Assembly: GCA_964019335.1 (NCBI GenBank)
Contig: OZ025686.1
Coordinates: forward strand, 124,001-188,000
DNA: 64,000 nucleotides
Direction: 5' to 3'
From: Diplonema japonicum
Lineage: Eukaryota > Protista > Euglenozoa: Diplonemea
The notes beneath the pieces were generated by a model that worked only from the letters and a program-made list of their open reading frames with translations, had not been told where the DNA came from and searched no databases. Made by a program: the position numbers and the translations under genes. This document shows, in pieces, positions 1 to 64,000 of the stretch. Position 1 is the first letter of the stretch. Every line of letters begins with the position of its first letter.

Positions 1-611
1 CATAGGGATACCACTTCGCTGCGGCACTCCCCTGTGTAGGGTCTGTACAGCTTTGTGATGTGGTCCGATATGTCTTGAAGACACACGACCCACCCAGTGG
101 GAGATTTTGAGTCGTGCGTGCCGCCGAATCTGTAGCGGGAAGTGCATGCTGCGGTGTTGATGGCGTCCTTCGTGGTGAGCTCTTCTGGATAGTCCCCTGG
201 GCGGGCATCTTCTGCCCATTCGTGTAGCCTTTTGAGGTAAGCTGAGACGGCAGCTTTGGAGGGTGCTTTGTATTCCGTCTTCACATCTGCGGAGTAGTTC
301 GCGATACGTATCGGTGCACTGTCTCCCTTGTGATGCGAGAAAAGACGTTTGTCCTTTACAAAGCTGATCGCTTCGTCTTTGTACTCATCTCTCCACGTTG
401 TCACCTGTGGTTCGGTGGATTTCGGTGATTCTATCTTGGATTTCTTCGCCGTCTTAACTTTCCTCGTCCTCGTGCTTTTTATGAGGTCGTGTACTGTTTC
501 GTGCTCTTCGCCACGCTCTCTTATCGCTTTCCCATACCACATGGTCAGTGCAAGGCACATTGACATGCAGACCACAAAACCTGCCTCCATAGACTTTAAC
601 TTCACACCCAT
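1..611 (-). CDS. Partial gene (runs off left edge): N-terminally anchored protein, possibly METTL24/Methyltransf_22-like
   Basis: Frame open from ATG 611 to the window edge: MGVKLKSMEAGFVVCMSMCLALTMWYG (hydrophobic anchor)...CTSRYRFGGTHDSKSPTGWVVCLQD, resembling the R-x-GG...GW-x-VC motif of Methyltransf_22 proteins. Absent from the ORF track because there is no stop in the window. Confidence 0.55.
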   Translation of the reverse strand, partial: MGVKLKSMEAGFVVCMSMCLALTMWYGKAIRERGEEHETVHDLIKSTRTRKVKTAKKSKIESPKSTEPQVTTWRDEYKDEAISFVKDKRLFSHHKGDSAPIRIANYSADVKTEYKAPSKAAVSAYLKRLHEWAEDARPGDYPEELTTKDAINTAACTSRYRFGGTHDSKSPTGWVVCLQDISDHITKLYRPYTGECRSEVVSL

Positions 612-978
612 TTTCCCCCCTCCCCCTTTTTTTGCGATGAACAGTAGTGAGGTGGAAGGGGGAGGGAGGACAAACAATCAAATAATAATACAACAATGGC
701 GACATTGACATTCAAAAAATGCATATGGGGGGTTTGCATTTCTTTTTTGGGGGGGGGCTCTGTTTCAAAAAGGAAGACGTAGGTCGACGCCTGTGGAAGA
801 AGAGGGCCTGTTCCCGTTTCAAGAAGAGCAAAAAAAAAAAAAAAAACTATTCTTTTAAGGTATGCGTTTTTGCGCTCACCGGCCGAGCTGCGCTTTAAAA
901 AAAAAAAAACCAAGGGTAAAAAAAAAAAGAAAAGAACAACGGGGGGGAGGGGTTTAAAAGGTAAACAATTAAATAAAT

Positions 979-2457
979 CTAGACTGGTTCTTCTTGATAC
1001 ATCCCCCCCATAGGAGCCATTCCTTGGCTGAGCATAGCTGTTTTTTTGTAGTAGTGTGGCAGTGTGCGGTGCATACCCATGGCCATCTCCGGGGGGATGC
1101 CCTGTGCTATAAGCTGATTCAGAACGTCTTCAGCCTCCCAGTTGGGCTCTGGTTCAGAGTCGGGTACAGAGGTGGCGCTGATCTCCTCATGGTCGTTGAC
1201 TGGAGGCTCCTCACCTGTGTTCGGGTCCCCCAGTTCGGCTTCTCTGTCGATGAAGGTTGCCAGGATGCGCCCTCTCTCTTCAGACTCGTCTTCGCTCAGC
1301 GCCTCCACACCGCTCCTTGCATTGTACCCTTCAGGGAGTTTCCCTTCATGGAATTTTTCCACCGGCACCTGCTCTTCTTCCCTCTCTGGGGGGTACGATG
1401 TGTCCTTTGCTTTGCTGTACTGTTGACGTTGTGGCGTCCCCGCCGCCCTCTCTTCTAACCTCTTTTCTCTCTCCTCAAAACGTACTTCCCTTGCCTCCAT
1501 CCTCTCCTCTCTCTTTTCAACTGTTTCCACACGCTTCGCCACGTCTTCTGCCTTCTCCTTCATTGCCTCTTCCTTTGAGGCCACAACTGCTTCGCGTGCG
1601 GCGAGCGCTTCACTCTTCGCGTGCAGGCGCTCCTCCATCTCAATCAACATTCTGTGTTTTCGATCTAACTCGGCGGAGCGTTCATCCTGCGCCGCCTTCG
1701 CCTCCTTCAGAGCTTGGATGTCAGACCCCTTGACACCCGACACTGTGCCTTGTGTTGCGATGTCAGCCAGCGACGTCTTGAGCGCTTCAAGGGTCTGCTT
1801 CTGCTCTTTCAGCAGGGGGGCCACGTCGTGGCTGGGGGCGGGTTTTTTGAATTCGGACATGAAGGTGCGGAGGTCGGTAACGAGCTGGAGGTATTCAGAG
1901 GGGAGAGGCGGTGTGGGGTTTGGTTGATGGGTGGTGCGTGGTGTTGCAGATGCAGACACGGAAGAGAGGGCAGCAGGGGGTGCGGATGAGGGCGGAGGCG
2001 TGGGTGAGGGGGGCAGGGGTGTTGTCTTTTCGGGAACGTACTGCTTTGTGGTGCCTGGCGTGGTGGGCCTGGTTTTAACGGGAGTGGTGGTTTCAAACTT
2101 GGCGACCCTGGCCTCCGCTGCGGCAACGGCGTCTCTCAACCGCTGCAGCTCTGTGTTTGTGGGGGCCTTGCCCTTGTCCTCCCACAAGGGCTGCTGCAGG
2201 CCGTACTTCATAGATGTTGCAGTTCTCTTAGGTGAGATGCTCCCAAGCCGCCCGCTAGTGGTTTGCCCAGGACTCGATGTCACAAGGCTACTCGGCTGCC
2301 ACCCTGCCAAATTCTTTAACTGCGACGGTCTTGGTGGGCTCTCCCTTCCTCGTGACGCCACCCACGACGGCGCAGCAGGCGTGGCCCTCCCGTATTCCCT
2401 CATGGGCTGCTGCTGTTGTTGTTGTTGTTGAAGCCATCTGTTCCCCGTGTAGCTCAT
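979..2457 (-). CDS. Hypothetical 492-aa protein with polyQ, Pro/Thr-rich linker and coiled coil
   Basis: Long ORF on the coding strand with ATG start and an E/K/R-rich heptad region; no recognisable domain. Confidence 0.75.
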   Translation of the reverse strand: MSYTGNRWLQQQQQQQQPMREYGRATPAAPSWVASRGRESPPRPSQLKNLAGWQPSSLVTSSPGQTTSGRLGSISPKRTATSMKYGLQQPLWEDKGKAPTNTELQRLRDAVAAAEARVAKFETTTPVKTRPTTPGTTKQYVPEKTTPLPPSPTPPPSSAPPAALSSVSASATPRTTHQPNPTPPLPSEYLQLVTDLRTFMSEFKKPAPSHDVAPLLKEQKQTLEALKTSLADIATQGTVSGVKGSDIQALKEAKAAQDERSAELDRKHRMLIEMEERLHAKSEALAAREAVVASKEEAMKEKAEDVAKRVETVEKREERMEAREVRFEEREKRLEERAAGTPQRQQYSKAKDTSYPPEREEEQVPVEKFHEGKLPEGYNARSGVEALSEDESEERGRILATFIDREAELGDPNTGEEPPVNDHEEISATSVPDSEPEPNWEAEDVLNQLIAQGIPPEMAMGMHRTLPHYYKKTAMLSQGMAPMGGMYQEEPV

Positions 2458-2713
2458 GGTGTCCCTGTTCCTTTATAATACATAGACACTGCTGTAAGCA
2501 TTTTTAAAAGATAGGAACGAATAAAAAGGTGAATATTATCTTTTTTTTTTTTTGTTCAGGATAGAAAAACAGAAGGCGTGGGTGGTTTACTTATCTTTAA
2601 AGGGGGCAATGCTTCTGAGTGACTTGTGTTTCTGATGAGGTTGTTGAATACATGCGGGTAGGTGGAAGGTGCCATCACCCTGTGGCACCCTAGAAAGGAG
2701 AGAAGACAAACCA

Positions 2714-2752
<39 letters not shown>

Positions 2753-3451
2753 AAATAAATCCATTAAAAAAAAAATAACAAGAGGTTGGGAAGAGCTTCC
2801 TTATTTCTTCACAGAATAAAATCTACCTGATCGGGCTATCACGCCCTCCTTTTTCTCTTTTTTTTTTCGTTCTTCTTTGGTCTGTGGGTGGTAGAGGGTG
2901 AGGGGCAATTTAGTAGTTCTAAGAAAACACAGCACGTAGGGTTTTTTCTTTTTTTTTTTTCTTTCCCTTCTCAGTACAACATTCATTGACTTCCCTCACC
3001 GTTTTCTTTTTTCTTTTCCACCACCCTGCCTCTGAATTTCACTATTAAGGGGGAAACTTATTTGGAAAAAATTAAAAAAAAAAAAAAACAGGTAGGGGCA
3101 CTGAACAGAAAAAAAAAGGAAAAGAAAAAAACAAGAAAGGAGGTAAAACAGAAGCCAAAAAAAAGGGGGGGGGGATGCAAACAGTATAAAACCGGATAAA
3201 AGAGAGATTTTATAAAAATCTCTCCCTAGCCTACACCCCCCCCCCCCCCCCCCCAACCCTTTTGCATAGATTGCCAGCGCTTCCACTAAGAAAAAAGGAA
3301 GGGGGGAAATGAAAAAGCGGGGAAACATGTTTAAAAAAAAACTTTTTTCTTATTTTGTGTTCAATGGTTGGGGCGAAGGGGGGGGGGGGGGGGGTGAATA
3401 AATCCATACAAACTGATCGGAAAAAAAATAAAGGGGGTCGAGGAAGAAAAT

Positions 3452-4257
3452 CTAGAAACTGAAATTGAAATGACGGTGGCCTCCTCCACCCATCCCACCG
3501 CCCATCCCACCCTGGGTGAAGAAGGACATAGGAACACCCCCCATCCCATCCATTCCGCCCATACCACCAAAGGGGTCTTCTTGGGCTTGGTGGTCGGACT
3601 CCCCATCAAGAACACCCATATCATACTTTCTTCTCTTGTTGGGGTCCGAGAGGATGGCGAAGGCTTCTCCTATTTCCTTGAATTTTGCTTCGGCGGTTTC
3701 CTTTTCTTCTTCAGAGGAAGAGTTCCATTTGTCGGGGTGCCACTCCTTGGCGCTGAGATGGTATGCCTTTTTGATCTCGCGGTCGGAAGCGTCCCGCGAC
3801 ACTCCGAGAATTTTGTAGAAGTTCTATTTTTGAAAAAAAAAAAAAGATTGTGTGGCAATTTCTTTTTTCCCCCCCCACAGTACCTTTCTCTTTGCCATCT
3901 TTACTCTTCTGTTCAAGCTTCGCAGTTCGTCTTCGTTGCTCTGGTCCAGTTCAACAGCGGATTTAACGTCGCTCACAGCGTCGTCCCACTTTTCGAGTTC
4001 CTCCCTGATCCTCGACCTTCTCAGGAATGCCTTGGTGAAGTACTCATCGGCCTCGATCGCCCTGGTGCAGTCCTGCTCCGCCTCCTCGTACTTCTTCAGC
4101 TCTTTCCTCGCCGCCGCTCTGTTGTTGTAGATGACACTGTTGAGCTTCTTATTCGCAGGATCGACCAGCAGCACCTCGGAGTACTTCTCCTCCGCCTCCT
4201 CGTATTTCCTCGTTTTGAACAACTCGTTTGCCTCGGCTTTCAATTTCTAAAAAGTAG

Positions 4258-4304
<47 letters not shown>

Positions 4305-6597
4305 GGTCACCTCTCCGCTATTTGTCACAAAGTACTGCCCGCAAATTTCATATTTCTTTAAGTGTAAAAATCAAAAGCCATGCCTGGATTTGCTCCAGAA
4401 GTGGGAAAAAATTGAATAAGAAAATCGTGGCTAGGTGCTGTCATTTTTTTTTTTACTTTCTTTAAACCCAGCGAAAATTAAGCAGGATTTACACTACTTT
4501 TCCCTTTAATTCCATGTCAAAGTTGTGCAAACTGTGTTCATACGCCACGAGAACCGGTACCTTGTTATCCAGCTTCCTTCAGGCCATGCAGTCGAAGCTG
4601 TTGGGGTCACACACTGTGAAGTCGTGAAGCCCTTCAAGGTAGTGACTTCAGAGCAGTCGGTGCAGCCGATACGACGCATAGCGGCGTTGTGGGCTTCTAA
4701 GAAGTATCGGGTTTGGGTGTGGGTCTTGCATCAGCACCTCGGTGTCTGTGGGAACTGGCAAGGTCCCTGGGACCTGGGGGACCTGGGTACCAAAAAATTT
4801 TCTGGAGACCCACACACACTTGGCACCCCAAAAAACAGACTTTATTTTTTTTTTTCTGGGGCCACCTGGCTGGTGTCCCCCCCAGTAGGCCCTACCAAGG
4901 CTGATTTTGCCATTTTTTGGAATTTTTCCATTGGGAAATTTGGCCTGATTTGTCTCGGGGAAGGTGGAGTAGCCAACTACATCAGCACCCAGGCCCAGGT
5001 ACTGTACGTGGAACTCATGAAAAGTGCCTTGGACGTAACGCAGCCCAATGCGTTGATCACTCACGGGAGAAACACGAATTGTTCTGCGACTTTGATGCAG
5101 AATCGATTTATTTTGCCACTAAGTCACAATAGTGCAGGCTATGCCTGCCGACAATGCATCAGAACGCGTTTTCCCAGCAGGGGACTCTCGTGTTCTAACA
5201 CAAACGCGTGTCGCTGTTGTCCAAGGAAAAGAACTTGATGATGTCCTTCGGGTCGACATCCTTGTCCAAGAAGGGCTGTTCTGAACCACCGTTTCTCCCA
5301 CCGAATTCATCCGGCTCTTTGCAGTAGATGCCGAAAAGCCGCTGCAAGAGTCCCAACAGCACCCCACAAGTACCTCATGGTGTTTGCTGGGCCAAAAGAG
5401 CACTCTGAAGCACTTCTGATTTTATTGCTTGAATCAGGAGGGCCAAAAAACGCACACAAATTGGCTCACTAGTGCCCACCGAAGATCGTACAGAGACAAA
5501 AGCACCTTCCAGTGGGACCTCTTTGGCTGCAGATTGTCAATAAAATTTTGAATAAGAGATCTATGGTTAAATGCTGCGCGTTTCTGGGTGAATAAATCGG
5601 GATTTGCTGCATTTTCCCCGTTTTCGTGACAGCCGAATTTCGATTCATTTTTATGTTTCATCCCTCCACATTGTATTTTTTCTCAAAAGCAAGCCCTTTA
5701 ACGGAGTTTTCGGGACTATTTACACGTTTCTTTCATACTTCCTGTGGTTGCATGCTGCCCCTTTTTTGTGAAAATTTAAAAAAGCGTTTTTTCGCATTTT
5801 TCGAAAAAAGCATTGACAAATAGCGGAGAGGTGACCATATATATCGCGCAATTACATACCTCGAACTTCCTTGCGGCTTTGAACAGTTTCGCTGCCTCCA
5901 CGAGGTCGGGGTCGGAAGAGAGGGCTTGTTTCAAGTGCAGTATGGCCATGTCCATGGACGATTGGCCGCTGTAGAGAAGAGCTTTGCCTCGGATGGTGAG
6001 GGCTTCCGAATCCTGTTTTAGGTTGATGGTCAAATGTGTGGTTGTAACTCATACGTTGGGTGCATCTGCAAGGATAGCCCTTGTGTCCCTGGCTGCGATG
6101 GCAGGGTCGATGTGAACATTGCACCGTGCCTTGAGAAGGGTGATCTTTCTGGATCCTGTGCAGTGTTCGAGGATGCGGTTCAGCTGGTTTCTAGCCTGCC
6201 GCCATTCAAAGTTCTTCATGGCGCCCTCTGCGTTCTCCAGGTATTTCCTGTCCTGGTTAATCTCCTTCAAGTCGTGCAGGGCATCCTTGCAGGTCTTTTC
6301 GCGTTCAAGGGCATTGTTGTAGCAGTTCTCCGCAGAGTCAAAGTCGCACATTTTCCAGTATGCCATGCCCATCCTGAGGTACGCCTTCACCAGGTCAGGC
6401 TTCAGCTCCAAAGCCTTCTCACAGTCCGTAATGGCGTCCGTGTGCTTTCCTAGCTTGTTGTACGCCATTGCTCTATTCGTGAACAACGCAGACGTCCCTT
6501 CCTCATCCTCTTCAATTGCCTCGGACCACAGTTTCGCTGCTTCCCTGAAGTGCCCCTTCTGGTACTCCTCGTTCCCTTGAGCCTTCAGTTCTTCCAT
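3452..6597 (-). CDS. DNAJC7: TPR-repeat J-domain co-chaperone (DNAJC7/Tpr2-like), 476 aa; exons 6597-6055, 6012-5860, 4246-3884, 3823-3452
   Basis: TPR motifs ([36 protein letters not shown]), C-terminal J domain NFYKILGV...WHPDK and a G/F tail. GT-AG introns 6013-6054, 4247-5859 and 3824-3883 join the exons in frame. Confidence 0.93.
4305..5836. mobile_element. Non-autonomous TIR DNA transposon (1532 bp) inside DNAJC7 intron 2
   Basis: Perfect 23-bp inverted termini GGTCACCTCTCCGCTATTTGTCA (4305-4327) and TGACAAATAGCGGAGAGGTGACC (5814-5836), both flanked by (AT)n. No intact transposase ORF. Removing it leaves an intron of about 80 nt. Confidence 0.88.
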
Positions 6598-6603
6598 GAT
6601 GTC

Positions 6604-6660
6604 CTGTAGTTGGATACGAAGGTTTGTCAGGGAAAGAAGAAAAAGAAAGAAAAAACAAAG
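6604..6660 (-). promoter_or_regulatory. Putative SL trans-splice acceptor for DNAJC7 (polypyrimidine tract + CAG)
   Basis: Minus strand TTTGTTTTTTCTTTCTTTTTCTTCTTTCCC...CTACAG, 6 nt before the ATG, inside a 146-nt intergenic gap. A 5'-UTR cis intron is not excluded. Confidence 0.55.
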
Positions 6661-6743
6661 GAGAGGGGTGTGAAGCATTCGAAGTCGATCAAAGAAAAAA
6701 AAATAGAAAAAAAGATTTAAAAAACCCCCCCTTTTTTTCTTTT

Positions 6744-9700
6744 TTACTCCTGCTTGTCTGATGGCTTCTTTGATCCCCACCCGCCCCACTCTTTCTTCTT
6801 CTTCTTCTTCTTCTTAGGCTCTTCGATGTCTTCATTTCCTGCACCGAAGTTCACAAAACCTTGCTGTTCGGCTTCTGCCTTCAGTGCTTCCTTGTCGGCT
6901 GCAGGGACTGCCGGTGGCGTTTGGTGTTCTGATGTCGATACATCGGGTGTTGTTGTGGTCTCTTTCTTTGCTCCCCACCCGCCCCATTCCTTTTTCTTCT
7001 TGGGTTTCGCGCTTTCATCGATTTTTTCTTCGTCGGCTTCGGCCGCCTTACTGAAGTTGACGAAACCTTGTTGTTCGGCCTCGTACTTCAAAGCCTCCTT
7101 CGCTTGCTGTTGGACAGCATCCCCCTCCTCGGGGGCTGCTTTAGGGGTTTCATCTGGCTTTGAAATTTCGTCCTCGTCACGCTTCAGTGCCTTCTTTGCG
7201 CCCCACCCACCCCACTCCTTTTTCTTCTTAGGCTTCACGCTTTCTGCCCCGACTTCCTCTTCATTTGCGTTGTTGAAGTTAACGAAGCCCTGCTCTTCTG
7301 CCTGCTGCTTCAGTGTCTCTGCGGTGTCAGCTACCGGTGTCTTCACTGGTGAAGGTTCTTCGCTTTCAGTAGGCACTTCCGGTTCCGTCTCAGCGTCTGC
7401 CGGTAGTGCTTCAGGCTGTGCAGATGGCTTGGCAGCCATGTCTTCAGGAGCAGAAGTGTCTTCGCACATTTTGCCCCATGTCGGCCACACGGTCAGAGGT
7501 CTCTCATCAACAGGCTGCGCTACTTCTACAGGCAGAGCCTCGGCGCTAGAATGAGGAGCTGTGCTGCTGGGCAACTGCGCTGTTTCCTGCGTAAGTGATG
7601 CCCTGTCGCCTGGTGAGGTTGTCCCCCAAGTAGGCCACACGGTCAGAGGTGCCTCTGCGCGAACTGCCTGAGGCGATTCAGTACTGCTGGGCATCTGTGT
7701 CGCTTCCGTAAGTGATGCCCTGTCGCCTGGTGATGTTGTCCCCCACGTAGGCCACACGGTCAGAGGTGTTTCATCAACAGGCTGCGCTACTTGTACAGGT
7801 TCCTCCGTTGGCGACTCTTCCGTATGCCGCAGGGTATCATCCACAGGCTCGCGTGCTACCGGTGCCTCCGGTACTTGTTCTGGCTCTGCCTTTATTACAT
7901 GCGCATCTTCGTTCGTAACTGCTTGCTCCTCGTCTTTCTTAACTTCTGGCTCTGCTTCAACAACAGGCTTGCTCTGTTCTTCATCTTTTTCCACCTCCGA
8001 CGGTGGTGTATACTTGGCGACCATTTCGGGTTCCGCAGGCTTTTGCTGTACTTGCTTCTCGCTCTGCTTGTCACCCAAGTTCACAACGTTCTGCTGAAGA
8101 TATTCGTTCGCGTTGTAGCTCGACTCTGTAAGTGCTGGAATGGACTGGCGCGCTTCAATCCCAAGAGTGTCTTCCGGTGCCTTCCACGAAAGCATCAGCT
8201 TTTCGTCTTCTTCTGTCCTCTTCTTCAGCCAGTCAGGGCCCAGGACGTCCTGTAAGGTTGTGTAATAAGGTACTGCAAAGGTAACATACCTCAACTGAGG
8301 CGGTCTCAAGCCCCACCTTCTTGGCTAGCGCAAGGTGCTCGCGGTCACGGCTGTGTGAATGTTGCGTTTAGGAGACAACACATACCCACAGAAAAAGACC
8401 TGGCTCTTCATTGACACCTGGAACTGCTGGATGAGCTTCGCATAAGCAACGCTCCTGCGGGACATGTTCCTCAGCGTTGGATTGCTCTGAAGGGACTCCG
8501 TCGAGAACAGTTCGACGTCTGCATTTAGTGCGTTTGATGGTCTGGAATCATACCATAGGGAATGGGGTACCCTCCCAGTTCCTCCTTCCTCTCCTTGTCC
8601 CACTCGGGCATGTCCTGCTTCTCCATCAAGTTGTGCAGGATTGGGTCAGCAAAGAGTTGCTCGCTGAAATACACGGTGTCCACAATGGGGAGGTCTCCAC
8701 GGCTGTGAACGGTTGGTGGCGTGCATGAGAGACATACGCAGTGGCATTAGCAGACTCATCGAAAAGCTCTTGTAAAATTGTCAGCACAACGAAAGCGGAT
8801 CTGTGGTTAAGTGGTCGTGGCCACAGGCGCATACTCTCTCAGTTTGATGTGTGCGTGACCTTTTCGCACGATGTTTCCCAAGCGCAGCAAGCAGTAGTAT
8901 GGGACGACAATTCTGAAGGTTTGGTTGTGTGCAACACGCACTTAACATACTTGTCCTTTGCTTCGAGCGTCTGGTCGATGACATCGCGCAGGCTGTTGCC
9001 GAGGGGGAGCATCCACTCGTCGGTCAGCACCCAGACGGACTTGCCGGGGGTGACAGTGAACCACTGTTTCATGTCTTCTAGGGAGGCGTGCACCTCACGA
9101 GGTGCGCGGAGATGCTGGAGAGGACCGGCCGCTACTTCAAAGGCACGCTCATTGAAGTCGGGGTACTCGCTGAAGAAAGAGTTGCTTATGTCACGATCTT
9201 GCATGGGCCGCTCCAAGCAGTGCCAGAACCATGCACTGTCCAGCACGTACTGGTCGGGGGACTCAGTGGCAGTGCTCTGCTCCACTGCAGTCCTGACGGC
9301 CTTGATCAGGTGGGGCACGGTGCTCGCCGAACCGAACGCCCTTACACACCCAGCAAGGAGCGCTCCGTTTGGCTCAAGACCGGACTTTTCCACGGCGTCC
9401 ATCACAGTGATCGCGTTGTTGGTGCCCTGCCCAGGGCCAAGCGATTCCACAAGGGCTGCGTAAGTCCCAATGTCTGGTGTCAGCTTCCTGTTGGTGTATT
9501 ATGCATAGGCTGGTGCATACTCAGCTCGCATCTCTTTGAAGAGAGCGAAAGTGCCTGCAATGTCCACGCACCGCGCGAAGGCGGAGATAGCTAAGTTGTA
9601 CAAGACAACGTGCTTGACACCATCGTTGGCCGCGTCGCGGAGCACGACCATCGCCATGTCGGGGTTGCGGGTGACCTTTGCGAACTGCAGGGCGTGAAAG

Positions 9701-10950
9701 TAGGTGATGGCGTTCGGCTTGTAATGGGAAGGGTAGGATTTCATTATCTCGTACAGCTTCCACAACCTGTTGGAGAGATGCTTGATCTTGAAGAGCCCCA
9801 GCCTCCTGAAAACGGTGAAGTCGTGATCCTTGTCGGAGAGGCTTTTCTCGACACCATCAACGGGATCATGGATGATCTTACGAAGACTGTCGTAGACCTT
9901 GATCATGACCTTCATCCAGGCGTTGGCGGAGGAGGTGTAGGTGATGTCGTAGGATCGCAGGAAGCACATCCTTGCCCTGTTGTAGCCGTTGATGCTTCCG
10001 TTGGCGTTGCTGGCGATCAACGCAGAGGTGTGGATGTCAGTGGGAGGGTACTTCATCGTGATTTCCTCGAATATCTCATTTGCGCCCTTCCAGTTCCTCC
10101 CTCTGCTGTATGCAGCAAGGAGAGTCGTCATCACTTTCTCGTCCTGGTACGAGGCAGGTTCGCCGACACGTGTTTTTCTGTACAGCTCGTAGTAGTACTT
10201 TGCGTCTCTCCAGTTTCCTACTTTGGAATTTGCGAATATGAATGATCTGTAATCTTCGCCTCGAACACCTTTTTCTTCAATCCACCTGAATATCTGCCCC
10301 GCCTTGTCCAAGTCCTTTGAATGCCCAAGGGAGTACATTACAGAGGGCAGCGAGTACCTTGTCAAAACACCTTTTTCCTCCGCGGTCCTGTACAGTTCAA
10401 GACATTCTTCGGTGAGACCCATTGCCGACGCAGTGTGCATTAAGGCTGCGAGGGTCTTGGGGCCCCACTGGTCGGGCATGCTGTTTATAACCCGAAGCAT
10501 GGCTTTCCACTCCTCTACGCGGGAAAGATTGTCGAACACACGGAAGGTGTTTTTTCGCATTTCCGGAAGCCAACCGCACATTAAAAGGTAGTAGAAGGCA
10601 TCATCATCTAAGAGGTGAAGGCACGAAATATCCTTCAGTGATGTTATGATGGTGGCGACCTTCTCGGGCAGACCTTCTTTTATAAACAAATCTGGCATGT
10701 TGATTGCTCCTACGATTTTACAGTGTTTTAGGTATTCTCCAAATGTGTGGGGGACCATGTCGGGTCTCAGTTCCTCTTCGTCGTCGTCTTGGGGGTCTCT
10801 CGATTTTGTCTCTAGGCTGCTCCATACTGTTCTCTTCCTGGCCGGGTGCAGCTTCGATTCTGCATCGTTTGTGCAGTAACCTCTCCCCGCCTTTTTGATG
10901 GGGATGTTTCGCTGCCGCCACCCGGTCAATAATGTGCTTCGCACGCTCAT
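6744..10950 (-). CDS. PPR protein with PIN-like domain and repetitive acidic tail, ~1318 aa, 8 exons
   Basis: PPR motifs (YKPNAITYFHAL, VLYNLAISAFARC, KLTPDIGTYAALVESLG). Seven GTATG..CAG introns (9488-9520, 8913-8950, 8801-8834, 8703-8737, 8519-8553, 8351-8385, 8250-8289) join the ORF-track fragments into one 3957-nt frame. The N-terminus is Arg-rich and acid-free. Confidence 0.85.
6760..7800 (-). repeat. Coding repeats in the PPR-protein tail: 3x PLTVWPTWG and 3x EQQGFVNF...KKKKEWGGWG
   Basis: Visible in translation; the DNA word ggccacacggtcagaggt recurs at about 7483, 7633 and 7751. Confidence 0.85.
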
Positions 10951-12009
10951 CTTCGCATTTCTCTGCTTTCTTCCCCCTTTCCTTCTTCTTTTTTCTTTTT
11001 CATTTGGGTTAAAAGCATACTATGATAGGGACCATAAGGGAAAAAAGTAGGACAGGTGGGGGGAGGGGAAGGGGAAGTTGAAGGGGAACCAGGGGAAGAA
11101 AGAAAAAAAAAAAAAAAACTGGAGGGGGTAAAGGAGATCGCCAAATTAAAAAAAAGGAAACGAGAATAAAACAATATGGTAAAAAAAAAAAAATGAGGAA
11201 TAAATTTAAACAACAAAAAAAAACAAGAAAAAAAAAGGTTCCCTTTGGTGAAAAAGATGGATACGGAAAGGGGCAAAGATCTTCTGAAAGAGTAGCCTCC
11301 TTGAAGAAACACGCCCTTCGAGGGGCGGAAAGAGGGTTGATGCGTTCTTTGAACAGGGGGTTTTTCTATCCCCTTTTGTTTTCCCTCCTTTTTTTTTTCC
11401 CTTCAAATTTCTCAAAAACGCGCCAGTTCAAAAACGGTTTTCGCTGTCCTTTTTTTTTCCCACCTTCTTTATTTTTTTATATTTGTCCCCCCCCCCCCCC
11501 CCTCCCCCCCCTCACTTTTTCCCTTTTTTCGCAAAAGGTTTGTATAGAATAAGAGAAGAAAAAAAAGGTCCTCATATGGTGCTCATGTTCATGTCTGTGA
11601 GGTTGGGGGGAGCTGTCTCTGCGTCGTCCTGCGAACTGTTTTCTTTCTGGAAATATTGAGAAAAAAGAAGAAAAGAAGAAGAAAAAAAAGCCTATCTCCC
11701 CCTTGGGACTCCTGTAAACAACGTAAAGAGACAGCCAACTACTATAACAGCAGATAGGGAAAAAAGAAAAACAAAAAAAAAAGAGAGACATCACTCTTTT
11801 TCTTTTCTTTTTTTTTTTCCCACCTTCTTCCTCTCCTTTTTTCAGTCCAAATGAAAACTTCAAACCTTTTTTTTTTTTTTATAAAATAGTGTTATCCTTT
11901 TGTTGTTAAGACTCATCTCTTAAAAAAAAGGGGGGGGAGGGGGGGGGGGGGGGGGGGGATCGTTTCATTTCTTGTTTTCATTTATTTTTTTCTCCCCCCC
12001 CTCCCCTGC

Positions 12010-12456
12010 TCATTTCCCCACAAGCTTCTCTAGGTATCTTTTGTGAAATTGCAATCTTTCGGTGTTTGCTTTGGTAATATCTGATTCGTGTGCCCCACAC
12101 TTCTCGGCTATGAGAGCGAGGATCCATTTGTCAAGGAAGTCCGAAACATTGTGTTTCTTCATGTATCTATTTAAAAAAAATTTTTTTTTCTTCCATTTTC
12201 CATACTTAGAATCGTCATTCCTGTTGGCATTCGCTGCCTTTATCTCCTCAGCCTCAGCTTCGACACCGGCGTCCTGCTCACTTAGCTTCTTCTCCACAAA
12301 TTTCAAGCAAAATTCAACCGGATAATCCGGCTGCACCTTCAAAAGGTAGCTTGCTATCTTTTCAAAAAATTCCACTGTATCGCCCTGTCTGAGGTACTCC
12401 TTTGCCTGCTCCACTGCATGCTCGTCAGACAGGATATCACCGTTGTCTTCACCCAT
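12010..12456 (-). CDS. 135-aa protein with two RIIa/Dpy-30-like dimerisation-docking motifs; intron 12167-12205
   Basis: EYLRQGDTVEFFEKIASYLLKVQPDYPVEFC and YMKKHNVSDFLDKWILALI match the Y-L-x-x-x-x-V...L...P-x-x-P-x-x-F pattern. A 39-nt GTATGG..TAG intron removes a K/F homopolymer artefact. Confidence 0.7.
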   Translation of the reverse strand: MGEDNGDILSDEHAVEQAKEYLRQGDTVEFFEKIASYLLKVQPDYPVEFCLKFVEKKLSEQDAGVEAEAEEIKAANANRNDDSKYGKWKKKKFFLNRYMKKHNVSDFLDKWILALIAEKCGAHESDITKANTERLQFHKRYLEKLVGK

Positions 12457-12524
12457 ATTTGTGTCGCTCCTATATAAAAAAAAAATTTTTTTTTTTGAGT
12501 CCGTTTTCTTAAAAAAAAGAACTA

Positions 12525-12902
12525 TCAAAACTCGTATTTTCTGATCATTTTCAAGGCTTTTGTGTATTGGTCGCTCTTGATCATTTCGTTCTTCACCCCC
12601 CTGTCCATAGTTGGTAGTACTTCGTTCAGGGCCTCTGACACCGAGGCCTCTCCATACATGTCTTTAATTTCCTGTGCTGTCTTCTCCACCCCAGGTTCGT
12701 TCCCGCCCACCGCGTGTGCCCCAAGCACCAATGCTAGGCTTCGTAATGTTTTTCCGTGGCCGAAATTCTGCATTGCCTCCATAACCTTATCAGCCTCTTG
12801 ATACAACCCCCCCTTGACGCTGCAGCCCAATGCTGCGTGCATCGATACAATAGAAGGTCTAGGGGGAGCTTTGCTCAGGAACCTCCTAGCTGCTGAGAAC
12901 AT
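12525..12902 (-). CDS. Small putatively mitochondrial PPR-like protein, 125 aa
   Basis: MFSAARRFLS presequence-like start; PPR-like helices (PSIVSMHAALGCSVKGGLYQEADKVMEAMQNFG). Confidence 0.65.
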   Translation of the reverse strand: MFSAARRFLSKAPPRPSIVSMHAALGCSVKGGLYQEADKVMEAMQNFGHGKTLRSLALVLGAHAVGGNEPGVEKTAQEIKDMYGEASVSEALNEVLPTMDRGVKNEMIKSDQYTKALKMIRKYEF

Positions 12903-13316
12903 CTCTCATGCCTGGGAAAATGTGGTATGAAGACCCAAAAGGAATAATAATAAAAAAAAAAGAGTGAACAGAAACAAGGAAAGAAGAAAAAAAAAGGGGC
13001 ATAACAAGACAAGTAGGAAGGCCATAGCATAACCTCTCCTTTCGATTCTTTTTCTTTTTTCTTTTTTTTATTCTCATTTACAAAATACAGAGAAACAAAA
13101 GAATGGGGGGGGTGGATGGACAGTGGGGTGTACAACGATGCAACAGCAGATAATAATTTCGGATGCACATAAAAAAAAAAAATAAAAACATTCGATCGAG
13201 CATGATGGTCCTAACACAATATTCGCAGACGAAATGAAATAACGAGACAGCATCGACAGGTATTTGCAATACTTGTTTTTTTTTTTGATGCCGGGTAACA
13301 CCAGTAAATTTCTTTC

Positions 13317-16300
13317 TTATTTGATAACGCTCCCGTTGAAGGCGGTGCCAATAGCACGTTTCGTGGAGGACCTAAAAGAAGGGTTTAAAGAGGCAGAAGA
13401 GTCTCGCGAGGTTCTGCTCGTGACAGACGGTGGTGGGAGATGCGTGGTGTGGTGATGAGGTGCTCTTGTTGAGAGAATACGATTCTCAATGGCAGCGAGA
13501 CGACGGCCGACCTGTGTGGCTTTTCTTTCCCTCTTCTTGTTTCTGTACACACCGATTCGTCCTTCTTCCTCGAAGAATATATGGAAGCCCCGCTCATCTT
13601 AGATATAGGCGGGCTCACCGATCGGTTTGACTGTTCAAAAAATATTACGTTGTACAATAAATTTAAGTAACATACTAGTCGAGGCGGGCTGAAGGCCTCT
13701 GTTGCCTCTCTGTATCTATGAGGGGGCATGGCTGGTTGTAAGCTGACGGAGTGCTGATCGACTGTTCTATTGTGCAGTGTGTTCTCCACGTGGCGCACTT
13801 CGTTGAAAGCCTGGCACAGCAGATCTTCGATCTGCGACAATCGATCGGTCTCAACAGGTGCTGCGGTCGATCTCTTCAGCTCCTGCTCTACCGTGTGCAG
13901 GCGAGAGGACAGTAGTTTTTCACGCATCACGGCCTCATCATACTTCACCTCTGCCGTCTCGCGCATCCCTTTTAAGTCGTCGTGCATCTTCACCAGGCAC
14001 CTTTCCTTTTCTACAAGGCTGTCGTGTTTTTGTCTCAGCTCTTCTTCGATCGTGAGTTTCTGCTGGAGCAAAGCTTCCTCCATCTCCCTCAGCTTCGCTT
14101 CCTCTTCCCCAAAACCTCTGTTCGCCGTCTCAGTGTTGCTCAGGTGTATTTTCAACGTGTGGAGCTCTTTGTTTCTCTCATCCAGTTCTGCTTGCACGTT
14201 TTCGAGTTTTTCGTCCCGTGCATCGGTGAGGCGTGCTTTCAGAGTGCTCACCTGGAGCTCTGCCTTCAGAAGCTGCGCGTTCAGTTCCTCGCACTGAGTT
14301 GTGGAGGCGGACAGCTTAGCTTGCATTGTATTGCTGCTGGATGTGAGCAACTGGATGCTCCTTTCACAGTCCAGTTTCTGCTGCTTCGACGTTGCTTTGA
14401 TCTCCTCGATCGTCCCCAGCATTGCCGATCCTTGCATGGCACTCTGCGTCAGTTGCGACTCGAGTGTCGCTATGGTGACAGCATGTGCTGCCTGCACTGA
14501 AGATGCGTTGTCGCGCTCTGCTTGCAGCTCCTGCTTGAGAACAGTCACTGTTTGCAAGGTTTCATCAAGCCTAGCCTGCAGACCCCACAGCGTCTCCTCG
14601 TTGCTTGTTTCGTTCTCATCAAGGCTGTGCCTAAGGGCTCGTTCCCTCTCGTCAGCATCTTGTGCCTCTGTCTGCAAGGTGCGCACCTTCGCTTCTAGAA
14701 GCTCGCCTTTCTCGTTAACATCAGCTAGCTCTTGTTCTGTCAGGCGTAACTGCATGAGACTTTCATGCATGCTGGCAGCTTCTTCCTCCAGCTGCCGCAC
14801 CCGTGCCTGCAGCTCACCTTCCCTCACAAGGCTTTTGTTACTAACTTCCAACTGTTTTTTGAAATTCTGTTCATTTTCTAGCAGTCGCTCGGCCTGCGCC
14901 CTGTCTTTCCCTGCCTCTCGTTCCAGCTCTTCTAGCTGCACACCCATGCTAGTGATGGTTTTCTCCTGCGACAGTGCAGCCTCTCTTCGGTCACGCAGCT
15001 CATCACTCTGCTGGCTGAGTTCAGTTTCCATTTTGAAAATGTCATCTTGCAACTTCTTCAGGCTACCGTCCTTTTCCTCCAGTGTTGCAGTCAACCTTGC
15101 AAGCTCCTGTGCACTAGCATCGACGGCTGCCGTTGCTTCTACTGCTTTAGTTTCAAATGACGTTTTCATAGCAACCTGTTGGTCTAAATCCGTACGCAGA
15201 ACAGACAGCTCAGCAGCTTGTTTTTCGTGTTCTGCCTGCAGGCTGTCAAAGTTTTGCGTGTTATCCACTTTGTCGTTTTCAGCTTTTTCCTTCATGACAA
15301 ACAGGGCGGTCCTGGCAGACTCAAGGTCACCCTCCAACGATAGATATTTTGCTTTTTCATCTTCCAGAGCTTGCTGTGCTGCTGTGCAGTCAGTCTGCAA
15401 CTCGCGTCTCACGCCGCTGACAAGGTCTAACTCGTCTCGCACACGGACGAGCTCTTCTTGAGTAGCAGTCTCCAGCGCTGCACCCTTCTCTTCTCTCAGG
15501 CGCTCCATCTCAGCCTGTGCAGAGCTCAGCTTCATCTCCAGCTCTTCAATAGTAGTTGATAGCTGTTCTTTCGTGTGTAGGGCCTTCTCAAGCTCCTCTG
15601 CCTTCTCCCGGAGCACGTCCTCCAGCTCCTTTGTCCTCTCGCCTGATGCTTCTAGGTTGATCTCCTGCAACGTCTTCTCGCTCTCAACAGCGATAAGTTT
15701 GGCTCTTGCTTCCCCTGCTGCTTGTTCAAGGGCAGCAGCATCAGCAACTTTCTCTTCGAGCACCAATTGCAACCTTTCTGCCTCAGCTTTGAACGACTCG
15801 CATTCTGCCGACAGTTTCCTTGCACCATTCTCTGCAGCAATAATCTTTTCGTTGAGCTGCTCTGCAGCACCATCCTTCTGAGCAAGGAGTGCCGTTGACT
15901 CGTCTTTCATCCTTACAAGCTCCTCTTCAAGTTTCTTTACCTTGTTAAATGTTTCACCATGCTCACTTTCAAGCTCAGCCTCGCGTTCCATCACCTCACC
16001 ACGAGCCACCTCAAGTTGTGAAGAGAGATCAGCCTTCGCTGACTCAAGTTCTTCAACAGTGCCACGAAGGGATTCAAGTGCTTCCTCCTTCCTGCCAAGG
16101 TCCGTCTTAAGTGATCGTTCAACTTCCTCCAAGCGGTCCTGTTCATCTTTCAGATTTCTGATATTTTCCCGCAGTTCAGAAGAAGCAGTCTCCTTCTCTT
16201 GCACCTGTCCTTCGAGTGTTGTGATGGTCTCGTTCAGTTCCGTCAACTTTTTGTTCTTCTCATCAAGCATCTTCTGCAAGCCCTCTGCCTCGGTCCCCTT

Positions 16301-19300
16301 CGATGCTGATGCCTCTTTCATGGATGAGAGGTCTTCCTCAACCTGCTGCTTCTCGGACTCTAGGTCCTTGATCTGTGCAATGGCTTTGTTGTGCTCTGAT
16401 TGGAGCTTCTCCTGAGCCTCTTGAAGGGAGTCCTTCGCTTCTCTAGTCTTATTAAGCTGTGATGCAACCGATGCCAAATTGCTTTCCAGTGCTTGCTTCT
16501 CGGCAACAGCAACCTCCAATTCCTTTGTCACCGTGTCTTTGCTTGCGTGCACTTTCTCAAGCCCCTCCTCTGTGTGTCGGAGTTCCTCTTTTAAATCATT
16601 GAGTTTTTCGTTCTTCTCATCAATCACCTTCTGCAAGCCCTCTGCCTCGGTCCCTTTCGATGCTGATGCTTCTTTCATGGATGAAAGGTCCTCTTCAAGT
16701 TGCTGCTTCTCAGACTCTAGGCTGCTAACTCTCGCCTGGGTGATCTCAATATCGCTTGAGAGTCCTTCTGCTTTAGCAAGGGAGTCACTGTGGGCAGCCT
16801 GCAGTTCTTCTTGTGACAGTTTGAGTCTTTCCAATTCCTCCTGTAAATCCTTATTTGTGGCTTCTGAAGTCGCAAGTTTGTCTTTCACATCAGCAAGATC
16901 TTCGCCAGCGTCACTTAGTTTCCCAGCTAGTTGCTCGTATTGGTCTTTCGTTGAGGTTTCTAAATCTCTCTTCGAACCTTCCATGTCCCTCAGCTCAGAA
17001 CGCAGTGCTTCCAATGCTTCCTTCTCTGCTTTCAGATGGGTTTGGCTCTCTTCAAACGCAGCTTTCAATTCTTTTAATTTCTCATTCTTCTCATCAAGCA
17101 TCTTCTGCAAGCCCTCTGCCTCGGTCCCCTTCGATGCCGATGCCTCTTTCATGGCTGAAAGGTCTTCCTCAAGCTGCTGTTTCTCGGACTCCAGTTTCTT
17201 GAGGGATGCATGTTCTGCTTGGAGACTCTCTTGAGCCGCTTCGAGGGTGCTCATTGTGTCCTCATTTTGGGAGACGAGTGCAGCAAGCTCTCTGCTCTTC
17301 GAAGCAAGTTCTTGATTGAGATTGTCTATATCAGTCTTAGCAGCAGCAGCAGAAATGGCTACGGTTTCCTTTTCTTTCTGCAGCTCGTCTTTGAGCACAG
17401 CATACTCGGTGCGCAGCTCGGTCAGTTGTTCAGTTTGCTCATTAAACTTCTCGTGCCTTGCGTTAAGTTCATCCTCCAAATTCTGCCTTTCAGATGCCAT
17501 CTGTGTTAAGATGGCGGTGTGGCCTTCCTCGGAATCTTTTTGTGCTTTTTGTGTTTCTTCCAGCAGCGAAGTAACTTCCTCTAGCCTCTCAGCAAGCTTC
17601 TTTATTTCATCGTCTGAAGCAGCCTTACTAGCTTCTTTCTCATCTTTTAGCATGTCTACTTCATCAGCAGCGGCAGATCGTGCTTTATCCGCAGCTGTAA
17701 GTTGCTCTCTTAGTTGTGCGAGATGCTCCTTCGAGGTGTCCAGCTCCTTATGCAACTCGCCTATGTTCTCACCCTTCTCAACAAGTGTTCTTTGCAACTC
17801 TTCCGCTTCTGCAGATTTGGTGCTGGAAACCTTCCTTAGTGTAGATAGTTCTTCTTCAAGCATCTGCTTCTCAGATTCCAAGTTCCTGATGGAACTCTGT
17901 AGCTCCATTGAAGAGTTCTCAAAACTCTCAAGATTTCTTTTTAACTCATGCTTCGCACTTTCAAGCTCAGCCTCGCGTTCCATCACCTCACCACGAGCCA
18001 CCTCAAGTTGTGAAGAGAGATCAGCCTTTGCTGACTCAAGTTCCTCAACAGTGCCACGAAGGGATTCAAGTGCTTCTTCCTTCCTGCCAAGGTCTGTTTT
18101 CAGGGATCGTTCAACTTCCTCCAAGCGGTCCTGTTCATCTTTCAGATTTCTGATATTTTCTTGCAGTTCAGAAGACGCAGTCTCCTTCTCTTGCACCTGT
18201 CCTTCGAGTGTTGTGATGGTCTCGTTCAGTTCCTTCAACTTTTCGTTCTTCTCATCAAGCATCTTCTGCAAGCCCTCTGCCTCAGTCCCCTTCGATGCTG
18301 ATGCCTCTTTCATGGATGAAAGGTCTTCCTCAAGCTGTTGCTTCTCGGAATTCAGGTTCTTGATTTCACCTTGAAGTCCCACTTGTGATGCCTCCAACTG
18401 ACACACCTTCGCAGAGAATTCTTCGTTTGCTTCCTTGGAACTGTCGAGGTCAGCAGTGAGTGTGTCCAGCTGTGACATAACCCCAGCCAGCTCATCACCT
18501 TTTGCTTTCAGCTCTCTCTCGAGTCGCTCCTGTTCAACCACCGCATCGCCTTTCGACTTCTGCAGAGCCTCTTCGATCTTCTGTTGCTGCTCCTCGAGCT
18601 CAGTCACTTTCTCAAGAGTTTTTTCATGATCGGTCTGGAGCTCCTCCCGAGATCTCTTTGAGCCATCCAGTTCAGCCTCACGTTCCATCACCTCACCACG
18701 AGCCACCTCAAGTTGTGAAGAGAGATCAGCCTTCGCTGACTCAAGTTCCTCAACAGTGCCACGAAGGGATTCAAGTGCTTCTTCCTTCCTGCCGAGGTCC
18801 GTCTTAAGTGATCGTTCAACTTCCTCCAAGCGGTCCTGTTCACTTTCTAGATTTTTGACATTTTCCTGCAGTTCAGAAGAAGCAGTCTCCTTCTCTTGCA
18901 CCTGTCCTTCGAGTGTTGTGATGGTCTCGTTCAGTTCCTTCAACTTCTCATTCTTCTCATCAAGCATCTTCTGCAAGCCCTCTGCCTCGGTCCCCTTCGA
19001 TGCCGACGCCTCTTTCATGGATGAAAGGTCTTCCTCAAGCTGTTGCTTCTCGGAATTCAGGTTCTTGATTTCACTTTGAAGTCCCACTTGTGATGCCTCC
19101 AACTGACACACCTTCGCAGAGAACTCTTCGTTTGCTTCCTTGGAACTGTCGAGGTCAGCAGTGAGTGTGTCCAGCTGTGACATAACCCCAGCCAGCTCAT
19201 CACCTTTTGATTTCAGCTCGCTCTCGAGTCTCTCTTTCTCAACAACCGCATCGCCTTTCGACTTCTGCAGAGCCTCTTCGATCTTCTGTTGCTGCTCCTC

Positions 19301-22300
19301 GAGCTCAGCTACCTTCTCAAGGGTATTATCGTGCTCGGTCTGGAGCTCCTCCCGAGACTTCCTTGAGCCATCCAGTTCAGCCTCACGTTCCATCACCTCA
19401 CCACGAGCCACCTCAAGTTGTGAAGAGAGATCAGCCTTTGCTGACTCAAGTTCCTCAACAGTGCCACGAAGGGATTCAAGGGCTTCTTCCTTCCTGCCGA
19501 GGTCTGTTTTCAGGGATCGTTCAACTTCCTCCAAGCGGTCCTGTTCACATTCTAGATTTTTGATATTTTCTTGCAGTTCAGAAGAAGCAGTCTCCTTCTC
19601 TTGCACCTGTCCTTCGAGTGTTGTGATGGTCTCGTTCAGTTCCTTCAACTTCTCATTCTTCTCATCAAGCATCTTCTGCAAGCCCTCTGCCTCGGTCCCC
19701 TTCGATGCTGATGCTTCTTTCATGGATGAAAGGTCTTCCTCAAGCTGCTGTTTCTCGGACTCTAGCTTCTTCACTTGTACTTGGGCCTCTTCGCAAACAA
19801 CTTCACTTCTTTCAAGCTCAGCTTCTCTATGAGTAACTACGTCACGTGCAGAGGTGAGCTGAGATGTGACATGTGAGACCTCAGCCTCAAGTCCCTCGAT
19901 GGTCCTGTGCAGGGCTTCGAGTTGACCTTCCTGCTTGTCTAAATCGATAGCTAGATTTGTTTTTGCTTTTTCGAGATCTCCTTTCTCGTCAGACAATTTT
20001 GCGATGTCTTCCCGCAAAACTGCAACAGAGCTCTCCAGTTCCTTTCGGGACGTATTGAAGTGGTCTTCAAGCTCTTGCTTCTCACATTCGAGTTTTTTAT
20101 GTTCTGCCTGAAGCTTCGTTTGCTGCTTTTCAAGTCTTTCTCTATCGTTGCAAGCTAATTCCCTTGTATCAGCATCCTCCCGAGCCTGCTTCTCCATTGT
20201 CGCCTTCATCGAGGTCAAGTCCTCATTCATTGCACTCAACTGATTCTTAAATTTACTGTTCGCACTTTCAAGCTCAGCCTCACGTTCCATCACCTCACCA
20301 CGAGCCACCTCAAGTTGTGAAGAGAGATCAGCTTTTGCTGACTCAAGTTCCTCAACAGTGCCACGAAGGGATTCAAGTGCTTCTTCCTTCCTGCCGAGGT
20401 CCGTCTTAAGTGATCGTTCAACTTCCTCCAAGCGGTCCTGTTCACTTTCTAGATTTTTGATATTTTCCTGCAGTTCAGAAGACGCAGTCTCCTTCTCTTG
20501 CACCTGTCCTTCGAGTGTTGTGATGGTCTCGTTCAGTTCCTTCAACTTTTCGTTCTTCTCATCAAGCATCTTCTGCAAGCCCTCTGTCTCAGTCCCCTTC
20601 GATGCCGACGCCTCTTTCATGGATGAAAGGTCTTCCTCAAGCTGTTGCTTCTCGGAATTCAGGTTCTTGATTTCACCTTGAAGTTCCACTTGTGATGCCT
20701 CCAACTGACACACCTTTGTAGAGAATTCTTCTTTAGCTTCCTTGGAACTGTCGAGGTCAGCAGTGAGTGTGTCCAGCTGTGATACAACCCCAGCCAGCTC
20801 ATCACCTTTTGATTTCAGCTCGCTCTCGAGTCTCTCTTTCTCAACAACCGCATCGCCTTTCGACTTCTGCAGAGCCTCTTCGATCTTCTGTTGCTGCTCC
20901 TCGAGCTCAGCTACCTTCTCAAGGGTATTATCGTGCTCGGTCTGGAACTCCTCCCGCGACTTCCTTGAGCCATCCAGTTCAGCCTCACGTTCCATCACCT
21001 CACCACGAGCCACCTCAAGTTGTGAAGAGAGATCAGCCTTCGATGACTCAAGTTCCTCAACAGTGCCACGAAGGGATTCAAGTGCTTCTTCCTTCCTGCC
21101 AAGGTCCGTCGTAAGTGATCGTTCAACTTCCTCCAAGCGGTCCTGTTCATCTTTCAGATTTCTGATATTTTCCTGCAGTTCAGAAGACGCAGTCTCCTTC
21201 TCTTGCACCTGTCCTTCGAGTGTTGTGATGGTCTCGTTCAGTTCCGTCAACTTTTTGTTCTTCTCATCAAGCATCTTCTGCAAGCCCTCTGCCTCAGTCC
21301 CCTTCGATGCCGACGCCTCTTTCATGGATGAAAGGTCTTCCTCAAGCTGTTGCTTCTCGGAATTCAGGTTCTTGATTTCACCTTGAAGTCCCACTTGTGA
21401 TGCCTCCAACTGACACACCTTCGCAGAGAATTCTTCGTTTGCTTCCTTGGAACTGTCGAGGTCAGCAGTGAGTGTGTCCAGCTGTGACACAACCCCAGCC
21501 AGCTCATCACTATTTGCTTTCAGCGCGCTCTCAAGTCGCTCCTGTTCAACCACCGCATCGCCTTTCGACTTCTGCAGAGTCTCTTCGATCTTCTGTTGCT
21601 GCTCCTCGAGCTCAGCTACCTTCTCAAGGGTATTATCGTGCTTGGTCTGGAGCTCTTCCCTGGTGCTTTCTAGCTCAGCCTCACGTTCCATCACCTCACC
21701 ACGAGCCACCTCAAGTTGTGAAGAGAGATCAGCCTTCGCTGACTCAAGTTCCTCAACAGTGCCACGAAGGGATTCAAGGGCTTCTTCCTTCCTGCCAAGG
21801 TCTGTTTTCAGGGATCGTTCAACTTCCTCCAATCGATCTTGTTCACTTTCTAGATTTTCGATTTTTTCCTGCAGTTCAGAAGACGCAGTCTCCTTCTCTT
21901 GCACCTGTCCTTCTAGTGTTGTGATGGTCTCGTTCAGTTCCTTCAGCTTCTCATTCTTCTCACCAAGCATGTTTTGCAAGCCTTCAGCCTCGGTCCCCTT
22001 CGATGCCGATGCCTCTTCAAGCTGCTGATTCTCAGACTCAAGGCCTTTCAATTTTGCAGTTGCGGCGTCATGTTCTGCTTGGAGCCCCTCTAGTGCTAAT
22101 TGCAACGCATGGGTTTGGGCCGTGACTTTTTCCAGCTGGGCTGTTGTTGTCGCAAGACTTTCTTCGAGCTTTTCCTTACAACTTTCAGCTTCGGTCCGCA
22201 ATCCATCATAAGCTGTCTGCAATGCGGTCATTTCCTCTGATGCTGCGTCAGCTTGAGCCCGGTGCTTGTTAAGGTCTTCTTTGTAAGTGTTCAGATCTTC

Positions 22301-24625
22301 AGTAAGCGCGTCGGCTTCCTCCTTCTTTTCGTCCAGTTGCACCTGCAGCTTTTCATTTTCCAATTCTCTTGCAGCTATGTCCCCCTCAAGCTGCTGCTTA
22401 TCCGACTCCAGATCAGTGATAGCAAACGCCAGCCTCTCTTCAGACTCTTTTGAGTTCCCCAGCTTTGCGGTAAGCTCAGCCACACGTTCCATCACCTCAC
22501 CACGAGCCGCCTCAAGTTCAAGCTTTGCTGACTCAAGTTCCTCAACAGTGCCACGAAGAGATTCAAGTGCTTCCTCTTTCCTGCCAAGGTCTGTTTTCAG
22601 GGATCGTTCAACTTCCTCCAAGCGGTCCTGTTCATCTTTCAGATCATTGATAGTTTCCTGCAGTTCAGAAGACGCAGTCTCCTTCTCTTGCACCTGTCCT
22701 TCGAGTGTTGTGATGGTCTCGTTCAGTTCCTTCAACTTCTCATTCTTCTCATCAATCATCTTCTGCAAGCCCTCTGCCTCAGTCCCCTTCGATGCCGATG
22801 CCTCTTTCATGGATGAAAGGTCTTCCTCAAGCTGCTGTTTCTCGGACTCCAGGTTCTTTATTTGAACTACAGCAGCATCATGTTCGGTTTGCAACTTCTC
22901 TTGAGCTTGCTGCAGGGCTGCTCTTGCGACGCTCGCTTCTTCGAGCTCACCCTCTACGCGTGTCATTTCTCGTTGTGTGGTGGTCGTTGATTCTTCTGCT
23001 GCTAGTTGCAGTGTTTCCAACTCTTTGGCTTGCTTTTGCACTGTCTCTTGTTCTACATTAAGCTTCCCTCGCAGGTGCATGCACTCTGAGGTTATTGCAG
23101 TCAGGTCCGTCGACAGCTCTTCAAACTTCTCCTTCTTCTCATCGAGCAAGTTTTGCAGCTCCTCTTTTGCTGTACTCGTAGATGCCGCTGTTTTCGTTAG
23201 GGATTCAAGGTCCTCCTCAAGCTGTTTCTTGACGCCCTCCAGGCTCTGCAGCTCTCTGGTCGTTCCGTCCACAGTAGCCAGCAAGTTCTCAATCTTTGCT
23301 AGCGTGTCATTGTGTTCAGTTTGAATCTCATCCCGAGACCCCTTGGCATCCTTGAGTTCAGCCTCGCGTTCCATCACCTCACCACGAGCCACCTCAAGTT
23401 GTGAAGAGAGATCAGCCTTTGCTGACTCAAGTTCCTCAACAGTGCCGCGAAGGGATTCAAGTGCTTCCTCCTTCCTGCCAAGGTCCGTCTTAAGTGATCG
23501 TTCGGCTTCTTCCAAGCGGTCCTGTTCATCTTCTAGATTTTTGACATTTTCCTGCAGTTCAGAAGAAGCAGTCTCCTTCTCTTGCACCTGTCCTTCGAGT
23601 GTTGTGATGGTCTCGTTCAGTTCCTTCAACTTTTCGTTCTTCTCATCAAGCATCTTCTGCAAGCCCTCTGCCTCGGTCCCTTTCGATGCTGATGCTTCTT
23701 TCATGGATGAGAGGTCTTCCTCGAGCTGTTGTTTGATAGCTTGGATGCCGCTAAATTCGTTTTGCAGCTCCTCGAGTTTTGCTTCTTTTGCCTGTGATTC
23801 CGCGCTGCTGGTGTCGTACTGGGATTGGAGGTCAGTGAGTTTCTGAGTGACTGAAACTAGGCTGGCTTTTGCGTTTTCAAAATCGGAGTCTGTAGCTGCC
23901 TGCCCTTCGAGCTGAGCCGTGAGCTCGCTGTTAGTCTGTTGGAGCTGTGTGATGAAGTCTTCCTTTGAAGAGAGCTGCTCCTCGAGCTGTGAACTCCGGT
24001 CGGCAAGCTGTTTCTGGAGTGTAGTGAGTTCCTCGCGAGATGCACTCAGCTGGTTCTCCACTTCGGTGACCAGTGTGGACTTCGTGTCGAGCTCGCTGCG
24101 GAGCTCATCCATCTTCTCTTGCGCGAGTTGCATTTCCTTCTCTTTTCGTTCGAAGGTTTCTTTGCTCTGGGACAACTCTGCGGCAAGCGATGCCTTCTCG
24201 TTATTAAGCTCCTCGAGCACACCCGTTTTTGAATGCATCGATTCCTCGTGGGTCTGCAGTGACTGAGAGGCTTTCTCAAGCTCCTTCCTCATGTCGTCCA
24301 GCTCGTCGAGCGCCTTGCTACCCTTGTCGAGCTGCGACTTGAGCGTCGTATCGTAGTTAGAGTAGTCCTCGAGGGGCGTGACCTTCGAAGGGGTCATGCT
24401 GCTGGCGTTCAGGAGGAAATTATTTTGCTTGCGGAGCACCGAACTGCTCGCAAGCAAATCCAGCAGCATGTGTTTCTGACTCAGCACATGCTTCTCGTGC
24501 CCCAAACCCACCTCTGCCGCGTTGTTCAGCTGCTTATTCTCGGCAAGCACGCTTTCCATCTGCGTCATCAGCTCGACTATGGCATTCCTCTGCAAAATAA
24601 CTGCATCGTGCCCCCCCTCGGGCAT
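13317..24625 (-). CDS. Giant repetitive coiled-coil protein, ~3740 aa; introns 13631-13675 and 13512-13552
   Basis: An 11-kb open frame of E/K/L/S heptads. First ATG is at 24625, just downstream of a CAG acceptor. Two terminal GT-AG introns move the stop to 13317. Confidence 0.88.
15960..23730 (-). repeat. Intragenic modular repeats: ~390-bp module (about 9 near-complete and 2 partial copies) and a 705-bp higher-order unit
   Basis: Peptide module KQQLEEDLSSMKEASASKGTEAEGLQKMLDEK...VARGEVMEREAEL. Matching antisense ORF starts are spaced 705 bp (18435/19140; 20742/21447). Confidence 0.92.
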
Positions 24626-24724
24626 CCTGAAACCTCCCAATACCTGTATTTTTGTCGTGGTTGTGTAAGGAAGGTGGTATAAGACTAAAAAGAAAACTGT
24701 ACATCTATAGATATTTAGCGCTAT

Positions 24725-26350
24725 CTAGTTCATTGAATGGGAAAAAACGGTGGTTTGGACGACAGAGCGGTTTGCTTGTCTTGTGAGGAACTGGCGATGG
24801 TCGGTACGGAGGTCTGCTTCGTACTTTTCGAGATCCTCGCGCTGGCCTCGGAGGGCGACCTCTTGTCGCAGCATCGCCCCGTCCTCGTCCTGGGCTTGCT
24901 TGATCTTCTGGAGCAACAACTCGTGTTCTTGTTTCATAGCAGCAAGCTTCCCGTCCGCGTCGCCTATTTCACGTGTTGCGATATGTGTGTCAGCGCGGCA
25001 CAAGGCTTCCTTCTCGTGAGCTGTTTGCAGCTCCCTCTCGATGAGATCACGCTTGGCCTGCTCCCTTGCCACTACGTTCTCCTTTTCGCGTTGTTGTGTC
25101 ATTGCGTTCCGGACGGACTCGATGCCAGCAGCCACACGTGCTTCGCCGTCTTTAATCGCGTTCTCAAGGTCTTGTTTGTCCCTCCCTACGGCGTCGACAC
25201 TCTCCACAGCCACCTGGTGTGCATCCCGCAAATTCGTCAGTGTGTCTGTGAACTTCTTCACCTGAGTGTCATGGTGTCTGACCACACGTTCCTGCTCCTC
25301 AAGCATTTTCCTTATCTCCGCTAGCCTCTGTTCTGCCTGCCCCCTCTTCGCAGTCTCTTCTGTCACCTTAATCGTCGCCACCTTCACCTTATCAGCTATC
25401 TCCACCACTTTCGTCTTTCGAACAATTTCTTCGTCTTTAAAACCTCCTTTCTGGTTGATAAGGTCTTGAAGGTCGGCCTTGGCCTGCTGTGTGGCGTGTT
25501 TGGCTTTCTCCAAGTCGTTCAAGACGTTTTGCTGTTTGCGGTGCGCGTCGGTGAGTGCGTTGGTTTGCTTCTGCAGTGCGTCCTCGAGCCTGGCTGTCTC
25601 ACTGAGGGCGTCTTGGTGCAGCCGCCTTGCGTCGTCGATGGCCGCCTGCCCGTTGCGTTTGAGATTCTCCTGCCGACGCATCTCGTCCTCCTGATTCTTT
25701 CTGAGTTGATCGTCTTTCAGCCGGTAGTAAAGACAGTCAAGAATGGTGGGGTAGATCTCTCCGAAACGGTGGAACTCTGATGTGTCAAGCATCATGTCAT
25801 TGTTGGTGTCTGCCTTGGTGAAGATGTCGGGGGCGTGGTTCGTGATAGCAGGGAGATGGTGAAAGGCCGCCATGAAGCCCTCTCTTCGGATCAAGTGGAC
25901 TGCCGGGTCTTCCATGCATGAAAAGCAGAACTTTACCTTTTCTGGAAAGGTGGGCACGGCGTGGCTCTGAACAGCTGTTGAGTACGACATGCGCGGTTGG
26001 GCAGTGCTTGTGCTTCGCTTCACGGTTGTTGTTGTTGTTGTTGCTGCGTATGTTGTGTTGGAAGAGCGAGCTTGAAGTGGCTGTTGCACGGGCTGAGAAG
26101 GCGGGCGTTTGCCTTCCGGCACAACGTACAGTTGACAGTAGTCGGTCACCTGTTCTTCACGGTGCACATCTTCCCATGCATCCCCCTTCTTCACCTTCAT
26201 TTTCTTTATTTTAATGTCGTGCCTGTTTAAACTGAATTCCCTCTCCGCATCTTTTATCAACGCATCCAGTTTCGGCCTTTTTGGGAATTGTATTTCATAA
26301 TTCTGCGATCCACCACCTACCTTCCCCGCTACCAGCACCGTGAACACCAT
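24725..26350 (-). CDS. BILBO1: BILBO1-family protein (ubiquitin-like N-domain, EF-hand, coiled coil), 541 aa
   Basis: The N-terminus MVFTVLVA...NYEIQFPKRP...AEREFS...WEDVHREEQVTDYCQLYV matches the trypanosome BILBO1 NTD. It is followed by EF-hand DTNNDMMLDTSEF, YPTILDCLYYR and a long coiled coil. Orthologue versus paralogue is unresolved. Confidence 0.85.
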   Translation of the reverse strand: MVFTVLVAGKVGGGSQNYEIQFPKRPKLDALIKDAEREFSLNRHDIKIKKMKVKKGDAWEDVHREEQVTDYCQLYVVPEGKRPPSQPVQQPLQARSSNTTYAATTTTTTVKRSTSTAQPRMSYSTAVQSHAVPTFPEKVKFCFSCMEDPAVHLIRREGFMAAFHHLPAITNHAPDIFTKADTNNDMMLDTSEFHRFGEIYPTILDCLYYRLKDDQLRKNQEDEMRRQENLKRNGQAAIDDARRLHQDALSETARLEDALQKQTNALTDAHRKQQNVLNDLEKAKHATQQAKADLQDLINQKGGFKDEEIVRKTKVVEIADKVKVATIKVTEETAKRGQAEQRLAEIRKMLEEQERVVRHHDTQVKKFTDTLTNLRDAHQVAVESVDAVGRDKQDLENAIKDGEARVAAGIESVRNAMTQQREKENVVAREQAKRDLIERELQTAHEKEALCRADTHIATREIGDADGKLAAMKQEHELLLQKIKQAQDEDGAMLRQEVALRGQREDLEKYEADLRTDHRQFLTRQANRSVVQTTVFSHSMN

Positions 26351-26458
26351 TTATTTTTTTTTCCTCCCTTTTTTTTTTATAAAAAACATAATCCGAGTGC
26401 ACACGTTATAAAAAGAACTGGTGTACATGAAAAAAAAAAACTCATTTCTCCTTTTCCC

Positions 26459-26600
26459 TTACATCTTATCAGCTCGCACTAGAGAGGGTTGGTCTTTTCT
26501 TGTGAAGAACGAAAACCCCTGTAAAGTGGGTCCTTCGTGTCCCTCGTATGGGAACTCCTTGAATGTGTTTTTGGGCTCTGAGAACGAAAAACCAACCTTT

Positions 26601-26640
<40 letters not shown>

Positions 26641-26754
26641 GGTGTTCCCCCCATTGTCACACACCACATGCACGTCACCCACCCCGTCATTTGGGTTAAT
26701 CATATCAGAGAATGACCACCCAGAGGGTGAATATAGTGACCCGCTTACATGCAT
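26459..26754 (-). CDS. Tentative 75-aa microprotein; exons 26754-26665 and 26596-26459
   Basis: A CAG acceptor precedes AAAATG; intron GTGTGT..polyA..AAG (26597-26664). The product has three G[W/F]SF motifs. Confidence 0.4.
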
Positions 26755-27220
26755 TTTCCCCCTTTCCTGGAAAGTGGGTTCCAAATAATTTCAAGGTCTT
26801 TTTTTTATCCGTTTTGAAACACAAGTACTAAAGGGGGCGGGGCAGGACTGACTAAACACAGACGACGTCGAGGTTAGATGACAACAAATCTTCTTTTTTC
26901 TCCCCCCTTCTTCTCCCCCGAGATTTCCCTTTCCGTGTGAAAAGAGCAGAGAACGAGCTTTTTTTTTTCTTCTTTTTCTTTCGTTGTTTCCACTTTTGTT
27001 TTTTTCTCTTCCTCTTTTTTTTCTCTTTTTTCTGCCCACTCTTATTCATTCATTGCCTGTTTTTCACTCTGGTTCACCCCTTCATCCTTTTCTTCGGGCT
27101 CACCGAGAAAAAGAGAAAAAAAAAAAAAAAGAAATTCGATAAGTTTCAAGAAGAAAAAAACAAGTACGCAGCCCAACCGTTGTCGGAGCGGTGGGGGGGG
27201 CAAAAAAAAGGGGGTAACCC

Positions 27221-28537
27221 TCACGACTGGATGTACCCGGGCTTAATTGGGTCCTGCCCAGCTGTTGTAATTTTCCCACTGTTCTTCTCCAACTGGTTCT
27301 TGAAGTATGAGATGGTTTTCCTAAGCCCCTGTGGTGAAGAGGATATCTAAAATGAATAGAAGTACAAACCTCCTTCACATCGACTTGTGGCCTCCAGCCC
27401 AGCTGCGTCATTGCCTTTGTGATGTCAGGCTTCCTCTGGCTCGGGTCGTCCTTTGACGCTGCGATGTACCTGATCTCACTGGCGGAACCCGTCAGCTCCT
27501 GTTGTCGGGTAGCTTTAAAAAAAAGACGAACGACAACACACCTTGATGAGAATAGCAAACTCCGACACTGTGTACTCGTCAGGGTTCCCCACGTTCACAG
27601 GGGTGCTCACGTTCCCGTTCATGACAGACATGATCCCCCTCACCAGATCGTCCACGTACTGGAAGGATCTGGTCTGCTTCCCTGAGCCGTAGATCGTGAT
27701 GGGCTTCCCTTGCAGTGCTTGGATGATGAAGTTCGACACCACACGCCCGTCGTTCGGGTGCATCCTCGGACCGAACGTGTTGAAGATCCGCACCACCCGC
27801 ACCTCCACACCCATCTTCTCGTATGCGTACATCATCGTCTCCCCGAGACGCTTCGCTTCGTCGTAACAAGCACGGGGGCCGATCGGGTTCACATTCCCCC
27901 AGTAGGTCTCCCGTTGGGGATGCTCCTTCGGGTCGCCGTACACTTCAGAGGTCGAGGTGAAGAGGACACGGGCACCTGAGGCCTTCCCAATATCAAGCAT
28001 GTTCATGGTGCCCTCAGTGTTGGTTCTGATGGTTTTCATGGGATGGAACATGTAGTGCGGAGGTGAGGCGGGCGAGGCGAGGTGGTAGACCTGGTCCACG
28101 ACAAGGGAGATCTTGTCGACAACATCGTGTTCGACGAGGTTGAAGTTCGGGTGGCCTATCCAGTGGATGATGTTCTCCATCCTGCCGGTGAAGAAGTTGT
28201 CGAGGACGGTGACGTGGTGGCCTTGCTTCATCAGCACGTCCACAAGGTTTGAGCCCACAAACCCTGCACCGCCTGTCACGAGGATGCGCTTCCTTGCAGA
28301 AGAGAGCAACATCTGGACGGGCTCGTATTTCCGCTTTTGTTGTTCTTCTGGCAACTTCGACGCAATGAGGCTCTGCTTCAGATCTTCCACCTCGTTGCGA
28401 AGCCTTTCGATGTTCCTCTGCTCCTCTACGGCGCTGCCGTGTCCCCGGGGTGATGTGAAATTAGAGATTGAGAAGCACACCAACACCGTCACTAGTACAG
28501 CCCCTACTACCCACACATCTTGAACTGGATGGGGCAT
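27221..28537 (-). CDS. UXS1: UDP-glucuronate decarboxylase / UDP-xylose synthase copy A, 410 aa; introns 27499-27541, 27329-27369
   Basis: RILVTGGAGFVGS, YHLASPASPPHY, TSTSEVYGDP, YDEAKR, RIFNTFGPRM, DDPSQRKPDI; N-terminal TM anchor. Confidence 0.95.
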
Positions 28538-28912
28538 TTATTCTTTCCCTTCTTCTCCCTTCCCTTTTTATTTTATTTTTTTATGCAAAGTAGTACGACC
28601 GATGCACATCTTGTACACCAGCAGGCGCTTTCAAAGTAAAATAAAATTAAGAATGCGAAGATAAAGAGGCGCCTTAGAAAACAGCAGGGGGGGGGGGGGG
28701 GGAGAGAGAGAGGACCGGGTACAAAAAAACCCGCCAAATAGAATTTTAAAAAAAAAGAAAAGGAAGGAGAGAAAAAAAAAATCGCTTCCTTCTTTTTCTT
28801 CCAACTGAAATAAAACTATACTATTACTAGATATAGGTTAATTACTGTTTTAAAAACACACCATATATTCTCCTTTTTTTTTTGTTAGCTTTTGTGTAAA
28901 TGTGAATGTAGC

Positions 28913-30209
28913 TTAAGCTTTTCCATATCCTGGTTTCACAGGATCTTGTCCCACTGTGACTATGGATCCATTATTAGAGATGAGCTGAGCCTTAAAGTAA
29001 GCAATGGTGCGTGCAAGGCCCTCCTTGACGGAGACACGAGGCTTCCAGCCCAGCTGCGTCATTGCCTTTGTGATGTCAGGCTTCCTCTGGCTCGGGTCGT
29101 CCTTTGACGCTGCGATGTACCTGATCTCACTGGTGGACTTGGTCAGATCCTGTTGTTGGGTAACTTAAAGAAGAAGAAGAAGGAGAAAGACAACACACCT
29201 TGATGAGAACAGCAAACTCCGACACTGTGTACTCGTCAGGGTTCCCCACGTTCACAGGGGTGCTCACGTTCCCGTTCATGACAGACATGATCCCCCTCAC
29301 CAGATCGTCCACGTACTGGAAGGATCTGGTCTGCTTCCCTGAGCCGTAGATCGTGATGGGCTTCCCTTGCAGTGCTTGGATGATGAAGTTCGACACCACA
29401 CGCCCGTCGTTCGGGTGCATCCTCGGACCGAACGTGTTGAAGATCCGCACCACCCGCACCTCCACACCCATCTTCTCGTATGCGTACATCATCGTCTCCC
29501 CGAGACGCTTCGCTTCGTCGTAACAAGCACGGGGGCCGATCGGGTTCACATTCCCCCAGTAGGTCTCCCGTTGGGGATGCTCCTTCGGGTCGCCGTACAC
29601 TTCAGAGGTCGAGGTGAAGAGGACACGGGCACCTGAGGCCTTCCCGATTTCAAGCATGTTCACGGTGCCGTCAGTGTTGGTTTTGATCGTTTTCATGGGG
29701 TTGTACATATAGTGCGGAGGTGAGGCGGGCGAGGCGAGGTGGTAGACCTGGTCCACGACAAGGGAGATCTTGTCGACAACATCGTGTTCGACGAGTCGGA
29801 AGTTCGGGTGGCCTATCCAGTGGATGATGTTCTCCATCCTGCCGGTGAAGAAGTTGTCGAGGACGGTGACGTGGTGGCCTTGCTTCATCAGCACGTCCAC
29901 AAGGTTTGAGCCCACAAACCCTGCACCGCCTGTCACGAGGATGCGCTTCCTTGATGCAGACGTAAGGGACGCGACGGGGTCGAACTGCTTGCGAGGAGCA
30001 CTGGCAGCAACCCGACCACCGCCAGTTTTGTTGTTGCAATCAAGACTTTTTCGTATCTCCTTCACCTCGCTCACGATACGGGTGATGTCCAACTCCGTCA
30101 TCTTGTCATCCCTTACCTGCACTAAGCTCGGTCGAAACGGGAAGACTGCCGTGAAATACAACCCCAGAAGGAGCACCGTGCTTAAAATCACCCATACTTG
30201 AACAAGCAT
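28913..30209 (-). CDS. UXS1: UDP-xylose synthase copy B, 415 aa; single intron 29150-29198
   Basis: Same motifs as copy A, a different TM anchor, and no second intron. Confidence 0.95.
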
Positions 30210-31298
30210 TTTCTTTTTCTTTTTATGGGAAACCTTGTAAATTTGCGAAGGGGTTGGGGTGGGGGGGGGATGCTAAGAGTACAAAAATAATACAATAAAA
30301 TAAAAAACTTAGGATTAAAAAACTTATTTTTTTTCTCTTTATTCTTAAAACATCTTTTTTTTTTCTTCTTAAAGGGCGGTGGCGTGAAAAAGGTGGGAGA
30401 TACGAGAAAAGCACGCAAAAGAGAAGATAATTGAGGGGGGGGGGGGGGGGGGGATACCGGAGTAAGTGCTTCTCTCTTCTTCCTCTTTGTGTATAGATTG
30501 TTTTAAGTTCATGGCCCTCTTGTAGTGCCCCTCCCGCCCCCTTCTTCCATTCTTTTTAAACTTTCTTTTACTTTTGATCCCAACATGACTACACGGTATG
30601 CAATCTCCCTTTCAAGCCCATTAGTCCAGCAACCCACTTGCACTCAGCTTTTGGTCATTTTGGGGGAGGGGTATAAAAGCCCTTTTCTTTGAAGAGGACA
30701 AGAGTTTCAAAAGCAAATCGTTGCTTCTGGGAGAGAGGCCCCACCTGGACCTACTTCTACTGCAAAGAACAACGCTATCATGTAACAAGTGGAACATTGC
30801 TATTTCTCATTGGTCATATCATGTCGTTCAATTCTCTTTTTATTTTTTTCTTCTAATTTCTTTCTTCCCTCCGCAATCTGTGACCATATAAGAGGGGTGA
30901 AGCGAGGAACTTGCGAGGACATAAGGTACAGGAGGGAGATCACATAAATGAGGTACCCGCTTTGGAACGCCACCCCTTGTCTTTTACTTATCTACCAAGA
31001 AAAAAAAAAAAAGAGAAATATCTCACAAAAAAAAAAAGAGGAAAAAAAAAAAAAAAACGTCACAGCTGGCATCATGGGGGAATAAGAGGAGTTGGCGCGT
31101 TGTTTTGTAGACAAAGAAAAGAAAAAGGGGCTTAATTAGTGGCCCTAGAAAGAAGAAGAAGAATAAGAAGATGAGGGTCTACCAAATCAGAAGCCCTTCT
31201 CTGGTGTCAGAGAGGCCAATTTATTTTTTTCTTTTTTTTTTCTTCCCCCCCAAAAAAGAACTAGAAAGAACCCTATCCCTCCCACCCAAAACTGCTGC

Positions 31299-31329
<31 letters not shown>

Positions 31330-31633
31330 TAAAGGGTGAGAAAAAAATTCCATTTCTTTGGCCCTCGTCACCACCCCCACTAGCATGCAACAAGTATGAT
31401 GGGTGAGGTAAACAAAACTCCAATTTTCTGTGCTGAATAAGCAGATTTCATAGCTGCGGCACCGAGTGTGTCAATCTCAAGAAACCTGTTTAAAAAATCT
31501 ACAAACCCACACATAAAAAAAAAGGAAAAAAAAAAGGATAAGTAATAAGCTGAAAAGGCACTTAATTGCCTTTTAAATCCGGAACCGAAATAGGGGGAGG
31601 GGGGGGGGAAATCGGACAAACCCACAGAAACCC

Positions 31634-32952
31634 TTATGGCGTTTGCACTGCGCCCTTATACCCTGGTTTTCCTGGTTCTTGCCCTATGGTTTCAATTGTG
31701 CCACTATTCTTCTCCAACTGGTTCTTGAAGTATGAGATGGTCCTGATAAGCCCCTGTGGGAGAAGGGTAGGTACTACAAGGGAAGCCACATACTTCATTA
31801 ACTTTAACTTGCGGCCTCCAGCCCAGCTGCGTTGCCGCCTTTGTGATGTCAGGCTTCCTCTGGCTCGGGTCGTCCTTTGACGCTGCGATGTACCTGATCT
31901 CACTGGTGGACTTGGTCAGATCCTGTTGTTGGGTAACTTAAAGAAGAAGAAGAAGGAGAAAGACAACACACCTTGATGAGAACAGCAAACTCCGACACTG
32001 TGTACTCGTCAGGGTTCCCCACGTTCACAGGGGTGCTCACGTTCCCGTTCATGACAGACATGATCCCCCTCACCAGATCGTCCACGTACTGGAAGGATCT
32101 GGTCTGCTTCCCTGAGCCGTAGATCGTGATGGGCTTCCCTTGCAGTGCTTGGATGATGAAGTTCGACACCACACGCCCGTCGTTCGGGTGCATCCTCGGA
32201 CCGAACGTGTTGAAGATCCGCACCACCCGCACCTCCACACCCATCTTCTCGTATGCGTACATCATCGTCTCCCCGAGACGCTTCGCTTCGTCGTAACAAG
32301 CACGGGGGCCGATCGGGTTCACATTCCCCCAGTAGGTCTCCCGTTGGGGATGCTCCTTCGGGTCGCCGTACACTTCAGAGGTCGAGGTGAAGAGGACACG
32401 GGCCCGCGAGGATTTCCCGATTTCAAGCATGTTCATGGTGCCCTCAGTGTTGGTTCTGATGGTTTTCAATGGATCGAACATGTAGTGCGGAGGTGAGGCG
32501 GGCGAGGCGAGGTGGTAGACCTGGTCCACGACAAGGGAGATCTTGTCGACAACATCGTGTTCGACGAGGTTGAAGTTCGGGTGGCCTATCCAGTGGATGA
32601 TGTTCTCCATCCTGCCGGTGAAGAAGTTGTCGAGGACGGTGACGTGGTGGCCTTGCTTCATCAGCACGTCCACAAGGTTTGAGCCCACAAACCCTGCACC
32701 GCCTGTCACGAGGATGCGCTTTTTGATGGACGAAGAAAGAGTTTTCACCGGTTCGTACTCCTGCTTGCGCGAGCTGACATCTCTCATCTGTTGCCTGATT
32801 TCGTAAAGCTCTGCTATGAGCCTCTCCTCGTTGTCCGACATCTTCCGCCTGTTCCTGTCTGGATTCGTCCCCCAAAGTATGTAACACGTCATGGCTGTCA
32901 CCACGACAGTCATCACTAGTACCCGCATGTCGGTGGTTCTACGGCAGTCCAT
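31634..32952 (-). CDS. UXS1: UDP-xylose synthase copy C, 409 aa; introns 31923-31971, 31754-31793
   Basis: Same motifs as copies A and B with a third distinct TM anchor. Confidence 0.95.
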
Positions 32953-33062
32953 CTTTCTTTCCCCCCCCTCCTTTGTTGTGTTTGAAACAAAAAAAAAAAG
33001 GGATGAGGAGAAAAAAAAATCTTAACTCATTTTGTCCATCGTGTGAAGGATGGGAAAGGGGG

Positions 33063-33482
33063 TTACTCAAGATACATTTTTAATTGGTACCCATCACACG
33101 GGCCCAGCCGTTGTTCGTCCTTCACCTGTGTGAAGGACAGCACTGCTTCTTCCTTTCTGAAGAACATGACTGCCTCGCCTCTCCATGAGTCTGTGCGCCA
33201 TGTTTCCAAGATGTCGTCTCTGCAGGCCTCTGCCCATGTTACGGGAAGTGCGTCACAGAGGTTTGGGAACCCCCCGCTGATGGAGCTGTCGAGGCCTTCG
33301 AAGCAGTCCTTTCGAGTCTTCAACAGCGCCCATAAAAACGCCAGTGTGGCTGGTGAAGGTTTGTGGAGACGCTTATCAAAGGAGCGTGCGAACCCACACG
33401 GGCCCTTCCCCACCTCTAGTTTTAAACACATTTCCTTAAAAGGCCACTCAGAGTGGTCACCGCCGCTGAACGAACACCCCAT
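33063..33482 (-). CDS. Hypothetical protein, ~139 aa
   Basis: High-complexity ORF on the coding strand between homopolymer spacers; no motif recognised; start uncertain. Confidence 0.45.
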   Translation of the reverse strand: MGCSFSGGDHSEWPFKEMCLKLEVGKGPCGFARSFDKRLHKPSPATLAFLWALLKTRKDCFEGLDSSISGGFPNLCDALPVTWAEACRDDILETWRTDSWRGEAVMFFRKEEAVLSFTQVKDEQRLGPCDGYQLKMYLE

Positions 33483-33801
33483 CTCCTCCCTCCCCAGTGT
33501 AAATAAACTGGACACACGTTATATAGCTGCATACGAGAAAGGGGGGGGGGGGGGGGAAGGGGTCCTTTTAAACAACGGGAAGAAGAGGGGCGGGAAAAAG
33601 AAAAAGACGATCCTACTTTCTTTTTTGAAGGTTACAATATCAATACTCCCCTTCGAAAGGGGAAAGAAGAAAAAAAAAAAAAAAAAAAAAAAAAAACAAC
33701 AACAAAAAACACAATCCTTTTGTTTTTTTTTTTTTTTTTTTTTGTCGCATAGTACGTTTTTTTTCTCTTTTTTTTTTTTAATAGTACGTGGCCTCATCCT
33801 C

Positions 33802-33841
<40 letters not shown>

Positions 33842-33849
33842 ATCACCAC

Positions 33850-34857
33850 TTAAGGTGTGGGCGCGTGGTTCCAAAAAGCGTCTTGATCATCATTGCTAGT
33901 GGGAGAGGAGAGGTGGATACTGTTGGCCCCCCACGAGGATGACGCGCCATGGACTGCACGGTGGGTTGCGAGGGTTTCCTGCGCAAACGAAATATCTGAG
34001 AGAAGCCGTCCGACAGCTTGTGTCGACTGCCGGGGCACAGAAACCGCACGCGGCGAGGACTGGAAAGACGAGGCGAACGGGATCGACACGTACCGCGAAG
34101 GGGACGACGGCGCCCTGTGCACCACTGTCGATCTACTATTCACAGTACTAGCCGAAGGGAAAACCGCGTTGCTCTCAACAGGCCGCTTCACTCTATGAAC
34201 TGGTGAAAACGACACCCGTCTCGACGGTGCTTCAGGTACCGGTGACACCCCTACTGGAGAAACTGGGAATTCACTTATCTCAGATACAGGCGATGTAGTT
34301 GTAGAAGCTGACACGGAAACCGAAGCTGTTTTTTCATGTGTTTCAGTATTCATGTGCTGGTGTTCAGTGACGTGAAGAACAGGTTGGGAGATGGACACGG
34401 GTGCGGTGTAGACGGTGGGCTTGCCCTTTGAAAACGTGACATGGTTTTTGTTGATGCTGCTTAGCTCGTGGATTCGCATTTGTGGCCCGCATAATTGCGT
34501 TAATTTTTGAACGAATTCGTCTGCTGTACGTTCGTCAGGGAAGGCTGCCCAAAAATCATGTGGTTTTGTCTTGGTGACCACGTCTCTCCCCGCATGCCAG
34601 ACTTCGTTAAGATTCGACAGTAGGACGCATCCTAAGATTGTTCCATTCTTCTGGCAGATGAAGAGTTGATCCCGTATCAACACCGCGACACGTTCTGTTT
34701 CCTTGCGCTCGCTCTCTCGTGCCTTTACCTTCATCATGAAGTAAAGCGGGAGGTGCACCAGCCCGACAAAGTCGGACCTGAACTCCGAAGGCACGCATAT
34801 CTCCTTAGGAAATTTACTATTCTTCACGGGTAGCTCCCTGTTATATGACCGGTTCAT
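33850..34857 (-). CDS. Hypothetical 335-aa protein with a possible PH-like N-terminal domain and S/P-rich tail
   Basis: AAAATG start; beta-strand pattern ERVAVLIRDQLFICQKNGTILGCVLLSNLNEVW followed by an amphipathic helix ADEFVQKL. Confidence 0.65.
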   Translation of the reverse strand: MNRSYNRELPVKNSKFPKEICVPSEFRSDFVGLVHLPLYFMMKVKARESERKETERVAVLIRDQLFICQKNGTILGCVLLSNLNEVWHAGRDVVTKTKPHDFWAAFPDERTADEFVQKLTQLCGPQMRIHELSSINKNHVTFSKGKPTVYTAPVSISQPVLHVTEHQHMNTETHEKTASVSVSASTTTSPVSEISEFPVSPVGVSPVPEAPSRRVSFSPVHRVKRPVESNAVFPSASTVNSRSTVVHRAPSSPSRYVSIPFASSFQSSPRAVSVPRQSTQAVGRLLSDISFAQETLATHRAVHGASSSWGANSIHLSSPTSNDDQDAFWNHAPTP

Positions 34858-35074
34858 TTTTCCTTTTTTAAAGAAATTTTTTTTTTCCCGCCCACCGCAC
34901 CCAGTGGAGGGGCCCTTTTATTTTTTTTACGATTTTTTTTTTTTTTTTTTTTTTTTTAATGACGGTGCAATGTGTTTAGGCTGCTTAACCAAATTGGTGT
35001 CCGTTTTTTTTTTTTTTTTTTTTTTTTGCTTCAATTTCTCTATAAAAAAAATGTAAATAAAAAAGAATAGAAAA

Positions 35075-35114
<40 letters not shown>

Positions 35115-35515
35115 TCTTCCAGGGGCTAGATTGCGCTTTTCTTTTCTTAAAAATACTCCTTTAGAATAACCCTTTTTTTTTTGAGAATACCGAGGGAAAA
35201 AAAGAAAAAAAAAAACTGGGAGAATAAAAAAACTCGTTCTGAATATTAAGGCCCTTCACTGCTCTTCCGCCAAATTTTCTATCTCCCCCTCCTTATCCGT
35301 GACTCGCCAAAAGCTGAATTTCTTTTTTTTTTTTTTTTTTGGAACAGGAAAAAAAAAAAAAAAAAAAAAGGGCGTGCGTGTAATCTAACCAAGCTCACAA
35401 AAAAACAGGAAGAGGGGGAAAAAAAAAAAGAAAAAGAGAAAACACTTCCTTCAGCCCCTACCCCTCTCCCCTTTTTTTCTACCCTTACACCATCTCTTTT
35501 TTTCTTCTTCACATT

Positions 35516-38500
35516 CTACATTTCCTGCAGAGAACGCTGAATAGCCCTCATGAGCTCCTCTTCTTCATTCAAGCCACCTTCTTGCTGTTGCTGATCGCCT
35601 GAAGGAGCATTCAACGCAGACATCAAGCTGGCACCGATAGAGGACACTGGAGCGGGCGCCTCAGGAGGGGGTGCGCGCGATCCCTGTTTTTTTTTCTTCT
35701 TTTTCTTTTTTTCCACCACCCAGTACCTGTGTCTCAGGGCCTCTTTTACGGCCAGTCAACTGAGCCCTTTCCGCTTTCACCCATTTACCTTTTTTTTTCA
35801 TTTTTTTTTCTTTTTTTTTTCTTCCCATACAAATTTCCGTGTCACCAGCCTCGCCTAACACCTCATGGAGTTGTTCCAGGACCTTCAAGAATTTCGGGCG
35901 TCTTGACGGTGACGCTTCAGAAGTCCATTTGTGAGCAGTTGCCATGATGAGAGGTGCCATCTCGGCAAAGTACTGCTTGAAGACCTCCTCACAACCTGTT
36001 GGGGGTGACTTGGCGTTGGCGAGGATTGCGTAGCGAAGTGTGCCGAGCCTAAGGCCTTCATTGTACTCAGCAGACCACTTGTCACCCTCGGGGGTGTTCT
36101 GCTGGCGCTCGTTACCCGGCTCGTTGAAGTAGGGGTCCGGTACAAAAATCATGGACTGGATGGAGATAGCAACCTGCGATATAGACGAAACCTTCGGCTG
36201 CCACTTTGTCTCCGCACCGTCACCATGCCAAGTATTCAGCAGCGACAGACACACCTTACCATTCTCGTAAAGATTAGGGTTGAACCTCACAGTGCCACCT
36301 CCCGTTGTCCTCAGCGACACCATCGGCGGGTTCTCCGGGTAGCTCTGCGGAAGGAACACATCAAACACAAACATCCCGTAGCTGTAGGGTGTGTTCTCAG
36401 GGCCTGTTATCACCATTCTAATGTAATTGGCGGGTGCCTCGTTGCACCTAACGAACACGGACGCTTGTGGGTACAGAGGGTTGTCCGCGAACTGCTTGAA
36501 CTCCTTCTTGTACGCCCGAAGGATGGATTTGCTGCCTTCCGCAGACTCGTTTTTGAAGTAGTGGTCCGACAGGTCGCCCATGTCGATCATCTCTGATTGC
36601 ATGTCTTCGAACTTCGCTTTGAAGGCTTCTTCGTTGGACTCGGGGATTTTGCCTGACGGTGGGTTCCAGACAGCGTCGGAGACCTCGGAGGCAGGGGCAG
36701 CGGCGGTTTGTGGGTTCAGGGACTGGAGCTCTTCTTCAAACTTTGCAAGCCTGTTCAGGAGCTGCAGGCCACCAAGCTGCGTTTTCTTGACCTCATCCAC
36801 GGTGCTCAGGACCACCCACCGCTCGTAATCGTCATGAAGGGCGAATGCCCTGCTGAACTCCACAGTGCTGGACAACAGCGATACGATGTTGCATAGTGTT
36901 TGCACGACACCCAGCCTGTCGTAGTCATACTTCTCGGGCTGTACCAGAGATTTCAGGTTATCTCCCCTACTCCCATACATCTGTAGTAAGAAGTACCTTA
37001 CCAAGTGCGCAAGGCTCCGCAGCACCGCTTGGGATTTCAGAGCAGGGGACAGTGGCGGTGGCTGATCGTCCCTGTTGGGGTTCAAAAGCATCTGCACGAT
37101 CTGCAGTGCTTGCAGAGCTGAGGCCATGAACCCCCTTGCAGATCTGCCCTGTGATTCCATGTGGCCTTCTTTCGTCTTCCTGTCAGGTGCGGGGAGCGCA
37201 TCCCATCCACTTTTGTCCTTCATGAGCTGTTGGATGTCGTTCACCTCCGTAAGACGGTTGAGCGCGTCGTCTAGGCAGTGCGTCGCCTCCGTTGCGAGCC
37301 TGTGCATGAACTTTGTGAAATCGTCGTCATCGTCTGCCTGCTTCGACATCCCAGCGACGAGGCCTTCCTTGAACTTCTCCACGACAATGAGTTGCACGAA
37401 CAGCGGCAGGACACGGTCCCTCGCGTGCAACACGTCGTCGTCTTTGTCCATGTCGAAGCCCTGTAGAGCAGTGTGGCAAGGTGACGGCTGCATACCTCTG
37501 ATGTGCTTGCGGAGTATACCTTGAACAGCACCTTCGGCAGGTCACTGCACACAGGGCTCGTCTCCACGATGTTAAACAGGGACGTGGTGCTCCTGTGCCC
37601 CGACCACTGGCTTGCGTTCCACACGTCGTCAATGTTGCGCTGTCTGTGGGTGTCCTGCATGGCGGCTATGAGAGACACAACACGTGCCTCCAGCATGGGG
37701 TGCCTCTGCAGGAGCGTGGGGTGCGTGCACGCCTTAATGGCGAAACGGAGAAGCTGTGGCATTCCCTCTGCCGTCTTCACCGCTTGCGGTGCGAACTGTG
37801 ATTAGTGTAGTGAAGTATGATGTTTATTAAAAAGCATACGTGGCACACAAACACGGCCCAGTCCAGTGCATCCTCCAGCAAAAATGCAGGCGCAGCTTGC
37901 ACGCATTCTGGTACCTTGCTGCTGTCCTTGCTCAGCTCCCTGTCTACGACGCTGCACACGGTCACAGCAAGTGCAGTCGCTTGGTCGATAAATTTCAAGT
38001 TCAGCAACTGCAGTCTGAGAATGTCCCATCTGAAGGCCAGTGAGGCCAGCATAGGGCTGTGTGCCTCGTTGGGGTCGTGGTGTGCCATCGAGAGCGCCCT
38101 CATGAAGGACTCGTGTGCCCATCGTGCCACCCGAATGCTTGGCATCACCAGCGAGTGCATCGCGTTAGCAGCTGTGAACATGATCTCCGTCGCAAAGTTG
38201 AACTCCCCGTCCACAGCCCCCTCCGCGTAGTCTCTTTCCATCTTCACTTCTTTCTTCCACGAAGGAAACGCCTCATGCAGTGCCTTGCTCCTTACGTACT
38301 CCATGGACGCCCGCTCCCCTTGCTTGTCGCACACAGGCTTGGCGAGGCTGAATATCAAGTAAGCGAGGTTCAGAGCAAACAGATGAGGTGCCTTGGTGCC
38401 CTGCATCATCTCGAACTGCCTGAGGTTGTCCTTGGTGATCATAGTTCTGGGCTGCAGCAGGCGGAGGACAGCCTTGAGCCAGTCCATTACAGTCTTGATG

Positions 38501-39843
38501 CCCGCTTTGCCCTTCTTGAGGAGCGTGTCCTTGAGAAGCGTGTCGAAGTCCTTCAAAAGCTGTGAGATGATCTCCCTTGGGCCGACGAGTACCTGCTCCG
38601 TATCGTGGGGGTTCACCTTCGGGTACCCGTTTACACCTTGGAGGAGGTTCTCGACCTCTTCTGGGAATGGGCACACGAGGAATCTGCGTGCCCACGACTG
38701 GATCTCTAGCTGGTTGCCGTACATACTGGAAACCAGCTGGGTTTCCTTCTGCACGAATGTGGAGATCACAGTCGCTCCCGCCGTGGACTTCCCCAACCTC
38801 AGAAGTGAAGTGCACAATCGCGTGACCAGCGGCAGCCCTGCTTTGCGGACATCTCTGTCGTTCTCCTGCAGCATGTACTGCGCTATGGACGTCACCACAT
38901 CAACACCCGTCTCTTCGTGCTCAGACGAAAGGTGGTGGCATATCTCCTCCAGCATGTCGTACGCGGCACTCACATCTGTGTGGTGCAGAAGGGTCTTGAT
39001 GGCGGTGTTTCTTATCGCGCCCTGCTCGAAGACGGACGGGATGAAGGTGGTGAGGTACTGCACTTTGATGCACTGCTTGAGCACCTCACAAGAAGAAGAG
39101 AAGCCTTCCCTCACGAACATGTCGTTGAGGGCCCCGCGAAGCCTGCCGATGCACACGATGAGGAAGCTCTCGTTCTCCCCATGCGGGTGCGCGTCGAGGA
39201 TCTCCTGCACGACGTCCTCCGTGAGCACCGTCACGGAGTCGACCCTGGCCCACAGCTCCTGCGGCGCCTTGGCCTTGGTCAGGGTGTCCGTGTCCTCGAC
39301 ATCGTTGGTGTGGATGAGTGCCGTCATGAGCGACGGGATGTTCTCGTTGGTGTAGTCGGTATCAAGGTTGCGCAGCTGCAGCACATGGCGCAGGAGGTAC
39401 CCGCAGTTCGCCTCGCTCTCCGTGCACTGCATGACCTTCTCAGGTGAGAAGACGGAAGGTGTTTTGGGTGTTGCTTTAGCTGGAGGTGTTGGTGTTGCCA
39501 TCGCCGGCACTGCGACAGGTGTCCGTTTAGGCTCGGGCGTAGATGTCCCTTGCGGGGGCTTGCTGACGGGCGTTTTGTCCAGCATGTTGAGCCTCTTCGA
39601 TCGCATGTCTTCGCTGGACAGGGACTCCACTGTGCTGGTGTCTTGGAGGGTCCTGCCTACAGGGGTGGAAGCTGCTGCTGCTGTTGCTGCGACGGGCGAA
39701 GATGCGGAACTGTCATGGTCAGATTTACGGACAAGGTGTGCCTTCACTTCACCGTCCTTCACAACCTTGATCCCTGCTGCCATGGGGCGGTCGCCGTCGC
39801 TGTCACTGTCGCTGCTGCTGGGGGTGGGGTCTGCACCCGACAT
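35516..39843 (-). CDS. Ufd2/UBE4 core + BIRC6-like UBC (E2) domain + UIM, ~1387 aa; introns 37796-37839, 37461-37495, 35789-35830, 35684-35726
   Basis: Ufd2-core-like motifs (FALNLAYL..LAKP, EFNFATEIMF, PAFLLEDA, LDDALNRLTEVNDIQ). UBC motifs ITGPENTPYSYG...FNPNLYENGKVCLSLLNTW...PYFNEPG. C-terminal UIM NEEEELMRAIQRSLQE. Splicing gives a 4164-nt frame. Confidence 0.87.
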
Positions 39844-39903
39844 TTTTTTTTTTCTCTTCTTACCCCCCCCTTTTTTTTTTGGAGGGACCAAAAAAAATTA
39901 TAA

Positions 39904-40155
39904 TTACTTCACCAAACTTTTTTTCCCCGGCCCCGTGCAGGTAGTGCCCGACGGGTCGTTTCTCAAGAATGCCTCGATCCGGTCTTCGAGTACCTTCAGC
40001 TTGTCCTCCTTCACAAACAGTTCTTTCTCGCTCAGCTCCTGGACGATCACATAATCCCTCCCATTACTCACCGTTCTTACGTCTTCGTCCACCTTTTTAA
40101 CAAACTGCAGCATTGCTACATCTGAGCATCTGACATACATGCCAGGGGTAGCCAT
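39904..40155 (-). CDS. TFB5: TFIIH small subunit TFB5/GTF2H5-like, 83 aa
   Basis: GMYVRCSDVAMLQFV...VIVQELSEKELFV...LEDRI matches the G-x-L-x-x-CD..KQF..IIQDLD..LFV pattern and size. Confidence 0.7.
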   Translation of the reverse strand: MATPGMYVRCSDVAMLQFVKKVDEDVRTVSNGRDYVIVQELSEKELFVKEDKLKVLEDRIEAFLRNDPSGTTCTGPGKKSLVK

Positions 40156-40851
40156 GGTGCCCTTTATGAGCTTCGAAGGATTTTTTTTAAAAAATATACT
40201 TCAAGTTGAAAAAAAACTATTTTTTTTTAAAAAAACGTGTAAAGAGAAGAAAGAAGGGCACCATGCACTTTCATAGCGTTAAAGAAGCAGGGCTGATTCT
40301 TATTTTCCCCTCTTCCCCCCCCCCCCCCCCCACTCTTCACCCCCGGATAAAAAAAAACAAAAGGAACAGAAAAAGAAATTGGAAAGAGAAAGGGGAAAAA
40401 AAAAAAAAAAAAAAAAACCTAAAGGTAAATCCACGCACTATGCTGTAAGTTGGAACTAGATTTTGCCAGAGCACACCGATTAGGAAGAAAGAATTGGAGT
40501 TCCACAGATCTACCCGAATAGAACCGGTATAAAAAAAAAAAAAAAGGACAACTTCCCTCAAAAATATGTATTCCAATGCCTCTGGGGGAAAGATAAAATT
40601 GTTCTATTATTCTTCTGAAGACCCTCTTTCTTTATCTTTTTTCTTTTTTGCTTTCTTTCTCTTGTTCGACATTCATCTTAATTTCTTCGTGAAAGGAAGA
40701 TGTGAGCGTGGACCGGGTTTAGTTCTTTCCCCTCCCCCTTCCCCCCCCAATTTCTTTTTTTTTTTTGCGTATAAAATTTTTAGGTTTTCACGTTATATAC
40801 CCCAGTCAGATATTTTCTTTTCTTAATTTCCTTTTTCTTTTTCTTGTAAAA

Positions 40852-42375
40852 TTAGCTTTTTGCCACAGCCAGCGCTGAGATCAGTGCAGCACCTACACCA
40901 CTCCCGTTGGCGGTAGCAACCAATTCCACATTGTGGTTCGTGATCCCCTGTGTTATTTAAAAAAAAACAAAAAAAAAAAAAAAAAAAAAAAACACAAACC
41001 TGCGACCCAAGCACTTCAGATAAGCACGCTTCCATCTGCTCTTTATAGAAGGGAGTTTTGGTGAACACGGAACCATCGATACACACCTTTTAAAAAAGAT
41101 TTTCTTTTTCAGAAAAAATAAAAAAAATACCTTCGCGTTATGGGTGTTGCCGGTTTTCAGTAGAATGGCAGCGATGCCTGCTGCGGCAAGACGGGCGGAA
41201 CGAAGAGTCACGCAGGAGAACAACTCTTTTATGGTGAGAGCCTGCGTGGTGTCTAGCTTGTAGTTGTAAAGGCTTAAAAGAACAGCCTTCGTCGCATCGA
41301 GATCAGGAGAATCATCCTTGATAATCTTAGAAAGCTCGATGGCAGGGAAGGACATGGGCGGGACATTGCACGGGATGGTGGGCAGGACCCCGTGACGGAC
41401 AAGCTTCAGAAGCAAAAGCCGAGCAATGTCGCCGAGATAAAATCCGGAGATAAGCTTTTCAAAACGCTGCTTGCCTCGGTTCGGCGAAGCCTTGTCGATG
41501 ACCTCATCCATCTCAGTGTAGGGAAGGATAGCTTGATTGATGGAATCAAAATTACCCCATTCTATATTAATGCACATCTTTTCGTCGCCGCCGCCCCATC
41601 CAGAAGGCGATGGAAGTTTTTTAATACTTGGAACTGACTCCCAATAACACGCGTTACTCCCTGTTCCCAAGATAGCACCGATTTCAGCTCGGGAGTCTTC
41701 AAAGTAGCCTGTTACCAGTGTACCCACTGTGTCGTTAACCAATGCACGGACTGGAACGTTGATATTCTGACGCTGGAAGGCATCGCGGAGAAGTTTGACG
41801 ACATCTTGACCTTCACAGCCTGATGTGGAGAAACCCTTTGTCCATGTGATCAGGAAACCAGAATCGATGTTAGTCTGCGAAACGGGAAATGAGAATGTGA
41901 ACCCCAGCCCTTGCACGCCCTCTTCCCCCCCAGATTTTTTAACAAGGTACTCCTTAACACACTCCGCAATAAAATCAAACAGCTCAGACCCAGTTCTGTC
42001 CGATTTCATCAGCGCGAGGGGGATTTCGTATTTAATCTGTTCCTCCTTCACGACCTTGCCCTGTTCTAATGCTAAGTCGAGGACTCGGAAGTTCGTCCCA
42101 CCGAGGTCGAGCGCCATAAAATTGCCTGCGACGGAGGTGTCTCCTTTGTAGACGAAGGACGGAAGCATTTTGAAGCTGCTCGGCTTGCCCTCTAGGCCGA
42201 GGAGCATTTCCCCGATAAAATGAACGATGATCTGGTTAAGCTTCTCCACAGAGAGTGACAGACTCTCCTTCACATCGTATATCATAGCGAGGTCCTGCAG
42301 GGCTTTCACACTGTCGTGGCCCTCTCTGACATGCGTCAGCATGGTGGCAAGGCGATCATTTTTTAACGACGTCAT
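40852..42375 (-). CDS. HK: Hexokinase, 475 aa; introns 41087-41130, 40948-40999; PTS2-like N-terminus
   Basis: LDLGGTNFRV, LGFTFSFP, WTKGF, VNDTVGT, ILGTGSNACY, INIEWGNF, FEKLISG, IDGS, GSGVGAAL. Confidence 0.96.
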
Positions 42376-42485
42376 TGTTTTTTTTTTTTTTTAATTCCAA
42401 TTACTAAAAATGTGTATGGAGGGGAACAACTATATCAAAAGAATGAAAAGAAAACACTCTACCCCACCCCCCCGTCGCCCTTCCC

Positions 42486-44687
42486 TTATGGGTTCATGAG
42501 CATTACCAATGCTGTCCATCCTGTGAACGGGGCCGTCCCCCTGCCCCTTCCGTCTGTTGCGTTGTAGTTCTCCCACAACTTCCCTGTTCTGTAATATTCC
42601 GCGCTTATGGTACGGACGAGGTCCTGGCGGAGCTCTTCTGCGACGGCGGCTGCCTCTGGGATGTCCTCGTACCGGTACTCCTTCATGGCCCGGAGGAACA
42701 TGTAGTTGATGTTGATCCAGATGGGTCCTGTCCAGTAGTTGTCGTGTTTCTTCACCTTCTTCAGTGAGGATTCCGATAGCGACTGTTTTGTGGGTTTCGT
42801 TTCATGGGAAAGGGGGAAAAAACATACCCTCAAGCCCCTGCCCGACATCAACTTCTCGGAAGCCAAGTTCACCGTCGCAATGATCTGTTCCCGGTCCTTC
42901 ACCACGTCGAGCGCCCCGCACAGCAGCGGGAAGAGGTTCACGTACCCGACAAAGGGAACGAATTTAGGAGGCAGCGACCCATCCTCGCGAGGAGGGCACC
43001 CTGAGACATCTGAGAAACGGTTCTTGTCCGCGTCCCAGTGTGTCTCCTGAAGGGACTTGCGAAGCTCCGTGCGCTCTAATCTGTAGAAATCCCTGGCGTC
43101 CGAGTCCTCGACGAACCCAGCTAGCGACTCCATCGTGTCGGCCATGAGAGTCATCCAGGAGATCAGATCAACGTGAGACTCTTCAGGTGTGTCGCATTTG
43201 GAGCGTGGGTAGTCGTCCAGCCCGCAAGAGAGCAGGTGGTACCCACTCCTGCCGTGCCACTTGAACACGTAAGGCTTGTGCCCCGCTTGGCTGCGTTTCC
43301 ACCACGAGTACCACCTTCTCAGGTACGGCCACACCTTTGCCAAAAAGGCTTTGTTTTCACCGTGTTCGTCATGCAGCGCAAAGTTTTGAATCTGCAGCAG
43401 CAGTGTAGGAGGGTTGGCATGGTTAGGGTTTTGCGGAACGAACTCCATCGGCACCCTGCTTCTCGGTTCCGTGCCTCTTATCTGCTCCCTTGGGATCCAC
43501 CCTGAGGGCTCCATCTGCGTCAGCCACGATGCAATGACATCCTTGCCGATCTCAGGATACCACTTCGAAATCGCAAGCTGGTGGAAACCCTCGTCCCACA
43601 AGAACCCCCTCGGGAACTTCGACCTCGAGGGGACAGCGGAGAACAGTTCCTGTGCGGGGATGATGCCGCCTTTGTTCCGGAGGCCCGTCCCGTACCAGTA
43701 CCCGATCCCGCCGATGAGAGACGAGAGCGCGTGCATCCCCATTTCATTGGAGGACCCGAAGACCTTTGTGTACCTTGCTTCAAACCAGTTTCTGTACGCG
43801 GAAAGTGCAACGGCGTACTTGCACCCTGCAAGAGGAGGTGAGGCTGCCCTGTCACCATGGTTCTGCATTGTGATCTCTATGGTGAACTCGGCAGAGGTCA
43901 TCTTCCTGATCAGAACGACCTGGTTGGGCTCCGCTGTCTCGTCGGCTTTCTTGCGGAAGATGTTGTCCCACTTGACGTCCCACTCGGAGCCTTGCTGCGT
44001 GCGGGTTTTAATGACAGCCCAGCTCCCGCCGAGCGTGACGGAGAATGTACCGAGTTTAGCAGTTGATGATGTGAGGGTGACCGCAGTGTCGGTTTCATGT
44101 ACATCGATGTGGGAGAACTCTGATGAAAAGGTTGGTGCAAGAAGCAAGGGTAAGGCTGTAGAGCTGCGGTGACCCTTCACCCTCGCGGTCCATTGGGTAG
44201 GGGAGGACTTGATGAAGGAGGTTTCTAGGGTGACTTGGTGCTTCTTGTCGATGATTTCCTGTATGCCGAATCTCACCCCGTCGTGCCTCTGCCACCCGAA
44301 GTTGATTGTGTTGTCGTCTTCAGCTGTGCTTCGCATGTGCCCTGGTACCCCCCATCCTAAGCCTATCAGGAAGGATTGCTCTTCTCTGGTGCGTAAGCCA
44401 AAGTAGTTTTGAGGCCGGTAGCTGCCCCACAGCATTGTGTCGTTCCATGTGGTTTCGCCTGAAGCGAGTTTTAGGTCTGCTAAGTCGAGGATTTCGGGTG
44501 CGGTTTCGGTCAGGGTGCAGATGAGTTCGCTTGATAGAACCTGCCTAACCACTATCCCCACGATCGCTACCAGTAGTCCTCCCACACCCCATCCTGCCCA
44601 TTTTCCTTTTGATGGGTTTTCTGCGATGTTGCCCCGTGGCGGAGGCTTGCTCCGGTCCTTTTTCTTGGTTTGTTTATCCTTTCCCAT
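42486..44687 (-). CDS. GCS1: Mannosyl-oligosaccharide glucosidase I (GH63), ~718 aa; in-frame intron 42783-42827
   Basis: Type-II TM anchor, LWGSYRP, VPSRSKFPRGFLWDEGFH, GWIPREQI, NPPT, GLDDYPR, YWTGPIWININY, FTGWTALV. Confidence 0.95.
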   Translation of the reverse strand: MGKDKQTKKKDRSKPPPRGNIAENPSKGKWAGWGVGGLLVAIVGIVVRQVLSSELICTLTETAPEILDLADLKLASGETTWNDTMLWGSYRPQNYFGLRTREEQSFLIGLGWGVPGHMRSTAEDDNTINFGWQRHDGVRFGIQEIIDKKHQVTLETSFIKSSPTQWTARVKGHRSSTALPLLLAPTFSSEFSHIDVHETDTAVTLTSSTAKLGTFSVTLGGSWAVIKTRTQQGSEWDVKWDNIFRKKADETAEPNQVVLIRKMTSAEFTIEITMQNHGDRAASPPLAGCKYAVALSAYRNWFEARYTKVFGSSNEMGMHALSSLIGGIGYWYGTGLRNKGGIIPAQELFSAVPSRSKFPRGFLWDEGFHQLAISKWYPEIGKDVIASWLTQMEPSGWIPREQIRGTEPRSRVPMEFVPQNPNHANPPTLLLQIQNFALHDEHGENKAFLAKVWPYLRRWYSWWKRSQAGHKPYVFKWHGRSGYHLLSCGLDDYPRSKCDTPEESHVDLISWMTLMADTMESLAGFVEDSDARDFYRLERTELRKSLQETHWDADKNRFSDVSGCPPREDGSLPPKFVPFVGYVNLFPLLCGALDVVKDREQIIATVNLASEKLMSGRGLRVCFFPLSHETKPTKQSLSESSLKKVKKHDNYWTGPIWININYMFLRAMKEYRYEDIPEAAAVAEELRQDLVRTISAEYYRTGKLWENYNATDGRGRGTAPFTGWTALVMLMNP

Positions 44688-45267
44688 TAATTCCTGTTTC
44701 TTGTGAATATGGTGCGTCGGGGGGGAGGGGGGGGGGGGAAGAAGAAGAAAAAAAGAGACATTTAAAAGAAAAAAAAAAGGGGGACGATGAAAAAAGAGGA
44801 AGAAAGGAAAACACCAAAAATAATAAAAAAAAAAAAAACATAAAAATTAGAGCCACATTTTTTTATTTTTTATTTTTTTGGATAGAATAGTTGGAACGTA
44901 AAAAAAAAAAAGAAAAAAAGTTTAAAAAAAAGTACTCTCAAGTACAATTTTTTTTTCCCTCGCCTCTTTTTTTTTTTTTTTTTTTTTTAAAAATCATATT
45001 ACTAACTACCCTGTTTCACAGGTTTTAGTGTCCAGAACAGAGGAGGTCACAGCCCTTCTCTATCACCCCGGGGAGTAAGGGCAGTCCTTCTCCCAAGGCT
45101 TCACAATATGAGTAAGAGGGGGAAGGGGGAGAAGGAAGAGGGGAGAGGGGAAAATAGTCTTTTTTTTTTCCCTTTGTTCTTTTTTTTTTCTTATTTTTTT
45201 CTTTTGTTTTATTTTATTTTTCTTCATTTTGAAAGAAATATGTGAGGTGGCTTCACATTAAAAAGAA

Positions 45268-45307
<40 letters not shown>

Positions 45308-45768
45308 AAGAGAAAAAAAAAGTGAGATAAAAAAAAGAATTCATTTCAAATTTCGTCAGCGGAAGTAGAGAAAGAAAAGAAGAAAAGAAAGAATAAAAAA
45401 ATTAAAAAAAAAAGAGGCTCTGTCTAAGGGAAGGGTGAAGGGGACAATACAAGTAACAAAATTTGGAAAAGGAAAAATAAATAAATAAAAAATATGGTAC
45501 ACAAGAAGACTTCTTAATTCTGCGCTTCGTTATTCATAACGGGGGGGGTGGGGTCTTTTTATTCTTCTTTTTATTTTTTTTCCCCCTTTATTTTACCTCC
45601 AAACTGCTTTCATTTGAAATTCTTCTTTTTTTTTTTTCCCTGCTTTCTAAGTATTAATAAACCAGAAACTCCAAAAGTTGGCAGGAGTGCAAAAAAAAAA
45701 AATAATAAAAAACTTCAATTCGCAAGCAGCTCTGTTAGTAAAAAAAAGATGAAATATTTTCTTGTGAG

Positions 45769-45820
<52 letters not shown>

Positions 45821-46917
45821 AGCTAGATTTTACCCTTGACCGTCAGCAACTCAAATAACTGAGAGTGAACGGTAAAAAATTAGATTTGCTGTATAAAAAA
45901 AAAATAAAGGAAAAAAAACGGAATTCTTTGTCATGTTACGGTTACATTTTCTATTCTTCATAAACTGTGCAGTGCTGCAAAAAATGAAAAAGTCCCAGGC
46001 TGACAAAGTCCGAGGTTTCTTCTGCTTTTTTCTGACGTACGAAATTTGTCAGGCCGAGAGTTATTCCGGTCATTTGTCGGTTTGAACCCTTGGCACTTTT
46101 CACCTTTTAACTGATACAGCTTGTATTTTCCTTTTTTTTTTTTCCCCGCCGCATTCTACTGTGTCTCTCTCATGCAATTTTATTTATGTTTCTTTCTTTC
46201 TCCCCCTCCCAGCTTCACGCAATTACAATAAACGTAAATAACAATAAATAACAAAAAAAGAAAAAAAACAAGAGAAGAGATAAGGCTCTAGGGTATAGCC
46301 CATGTTCAAGCGATTTTGTGATAAGAATAAAAAAAATAAGGGGGATCCGAAAATACCCCTCCCCCCTTTTCCCGAAGATTATGTTTCTTTCGGCTTGAGT
46401 ACGGAAAAAAAAAAGGGGGAGAAAAAAAATGGTGGGGAGGTTGGGAGGGAGAGGGAAGAAAAGAACAGATTATGTAGGGAACTGGTGACTTGGGATAAAT
46501 ATTCTTTATTCCTTCCACCTCCCCCCGTCACATTCTTTTTTTTTTTTCTCTTCTCCCCCCTCTCTCCCCTTTCCCTCCCCCTCCCCTTTTTTTTTTAAAC
46601 CCATTGGAGCGCTTTTACGACTGAGAAACAAAAAAAATTTTTAAACAGAATGCCGAAGAAACTTTACAATTCTTTTTTCTTGGAAAGAGGACGATGGGGA
46701 GGGATGGGCAAACAGGCTTTTTTTCTTTTTTTTTTTCCCCGTTCTTTTTTTTTTCTTTCGTTCTTTTTTTTTTTTTCTTTTTTCTACAACATCTTCGTCT
46801 CTCTAAAAAAAACGAACCTTTTTTATATTTCATTTTTTTTTAAAAATATTTTTTATATTTTTTTCCCCTTTTTATTCTTTCTATTATTCCCACTCCATTT
46901 TCCCCCCTCCCTCCAAA

Positions 46918-47894
46918 TCAAGCAACACAGAAGAAGGTAGATGGTGGTGCCGACGCACGTAACTTATAATTTTTCTGTTTTTTTTTTTTTTTTTTTTTTA
47001 ATTCCTCTTTTCCACACCTGAACTACGGTTTCGGACATTGCCAGATAGGAAGGTACGGGGAGTTGAGAAGTGAGCAAATTCTGTTTTTTTTTTTTTTTTT
47101 TTTTCTTCCCATCCAAACTATGACACACACACCTGTATTATTCTATGAACCTTGAATAACGTGTCGTCCCTCTTAGTCTCTCTGTTGAAATCGCTGACCA
47201 GCAGACCATTCACCTTGTTCAACCTCACGCAGAAGGGGCTGTTCTCCACCACCAGCACCTTGTCGGGGTTCCTTCCGAGGAAGCGAATATCCTTTGCGGG
47301 TGTGTTCCAAGAAAACCACCTCTTGTCCCTTGTGATGATGTGGGTGAAATCCGTAGGGCTGAGACCTATATCTTTCAGGGCTACTTCCGTTGCGGCACGG
47401 GTTGAGGCAGTCCAAAGAACTGTCTCGCACCGTCCCTTGAGGCCCTTTAAAAGATCGGTCGCACCGGGTCTTTCATGAACAACACCGAGTTTCGGGTGCC
47501 ATAATAATGTTTCATCCATATCTATGACAACTGTGTAGACTGTGGTCCATTCGTCTGGTTGGGGTGGTATCAGCGTGACCCCTGTTTTGTAATTGCTTTT
47601 TTTCACAGGTTTTTTCGTTTTTTTTGTTTTCGGTTTTTCAACACGCTTCCGTTCCTTTCTCTCTGTTGCGAAGGTTCTGACTCCTTCGGGTTTGCTTGTG
47701 CTTTTTTCGGGGGTCTGTACCCGGGGGGTGGCAACAACGACTTCCGCCTTGTGTGGGGTGGTCACGCTGCTACGCAGCGGCTTCTTCTTCATCTGGTTCA
47801 TGGTCGCCTCACAGCCTACCTTTGTGTTCAAATTCGTCTTATTTGCTAATGGACCCGCTCGCCCCGGTGGCACTGGTTTTGTAAAAACCGCCAT
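46918..47894 (-). CDS. NIF/FCP1-like HAD phosphatase, 293 aa; introns 47081-47132, 46975-47017
   Basis: VVIDMDETL (DxDxT), ERPG, LWTAS, KDIRFLGR, VVENSP. Confidence 0.88.
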
Positions 47895-48362
47895 TTTCTT
47901 TTTTTTTTTTTTTTTTGCCTTTTTTCTTTTTTAATTTATTTCCGCCCCTACTTCTCTTCCCCCCTCCGCGACACTTTTTTTTTTCCTTCTTCTTTTCAGA
48001 GATCGAAGTTGAAAAGAGAACAAAAAAAAAAGGCTGGGGGGATAGAAAATAAAAATATGTTTTTTTTTTTTATATATTATTTCTCTTAAAGCAATTCCAA
48101 AACTCGGGCTGGGTGAGAAAAAAAAAATGACATTTTTACTGGGCTGCACTCTGTTTTTTTTTTTTTTTTTCCTTTTTTTTTTGACAGTAGTTTCTTTTGC
48201 CTACAGAATCCCGTTTTTTTTTTTTCCCCTTTGTGAGTACTGTAGTTTGGACAGAGTTCGAGCTGGAAAAATAAAATAAAATAAAATAAAATGACAAAAA
48301 TAAAAAGAAATCAATATGGGGGGAGAGAGGGTGGGTTGGGCAAAGTATTAAAAAAAAAATGC

Positions 48363-48501
48363 TTACTGGCACTCCATGATAGCGTTGACCTGTTTTTTGT
48401 TTTGTTTTTTTTCGTTTTTACCCCCCCCCTCTTTTTCCATACCACGTCGTTGTTGCTGCTCCTGAGGGCGGAGACGGCCTTCTTGCGGCTCACGCTGGCC
48501 T

Positions 48502-48541
<40 letters not shown>

Positions 48542-49020
48542 CTTGTCTATACCTGGGTCATCACCAACTCAATGTCCTTCTCCTCAAGGCCAGATGCGTC
48601 GATCTCACCCTCCTCCTCCTCCTCGGCGTCCTCCTTCTGGTCAGCCTGGGCGGCCTTGGCAGCGGCGGAGAAGGCCTTCATGGCCTCACGCTCCTTCTCT
48701 GCGTTGATGTTCTCCATCTTGGCCTCGCCGAAGATGACGTAGGTGGAGCTGGTGGCGTTTTTGTACACGTCCGGCTTGTGGATGACGAACACGATGCTCT
48801 TGGATTTGTTGATGGAGACCTTAAGGCAACCGGACACAGGCTTCAGCCCCAGCTTGGCCATCGCCTTCCTTGACTTCTTCTCGCTCCTGGAGGTCTTCCC
48901 CATCATGTTTGCCTCATCCTCAGCAACCGCTCCCTCAGCCGCCTCCAGAGCGGGAACCTCATCGTCGCTCTCCTCCTTCTCGGCGGAGTCAATGTTTCTC
49001 TTCTCAACAACCTCAGTCAT
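48363..49020 (-). CDS. NACA: Nascent polypeptide-associated complex alpha, 183 aa; introns 48500-48552, 48390-48442
   Basis: SRSEKKSRKAMAKLGLK, KPDVYK, TYVIFGEAK, DIELVMTQASVSRKKAV..DVVNAIME. Confidence 0.96.
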
Positions 49021-49195
49021 TTTTTTTTAGGGGGGTTTTAAAAAATTAAGATTTCCTTTGAAAAAGTGTGTGTGTGGGAGATCATCAGGGGAATTTAAAA
49101 AAAAAAAAAAAAAAGGAAAAAAAAGTTTTTTTTAATTGTCTGTTTTTTAGTCAAAAAAAAATCAGGCGGATGGCAAAAAAAAAAAAAGGAATGGA

Positions 49196-49228
<33 letters not shown>

Positions 49229-49421
49229 AAATCGTGTGTTCACGTACTCTCCCCAATCGCAAGGGAAGAAGGGGAAAAGAAGAAAAAAAAAGTGGAAAGA
49301 CAGAGGTGGGGATGGAGGGGCATAAAAAAAAAAATCTTTTTTTTTTTGGCTAAGGAACAATTCTTTTTTTCTTCTTCTTTATATATGAGGGGGCCGACAA
49401 AAAAGAAACGGGGCACCAATC

Positions 49422-51385
49422 TCAAGCAGCAACCATCCAGGTGCGCACGGCAGAGTCCTGTGTTGTGTGGCGATTTATGTCACTCTTTTTTTCCCCCTCC
49501 CCATACCTGTCCAGTTGTGATAACCTCGTCCTCAGAAAGCCACGCCACAGTGTTCGCCCCACCAAGGTGAACACCGTCCTTTTTAAGTCGGGTGCCCTTC
49601 TCAAGATCCCATACAATGAGATGGCTGTCGATGGAAACCGTGGCAAGCTGCTTGCCAGAGGGGGAGAAGGCGATTCCCTTCACGGACTGGTTATGGTAGC
49701 ACATGGAGCCCAACCCAGAGACCTGCTTCACGCTCCCTGTGTACTCCCACATGGTGATCTCTCTGCTGGAGTCACCAACAGCGAACCTCGACCCGTCTGC
49801 AGACCATGCCACGCATGTGATGGCAGCCTTGTGCTCTGCGATCTCTTCCAGTTGCTCCAGCTTGGTGCCCTTCATGGCGTACAGGGTCACCTTCTTCTCC
49901 TTGCTCCCCACCAGGAGTACTTTTCCGTTTGTCGCGCAGCAGGACGGTGTGAAGGTGGTGGCCACCTTCGACAGCTCCTCGCCCTCCTTCGACATCACGT
50001 AGATACCCTTGTTCGTTGTCACCACAAGGTTGCCCCCCATCGCCACAAGCCCGTTCGGCCCACCGGACACCTTGTTCGGCAGCATGGTCAGCTCGCATGA
50101 GTCGAGCGGCGTGACGGCAAGCGTGTCGTCCATGCTGCACGTGAAGAGCTTCCCTTCTGTGATCACAGCGGAGCTGATCTGCACGGTGGTTGGAATGGAT
50201 TAAAGAAAGCAAAAAGCATACCACTGAACCGTGCATCTTTTTGGCGATGGGTCTCCTTGACTTCTCTGGGCTGTGGGCCTTGTTCCCCCACACCAAGATG
50301 GCGGGGTCGCTGCTGCACGTTACGACAGTGTCGCCGTCCACTGCGAGGGCAGTGACGGGCTTACCGTGGCCCCGCAGCACCAGCTTCGGCTGCTCGCTGC
50401 CCTCGGCGAAGACGTTCAGGTCGCCGTTGAGCCCAACACTGACCATGGTTTCCCCGACGTAGGCACAACCCACCTGCATGTAGTCAACCGTCTTGTCCTG
50501 CAGCTTGAAGGTCTCCAGACATTTCTTGCTCTCAACGTCCCACACCTTGACAGTTTTGTCAGCGCTGGACGTGAGGATCTTGCTGCCGCTGGGGTGCCAC
50601 GCCACCTGTGCTTGTTGTGTTGGGCACAATGCACATACCGAGTACACGGAGCCCGTGTGGTTGCAGGGGATCTCATCCACCTTCTCACCTGTCTTCCCGT
50701 CGTACACCAAGATCTGCTTGTCGCTGCAAAGGTGGTGCGTTGTTTAATATAACACATACCTCCCGACAGAGATGAACTTGTCGCCTGCGGGGTTGAACCT
50801 GACGCAGTTCACGGTGTTTGAGTGGTGTTGCTGGCCGTGCTTGAACTTGAAGGGGGGACCTTCGTAGAAGTTCACCTCGGTGTCCTCGGAGCCGGTGGCC
50901 ACACGGAAAGGTCTTTCGAGCCTCATGTCGCAGGTTTGGATGTTTCTGGTGTGGCCGGAGATCTGCCCCACACTGGAACCACCGTCGATCATGAAAGCGG
51001 CGGAGAAGTTGTCACGGCCCTCGCCAACAGCGACAAGGCGTTGGTTGTCGCCTGAGAAGCAGAGGTCCTTGATGGGGCCGGCGGTGACCTGAGTTTGGAT
51101 CTTGACTGTGTTCTGTACGTTGTCCAGCGCCCACACGACCACGTTGCCCTCCTTGTCCCCTGATGCGCAGTATGACTGGCTCGGGCTCACCCTCGTCGCC
51201 GTCACGGGGAACTTGTGCCTGTGCACGGCCAGCACCTCGTTCAGGTTCTCAACGCTCCTCGCGTACACGAACAGCCCGTTCCCGTACACTACAGACTGCT
51301 TCTTCTTGTACACACCAAGTGACAGCGCCTGCCCTCTGGTGGTCCCCGCCGCAGGGGGAATCACAGCGTTCGCCTTAAGAGACAT
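49422..51385 (-). CDS. WDR1: Actin-interacting protein 1 / WDR1, 600 aa; introns 50724-50759, 50606-50638, 50179-50221, 49458-49506
   Basis: TTRG, ASGDKEGNV, RPFRVATGSED, FYEGPPFKF and multiple WD repeats; spliced length typical of AIP1. Confidence 0.93.
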
Positions 51386-51531
51386 TTGTTGAGCAACACC
51401 TGTTCAAAGGGGGGGGGGTGAATCGCCTTTCTATTACACTTGCTATTATAGCTATTTATTGCCAACAGATTATAGCCATAATTTCACTTGAGAACGAAAC
51501 CGGGGTTTTTTTGCCCGAGGGCCCGACGCTA

Positions 51532-51591
51532 GACAGTGTAGCTCAGTGGTTAGGGGCCATGAGGGTCGTGGGTTCAACCCCCAAGGCCAAC
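51532..51591 (+). pseudogene. tRNA-like element (Pol III A and B boxes, anticodon arm missing)
   Basis: A box TAGCTCAGTGG (51539-51549) with a D-arm; GGTC-GTGGG-TTCAACC-CCCA T-arm/B box (51571-51581). Only about 5 nt lie where the anticodon arm should be, and the acceptor stem does not pair. Confidence 0.6.
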
Positions 51592-51876
51592 TTTTCGCGA
51601 ACAAATTATAGCCCCAAAAAATCAAATTATGAGACCCCATTAATAAGATAACAGGTCCGGAGTGAAGAAATTTCTGAAAAGTGAGATAAAAATAATATAC
51701 TTTTTTTTTTTTCCCCCTCAGTTCATCGTCCTTCACCTACACTTCGAATTCTTTTTCCCCCCTTCCGTCTCATGATTTTTAGTACTTTCCATCAAAAAAA
51801 AAATCCCTCCCATTTGGGTAGTTGAGGCGGGATTTGAAAGAAAAAAAAACCCCCCCCTCACTTTTTTTTTTGTCAT

Positions 51877-52308
51877 CTACGAACGGGGCTTCTCCTTCTT
51901 CTCGCGGTACAAGGCGAAGAGGCCAACACCAGAAACCTTGCTGATCTTGAAACGAACGCCCGGAATATCACCAACAGCGTGGCCGGACCTACCCAGACCG
52001 GCAACGAGGACCTCGTCGTTCTCCTCAACAAAGTGGAGACAACCGTCGTTAGGGACAAAGGCAAGGATCTTCTTGCCGTTCTTAATAAGCTGCACACGGA
52101 CGCACTTACGGATGGCAGAGTTAGGCTGCTTGGCCTCCACACCGATCTTCTCGAGGACGATGCCCTTTACGTGAGAAGATCCACCGAACACGTTCGCCTT
52201 GATGGACACGCTGAGATGCGCTTTTTTCCAGTCCTTGTCTGCCCACTTCTGCGTCCTCCTCCTCGTTTTCAGCTTACGCGCCGTGTTGATTCCGCGTGGC
52301 TTACCCAT
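51877..52308 (-). CDS. RPS23: 40S ribosomal protein S23 (uS12)
   Basis: MGKPRG...[25 protein letters not shown]...GDIPGVRFK, 143 aa. Confidence 0.99.
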
Positions 52309-52723
52309 TTTTTACTTTTTTTTTTCCCTCCTTTGATCAACTGGTAATTTATGTTAAAAAAAAATTGATAGCGGAGAAGGCGGGGGTTAAAGATATGAAG
52401 ACAAAAGAGAAAAAAAAAAAAAAGAGAAAAAAAAAACTAAAGAAAAAAAAATGACATCTGCTTTTCTTTTTTTCTTCTTTTTCTCTCCTCCCCCCCTTTT
52501 CCCTTTCCCGGTAAAAAAACTCGTAATTCTTTTTTGTTATTTCGTTTTTTTTTTTTTTTTAATAGCCTCGTTGATGTAGTTTGAACCCGCCGATGTCTTG
52601 GGGGGGGGGGGGGGGGGAAGGTAATTCCGAAATTTTTTTTGTTTCTTCTAGTTATTATTTTTTTTTTAAATCTTCTTCTTCAAAAAAAAAAGAAAAAAAA
52701 AGGGAACTTAAGAGATGATGTGC

Positions 52724-53206
52724 TCAGTAGAAGAAACCAAGGACCTTGCCACCAGTGTGCTTCCTCCTGGCCTCCTCGTGGTCCATGATGCCGAGGGAAG
52801 TGGTCATCACAACGAAGCCGAATTGGCGGGAGGGGAGAAGGTAGGTCGTGAACTCGTCCACACTGGGGAGGGCGATGTTGTACCTAAATAGATTTTTTTT
52901 TTTTTTAAATTTTAAACACACCTGGGGGACACGACACCACACTTGTTCAGACGGCCGTTAAGCTCGACCACAACCTTGTTGCCCCTGTGGTCATCGACAA
53001 TCTGTTTTTTTTTTTTTTTTTTTTTTTTTTTCTTTTTTCTTCTTCCTCCACACCTCGAACTCATTGATGTAACCATGCTTCTGCATAACAGTCAGGAACT
53101 TGATGATCACCTTGGAAACCGGCTTCAACAGAACCTGACGCTTTCCCTTCCTGGACGCGTTAGCCATGGTCTTGAGGGCATCGGCGAGGGTCGACATACG
53201 GGTCAT
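52724..53206 (-). CDS. RPS15A: 40S ribosomal protein S15a (uS8), 130 aa; introns 53002-53053, 52884-52921
   Basis: LADALK...GYINEFEIVDDHR...[11 protein letters not shown]...LLPSRQFG...GGKVLGFFY; spliced length is exactly 130 aa. Confidence 0.98.
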
Positions 53207-53683
53207 CTTGAAAAAGAGAGGAAAGGGAGATAAGGCTTCGAAGTGAGGCTGTTGTTTGTGTGATAATTTTTTTTTTCCCCTTCGTTTTGCAGTGGCCCTA
53301 AAAAAAAAAATCAAGAACACAATTTTGGGGGATAAAAAAAAGTGGACAGGGGGGCATAAAAAAGAAGAAGAATTTTTTTTTAAAAAAAGTTTTTTTTTCC
53401 CGTCTTCATATGGAGGGGGAGTGGGGGGGGGGGGGGGGGGGAGACGTTCTTAATAAAAACTCAAATTAACATACAAACTCCCTGAGACGAAAGGCTGCAT
53501 GCCATAAAAAAAAAAGAGAAAAAAAAGGAGGGCGAGTGGTCGGGAAGAAGGGGGGGGGTGGAACAATTTGGGTAAGAAAATAAAAAGTAAGAACATCATT
53601 GCTTTTCTTTCCCTCTTTTTTTTTTTCCTTCAAAAAAAAGGGTGGGGGGGATAAAAAAAAACGTTTAAAAAATATCTCTCTTC

Positions 53684-54041
53684 TTAATTGTATTTTGTGG
53701 CCACGGCCAACGCGTACATCATCACTCCTTCACTGTTGGTGATCTGCGCCTAAAAAAAGAGAAAAAAAAATTTTTTTTGCGGGTTTTATTCCACATACCT
53801 GGACCACGATGTCATCAGCCGAGATCAAACTGTACTGCTGCTTCACGCACCCAGATCCCTTCGACAAGGCTTCGCTAAGTACCACAACCTTGTAGCCGTC
53901 CTTCTTCAGAAGCTTGAAGATCTGCGACTGTGCCTCCTTTGTCCATGCACCGGACTCTGTGTCACTCCACACCGAGTCACCAACCACAGAAGACATAATC
54001 TCCTTCATCTGCGACTCCATCAACGCGTTATCCCAAGCCAT
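53684..54041 (-). CDS. Tctex-1-like dynein light chain, 102 aa; intron 53750-53798
   Basis: KEIMSSVVGDSVW...WT...I..LK...YKVVV pattern, with size and terminal beta strands matching; divergent. Confidence 0.65.
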
Positions 54042-54251
54042 CTTTTTTTGTTACTTTTTTTTTTGTTCCTCTTTTGCCTTTTTTTGTTTTCTTGTCCCTC
54101 CCCCCCCGCGTTGTTCACGATGAAAAAGGAGTGACTATGAACATTCATTTTTTTTTTCCCCCTATCGAAAAAAAAAAAAAAAGAAATCTATGAATACAAA
54201 AAAAAAAGAAAAAAAAAGAAAAGGGTTCCCATTCATTTTTTTTTTTCTTCT

Positions 54252-56319
54252 TCACGCCTCCTTCTCTCCTCCGCATCTACTGCTGTTGTGGGAAGGGTAT
54301 CGGTAGCTACTGGTGCCTACCCCGCACAGGTTGGTTGCAGAAGCAGCCGAGTTATTCAGGTGCAGGTTGCGAAGCGATTTGTTCTCTGCTTCAAGTTTTT
54401 CGATGTAGTTTTGTTGCGCCTTTTTTTTTTTTTTTTTTTTTTTCTTCCACAATATATTCCATTTTGCTTCATACCTCAGATGTAGCCGACATTCCCGCCA
54501 GCATATTGCGTATCTGCCCCAGTTCCCCGTCGTGACGATCAGGAGTACAGCTAGAGGGCTGCTTCAGTGGCTGCTGTTGTGGCTGCACCTTGCCCTTGTG
54601 CATTATTGTTGCCATTCTTTTCAGCTCTTTTCGCAAAAAGTGCGTCTCCTGCTGCTCAGCCTGCTTGTACAGCTCCAACAAAGGGTTCGGCTCGTACTCC
54701 TCGCCAGCACGGACCTCTGACTGGTAGTACGACCTTTCATCCTCCTCAGCGTTGTCAAAGTACTTGCCATGGTGCAGCAGCCGCGCGGTCTCCATCTGTT
54801 GCGACCTGAGGAGCCTGTCCAGAGCCGACCCCTCCTGTGTCACATGTGATGTGCTATTGGCGCACACATGGTGGCAGGGTATGGGCTGCATCGTCTGGTG
54901 GGCAATAACAGGCAAGGCTGCTTGAGGCGAGGCCTGCACCTCTGGCTCCTCCCTCCGCCCGCCCCTCAATGCTTCCACTTCGCAGCTCAGCATCTGTATA
55001 TCCTGCTGCAGCTTGGTCCAGCTCGGCTCCTCATCGTACATCTCGTCGTGCGACGACTCCAGCATCACAGGGGCAGGGACAGAGACAGAGACAGGGGGCG
55101 CAGGAGACACCGTTCGCACGAAAGACACAGCAGGTTCAGGGCTTTCATTTCCCCGTGTCTTGCCTGACCTACTCTCCAAGAACCTCTCCACCAGGAGGTT
55201 CTCTACAGGGCTTGTATTCCTGTACAGAGCACTCTCCTCCACAGCAATGGGAGCCACAATCGGCGAACACCTCGCAGACTGCACCTGCCTTGAGAACTGC
55301 GCCGGAGCGGCGGGGTGAGGGGGCGACTCCGCTCGCAGGACAGGCGAGACATGGGGCGAGCGTGCGGTGTTCAGAACACCGCCCCCAATTGTCTTAGTCA
55401 GCGGGTACGGCTCACGGGGGTTCGGGAAATGCACAGTCAGAGGGCCTGTGGTCAAGGGTGCGTTGTCGGAACGCAGCCTGTAGGCAGTCTTCAAGCATGA
55501 GAGAGAAGCGTAGAAGTCTTGCGGAGTAGTGGCTATGCACGCCAGGTACAGCGTGTGAGTAGAGGCCGTGAGAGAGCTGCGGAGGAGGAATGTGAGCTTG
55601 GACTCCCTATAAGGGACGTACTTGCCTGTTGCCAGTCCAGAGAGGACTTTACCGAATATTTGAGTGGCAATGCCTTGCTTGCCAGGGGCGCCACCGGGGG
55701 AGAGGAGTACGAAGTTGACCTTGCCCTCCCTGCCGAGGCCGCTTGGCTCCGTGACGTACAGGGAGACGATGTGGTGGGAGGTGGTGTCCTTGACAGTGAC
55801 AGCGTCTGTGAGGTCGGAAAGGGTGTTGATGGGGACACGCCGTGCGGTGTTGAGGGAGAGGGGAGGGGAGTTCTTCGGGCGATGGTTGTCCACTGCGATT
55901 TCGTTTTGTATTGTGATAAAAGATACTTCGATTCGATACCCGCCTGTTTGCTTGTGCCTTAACATCTCTTCACCGCATTGCAGAAGCAGTTCCGTGTAAA
56001 CGGTGCATGGCTGCCCGCACGGCTGCCCTGTTACCACAACATTCCCACACCCTCCACCAAGCGCTGAGTATACGAGATGCCTCACTGAATGCCTGTACAC
56101 AGTGTCGCAGGCTGCTGTTGGAGGAAACACTTTATCAAGGCTGAAAGGGAATTTCGGTTGGTGCTGATTCGTGAACAATCTGCACGCCACCACACCACTG
56201 CACACCTCATGCTCCTGAGTGCCCTCGTCATCGTTCACTCCAAAAACTGAGTGCTGCACCCCTCTTCTGTGCGGCGGCCGTATCTTCACGGACACCTCTA
56301 GTGTAGGAGGCACCGCCAT
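54252..56319 (-). CDS. Degenerate kinesin-motor-domain protein, 670 aa; intron 54420-54474
   Basis: VSVKIRP, FSLDKVF, IEVSFITIQNE, YVPYRESKLTFLLRSSL and LKTAYR present; nucleotide-binding motifs degenerate. Confidence 0.85.
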
Positions 56320-56413
56320 CGTTTATATATTTTTTTTTCCCTTTGAATATTGGAGGGGAAGTAAGAAAAGCAAGGAGAAAAATAAGACTTTTGCTTTTTT
56401 GGAAAAAAAAGGA

Positions 56414-59101
56414 TCAGAATGCGGCAGAAGCAGGGCGGGAACCCAAGAAAAACGGTTCCTGTTTCCCCAGAGGAATGGAGCAGGACAACTTGGACTTCCT
56501 CTCTTGCGGGTTGTAGATGATGTTGTAGGACTGCTTGCTGAGCCTGTCGAACTGACCACGAGCATTTTCGGAGAACGCCATTGTAACATCTTGCTTTTGA
56601 GGGGTAAAGGGGGTAACGTTGCATGACGACTGGAAAAAGGAGAAGTCCAAAGAGATGCCTTGCGACACAGGTGAACAAGGGGGCTCAAGGTACGAGGCCT
56701 GCGTCCCACAAGTATGGTGCGACAGATAGTTTTTGCTCATTGTCGAGCCTCTACCCCTGCTTTGCAGCAGCCTGTATTGATCAACCCGGTCCAAAACAAC
56801 AGATATCAAGATTTCAGGGAAATTACATTCCATCCCTCTATAGAAATCAGTTTCACAAAGACCCCCGTCTCCACCCGTTCCAGTAAGCGAACACAGCAAT
56901 TTCTTCACATCTGCAGTCCGCTCCACCACCACATCGTTTTTCTTCTCGGTGTATTGCTTGAACAGCCTTTCCACGGTCGGTAAATCAGGTTCCTGAAAAG
57001 TACACAACACCAAAAAGCTCGGCCACGTGACCACCCAGGGCATCGACTTCTCATTGCACTCTGCAGCTGCCACCATTTTAAGCCATTTCACAATGTTGTG
57101 GGGTGTTATAGGCTGCAAAACAGAGTACTTCATTCGAACCCTGTGTGATTCAGTGATGCTGAATCCTTTGAGGTACACTGCATAGAAGTCCCTGATGGCG
57201 ATTGGGCTGTCCGGTACCTCCACGACTTTGATGGCCTCGGCGTACTGGTGCGTCCTCTTGCAGTTTTGACACCCTACAATATGTGACGAGTTGTAAGTCT
57301 CCTTCACCGCTACTTTGCAGAAGAATTGTTTTAGCTCTAAGATGTGCTCCGTGGAGACCACTCTGCGACGCCCTTTCCCTTTCTCGGGCAGTGGCGGGAC
57401 GGTCCCTGCCGTTCCGTTTGGTTGTACCCAACCCACGGGCGTTTTCGGGTTCACCTTAGTGATCTGTTTCCTCGCGAAGGTCAAGAACTCTGCTTGTTGC
57501 GGGTATTGTTTCTTCCTTGGCTTTGGCCTGCCCTCTCGCCAGGAATCGACTTGAGCCTTTATGTTTTTGCCATCGGGGTGTCTCCTAATGGTAGGCTTGG
57601 GGGTTTCCATTACAGGCGTTTCCTTCACATTGCCAAAGCACTGCCACAGTCGATCGTCCTGAATGGATAAGGCCCCGTACCCAACGACCTCCACCGCCGC
57701 GAAGATCTTGTACGCCATGCCGGTCTTCACGGTGTGTGTTGTTGTGTGCGGGCCTGTTCCCTTCGCGGAGCGTACCGAACCTGTGCTGCACCCCATGAAC
57801 AGCGGGTTGTCTCTTGCGTGTTCGATCTTGCTCCGGCGGAGTCCTACTTGTAACGCCCGTGCGTTCTCAAGAGTTTCGGGTATCAAAGCGGTGAACACGC
57901 AACACGGTGTGCCATGCGTAGCGATGCCTCCTAAGGACACCGAAACACGTACTTTGGACTCTGAAGTGCAGTGCTGTACATTTGTTATCTTAGGTGTGTA
58001 GAGCAGCGCGTCGGAAGGCCTGTCTGATTGAACGGTTCTGTGCATCCCTTCTTTCTCGCACCTCCCTGTCAGAGTCGACGGTAGAAGTATGATACAAGAC
58101 GCTACCTTGGGCTTTATGACCTGAATGGAACCCTTTCCTTCGGGGACTGCAGTACGTCCAAGCGTGAAGACGTCAGAGCACCCATTCCCGCCAATCCGCC
58201 CACGACGAACCATATCTTGCAGGGACTTGTCGGATATGAGCCAAGGAGCTGTCGCACCAGCACGGAAGCATGCGTACCACAGGACACCGCTTGCGTCGGA
58301 GTTGTACTTAACACACAGATTTTCGGTGTTATCCTCTGTAGTAATTGTGATATTTCGCACCTTGGGAACACGGTTGGTGTCAATGACAATGCTCGACAGA
58401 CTCGAAGGCGCATCATCCGCTTGCACCACCAGGGTATACACCTGGTCTGGTTGGACCGCCTTACTAACGATACTTAAAGCATGCTTCCCCTTGTATGGGA
58501 TGGACAGTGCCCCTCCTGTGACGCATAACCGGACGATGGAAGTATCGGGTTTAGCTGATGATGGCCGCAACAGCTTTGAAAGATGCGGCACGCGGGACGG
58601 GAAAAAGCTCTTGCAGTCTCCTTGGAACAAAACATACGAAACGTGTCCTTGTGTGCTTGTGCTGAATGTCGCGTCTATCTTACCGGTGGTGTTGCCGGTG
58701 CTTTGGTAGTCAAGGTACTCCAATCGCGAGATCGCCATCGCCAACTTGCCGGTCTTGAACTGCTTGAATGAGATGCAAGGCTGCTCCGTGGTTGATGGGT
58801 AGGATGCGACGTAAACTACGTAGTTCTTAGTGCCTTCCAAGTCGGAGCTGTCGAAGCTGACGAGGAGCTGGTCCACGCTCGGCTCGCACCCCATGTCGTC
58901 TATCAGGTATTTCCATCTTAGATATTTCTCAGGGTTCCTTCCTTTGACCAGATCACCGATGACCTCCGCGGTTCGCATCCCATTGGGAAGCGGCTTTCCT
59001 GTCACGATCCAGAACACCTTCCCCGTGAACACCTCTTCGAAGACCACCGTGAGCCTTGCACTGCACCCGTCCACATCTTCCACGGTGACGGCATCGATCA
59101 T
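56414..59101 (-). CDS. Hypothetical 895-aa protein with tandem beta-sandwich-like repeats and a possible EF-hand-like C-terminus
   Basis: 2.7-kb ORF on the coding strand; recurrent G-x-V-x-[WY]-x-V ... Y-x-V-x-V pattern. Confidence 0.8.
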   Translation of the reverse strand: MIDAVTVEDVDGCSARLTVVFEEVFTGKVFWIVTGKPLPNGMRTAEVIGDLVKGRNPEKYLRWKYLIDDMGCEPSVDQLLVSFDSSDLEGTKNYVVYVASYPSTTEQPCISFKQFKTGKLAMAISRLEYLDYQSTGNTTGKIDATFSTSTQGHVSYVLFQGDCKSFFPSRVPHLSKLLRPSSAKPDTSIVRLCVTGGALSIPYKGKHALSIVSKAVQPDQVYTLVVQADDAPSSLSSIVIDTNRVPKVRNITITTEDNTENLCVKYNSDASGVLWYACFRAGATAPWLISDKSLQDMVRRGRIGGNGCSDVFTLGRTAVPEGKGSIQVIKPKVASCIILLPSTLTGRCEKEGMHRTVQSDRPSDALLYTPKITNVQHCTSESKVRVSVSLGGIATHGTPCCVFTALIPETLENARALQVGLRRSKIEHARDNPLFMGCSTGSVRSAKGTGPHTTTHTVKTGMAYKIFAAVEVVGYGALSIQDDRLWQCFGNVKETPVMETPKPTIRRHPDGKNIKAQVDSWREGRPKPRKKQYPQQAEFLTFARKQITKVNPKTPVGWVQPNGTAGTVPPLPEKGKGRRRVVSTEHILELKQFFCKVAVKETYNSSHIVGCQNCKRTHQYAEAIKVVEVPDSPIAIRDFYAVYLKGFSITESHRVRMKYSVLQPITPHNIVKWLKMVAAAECNEKSMPWVVTWPSFLVLCTFQEPDLPTVERLFKQYTEKKNDVVVERTADVKKLLCSLTGTGGDGGLCETDFYRGMECNFPEILISVVLDRVDQYRLLQSRGRGSTMSKNYLSHHTCGTQASYLEPPCSPVSQGISLDFSFFQSSCNVTPFTPQKQDVTMAFSENARGQFDRLSKQSYNIIYNPQERKSKLSCSIPLGKQEPFFLGSRPASAAF

Positions 59102-59211
59102 CCCTACTACGGAATGGGATGGAGAAGAGAAGAAAACTCACGGCAACGGCCGTCAAATTGAGAAAAATAAATGAGAGATGGATGGAAAAGTAAAAAAAAA
59201 ACGAAAATGTG

Positions 59212-60363
59212 TCAGAACCCTTCCGGGAAACGTGGTGCGGGTGACTCCGAAGACACAACGGACACAGGAGAGGTCCTCTTAGGGAGGTACTGCGACCTCC
59301 TCCACTTCAAGTCAGCAATACTGAACAACGAAATCTCTGCGTCTGTCCCATGAATGATGTAGTACTCGTGTGGTGTGGTGAGCGACGGGTGGGACACAAC
59401 CCCCGGCTGCCAGTCCATGGTGACAGGGTCTCGATAAAAGCACGGGTCGAGGGCTTGGAACGCAAGCTGCGGGACGGGGACGGAAGCCACGGGGCTTCGA
59501 CTTGCCTTCTGAGGTGTCCTTTTTCGCTTCAATGGTGCGCCCAAGGACAAGGACTGGTCCATCGCAGCCACGTCGTCCAAAACAACATCCACCACTGGGA
59601 GGGCGCTGGATTTTGTGGGGGGTGCGCATGACCTGGACATCATGTCTGGAGGCGGTTCGGTGAATATGGAACGAGCCACGTCGTCCAGCCCCATCGGCTC
59701 CTCCTCGTCGTCGTCCTCACTGGACGGCTCGTAACGACGTTTCCTCACAAAAGACGGTGTGTGGAGGAACACGGAAAACCCGTACTCTTCGGCTTTCCCC
59801 CCGTAGCGGAACCACTTGGTGCACTCGGACAGTGTTAGACCAACGCATGACTGGTTGGCACCTGGCATGCCTACATAAGCTTCTGGATCGTCTGTTGTCG
59901 AAAGCAAAATGTGGGTTGCAGATTTGTAAGACACTTGCGGGTCACCTCCAGCAAGGGTGAACAAAATCTTGATTTTCCACGCGTTTTTCTCGGAGTCCCT
60001 TTCGCGGTCGTAGAATCTTGGCGTGATCCACAGGCCGCTGCCCTCTGCGAGCTTGCCTTCGGCTTGTGTCCCGTAGCCTTCTTCCCCGACGAAGTACATT
60101 TTGCGCAGGCTGTCCTCCAGCCATGACAGGTTTACGACCCATTTTCCCATTACCGCGCAGATTAGGTCTTGAAAGGTGAACTCGCCTCTTCTCCACTGCA
60201 CGCAATGTGTGACCTTGCCCCATGTTTTTTTGATGTCGTCGATGCTTCCTTTAGTCTTCGCAGCCCTGCCAAGCACTGTCCCGCCTATTCTCTTCACGCT
60301 TCTCTCGTATTGCACTTTCTTCCCGTCGCCGCAACGAGACAGGGCGACCACAACCTTGCCCAT
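59212..60363 (-). CDS. BRCT-domain protein, 383 aa
   Basis: VKRIGG..VTHCV..CAVMGKWVVNLSWLEDS..EEGY (BRCT W-x-x-D/C-S) and a second unit LAGG..ATHILL. Confidence 0.82.
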   Translation of the reverse strand: MGKVVVALSRCGDGKKVQYERSVKRIGGTVLGRAAKTKGSIDDIKKTWGKVTHCVQWRRGEFTFQDLICAVMGKWVVNLSWLEDSLRKMYFVGEEGYGTQAEGKLAEGSGLWITPRFYDRERDSEKNAWKIKILFTLAGGDPQVSYKSATHILLSTTDDPEAYVGMPGANQSCVGLTLSECTKWFRYGGKAEEYGFSVFLHTPSFVRKRRYEPSSEDDDEEEPMGLDDVARSIFTEPPPDMMSRSCAPPTKSSALPVVDVVLDDVAAMDQSLSLGAPLKRKRTPQKASRSPVASVPVPQLAFQALDPCFYRDPVTMDWQPGVVSHPSLTTPHEYYIIHGTDAEISLFSIADLKWRRSQYLPKRTSPVSVVSSESPAPRFPEGF

Positions 60364-60774
60364 GTGTAAAAGATTTTAGAGGACAGCCTTCCCCCTTACC
60401 CTGGTTTGCTTTTGTTCAAGATCGGATTTCTCTAGGGGGGGGGGGGGGGAAGGAAGAAGAAACGGGAAAAAAAGTTTGCATTTTTTTCTTTTTCATTATG
60501 GGGGAGGGGGGACTGAATAGAAGAAATGGGGTAAAAGTAAAGAATGGGGGGGATGGAAACAGATCAGCAAAAAAAAGAAAGAAAGAAAGAAAAAAAGATA
60601 TATCTATGGGAGTGGGGGGTGTTTTTTTTTTGTCTGTTTTTCTTTTCTTCAAAAAAATATAAATCACAAGATGGGAGTAGGCAAAAAAAAGTGTTAATCC
60701 ATCACAGCCCCTTTCAACAAATCGAAAAGAAAGAGACAACACCCCCCCCCCCCCACCTTTAAAATTTCCAAGTT

Positions 60775-62663
60775 TCAGTGTCTCTTTGTACCGCATGACA
60801 TGCAGAATTTAGCAGTCCCAACAAAATGCTGTGTTTTATATATATTTTTTTCTACCTCCGCTTATTTTTGCATACCTTCTGACCGCATTCGTGACAGAAA
60901 GCAGACTGGAAACCTTGTTGCTGCTGCTGTTGACTCTTTCCCCCAAGTTCAGGAGGAAGGCTGACCTGCGGCGCCCCAGCAACACGCACGTTTCTGTCTC
61001 GCTTGTCCGAGACAACGTGGTTCACAGGACTGTCAGAAGTGGGTTGGTTATCTGCTTCGGCATGCCCGCTAGATTCTTCCGAAGTAGGTGGGTAGGATTT
61101 CCTAGATAGGACAGGGCGGGCCCCAGCGACCCTGAGGGGTTTGTTACCGTTTGCAGGTGCCTCAGGCTGCGAGGCCCTACGCTTCTTTTTGACGAAAGAC
61201 GACGTGGGAGTCGCCTTCAAGGCCTCCAAGCACCTTCCATGATATGGCTCACCACCATACTCCGCAGCGGAGTTCACTATCTGTGCCTTGCACTTCGTAC
61301 AAGCAAAACATTTCTCGTGATACGTGTGCTCTTCCCATATGACACCTCCGCGAGCCTTCTCCCCACAGCCCCTGCATGTTGGAAGCCCCTTGTCCTGCAG
61401 TTTCTCAACGCACACCTTATGGCAGGGATGCCCCTCGTGCTCGATGTACCGCTCCTCAAGGATCCCTGAGCACAGCCCGCATTTGAAGCATTCTGCGTGT
61501 AGGTACCCTTCCATAGCCTCAACACCCCTTGTGGAGTCGCGGATGGGAAGGTTGCAGGAATTACACAACGCTGTCTTTGTCGGGCCGTTGGTGTACCGCT
61601 TGCCTTTTAGAAGAGGGGACTTCTTGCTTCTTGCGGGGTTTCTACCGTTTTCGGGTGAAGATGGTTGCGACCCCGGCCCACGAAGGAGCCGCATCACAGC
61701 GATAAAGAAAAACCCAGCCGCCCTGAACCTGCGCAGCGCTCTCGACGTTTCAATAGGAGGTGGTTGTGCAGGCCCGGTCCCGAAGGCTAACTTAGGGGTT
61801 GTCTTACCCCCACGGGTACTGGTGATCACGGAGTGGTCCTTCAACCAAACATGTGCCAAGGCAGCCTCCACTGTCATACGCTTGGAAGGGTCAACCTGCA
61901 AACACCCCGAAATGAAGCTTCTCGCTTGAACTGAAACAGAGCCCGGCATGAAATAGTCACCGCTTGTTATCGCAGAGATCAGTGCAGGACCGGTCCCTGT
62001 GAAGGGCTCCGTCCCTGTCAGCATCAAGTACGTCAAGACACCTAATGCCCAGAGGTCGTTTGGTTGCCGGTAACCTCTGCGCTTTAGCATTTCAGGTGAC
62101 ATGTATTTCTGGGTCCCAACAGGTTTTTCAAGGGGGTCTTTGTTTGGGGGAAGGCTCTCGGCTGAACCGAAATCTATGAGTTTCACACAGTGCGTTGCAG
62201 TTGATGGGAACATGACATTGGACGGTTTGATGTCTCTGTGGATGAGGTGCTTTGTGTGGAGGCATCCCAGTGCCTCAAGGAGCGTCTTTACTATCGTTTT
62301 TGTGTTTTGTTCAGATAGTCGCTTCTTCGCGGCCAACCTGTCGCTGAGGTCGTCCCCGCCCACCCACTCGAGGACGGTGTAGAAAGTTAGCTCGTCTTCG
62401 AGTAGATCCAAAAATTTAACGACGTGTGCGCTGTCTATTAATTTCAACCCGTCCATCTCCTTCCTCACTAAGTGTTCTATCCCTCTCATTTTCTTCTTCG
62501 TCACCTTCACCGCTACCGTCTTCCCATCCGACTTTCTCACCGCCTTGTACACCACGCTGTACTGCCCCTCACCTCGGGCCCTGTCACTGATTTCGTAATG
62601 CTGCAAAACATTACTGAACTCCTTGCATATTCGTGGCCTCACGACGATTTCGCTGTCGTTCAT
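60775..62663 (-). CDS. CAMK-group kinase + two LIM domains + double zinc ribbon, 613 aa; intron 60829-60875
   Basis: GEGQYSVV, VAVK, HRDIKPSN, DFG, GTQKYMSPE, DLWALGV; CxxC-x17-HxxCxxCxxC twice; spliced end [24 protein letters not shown]. Confidence 0.9.
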
Positions 62664-63086
62664 ATCATGGTGTGGGGGAGGGATGCGCCTTTTCTTCTTT
62701 TTCTTTTTCTTTTTTGAAAAAAAGAGAAATTTGTTGTTCAATGGGGGGGCAGGGTGGCAATAGGAATAATAACGGTAAGAATAATGTAAAATAAAAAAAA
62801 ACTCGATAAAATTTCAGTGTGCATGGGGGTGCTCACTAAAAAAAAACTCAATCCCGACTTGAGAAAGCCTCTAAAAAAAGAAAATAAAAACACGACTTCA
62901 CCTGGGTGGGGGGAACAAAATGTCTACCTTCCCCATTCCTTCTATTTCTGCCTAAACACGAAAGGGATGTGAGAATGTGTTTCGGGGTGCCAGGTGCTAG
63001 GAAAAAAAAAAAAAAAAGACGATGCGTAAGGGCGGACCACCCCTTAAAAAAAACTCCACTAACGAGGAAACGTGAGAAGTTATCAT

Positions 63087-64000
63087 CTAACACTTTATAT
63101 CTTTCGGGTGCAGAGGCATGCTTGCCTTCCAGACCTGCGGGTTCTGTGCATCTACGTGTACAATGCTGGCTTCAACATCGTCCAGCTGCCTTGTAACCGA
63201 TGCTTGCAAGCCAGGCATATCGGTCTCAGCGTGGGCGTCAGAAAAGTTGTACACAGACACGACCTTCCTTTTACAAGGGTCCGTCCAGCTCTCAGGGCGG
63301 ATGTGAGTGTGGTAAAACTCCACAAGCCCTTCCTTGGTAACTTTCTCCAGCTCAGCAACAATGCGCTGTGTTGTTATGTTATGATTTGCTTTTTTTTTTT
63401 TCTCCCCCCGGTTGAAGTAATACCTTTTCCTTGTCCCACCCCAGTCCGTGGAGAACCTTCTCCCTGATCTCTGAGTAAAGCTGCCCAAGGTTCCCGGGCG
63501 GAACTAGCAGTTTTTGTTTCGCACTGGAGATCACCTCCTTCAGGTCGTTCTCGCTGAACCCCCGCAGCTCCTCCTCTGTCTCCTTCAAGAACGCATCGAC
63601 ACGTTCGTGAAGTACCGACGGCGGCTGTACACCAGACTGCACCTTGAAGTTCAAGCTGAGCACGCCAAACGAACACGCGCTTGAAACACTAACAATGTAC
63701 CCAAGTTGCTGCTTTGTACGAAGTGATGTGAAAAAACGTGGCGAGATAATCTGGTGAAGCACCTCCATGTGGGCAGACATCTGGTACGTGTAAGGGCCGA
63801 GCTGGTAATGGAGTATAAGTGAAGAGTCTAGATTAGTGGGGTTCGGTGTGTGTTCGAGAATCCTGTGCTCGGCAAGTGGTGTTTCCGGTAAGGCCACCCT
63901 ATGGGGAATGGGAATCTCGCAGTGGGGAGCGTTTGTGTCCCTGCCATAGTTGTGTGCGCGAAGCGTCGCTGCAAGGTTCTTCGCGATGTCGCTGCTTGCC
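63087..64000 (-). CDS. Insulinase/M16A peptidase (IDE-like), C-terminal part; intron 63366-63423; runs off right edge
   Basis: FFTSLRTKQQLGYIVS, FKVQS, ERVDAFL; frame open to position 64000. Confidence 0.88.

What the first reader, a model, noticed from the sequence alone, without database searches (positions are those of the whole stretch)
35516..39843. Ufd2/E4 scaffold that has swapped its U-box for a built-in BIRC6-like E2 domain plus a UIM
Seen: four short introns join one ~1387-aa frame. It contains Ufd2-core-like motifs, then a UBC domain with an intact catalytic Cys (NPNLYENGKVCLSLL) preceded by a BIRC6-type segment (HYF...ASVFVRCNE), then a terminal UIM. No U-box (PDEFLDP-type) sequence follows the core. 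Known: Ufd2/UBE4 proteins end in a U-box that recruits a separate E2, whereas BIRC6 and UBE2O are self-contained E2/E3 hybrids. Inference: a single-chain ubiquitin-chain-elongating machine (scaffold + E2 + ubiquitin receptor). I do not recognise this architecture from model organisms.
Basis: partly seen in the sequence, partly recalled or inferred. Interest (0 to 1): 0.82.

Follow-up and report, generated by a model that had tools for sequence, protein, structure and literature searches.

The report
Ufd2 scaffold fused to built-in E2
This is a real five-exon gene for a ubiquitin enzyme in which the Ufd2 "chain-extension" scaffold carries its own BIRC6-type E2 catalytic domain and a ubiquitin-binding motif instead of a U-box. 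It belongs to an old, widespread protein family that I could not find described in any paper.

Summary
On the minus strand, 39843-35516, five exons separated by four short introns (44, 35, 42 and 43 nt) encode about 1387 aa.

- **Domains:** Pfam finds Ufd2P_core in exon 1 and exon 3, then UQ_con, then a C-terminal UIM. No U-box is present.
- **Fusion is not a splicing artefact:** exon 3 alone is one open frame holding both the end of the Ufd2 core and the E2 domain.
- **E2 type:** it is BIRC6-type (207 bits to PDB 3ceg, against 118 for UBE2O), and the catalytic Cys is intact.
- **Splice model:** the exons tile a transcript-derived Lacrimia protein, and an intronless paralog on another contig has the same architecture. 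The scan had already noted that paralog as s1-867169.
- **No canonical Ufd2:** the genome, probably a diplonemid, shows no gene with both the core and a U-box.

The architecture is not unique. It occurs in diplonemids, a euglenid, green algae (Chlamydomonas "UBC21", Volvox), amphioxus, molluscs and many metagenomes. All are unnamed or listed as plain E2s, and no paper I found describes it.

The function is inferred, not shown: a self-contained E2/E4 hybrid that binds ubiquitin chains. The spliced protein was searched exon by exon and never joined.

The parts
37840..39843 (-). Exon 1 (668 aa). Residues 1-141 are a disordered Ser/Pro/Thr/Ala-rich N-terminus. The rest is the N-terminal part of the Ufd2-like helical scaffold.
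   Evidence: Translation is. Pfam Ufd2P_core scores E 3.4e-8. The AF2 model has pLDDT 80.9, with residues 1-141 mostly below 50. Foldseek's top six matches are yeast Ufd2 3m62, 3m63, 2qj0, 2qiz and 9kht. Residues 78-668 align to Lacrimia P0005 2-598 at 39% identity.
39574..39618 (-). Arg/Lys-rich helix (SEDMRSKRLNMLDK, exon 1 residues 76-90) inside the disordered N-terminus. It is a candidate p97/Cdc48-binding motif of the VBM kind.
   Evidence: It is the only confident helix (H77-89) in the disordered region of the model. It is conserved as MEEMRAKRLAMLEK in Lacrimia and as two RRRRL copies in Namystynia. UBE4B binds p97 through an N-terminal VBM (PMC5559722, PMC2654131). Binding itself is inferred only.
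37796..37839 (-). Intron 1 (44 nt, GTATGC...ACAG).
   Evidence: The frame changes here. The flanking exons abut on the intronless paralog and on P0005.
37496..37795 (-). Exon 2 (100 aa), the middle of the Ufd2-like core.
   Evidence: Translation is. It is 63% identical to P0005 599-700. It fills the gap between E1 and E3 on the paralog.
37461..37495 (-). Intron 2 (35 nt, GTATGC...ACAG).
   Evidence: Seen. The junction ...SASTSE|GFDMDKDD matches the paralog's ...AGLERAG|GYDIKKDE.
35831..37460 (-). Exon 3 (543 aa plus 1 nt). One ORF holds the C-terminal half of the Ufd2 core (aa 20-245), a linker, and the BIRC6-type pre-UBC segment plus UBC domain (aa 305-516).
   Evidence: Translation is. Pfam gives Ufd2P_core E 3e-23 and UQ_con E 4.4e-22. 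The PDB sequence search gives BIRC6 3ceg at 2.8e-60. It is 60% identical to P0005 701-1253.
35913..36548 (-). BIRC6-type E2 module: pre-UBC helix, UBC fold and C-terminal extension.
   Evidence: Exon 3 aa 305-516 align to BIRC6 3ceg 67-280 at 207 bits, against 118 bits for UBE2O and 115 for UBE2Z.
36249..36251 (-). Codon of the catalytic cysteine (exon 3 Cys404, in FNPNLYENGKVCLSLL).
   Evidence: Read directly from the sequence. This column is at least 90% conserved in the 42-row family alignment and aligns with the BIRC6 active-site stretch.
35789..35830 (-). Intron 3 (42 nt, GTATGG...AAAG, A-rich). It splits a Cys codon.
   Evidence: Removing it gives ...GDTEI-C-KWVKAERAQLTGRKR..., which matches Lacrimia ...GDNEMCKWVEAGKATHLTRKR. 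The related ENA protein P0004 reads through a 'C M' at the same point, consistent with a T|GTATG site there.
35727..35788 (-). Exon 4 (62 nt mini-exon). It completes the split Cys codon and encodes KWVKAERAQLTGRKRGPETQ.
   Evidence: Translation is. Homology to P0005 residues about 1254-1275 is seen.
35684..35726 (-). Intron 4 (43 nt, GTACTG...ACAG).
   Evidence: With the acceptor at 35685-35684, this is the only GT in the right phase to reach the UIM frame (worked out). Exon 5 aligns to the C-terminus of P0005 at E 3e-6.
35516..35683 (-). Exon 5 (55 aa plus stop). A Pro/Ala/Gln-rich tail ends in a UIM at 35519-35569 (EEEELMRAIQRSLQEM).
   Evidence: Translation is. Pfam UIM_2 scores E 0.0026, 18.1 bits, under the cut-off. 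Orthologs end in UIMs: Lacrimia (Pfam UIM E 4.7e-4), Sulcionema, and Namystynia with two.

Best explanation
**Shown.** The locus is one spliced gene of five exons on the minus strand. It encodes a protein of about 1387 aa made of these parts, in order:
1. A disordered N-terminus with one Arg/Lys-rich helix.
2. A complete Ufd2/UBE4-type helical scaffold, homologous to yeast Ufd2 up to the point where the U-box would begin.
3. A BIRC6-type E2 module with its active-site cysteine, in place of the U-box.
4. A flexible tail ending in a UIM.

It is the diplonemid 'UIM-type' member of an old eukaryotic family of Ufd2-core/E2 hybrids. A lineage-specific duplicate, without a UIM, sits on contig 14. The genome shows no canonical Ufd2 with both core and U-box.

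**Inferred mechanism.**
1. E1 charges the built-in UBC cysteine with ubiquitin.
2. The Ufd2-like scaffold holds an already ubiquitylated client or a ubiquitin chain. Yeast Ufd2 does this for K29-linked chains.
3. The tethered E2~Ub then adds further ubiquitins without needing a U-box or RING partner. The protein would thus be a self-contained E2/E4 hybrid.
4. The UIM adds affinity for ubiquitin chains.
5. The basic N-terminal helix may dock the enzyme on Cdc48/p97, as the VBM of UBE4B does.
For: **Gene model and fusion**
- Exon 3 is a single ORF containing Ufd2P_core (E 3e-23) and UQ_con (E 4.4e-22).
- The exons tile the Lacrimia transcript-derived protein P0005 and the intronless 1183-aa paralog.

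**Scaffold is Ufd2-like**
- The family profile matches yeast Ufd2 at E 8e-70 over Ufd2 residues 33-874.
- The AF2 model of window exon 1 has Ufd2 as its top six PDB matches.
- The paralog model (pLDDT 83, pTM 0.82) matches Ufd2 over about 950 columns and the BIRC6 UBC at TM 0.8.

**E2 module**
- The best PDB match is BIRC6 at 207 bits, with the active-site stretch conserved.
- The Cys column is at least 90% conserved in the family.

**No U-box and no canonical Ufd2**
- No U-box appears in any exon.
- In the whole genome, Ufd2P_core is found only at the two hybrid genes, and none of the 13 U-box hits lies next to a core.

**Family context**
- 43 of the 150 best representative clusters carry core followed by UBC.
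- Pfam confirms the architecture in Entosiphon, Branchiostoma, Gigantopelta and Myrmecia, and in 20 further proteins, mostly green-algal, including Chlamydomonas.
- The hybrid UBCs form one clan, separate from the BIRC6 giants.
- The hybrid cores are monophyletic against canonical Ufd2, with Euglenozoa, animals and green algae each forming a clade.

**Ubiquitin-chain function**
- UIMs recur in the family at different ends: N-terminal in green algae, C-terminal in diplonemids.
- Ufd2 binds K29 chains and adds K48 ubiquitin (PMC5303827).
- UBE4B has an N-terminal p97-binding VBM (PMC5559722, PMC2654131).
- The window's RSKRL helix is the only structured element in the disordered N-terminus.
Against: - No biochemical or transcript data exist for this gene. 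Introns 3 and 4, and therefore the UIM, rest on homology and reading frame only.
- The UIM scores just below Pfam's cut-off.
- The VBM-like helix in the window copy is weaker (R-S-K-R-L) than in Namystynia (RRRRL). It is absent from the paralog clade and from most family members.
- It is not shown that the scaffold binds ubiquitin. The two N-terminal loops that bind K29 chains in yeast Ufd2 were not mapped onto this protein.
- BIRC6 and UBE2O use their non-E2 parts to bind primary substrates, not chains, so the scaffold could be a substrate receptor instead.
- I could not measure where the UBC domain sits relative to the core in the AF2 model.
Confidence: 0.6

Rival explanations
1. It is an E2/E3 hybrid for primary substrates, working like BIRC6 or UBE2O. 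The Ufd2-like solenoid would be a receptor for non-ubiquitylated client proteins, and the enzyme would mono- or multi-ubiquitylate them directly rather than extend existing chains.
For: The E2 module is closest to BIRC6 and next to UBE2O. In both of those, the non-E2 parts bind substrates (titles of PDB entries 7un3 and 8e2d, plus general knowledge). Animal members and the Diplonema paralog carry a signal peptide or TM anchors, which suggests localised client sets.
Against: The scaffold is homologous to Ufd2 along its whole length, and Ufd2's documented ligand is a ubiquitin chain (PMC5303827). UIMs were added repeatedly in the family, which fits ubiquitylated clients.
Confidence: 0.22
2. It is an ordinary, unusually large E2 that still needs a separate RING or U-box E3. 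The Ufd2-like part would serve only as a docking platform, for example for Cdc48 or proteasome shuttle factors.
For: The genome has at least 13 U-box domains in other genes. Yeast Ufd2's scaffold binds Rad23 and Dsk2 UBLs (PDB 3m62 and 3m63) and Cdc48. Chlamydomonas papers list the ortholog simply as the E2 'UBC21'.
Against: The nearest characterised E2 modules (BIRC6, UBE2O) act without a separate E3. The PDB names them 'dual E2/E3' and '(E3-independent) E2'. The E2 sits exactly where Ufd2's E2-recruiting U-box would be.
Confidence: 0.13
3. It is a gene-model artefact: two neighbouring genes (a U-box-less Ufd2 remnant and a separate E2), or a pseudogene wrongly read as one protein.
For: The frame changes four times, and the A-rich stretches at 35790-35830 and 35684-35715 look like the intergenic spacers of this genome.
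Against: Exon 3 alone is one uninterrupted 543-codon frame spanning the end of the core and the UBC. An intronless paralog has the same architecture. Transcriptome-derived orthologs from four other euglenozoans are single chains. All exons are conserved at 39-63% identity with no internal stops.
Confidence: 0.03

Closest known systems
Ufd2 / UBE4A / UBE4B (U-box E4 ubiquitin chain-elongation factors; PDB 2qiz, 3m62, 9khs)
   Same: The helical scaffold is homologous over essentially its whole length: Pfam Ufd2P_core, and a family profile at E 8e-70 to yeast Ufd2 residues 33-874. The predicted fold is the same. Like UBE4B, there may be an N-terminal p97-binding basic helix.
   Different: There is no U-box. 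At the point where Ufd2's U-box begins, a complete E2 module begins instead, so the E2 is covalently built in rather than recruited. A C-terminal UIM is added.
BIRC6 (BRUCE/Apollon), a giant dual E2/E3 enzyme (PDB 3ceg, 8atm, 9qgw)
   Same: It has the closest E2 module: 207 bits, including the pre-UBC segment, the FNPN...C active-site stretch and the C-terminal helical extension. The paralog model superposes at TM about 0.8 and 35% identity.
   Different: There is no BIR domain and no 4000-aa scaffold, and similarity stops about 30-70 residues upstream of the UBC. In the UBC tree the hybrids form a clan of their own beside the BIRC6 giants.
UBE2O and UBE2Z (E3-independent or large E2s of the same UBC subgroup)
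   Same: They have the same extended UBC subtype (115-118 bits). UBE2O is likewise a single-chain E2/E3 hybrid.
   Different: UBE2O's substrate-binding part is made of SH3-like and coiled-coil domains (Pfam PF23043, PF23044 and PF23046 in P0003), not a Ufd2 solenoid.
Database members of the same hybrid family: Chlamydomonas reinhardtii Cre12.g510300 'UBC21', Volvox VOLCADRAFT_116740, Branchiostoma LOC118417258, Gigantopelta LOC121387745, Diplonema papillatum 'putative ubiquitin-conjugating enzyme protein 17', Lacrimia lanifica EP01063_P034432
   Same: They share the Ufd2P_core + UQ_con architecture and are collinear from core to UBC. Lacrimia, Sulcionema and Namystynia also share the C-terminal UIM and the basic N-terminal helix.
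   Different: Green algae carry their UIMs at the N-terminus. Animal members have a signal peptide plus a TM segment. The Diplonema/contig-14 paralog type lacks the UIM tail. None has been characterised, and papers list UBC21 only as an E2.

Membership tests
Ufd2/UBE4 E4 ligases | Ufd2P_core helical scaffold | tested here: met
   Pfam PF10408 scores above the gathering score in exon 1 (32.8 bits) and exon 3 (82.6 bits). The family profile matches yeast Ufd2 at E 8e-70. The exon 1 model's top six PDB matches are Ufd2.
Ufd2/UBE4 E4 ligases | C-terminal U-box that recruits a separate E2 | tested here: not met
   No U-box hit at E<=10 in any exon. A whole-genome U-box scan finds none on this contig near the gene. 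Sequence after the core is a UBC domain.
Ufd2/UBE4 E4 ligases | Ubiquitin-chain elongation or branching activity on pre-ubiquitylated substrates | not testable with these tools
   This needs an in vitro assay.
UBC-fold E2 enzymes, BIRC6 subtype | UQ_con fold with active-site Cys after the (H/F)PN motif | tested here: met
   UQ_con scores E 4.4e-22. FNPNLYENGKVCLSLL has its Cys at exon 3 residue 404. It aligns to the BIRC6 active-site stretch.
UBC-fold E2 enzymes, BIRC6 subtype | Closer to BIRC6 than to other E2 subtypes, including the pre-UBC segment and the C-terminal extension | tested here: met
   207 bits to 3ceg over query residues 305-516, against 118 bits for UBE2O, 115 for UBE2Z and 46 or fewer for classical E2s.
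BIRC6 proper (giant IAP E2/E3) | BIR domain and giant N-terminal scaffold | tested here: not met
   No BIR or BIRC6 Pfam domain in any exon. In the UBC tree the hybrids lie outside the clan that holds the 3000-5000-aa proteins.
Ufd2-core/UBC hybrid family (PF10408 + PF00179 in one chain; unnamed) | Collinear core, then BIRC6-type linker, then UBC in one polypeptide | tested here: met
   Exon 3 is a single ORF. Single-stretch alignments over profile positions 1-553 reach members from diplonemids, a euglenid, animals and algae. Exons tile P0005.
Ufd2-core/UBC hybrid family (PF10408 + PF00179 in one chain; unnamed) | Placement inside the family clade in trees | tested here: met
   In the UBC tree, window exon 3 sits in a starred (96) clade with Lacrimia, Sulcionema and Namystynia, inside the hybrid clan. 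In the core tree, the orthologs sit inside the Euglenozoa clade (support 100).
UIM (ubiquitin-interacting motif) | Acidic run, then hydrophobic residue-x-x-Ala-x-x-x-Ser-x-x-acidic, forming a single helix | tested here: inconclusive
   EEEELMRAIQRSLQE fits the pattern by eye. Pfam UIM_2 scores E 0.0026, 18.1 bits, against a 21-bit cut-off. The ortholog's UIM scores 20.2 bits against 21. Ubiquitin binding was not tested.
VBM (p97/VCP-binding motif) proteins | Short Arg-rich helix that binds the p97 N-domain | not testable with these tools
   The helix at residues 77-89 contains R-S-K-R-L. Orthologs have RAKRL and RRRRL. No profile model was available, and binding was not tested.

The most novel reading that the evidence does not exclude
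Ufd2-core/E2 hybrids are an ancient class of self-sufficient E4 enzymes dating from near the last eukaryotic common ancestor. In them the acceptor-chain-binding scaffold and the donor E2 are one polypeptide. In diplonemids they have fully replaced the canonical U-box Ufd2, and the UIM and a p97-binding helix tie the enzyme to Cdc48-dependent degradation. If so, this is a minimal natural system for studying how an E4 positions an acceptor ubiquitin relative to E2~Ub.
Probability: 0.4. Interest if true: 0.65.

Novelty: new variant of a known kind. Interest (0 to 1): 0.5.

Why it matters
- **A simpler model of E4 action.** E4 enzymes are understood mainly from yeast Ufd2, where the E2 is recruited non-covalently. 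A natural single chain joining the Ufd2 scaffold to an E3-independent-type E2 would be a simpler object for biochemistry and structure, because it has a fixed stoichiometry of acceptor-binding platform and donor E2~Ub.
- **A gap in the ubiquitin catalogue.** The family is present in experimentally tractable organisms: Chlamydomonas (UBC21), amphioxus, and the transformable diplonemid Paradiplonema papillatum. It is absent from yeast, fly, worm, mammals and land-plant model lists, which probably explains why it has gone undescribed.
- **A possible replacement of Ufd2.** In this genome the hybrids are the only genes carrying a Ufd2 core, so they may perform all Ufd2-type functions there.
- **Limits.** The sequences are already in public databases, so the value lies in recognising and testing the family, not in this locus being unique.

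Tried and rejected
**Steps that failed or led nowhere**
- The first deep-search job, with the three-sequence full-length alignment A1, failed because the profile exceeded 1200 positions. I re-ran it with A3, which aligns window exon 3 with the paralog's C-terminal half.
- The Rfam scan of the window found nothing, so there was no RNA clue to the taxon.
- Hexokinase against the PDB did not identify the organism.
- A Pfam call with 10 proteins exceeded the residue limit and was repeated with 7.
- The 2025 Ufd2/Ubc4 structure paper is not held, so I could not map its chain-binding residues.
- I could not read coordinates of the AF2 models, so I did not measure the UBC-to-core geometry.

**Readings I rejected**
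- A fifth 21-nt 'intron' at 37001-36981 is in frame and aligns residue for residue with the paralog.
- A single 147-nt last intron (35830-35684) gives the wrong phase and a stop after 7 codons (worked out).
- Two separate genes: exon 3 is one ORF.
- A lineage-specific domain swap: the family is old and monophyletic.

- The spliced protein was never joined. All searches, folds and alignments used single exons or the intronless paralog.

Full report
**Gene model**

The gene lies on the minus strand. ORF listing and direct reading show four frame changes between the ATG at 39843 and the stop at 35516-35518. Each coincides with a short GT...ACAG interval: 37839-37796 (44 nt), 37495-37461 (35 nt), 35830-35789 (42 nt) and 35726-35684 (43 nt). 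Three of them start GTATG. That pattern (GTATG...ACAG within 25-60 nt) occurs 19 times on the minus strand of the window, 4 times on the plus strand and 7.7 times in shuffles.

Every search, alignment and fold used single exons or an intronless paralog.

**Domains**

Pfam on the separate exons gives:
- Ufd2P_core in exon 1: E 3.4e-8, profile positions 56-307.
- Ufd2P_core in exon 3: E 3e-23, profile positions 413-627 of 628.
- UQ_con in exon 3: E 4.4e-22.
- UIM_2 in exon 5: E 0.0026, just under the cut-off.
- No U-box anywhere.

Exon 3 is one uninterrupted frame, so the end of the Ufd2 core and the E2 domain are in one polypeptide whatever the introns do.

Against PDB sequences the E2 module is clearly BIRC6-type: 207 bits to 3ceg over residues 305-516. 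UBE2O scores 118 bits, UBE2Z 115, and ordinary E2s 46 or fewer. The catalytic cysteine in FNPNLYENGKVCLSLL is intact, at codon 36251-36249.

**Support for the splice model from relatives**

- The window's genome (62.5 Mb, 132 contigs) has a second Ufd2P_core locus on contig 14. It is an intronless 1183-aa ORF with the same core + UBC architecture.
- Exons 1, 2 and 3 abut on that paralog with no gap or overlap.
- The exons also tile the transcript-derived Lacrimia lanifica protein P0005: E1 78-668 matches 2-598 (39% identity), E2 matches 599-700 (63%), E3 matches 701-1253 (60%), and E5 matches 1281-1338 (E 3e-6).
- The mini-exon KWVKAERAQLTGRKRGPETQ corresponds to P0005 'CKWVEAGKATHLTRKRERTEP'. 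That supports introns 3 and 4.
- P0005 ends in a UIM (Pfam). The Sulcionema ortholog also ends in one, and Namystynia in two.
- An in-frame 21-nt GT..AG stretch at 37001-36981 is coding.

**Is the N-terminal 900 aa really Ufd2-like?**

Yes, by three tests.
- A 42-row family profile hits yeast Ufd2 (2qiz, 3m62, 9khs) at E 8e-70, covering Ufd2 residues 33-874. That is everything up to the U-box.
- The same profile hits BIRC6 residues 4496-4825 from profile position 921 onward, so the junction is clean.
- The AF2 model of the paralog (pLDDT 83, pTM 0.82) matches Ufd2 over about 950 columns and the BIRC6 UBC at TM about 0.8. The AF2 model of the window's own exon 1 (pLDDT 81) has yeast Ufd2 as its six best PDB matches, followed only by generic solenoids.

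**How widespread is it?**

The word-based search with the paralog found Diplonema papillatum 'putative ubiquitin-conjugating enzyme protein 17' and an ENA protein, both PF10408 + PF00179.

The exhaustive HMMER search used a profile of window exon 3 plus the paralog's C-terminal half. It gave 8419 hits. Among the best 150 representatives, 43 clusters carry core followed by UBC. Named sources include:
- the diplonemids Lacrimia, Sulcionema and Namystynia;
- the euglenid Entosiphon;
- Branchiostoma floridae;
- the gastropods Gigantopelta and Batillaria;
- the green algae Myrmecia, Volvox and Sanguina;
- many metagenomic eukaryotes.

Pfam confirms full-length Ufd2P_core (E 1e-80 to 1e-103) plus UQ_con in these. 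A further search added Chlamydomonas reinhardtii CHLRE_12g510300v5, Trebouxia, Elliptochloris, Bryopsis, Botryococcus, Nannochloris and Haematococcus.

**Trees**

In a UBC tree all 56 hybrid UBCs fall in one clan of 67 rows (SH-aLRT 90). The other 11 rows in that clan are fragments of 258-411 aa. This clan is separate from the one holding the BIRC6 giants.

In a core tree rooted on three canonical U-box Ufd2 proteins, the hybrids are monophyletic (99). Euglenozoa, animals and green algae each form a clade (100). The window-type and contig-14-type diplonemid genes are sister clades next to Entosiphon.

The fusion is therefore old, and the duplication is specific to diplonemids. The window's organism is probably a diplonemid not represented in the databases. 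The nearest sequences are 60-61% identical.

**Canonical Ufd2 in this genome**

Ufd2P_core is found only at the two hybrid genes. Thirteen U-box domains lie elsewhere, none beside a core. A canonical Ufd2 query hits only the two hybrids with its core part and two unrelated small U-box ORFs with its U-box part. This is a six-frame, exon-by-exon search, so a very fragmented gene could be missed.

**Accessory features**

- UIMs recur in the family at opposite ends: N-terminal in green algae (Myrmecia, Volvox, Trebouxia, Elliptochloris, Bryopsis, Botryococcus) and C-terminal in the diplonemid UIM clade.
- Animal members have a signal peptide plus a TM segment, and the Diplonema paralog has an N-terminal TM helix. 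The scan's note s1-867169 describes the contig-14 paralog as membrane-anchored. I confirmed that paralog's core + E2 but did not find the anchor in the ORF I read.
- In the window protein the only helix in the disordered first 141 residues is SEDMRSKRLNMLDK at residues 77-89. It is conserved as RAKRL in Lacrimia and as two RRRRL copies in Namystynia.
- UBE4B binds p97 through an N-terminal Arg-rich VBM (PMC5559722, PMC2654131). The resemblance is a lead, not a test.

**Literature**

Searches for the Pfam pair, for Ufd2 with BIRC6 or with 'UBC domain', and for locus names found no description of the architecture. Marín 2010 (PMC3087547) treats all Ufd2 relatives as core + U-box. Chlamydomonas Cre12.g510300 appears only as 'UBC21' in three places:
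- a plain E2 in a table (PMC7522501);
- a lead-induced transcript (PMC7838096);
- a protein of plus-gamete cilia (PMC9561859).

The library covers open-access papers only.

**Mechanism**

The architecture, the conserved catalytic Cys and the homology are shown. The rest is inferred. E1 would charge the built-in E2. The Ufd2-like scaffold would hold a ubiquitylated client or chain, as yeast Ufd2 holds K29-linked chains and adds K48 ubiquitin (PMC5303827). The tethered E2~Ub would extend it without a U-box or RING. The UIM would add chain affinity, and the basic helix may dock on Cdc48.

The rivals are:
- a BIRC6/UBE2O-like hybrid acting on naked substrates;
- a large E2 that still needs an external E3;
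- a gene-model artefact, which is essentially excluded.

**Verdict**

The architecture is not unique to this organism. It is an ancient, widespread, uncharacterised family, and this gene is its diplonemid UIM-bearing member.

**Steps that failed**

Noticed in passing
G000:C14:70896-74447 (L001:589-4140, minus strand): An intronless 1183-aa paralog has the same Ufd2-core + BIRC6-type UBC architecture. It ends ...STCCTWA with no UIM tail. It is 41% identical to window exon 3 and 37% identical to the Diplonema papillatum protein P0001, which has an N-terminal TM helix. The scan noted it as s1-867169.
   Followed up: partly
window 39844-39906: The upstream same-strand ORF (39904-40155) stops only about 60 nt before this gene's ATG. 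The spacer consists of homopolymer runs (T8, A10, G8, A11). Tight same-strand packing fits polycistronic, trans-spliced euglenozoan gene arrays.
   Followed up: no
window, whole; minus strand: Short GTATG...ACAG intervals of 25-60 nt occur 19 times on the minus strand, 4 times on the plus strand and 7.7 times in shuffles. This suggests that most genes here are on the minus strand and share this micro-intron type.
   Followed up: partly
P0004 (ENA protein from a 1.75-Mb contig), compared with window 35831-37460: This 566-aa gene prediction is 61% identical to exon 3. It starts at the Met just after the intron 2 position and reads 'C M...' into apparent junk at the intron 3 position. A related, publicly assembled genome therefore probably has introns at the same two sites, and its gene is mis-predicted.
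   Followed up: partly
window 40957-42375 (minus strand): This is a hexokinase gene; the best PDB matches are animal hexokinases at E about 1e-142. The ORF's C-terminal tail runs into a poly-Phe/Lys low-complexity stretch, so the true 3' end probably involves another short intron.
   Followed up: no
Family members P0013 (Gigantopelta), P0016 (Branchiostoma), P0021/P0043/P0202/P0205 (green algae): Animal hybrids begin with a signal peptide, a short luminal stretch and one TM helix. Green-algal hybrids begin with one or two UIMs. The family has therefore acquired different targeting or ubiquitin-binding add-ons in different lineages.
   Followed up: partly
window 36640-36700 (exon 3 residues about 255-275): A W-x-P-P-x-G motif (AVWNPPSGKI) sits in the linker between the core and the E2 module. 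It is conserved in all diplonemid members of both paralog types but not in the euglenid, animals or algae. Its function is unknown.
   Followed up: no
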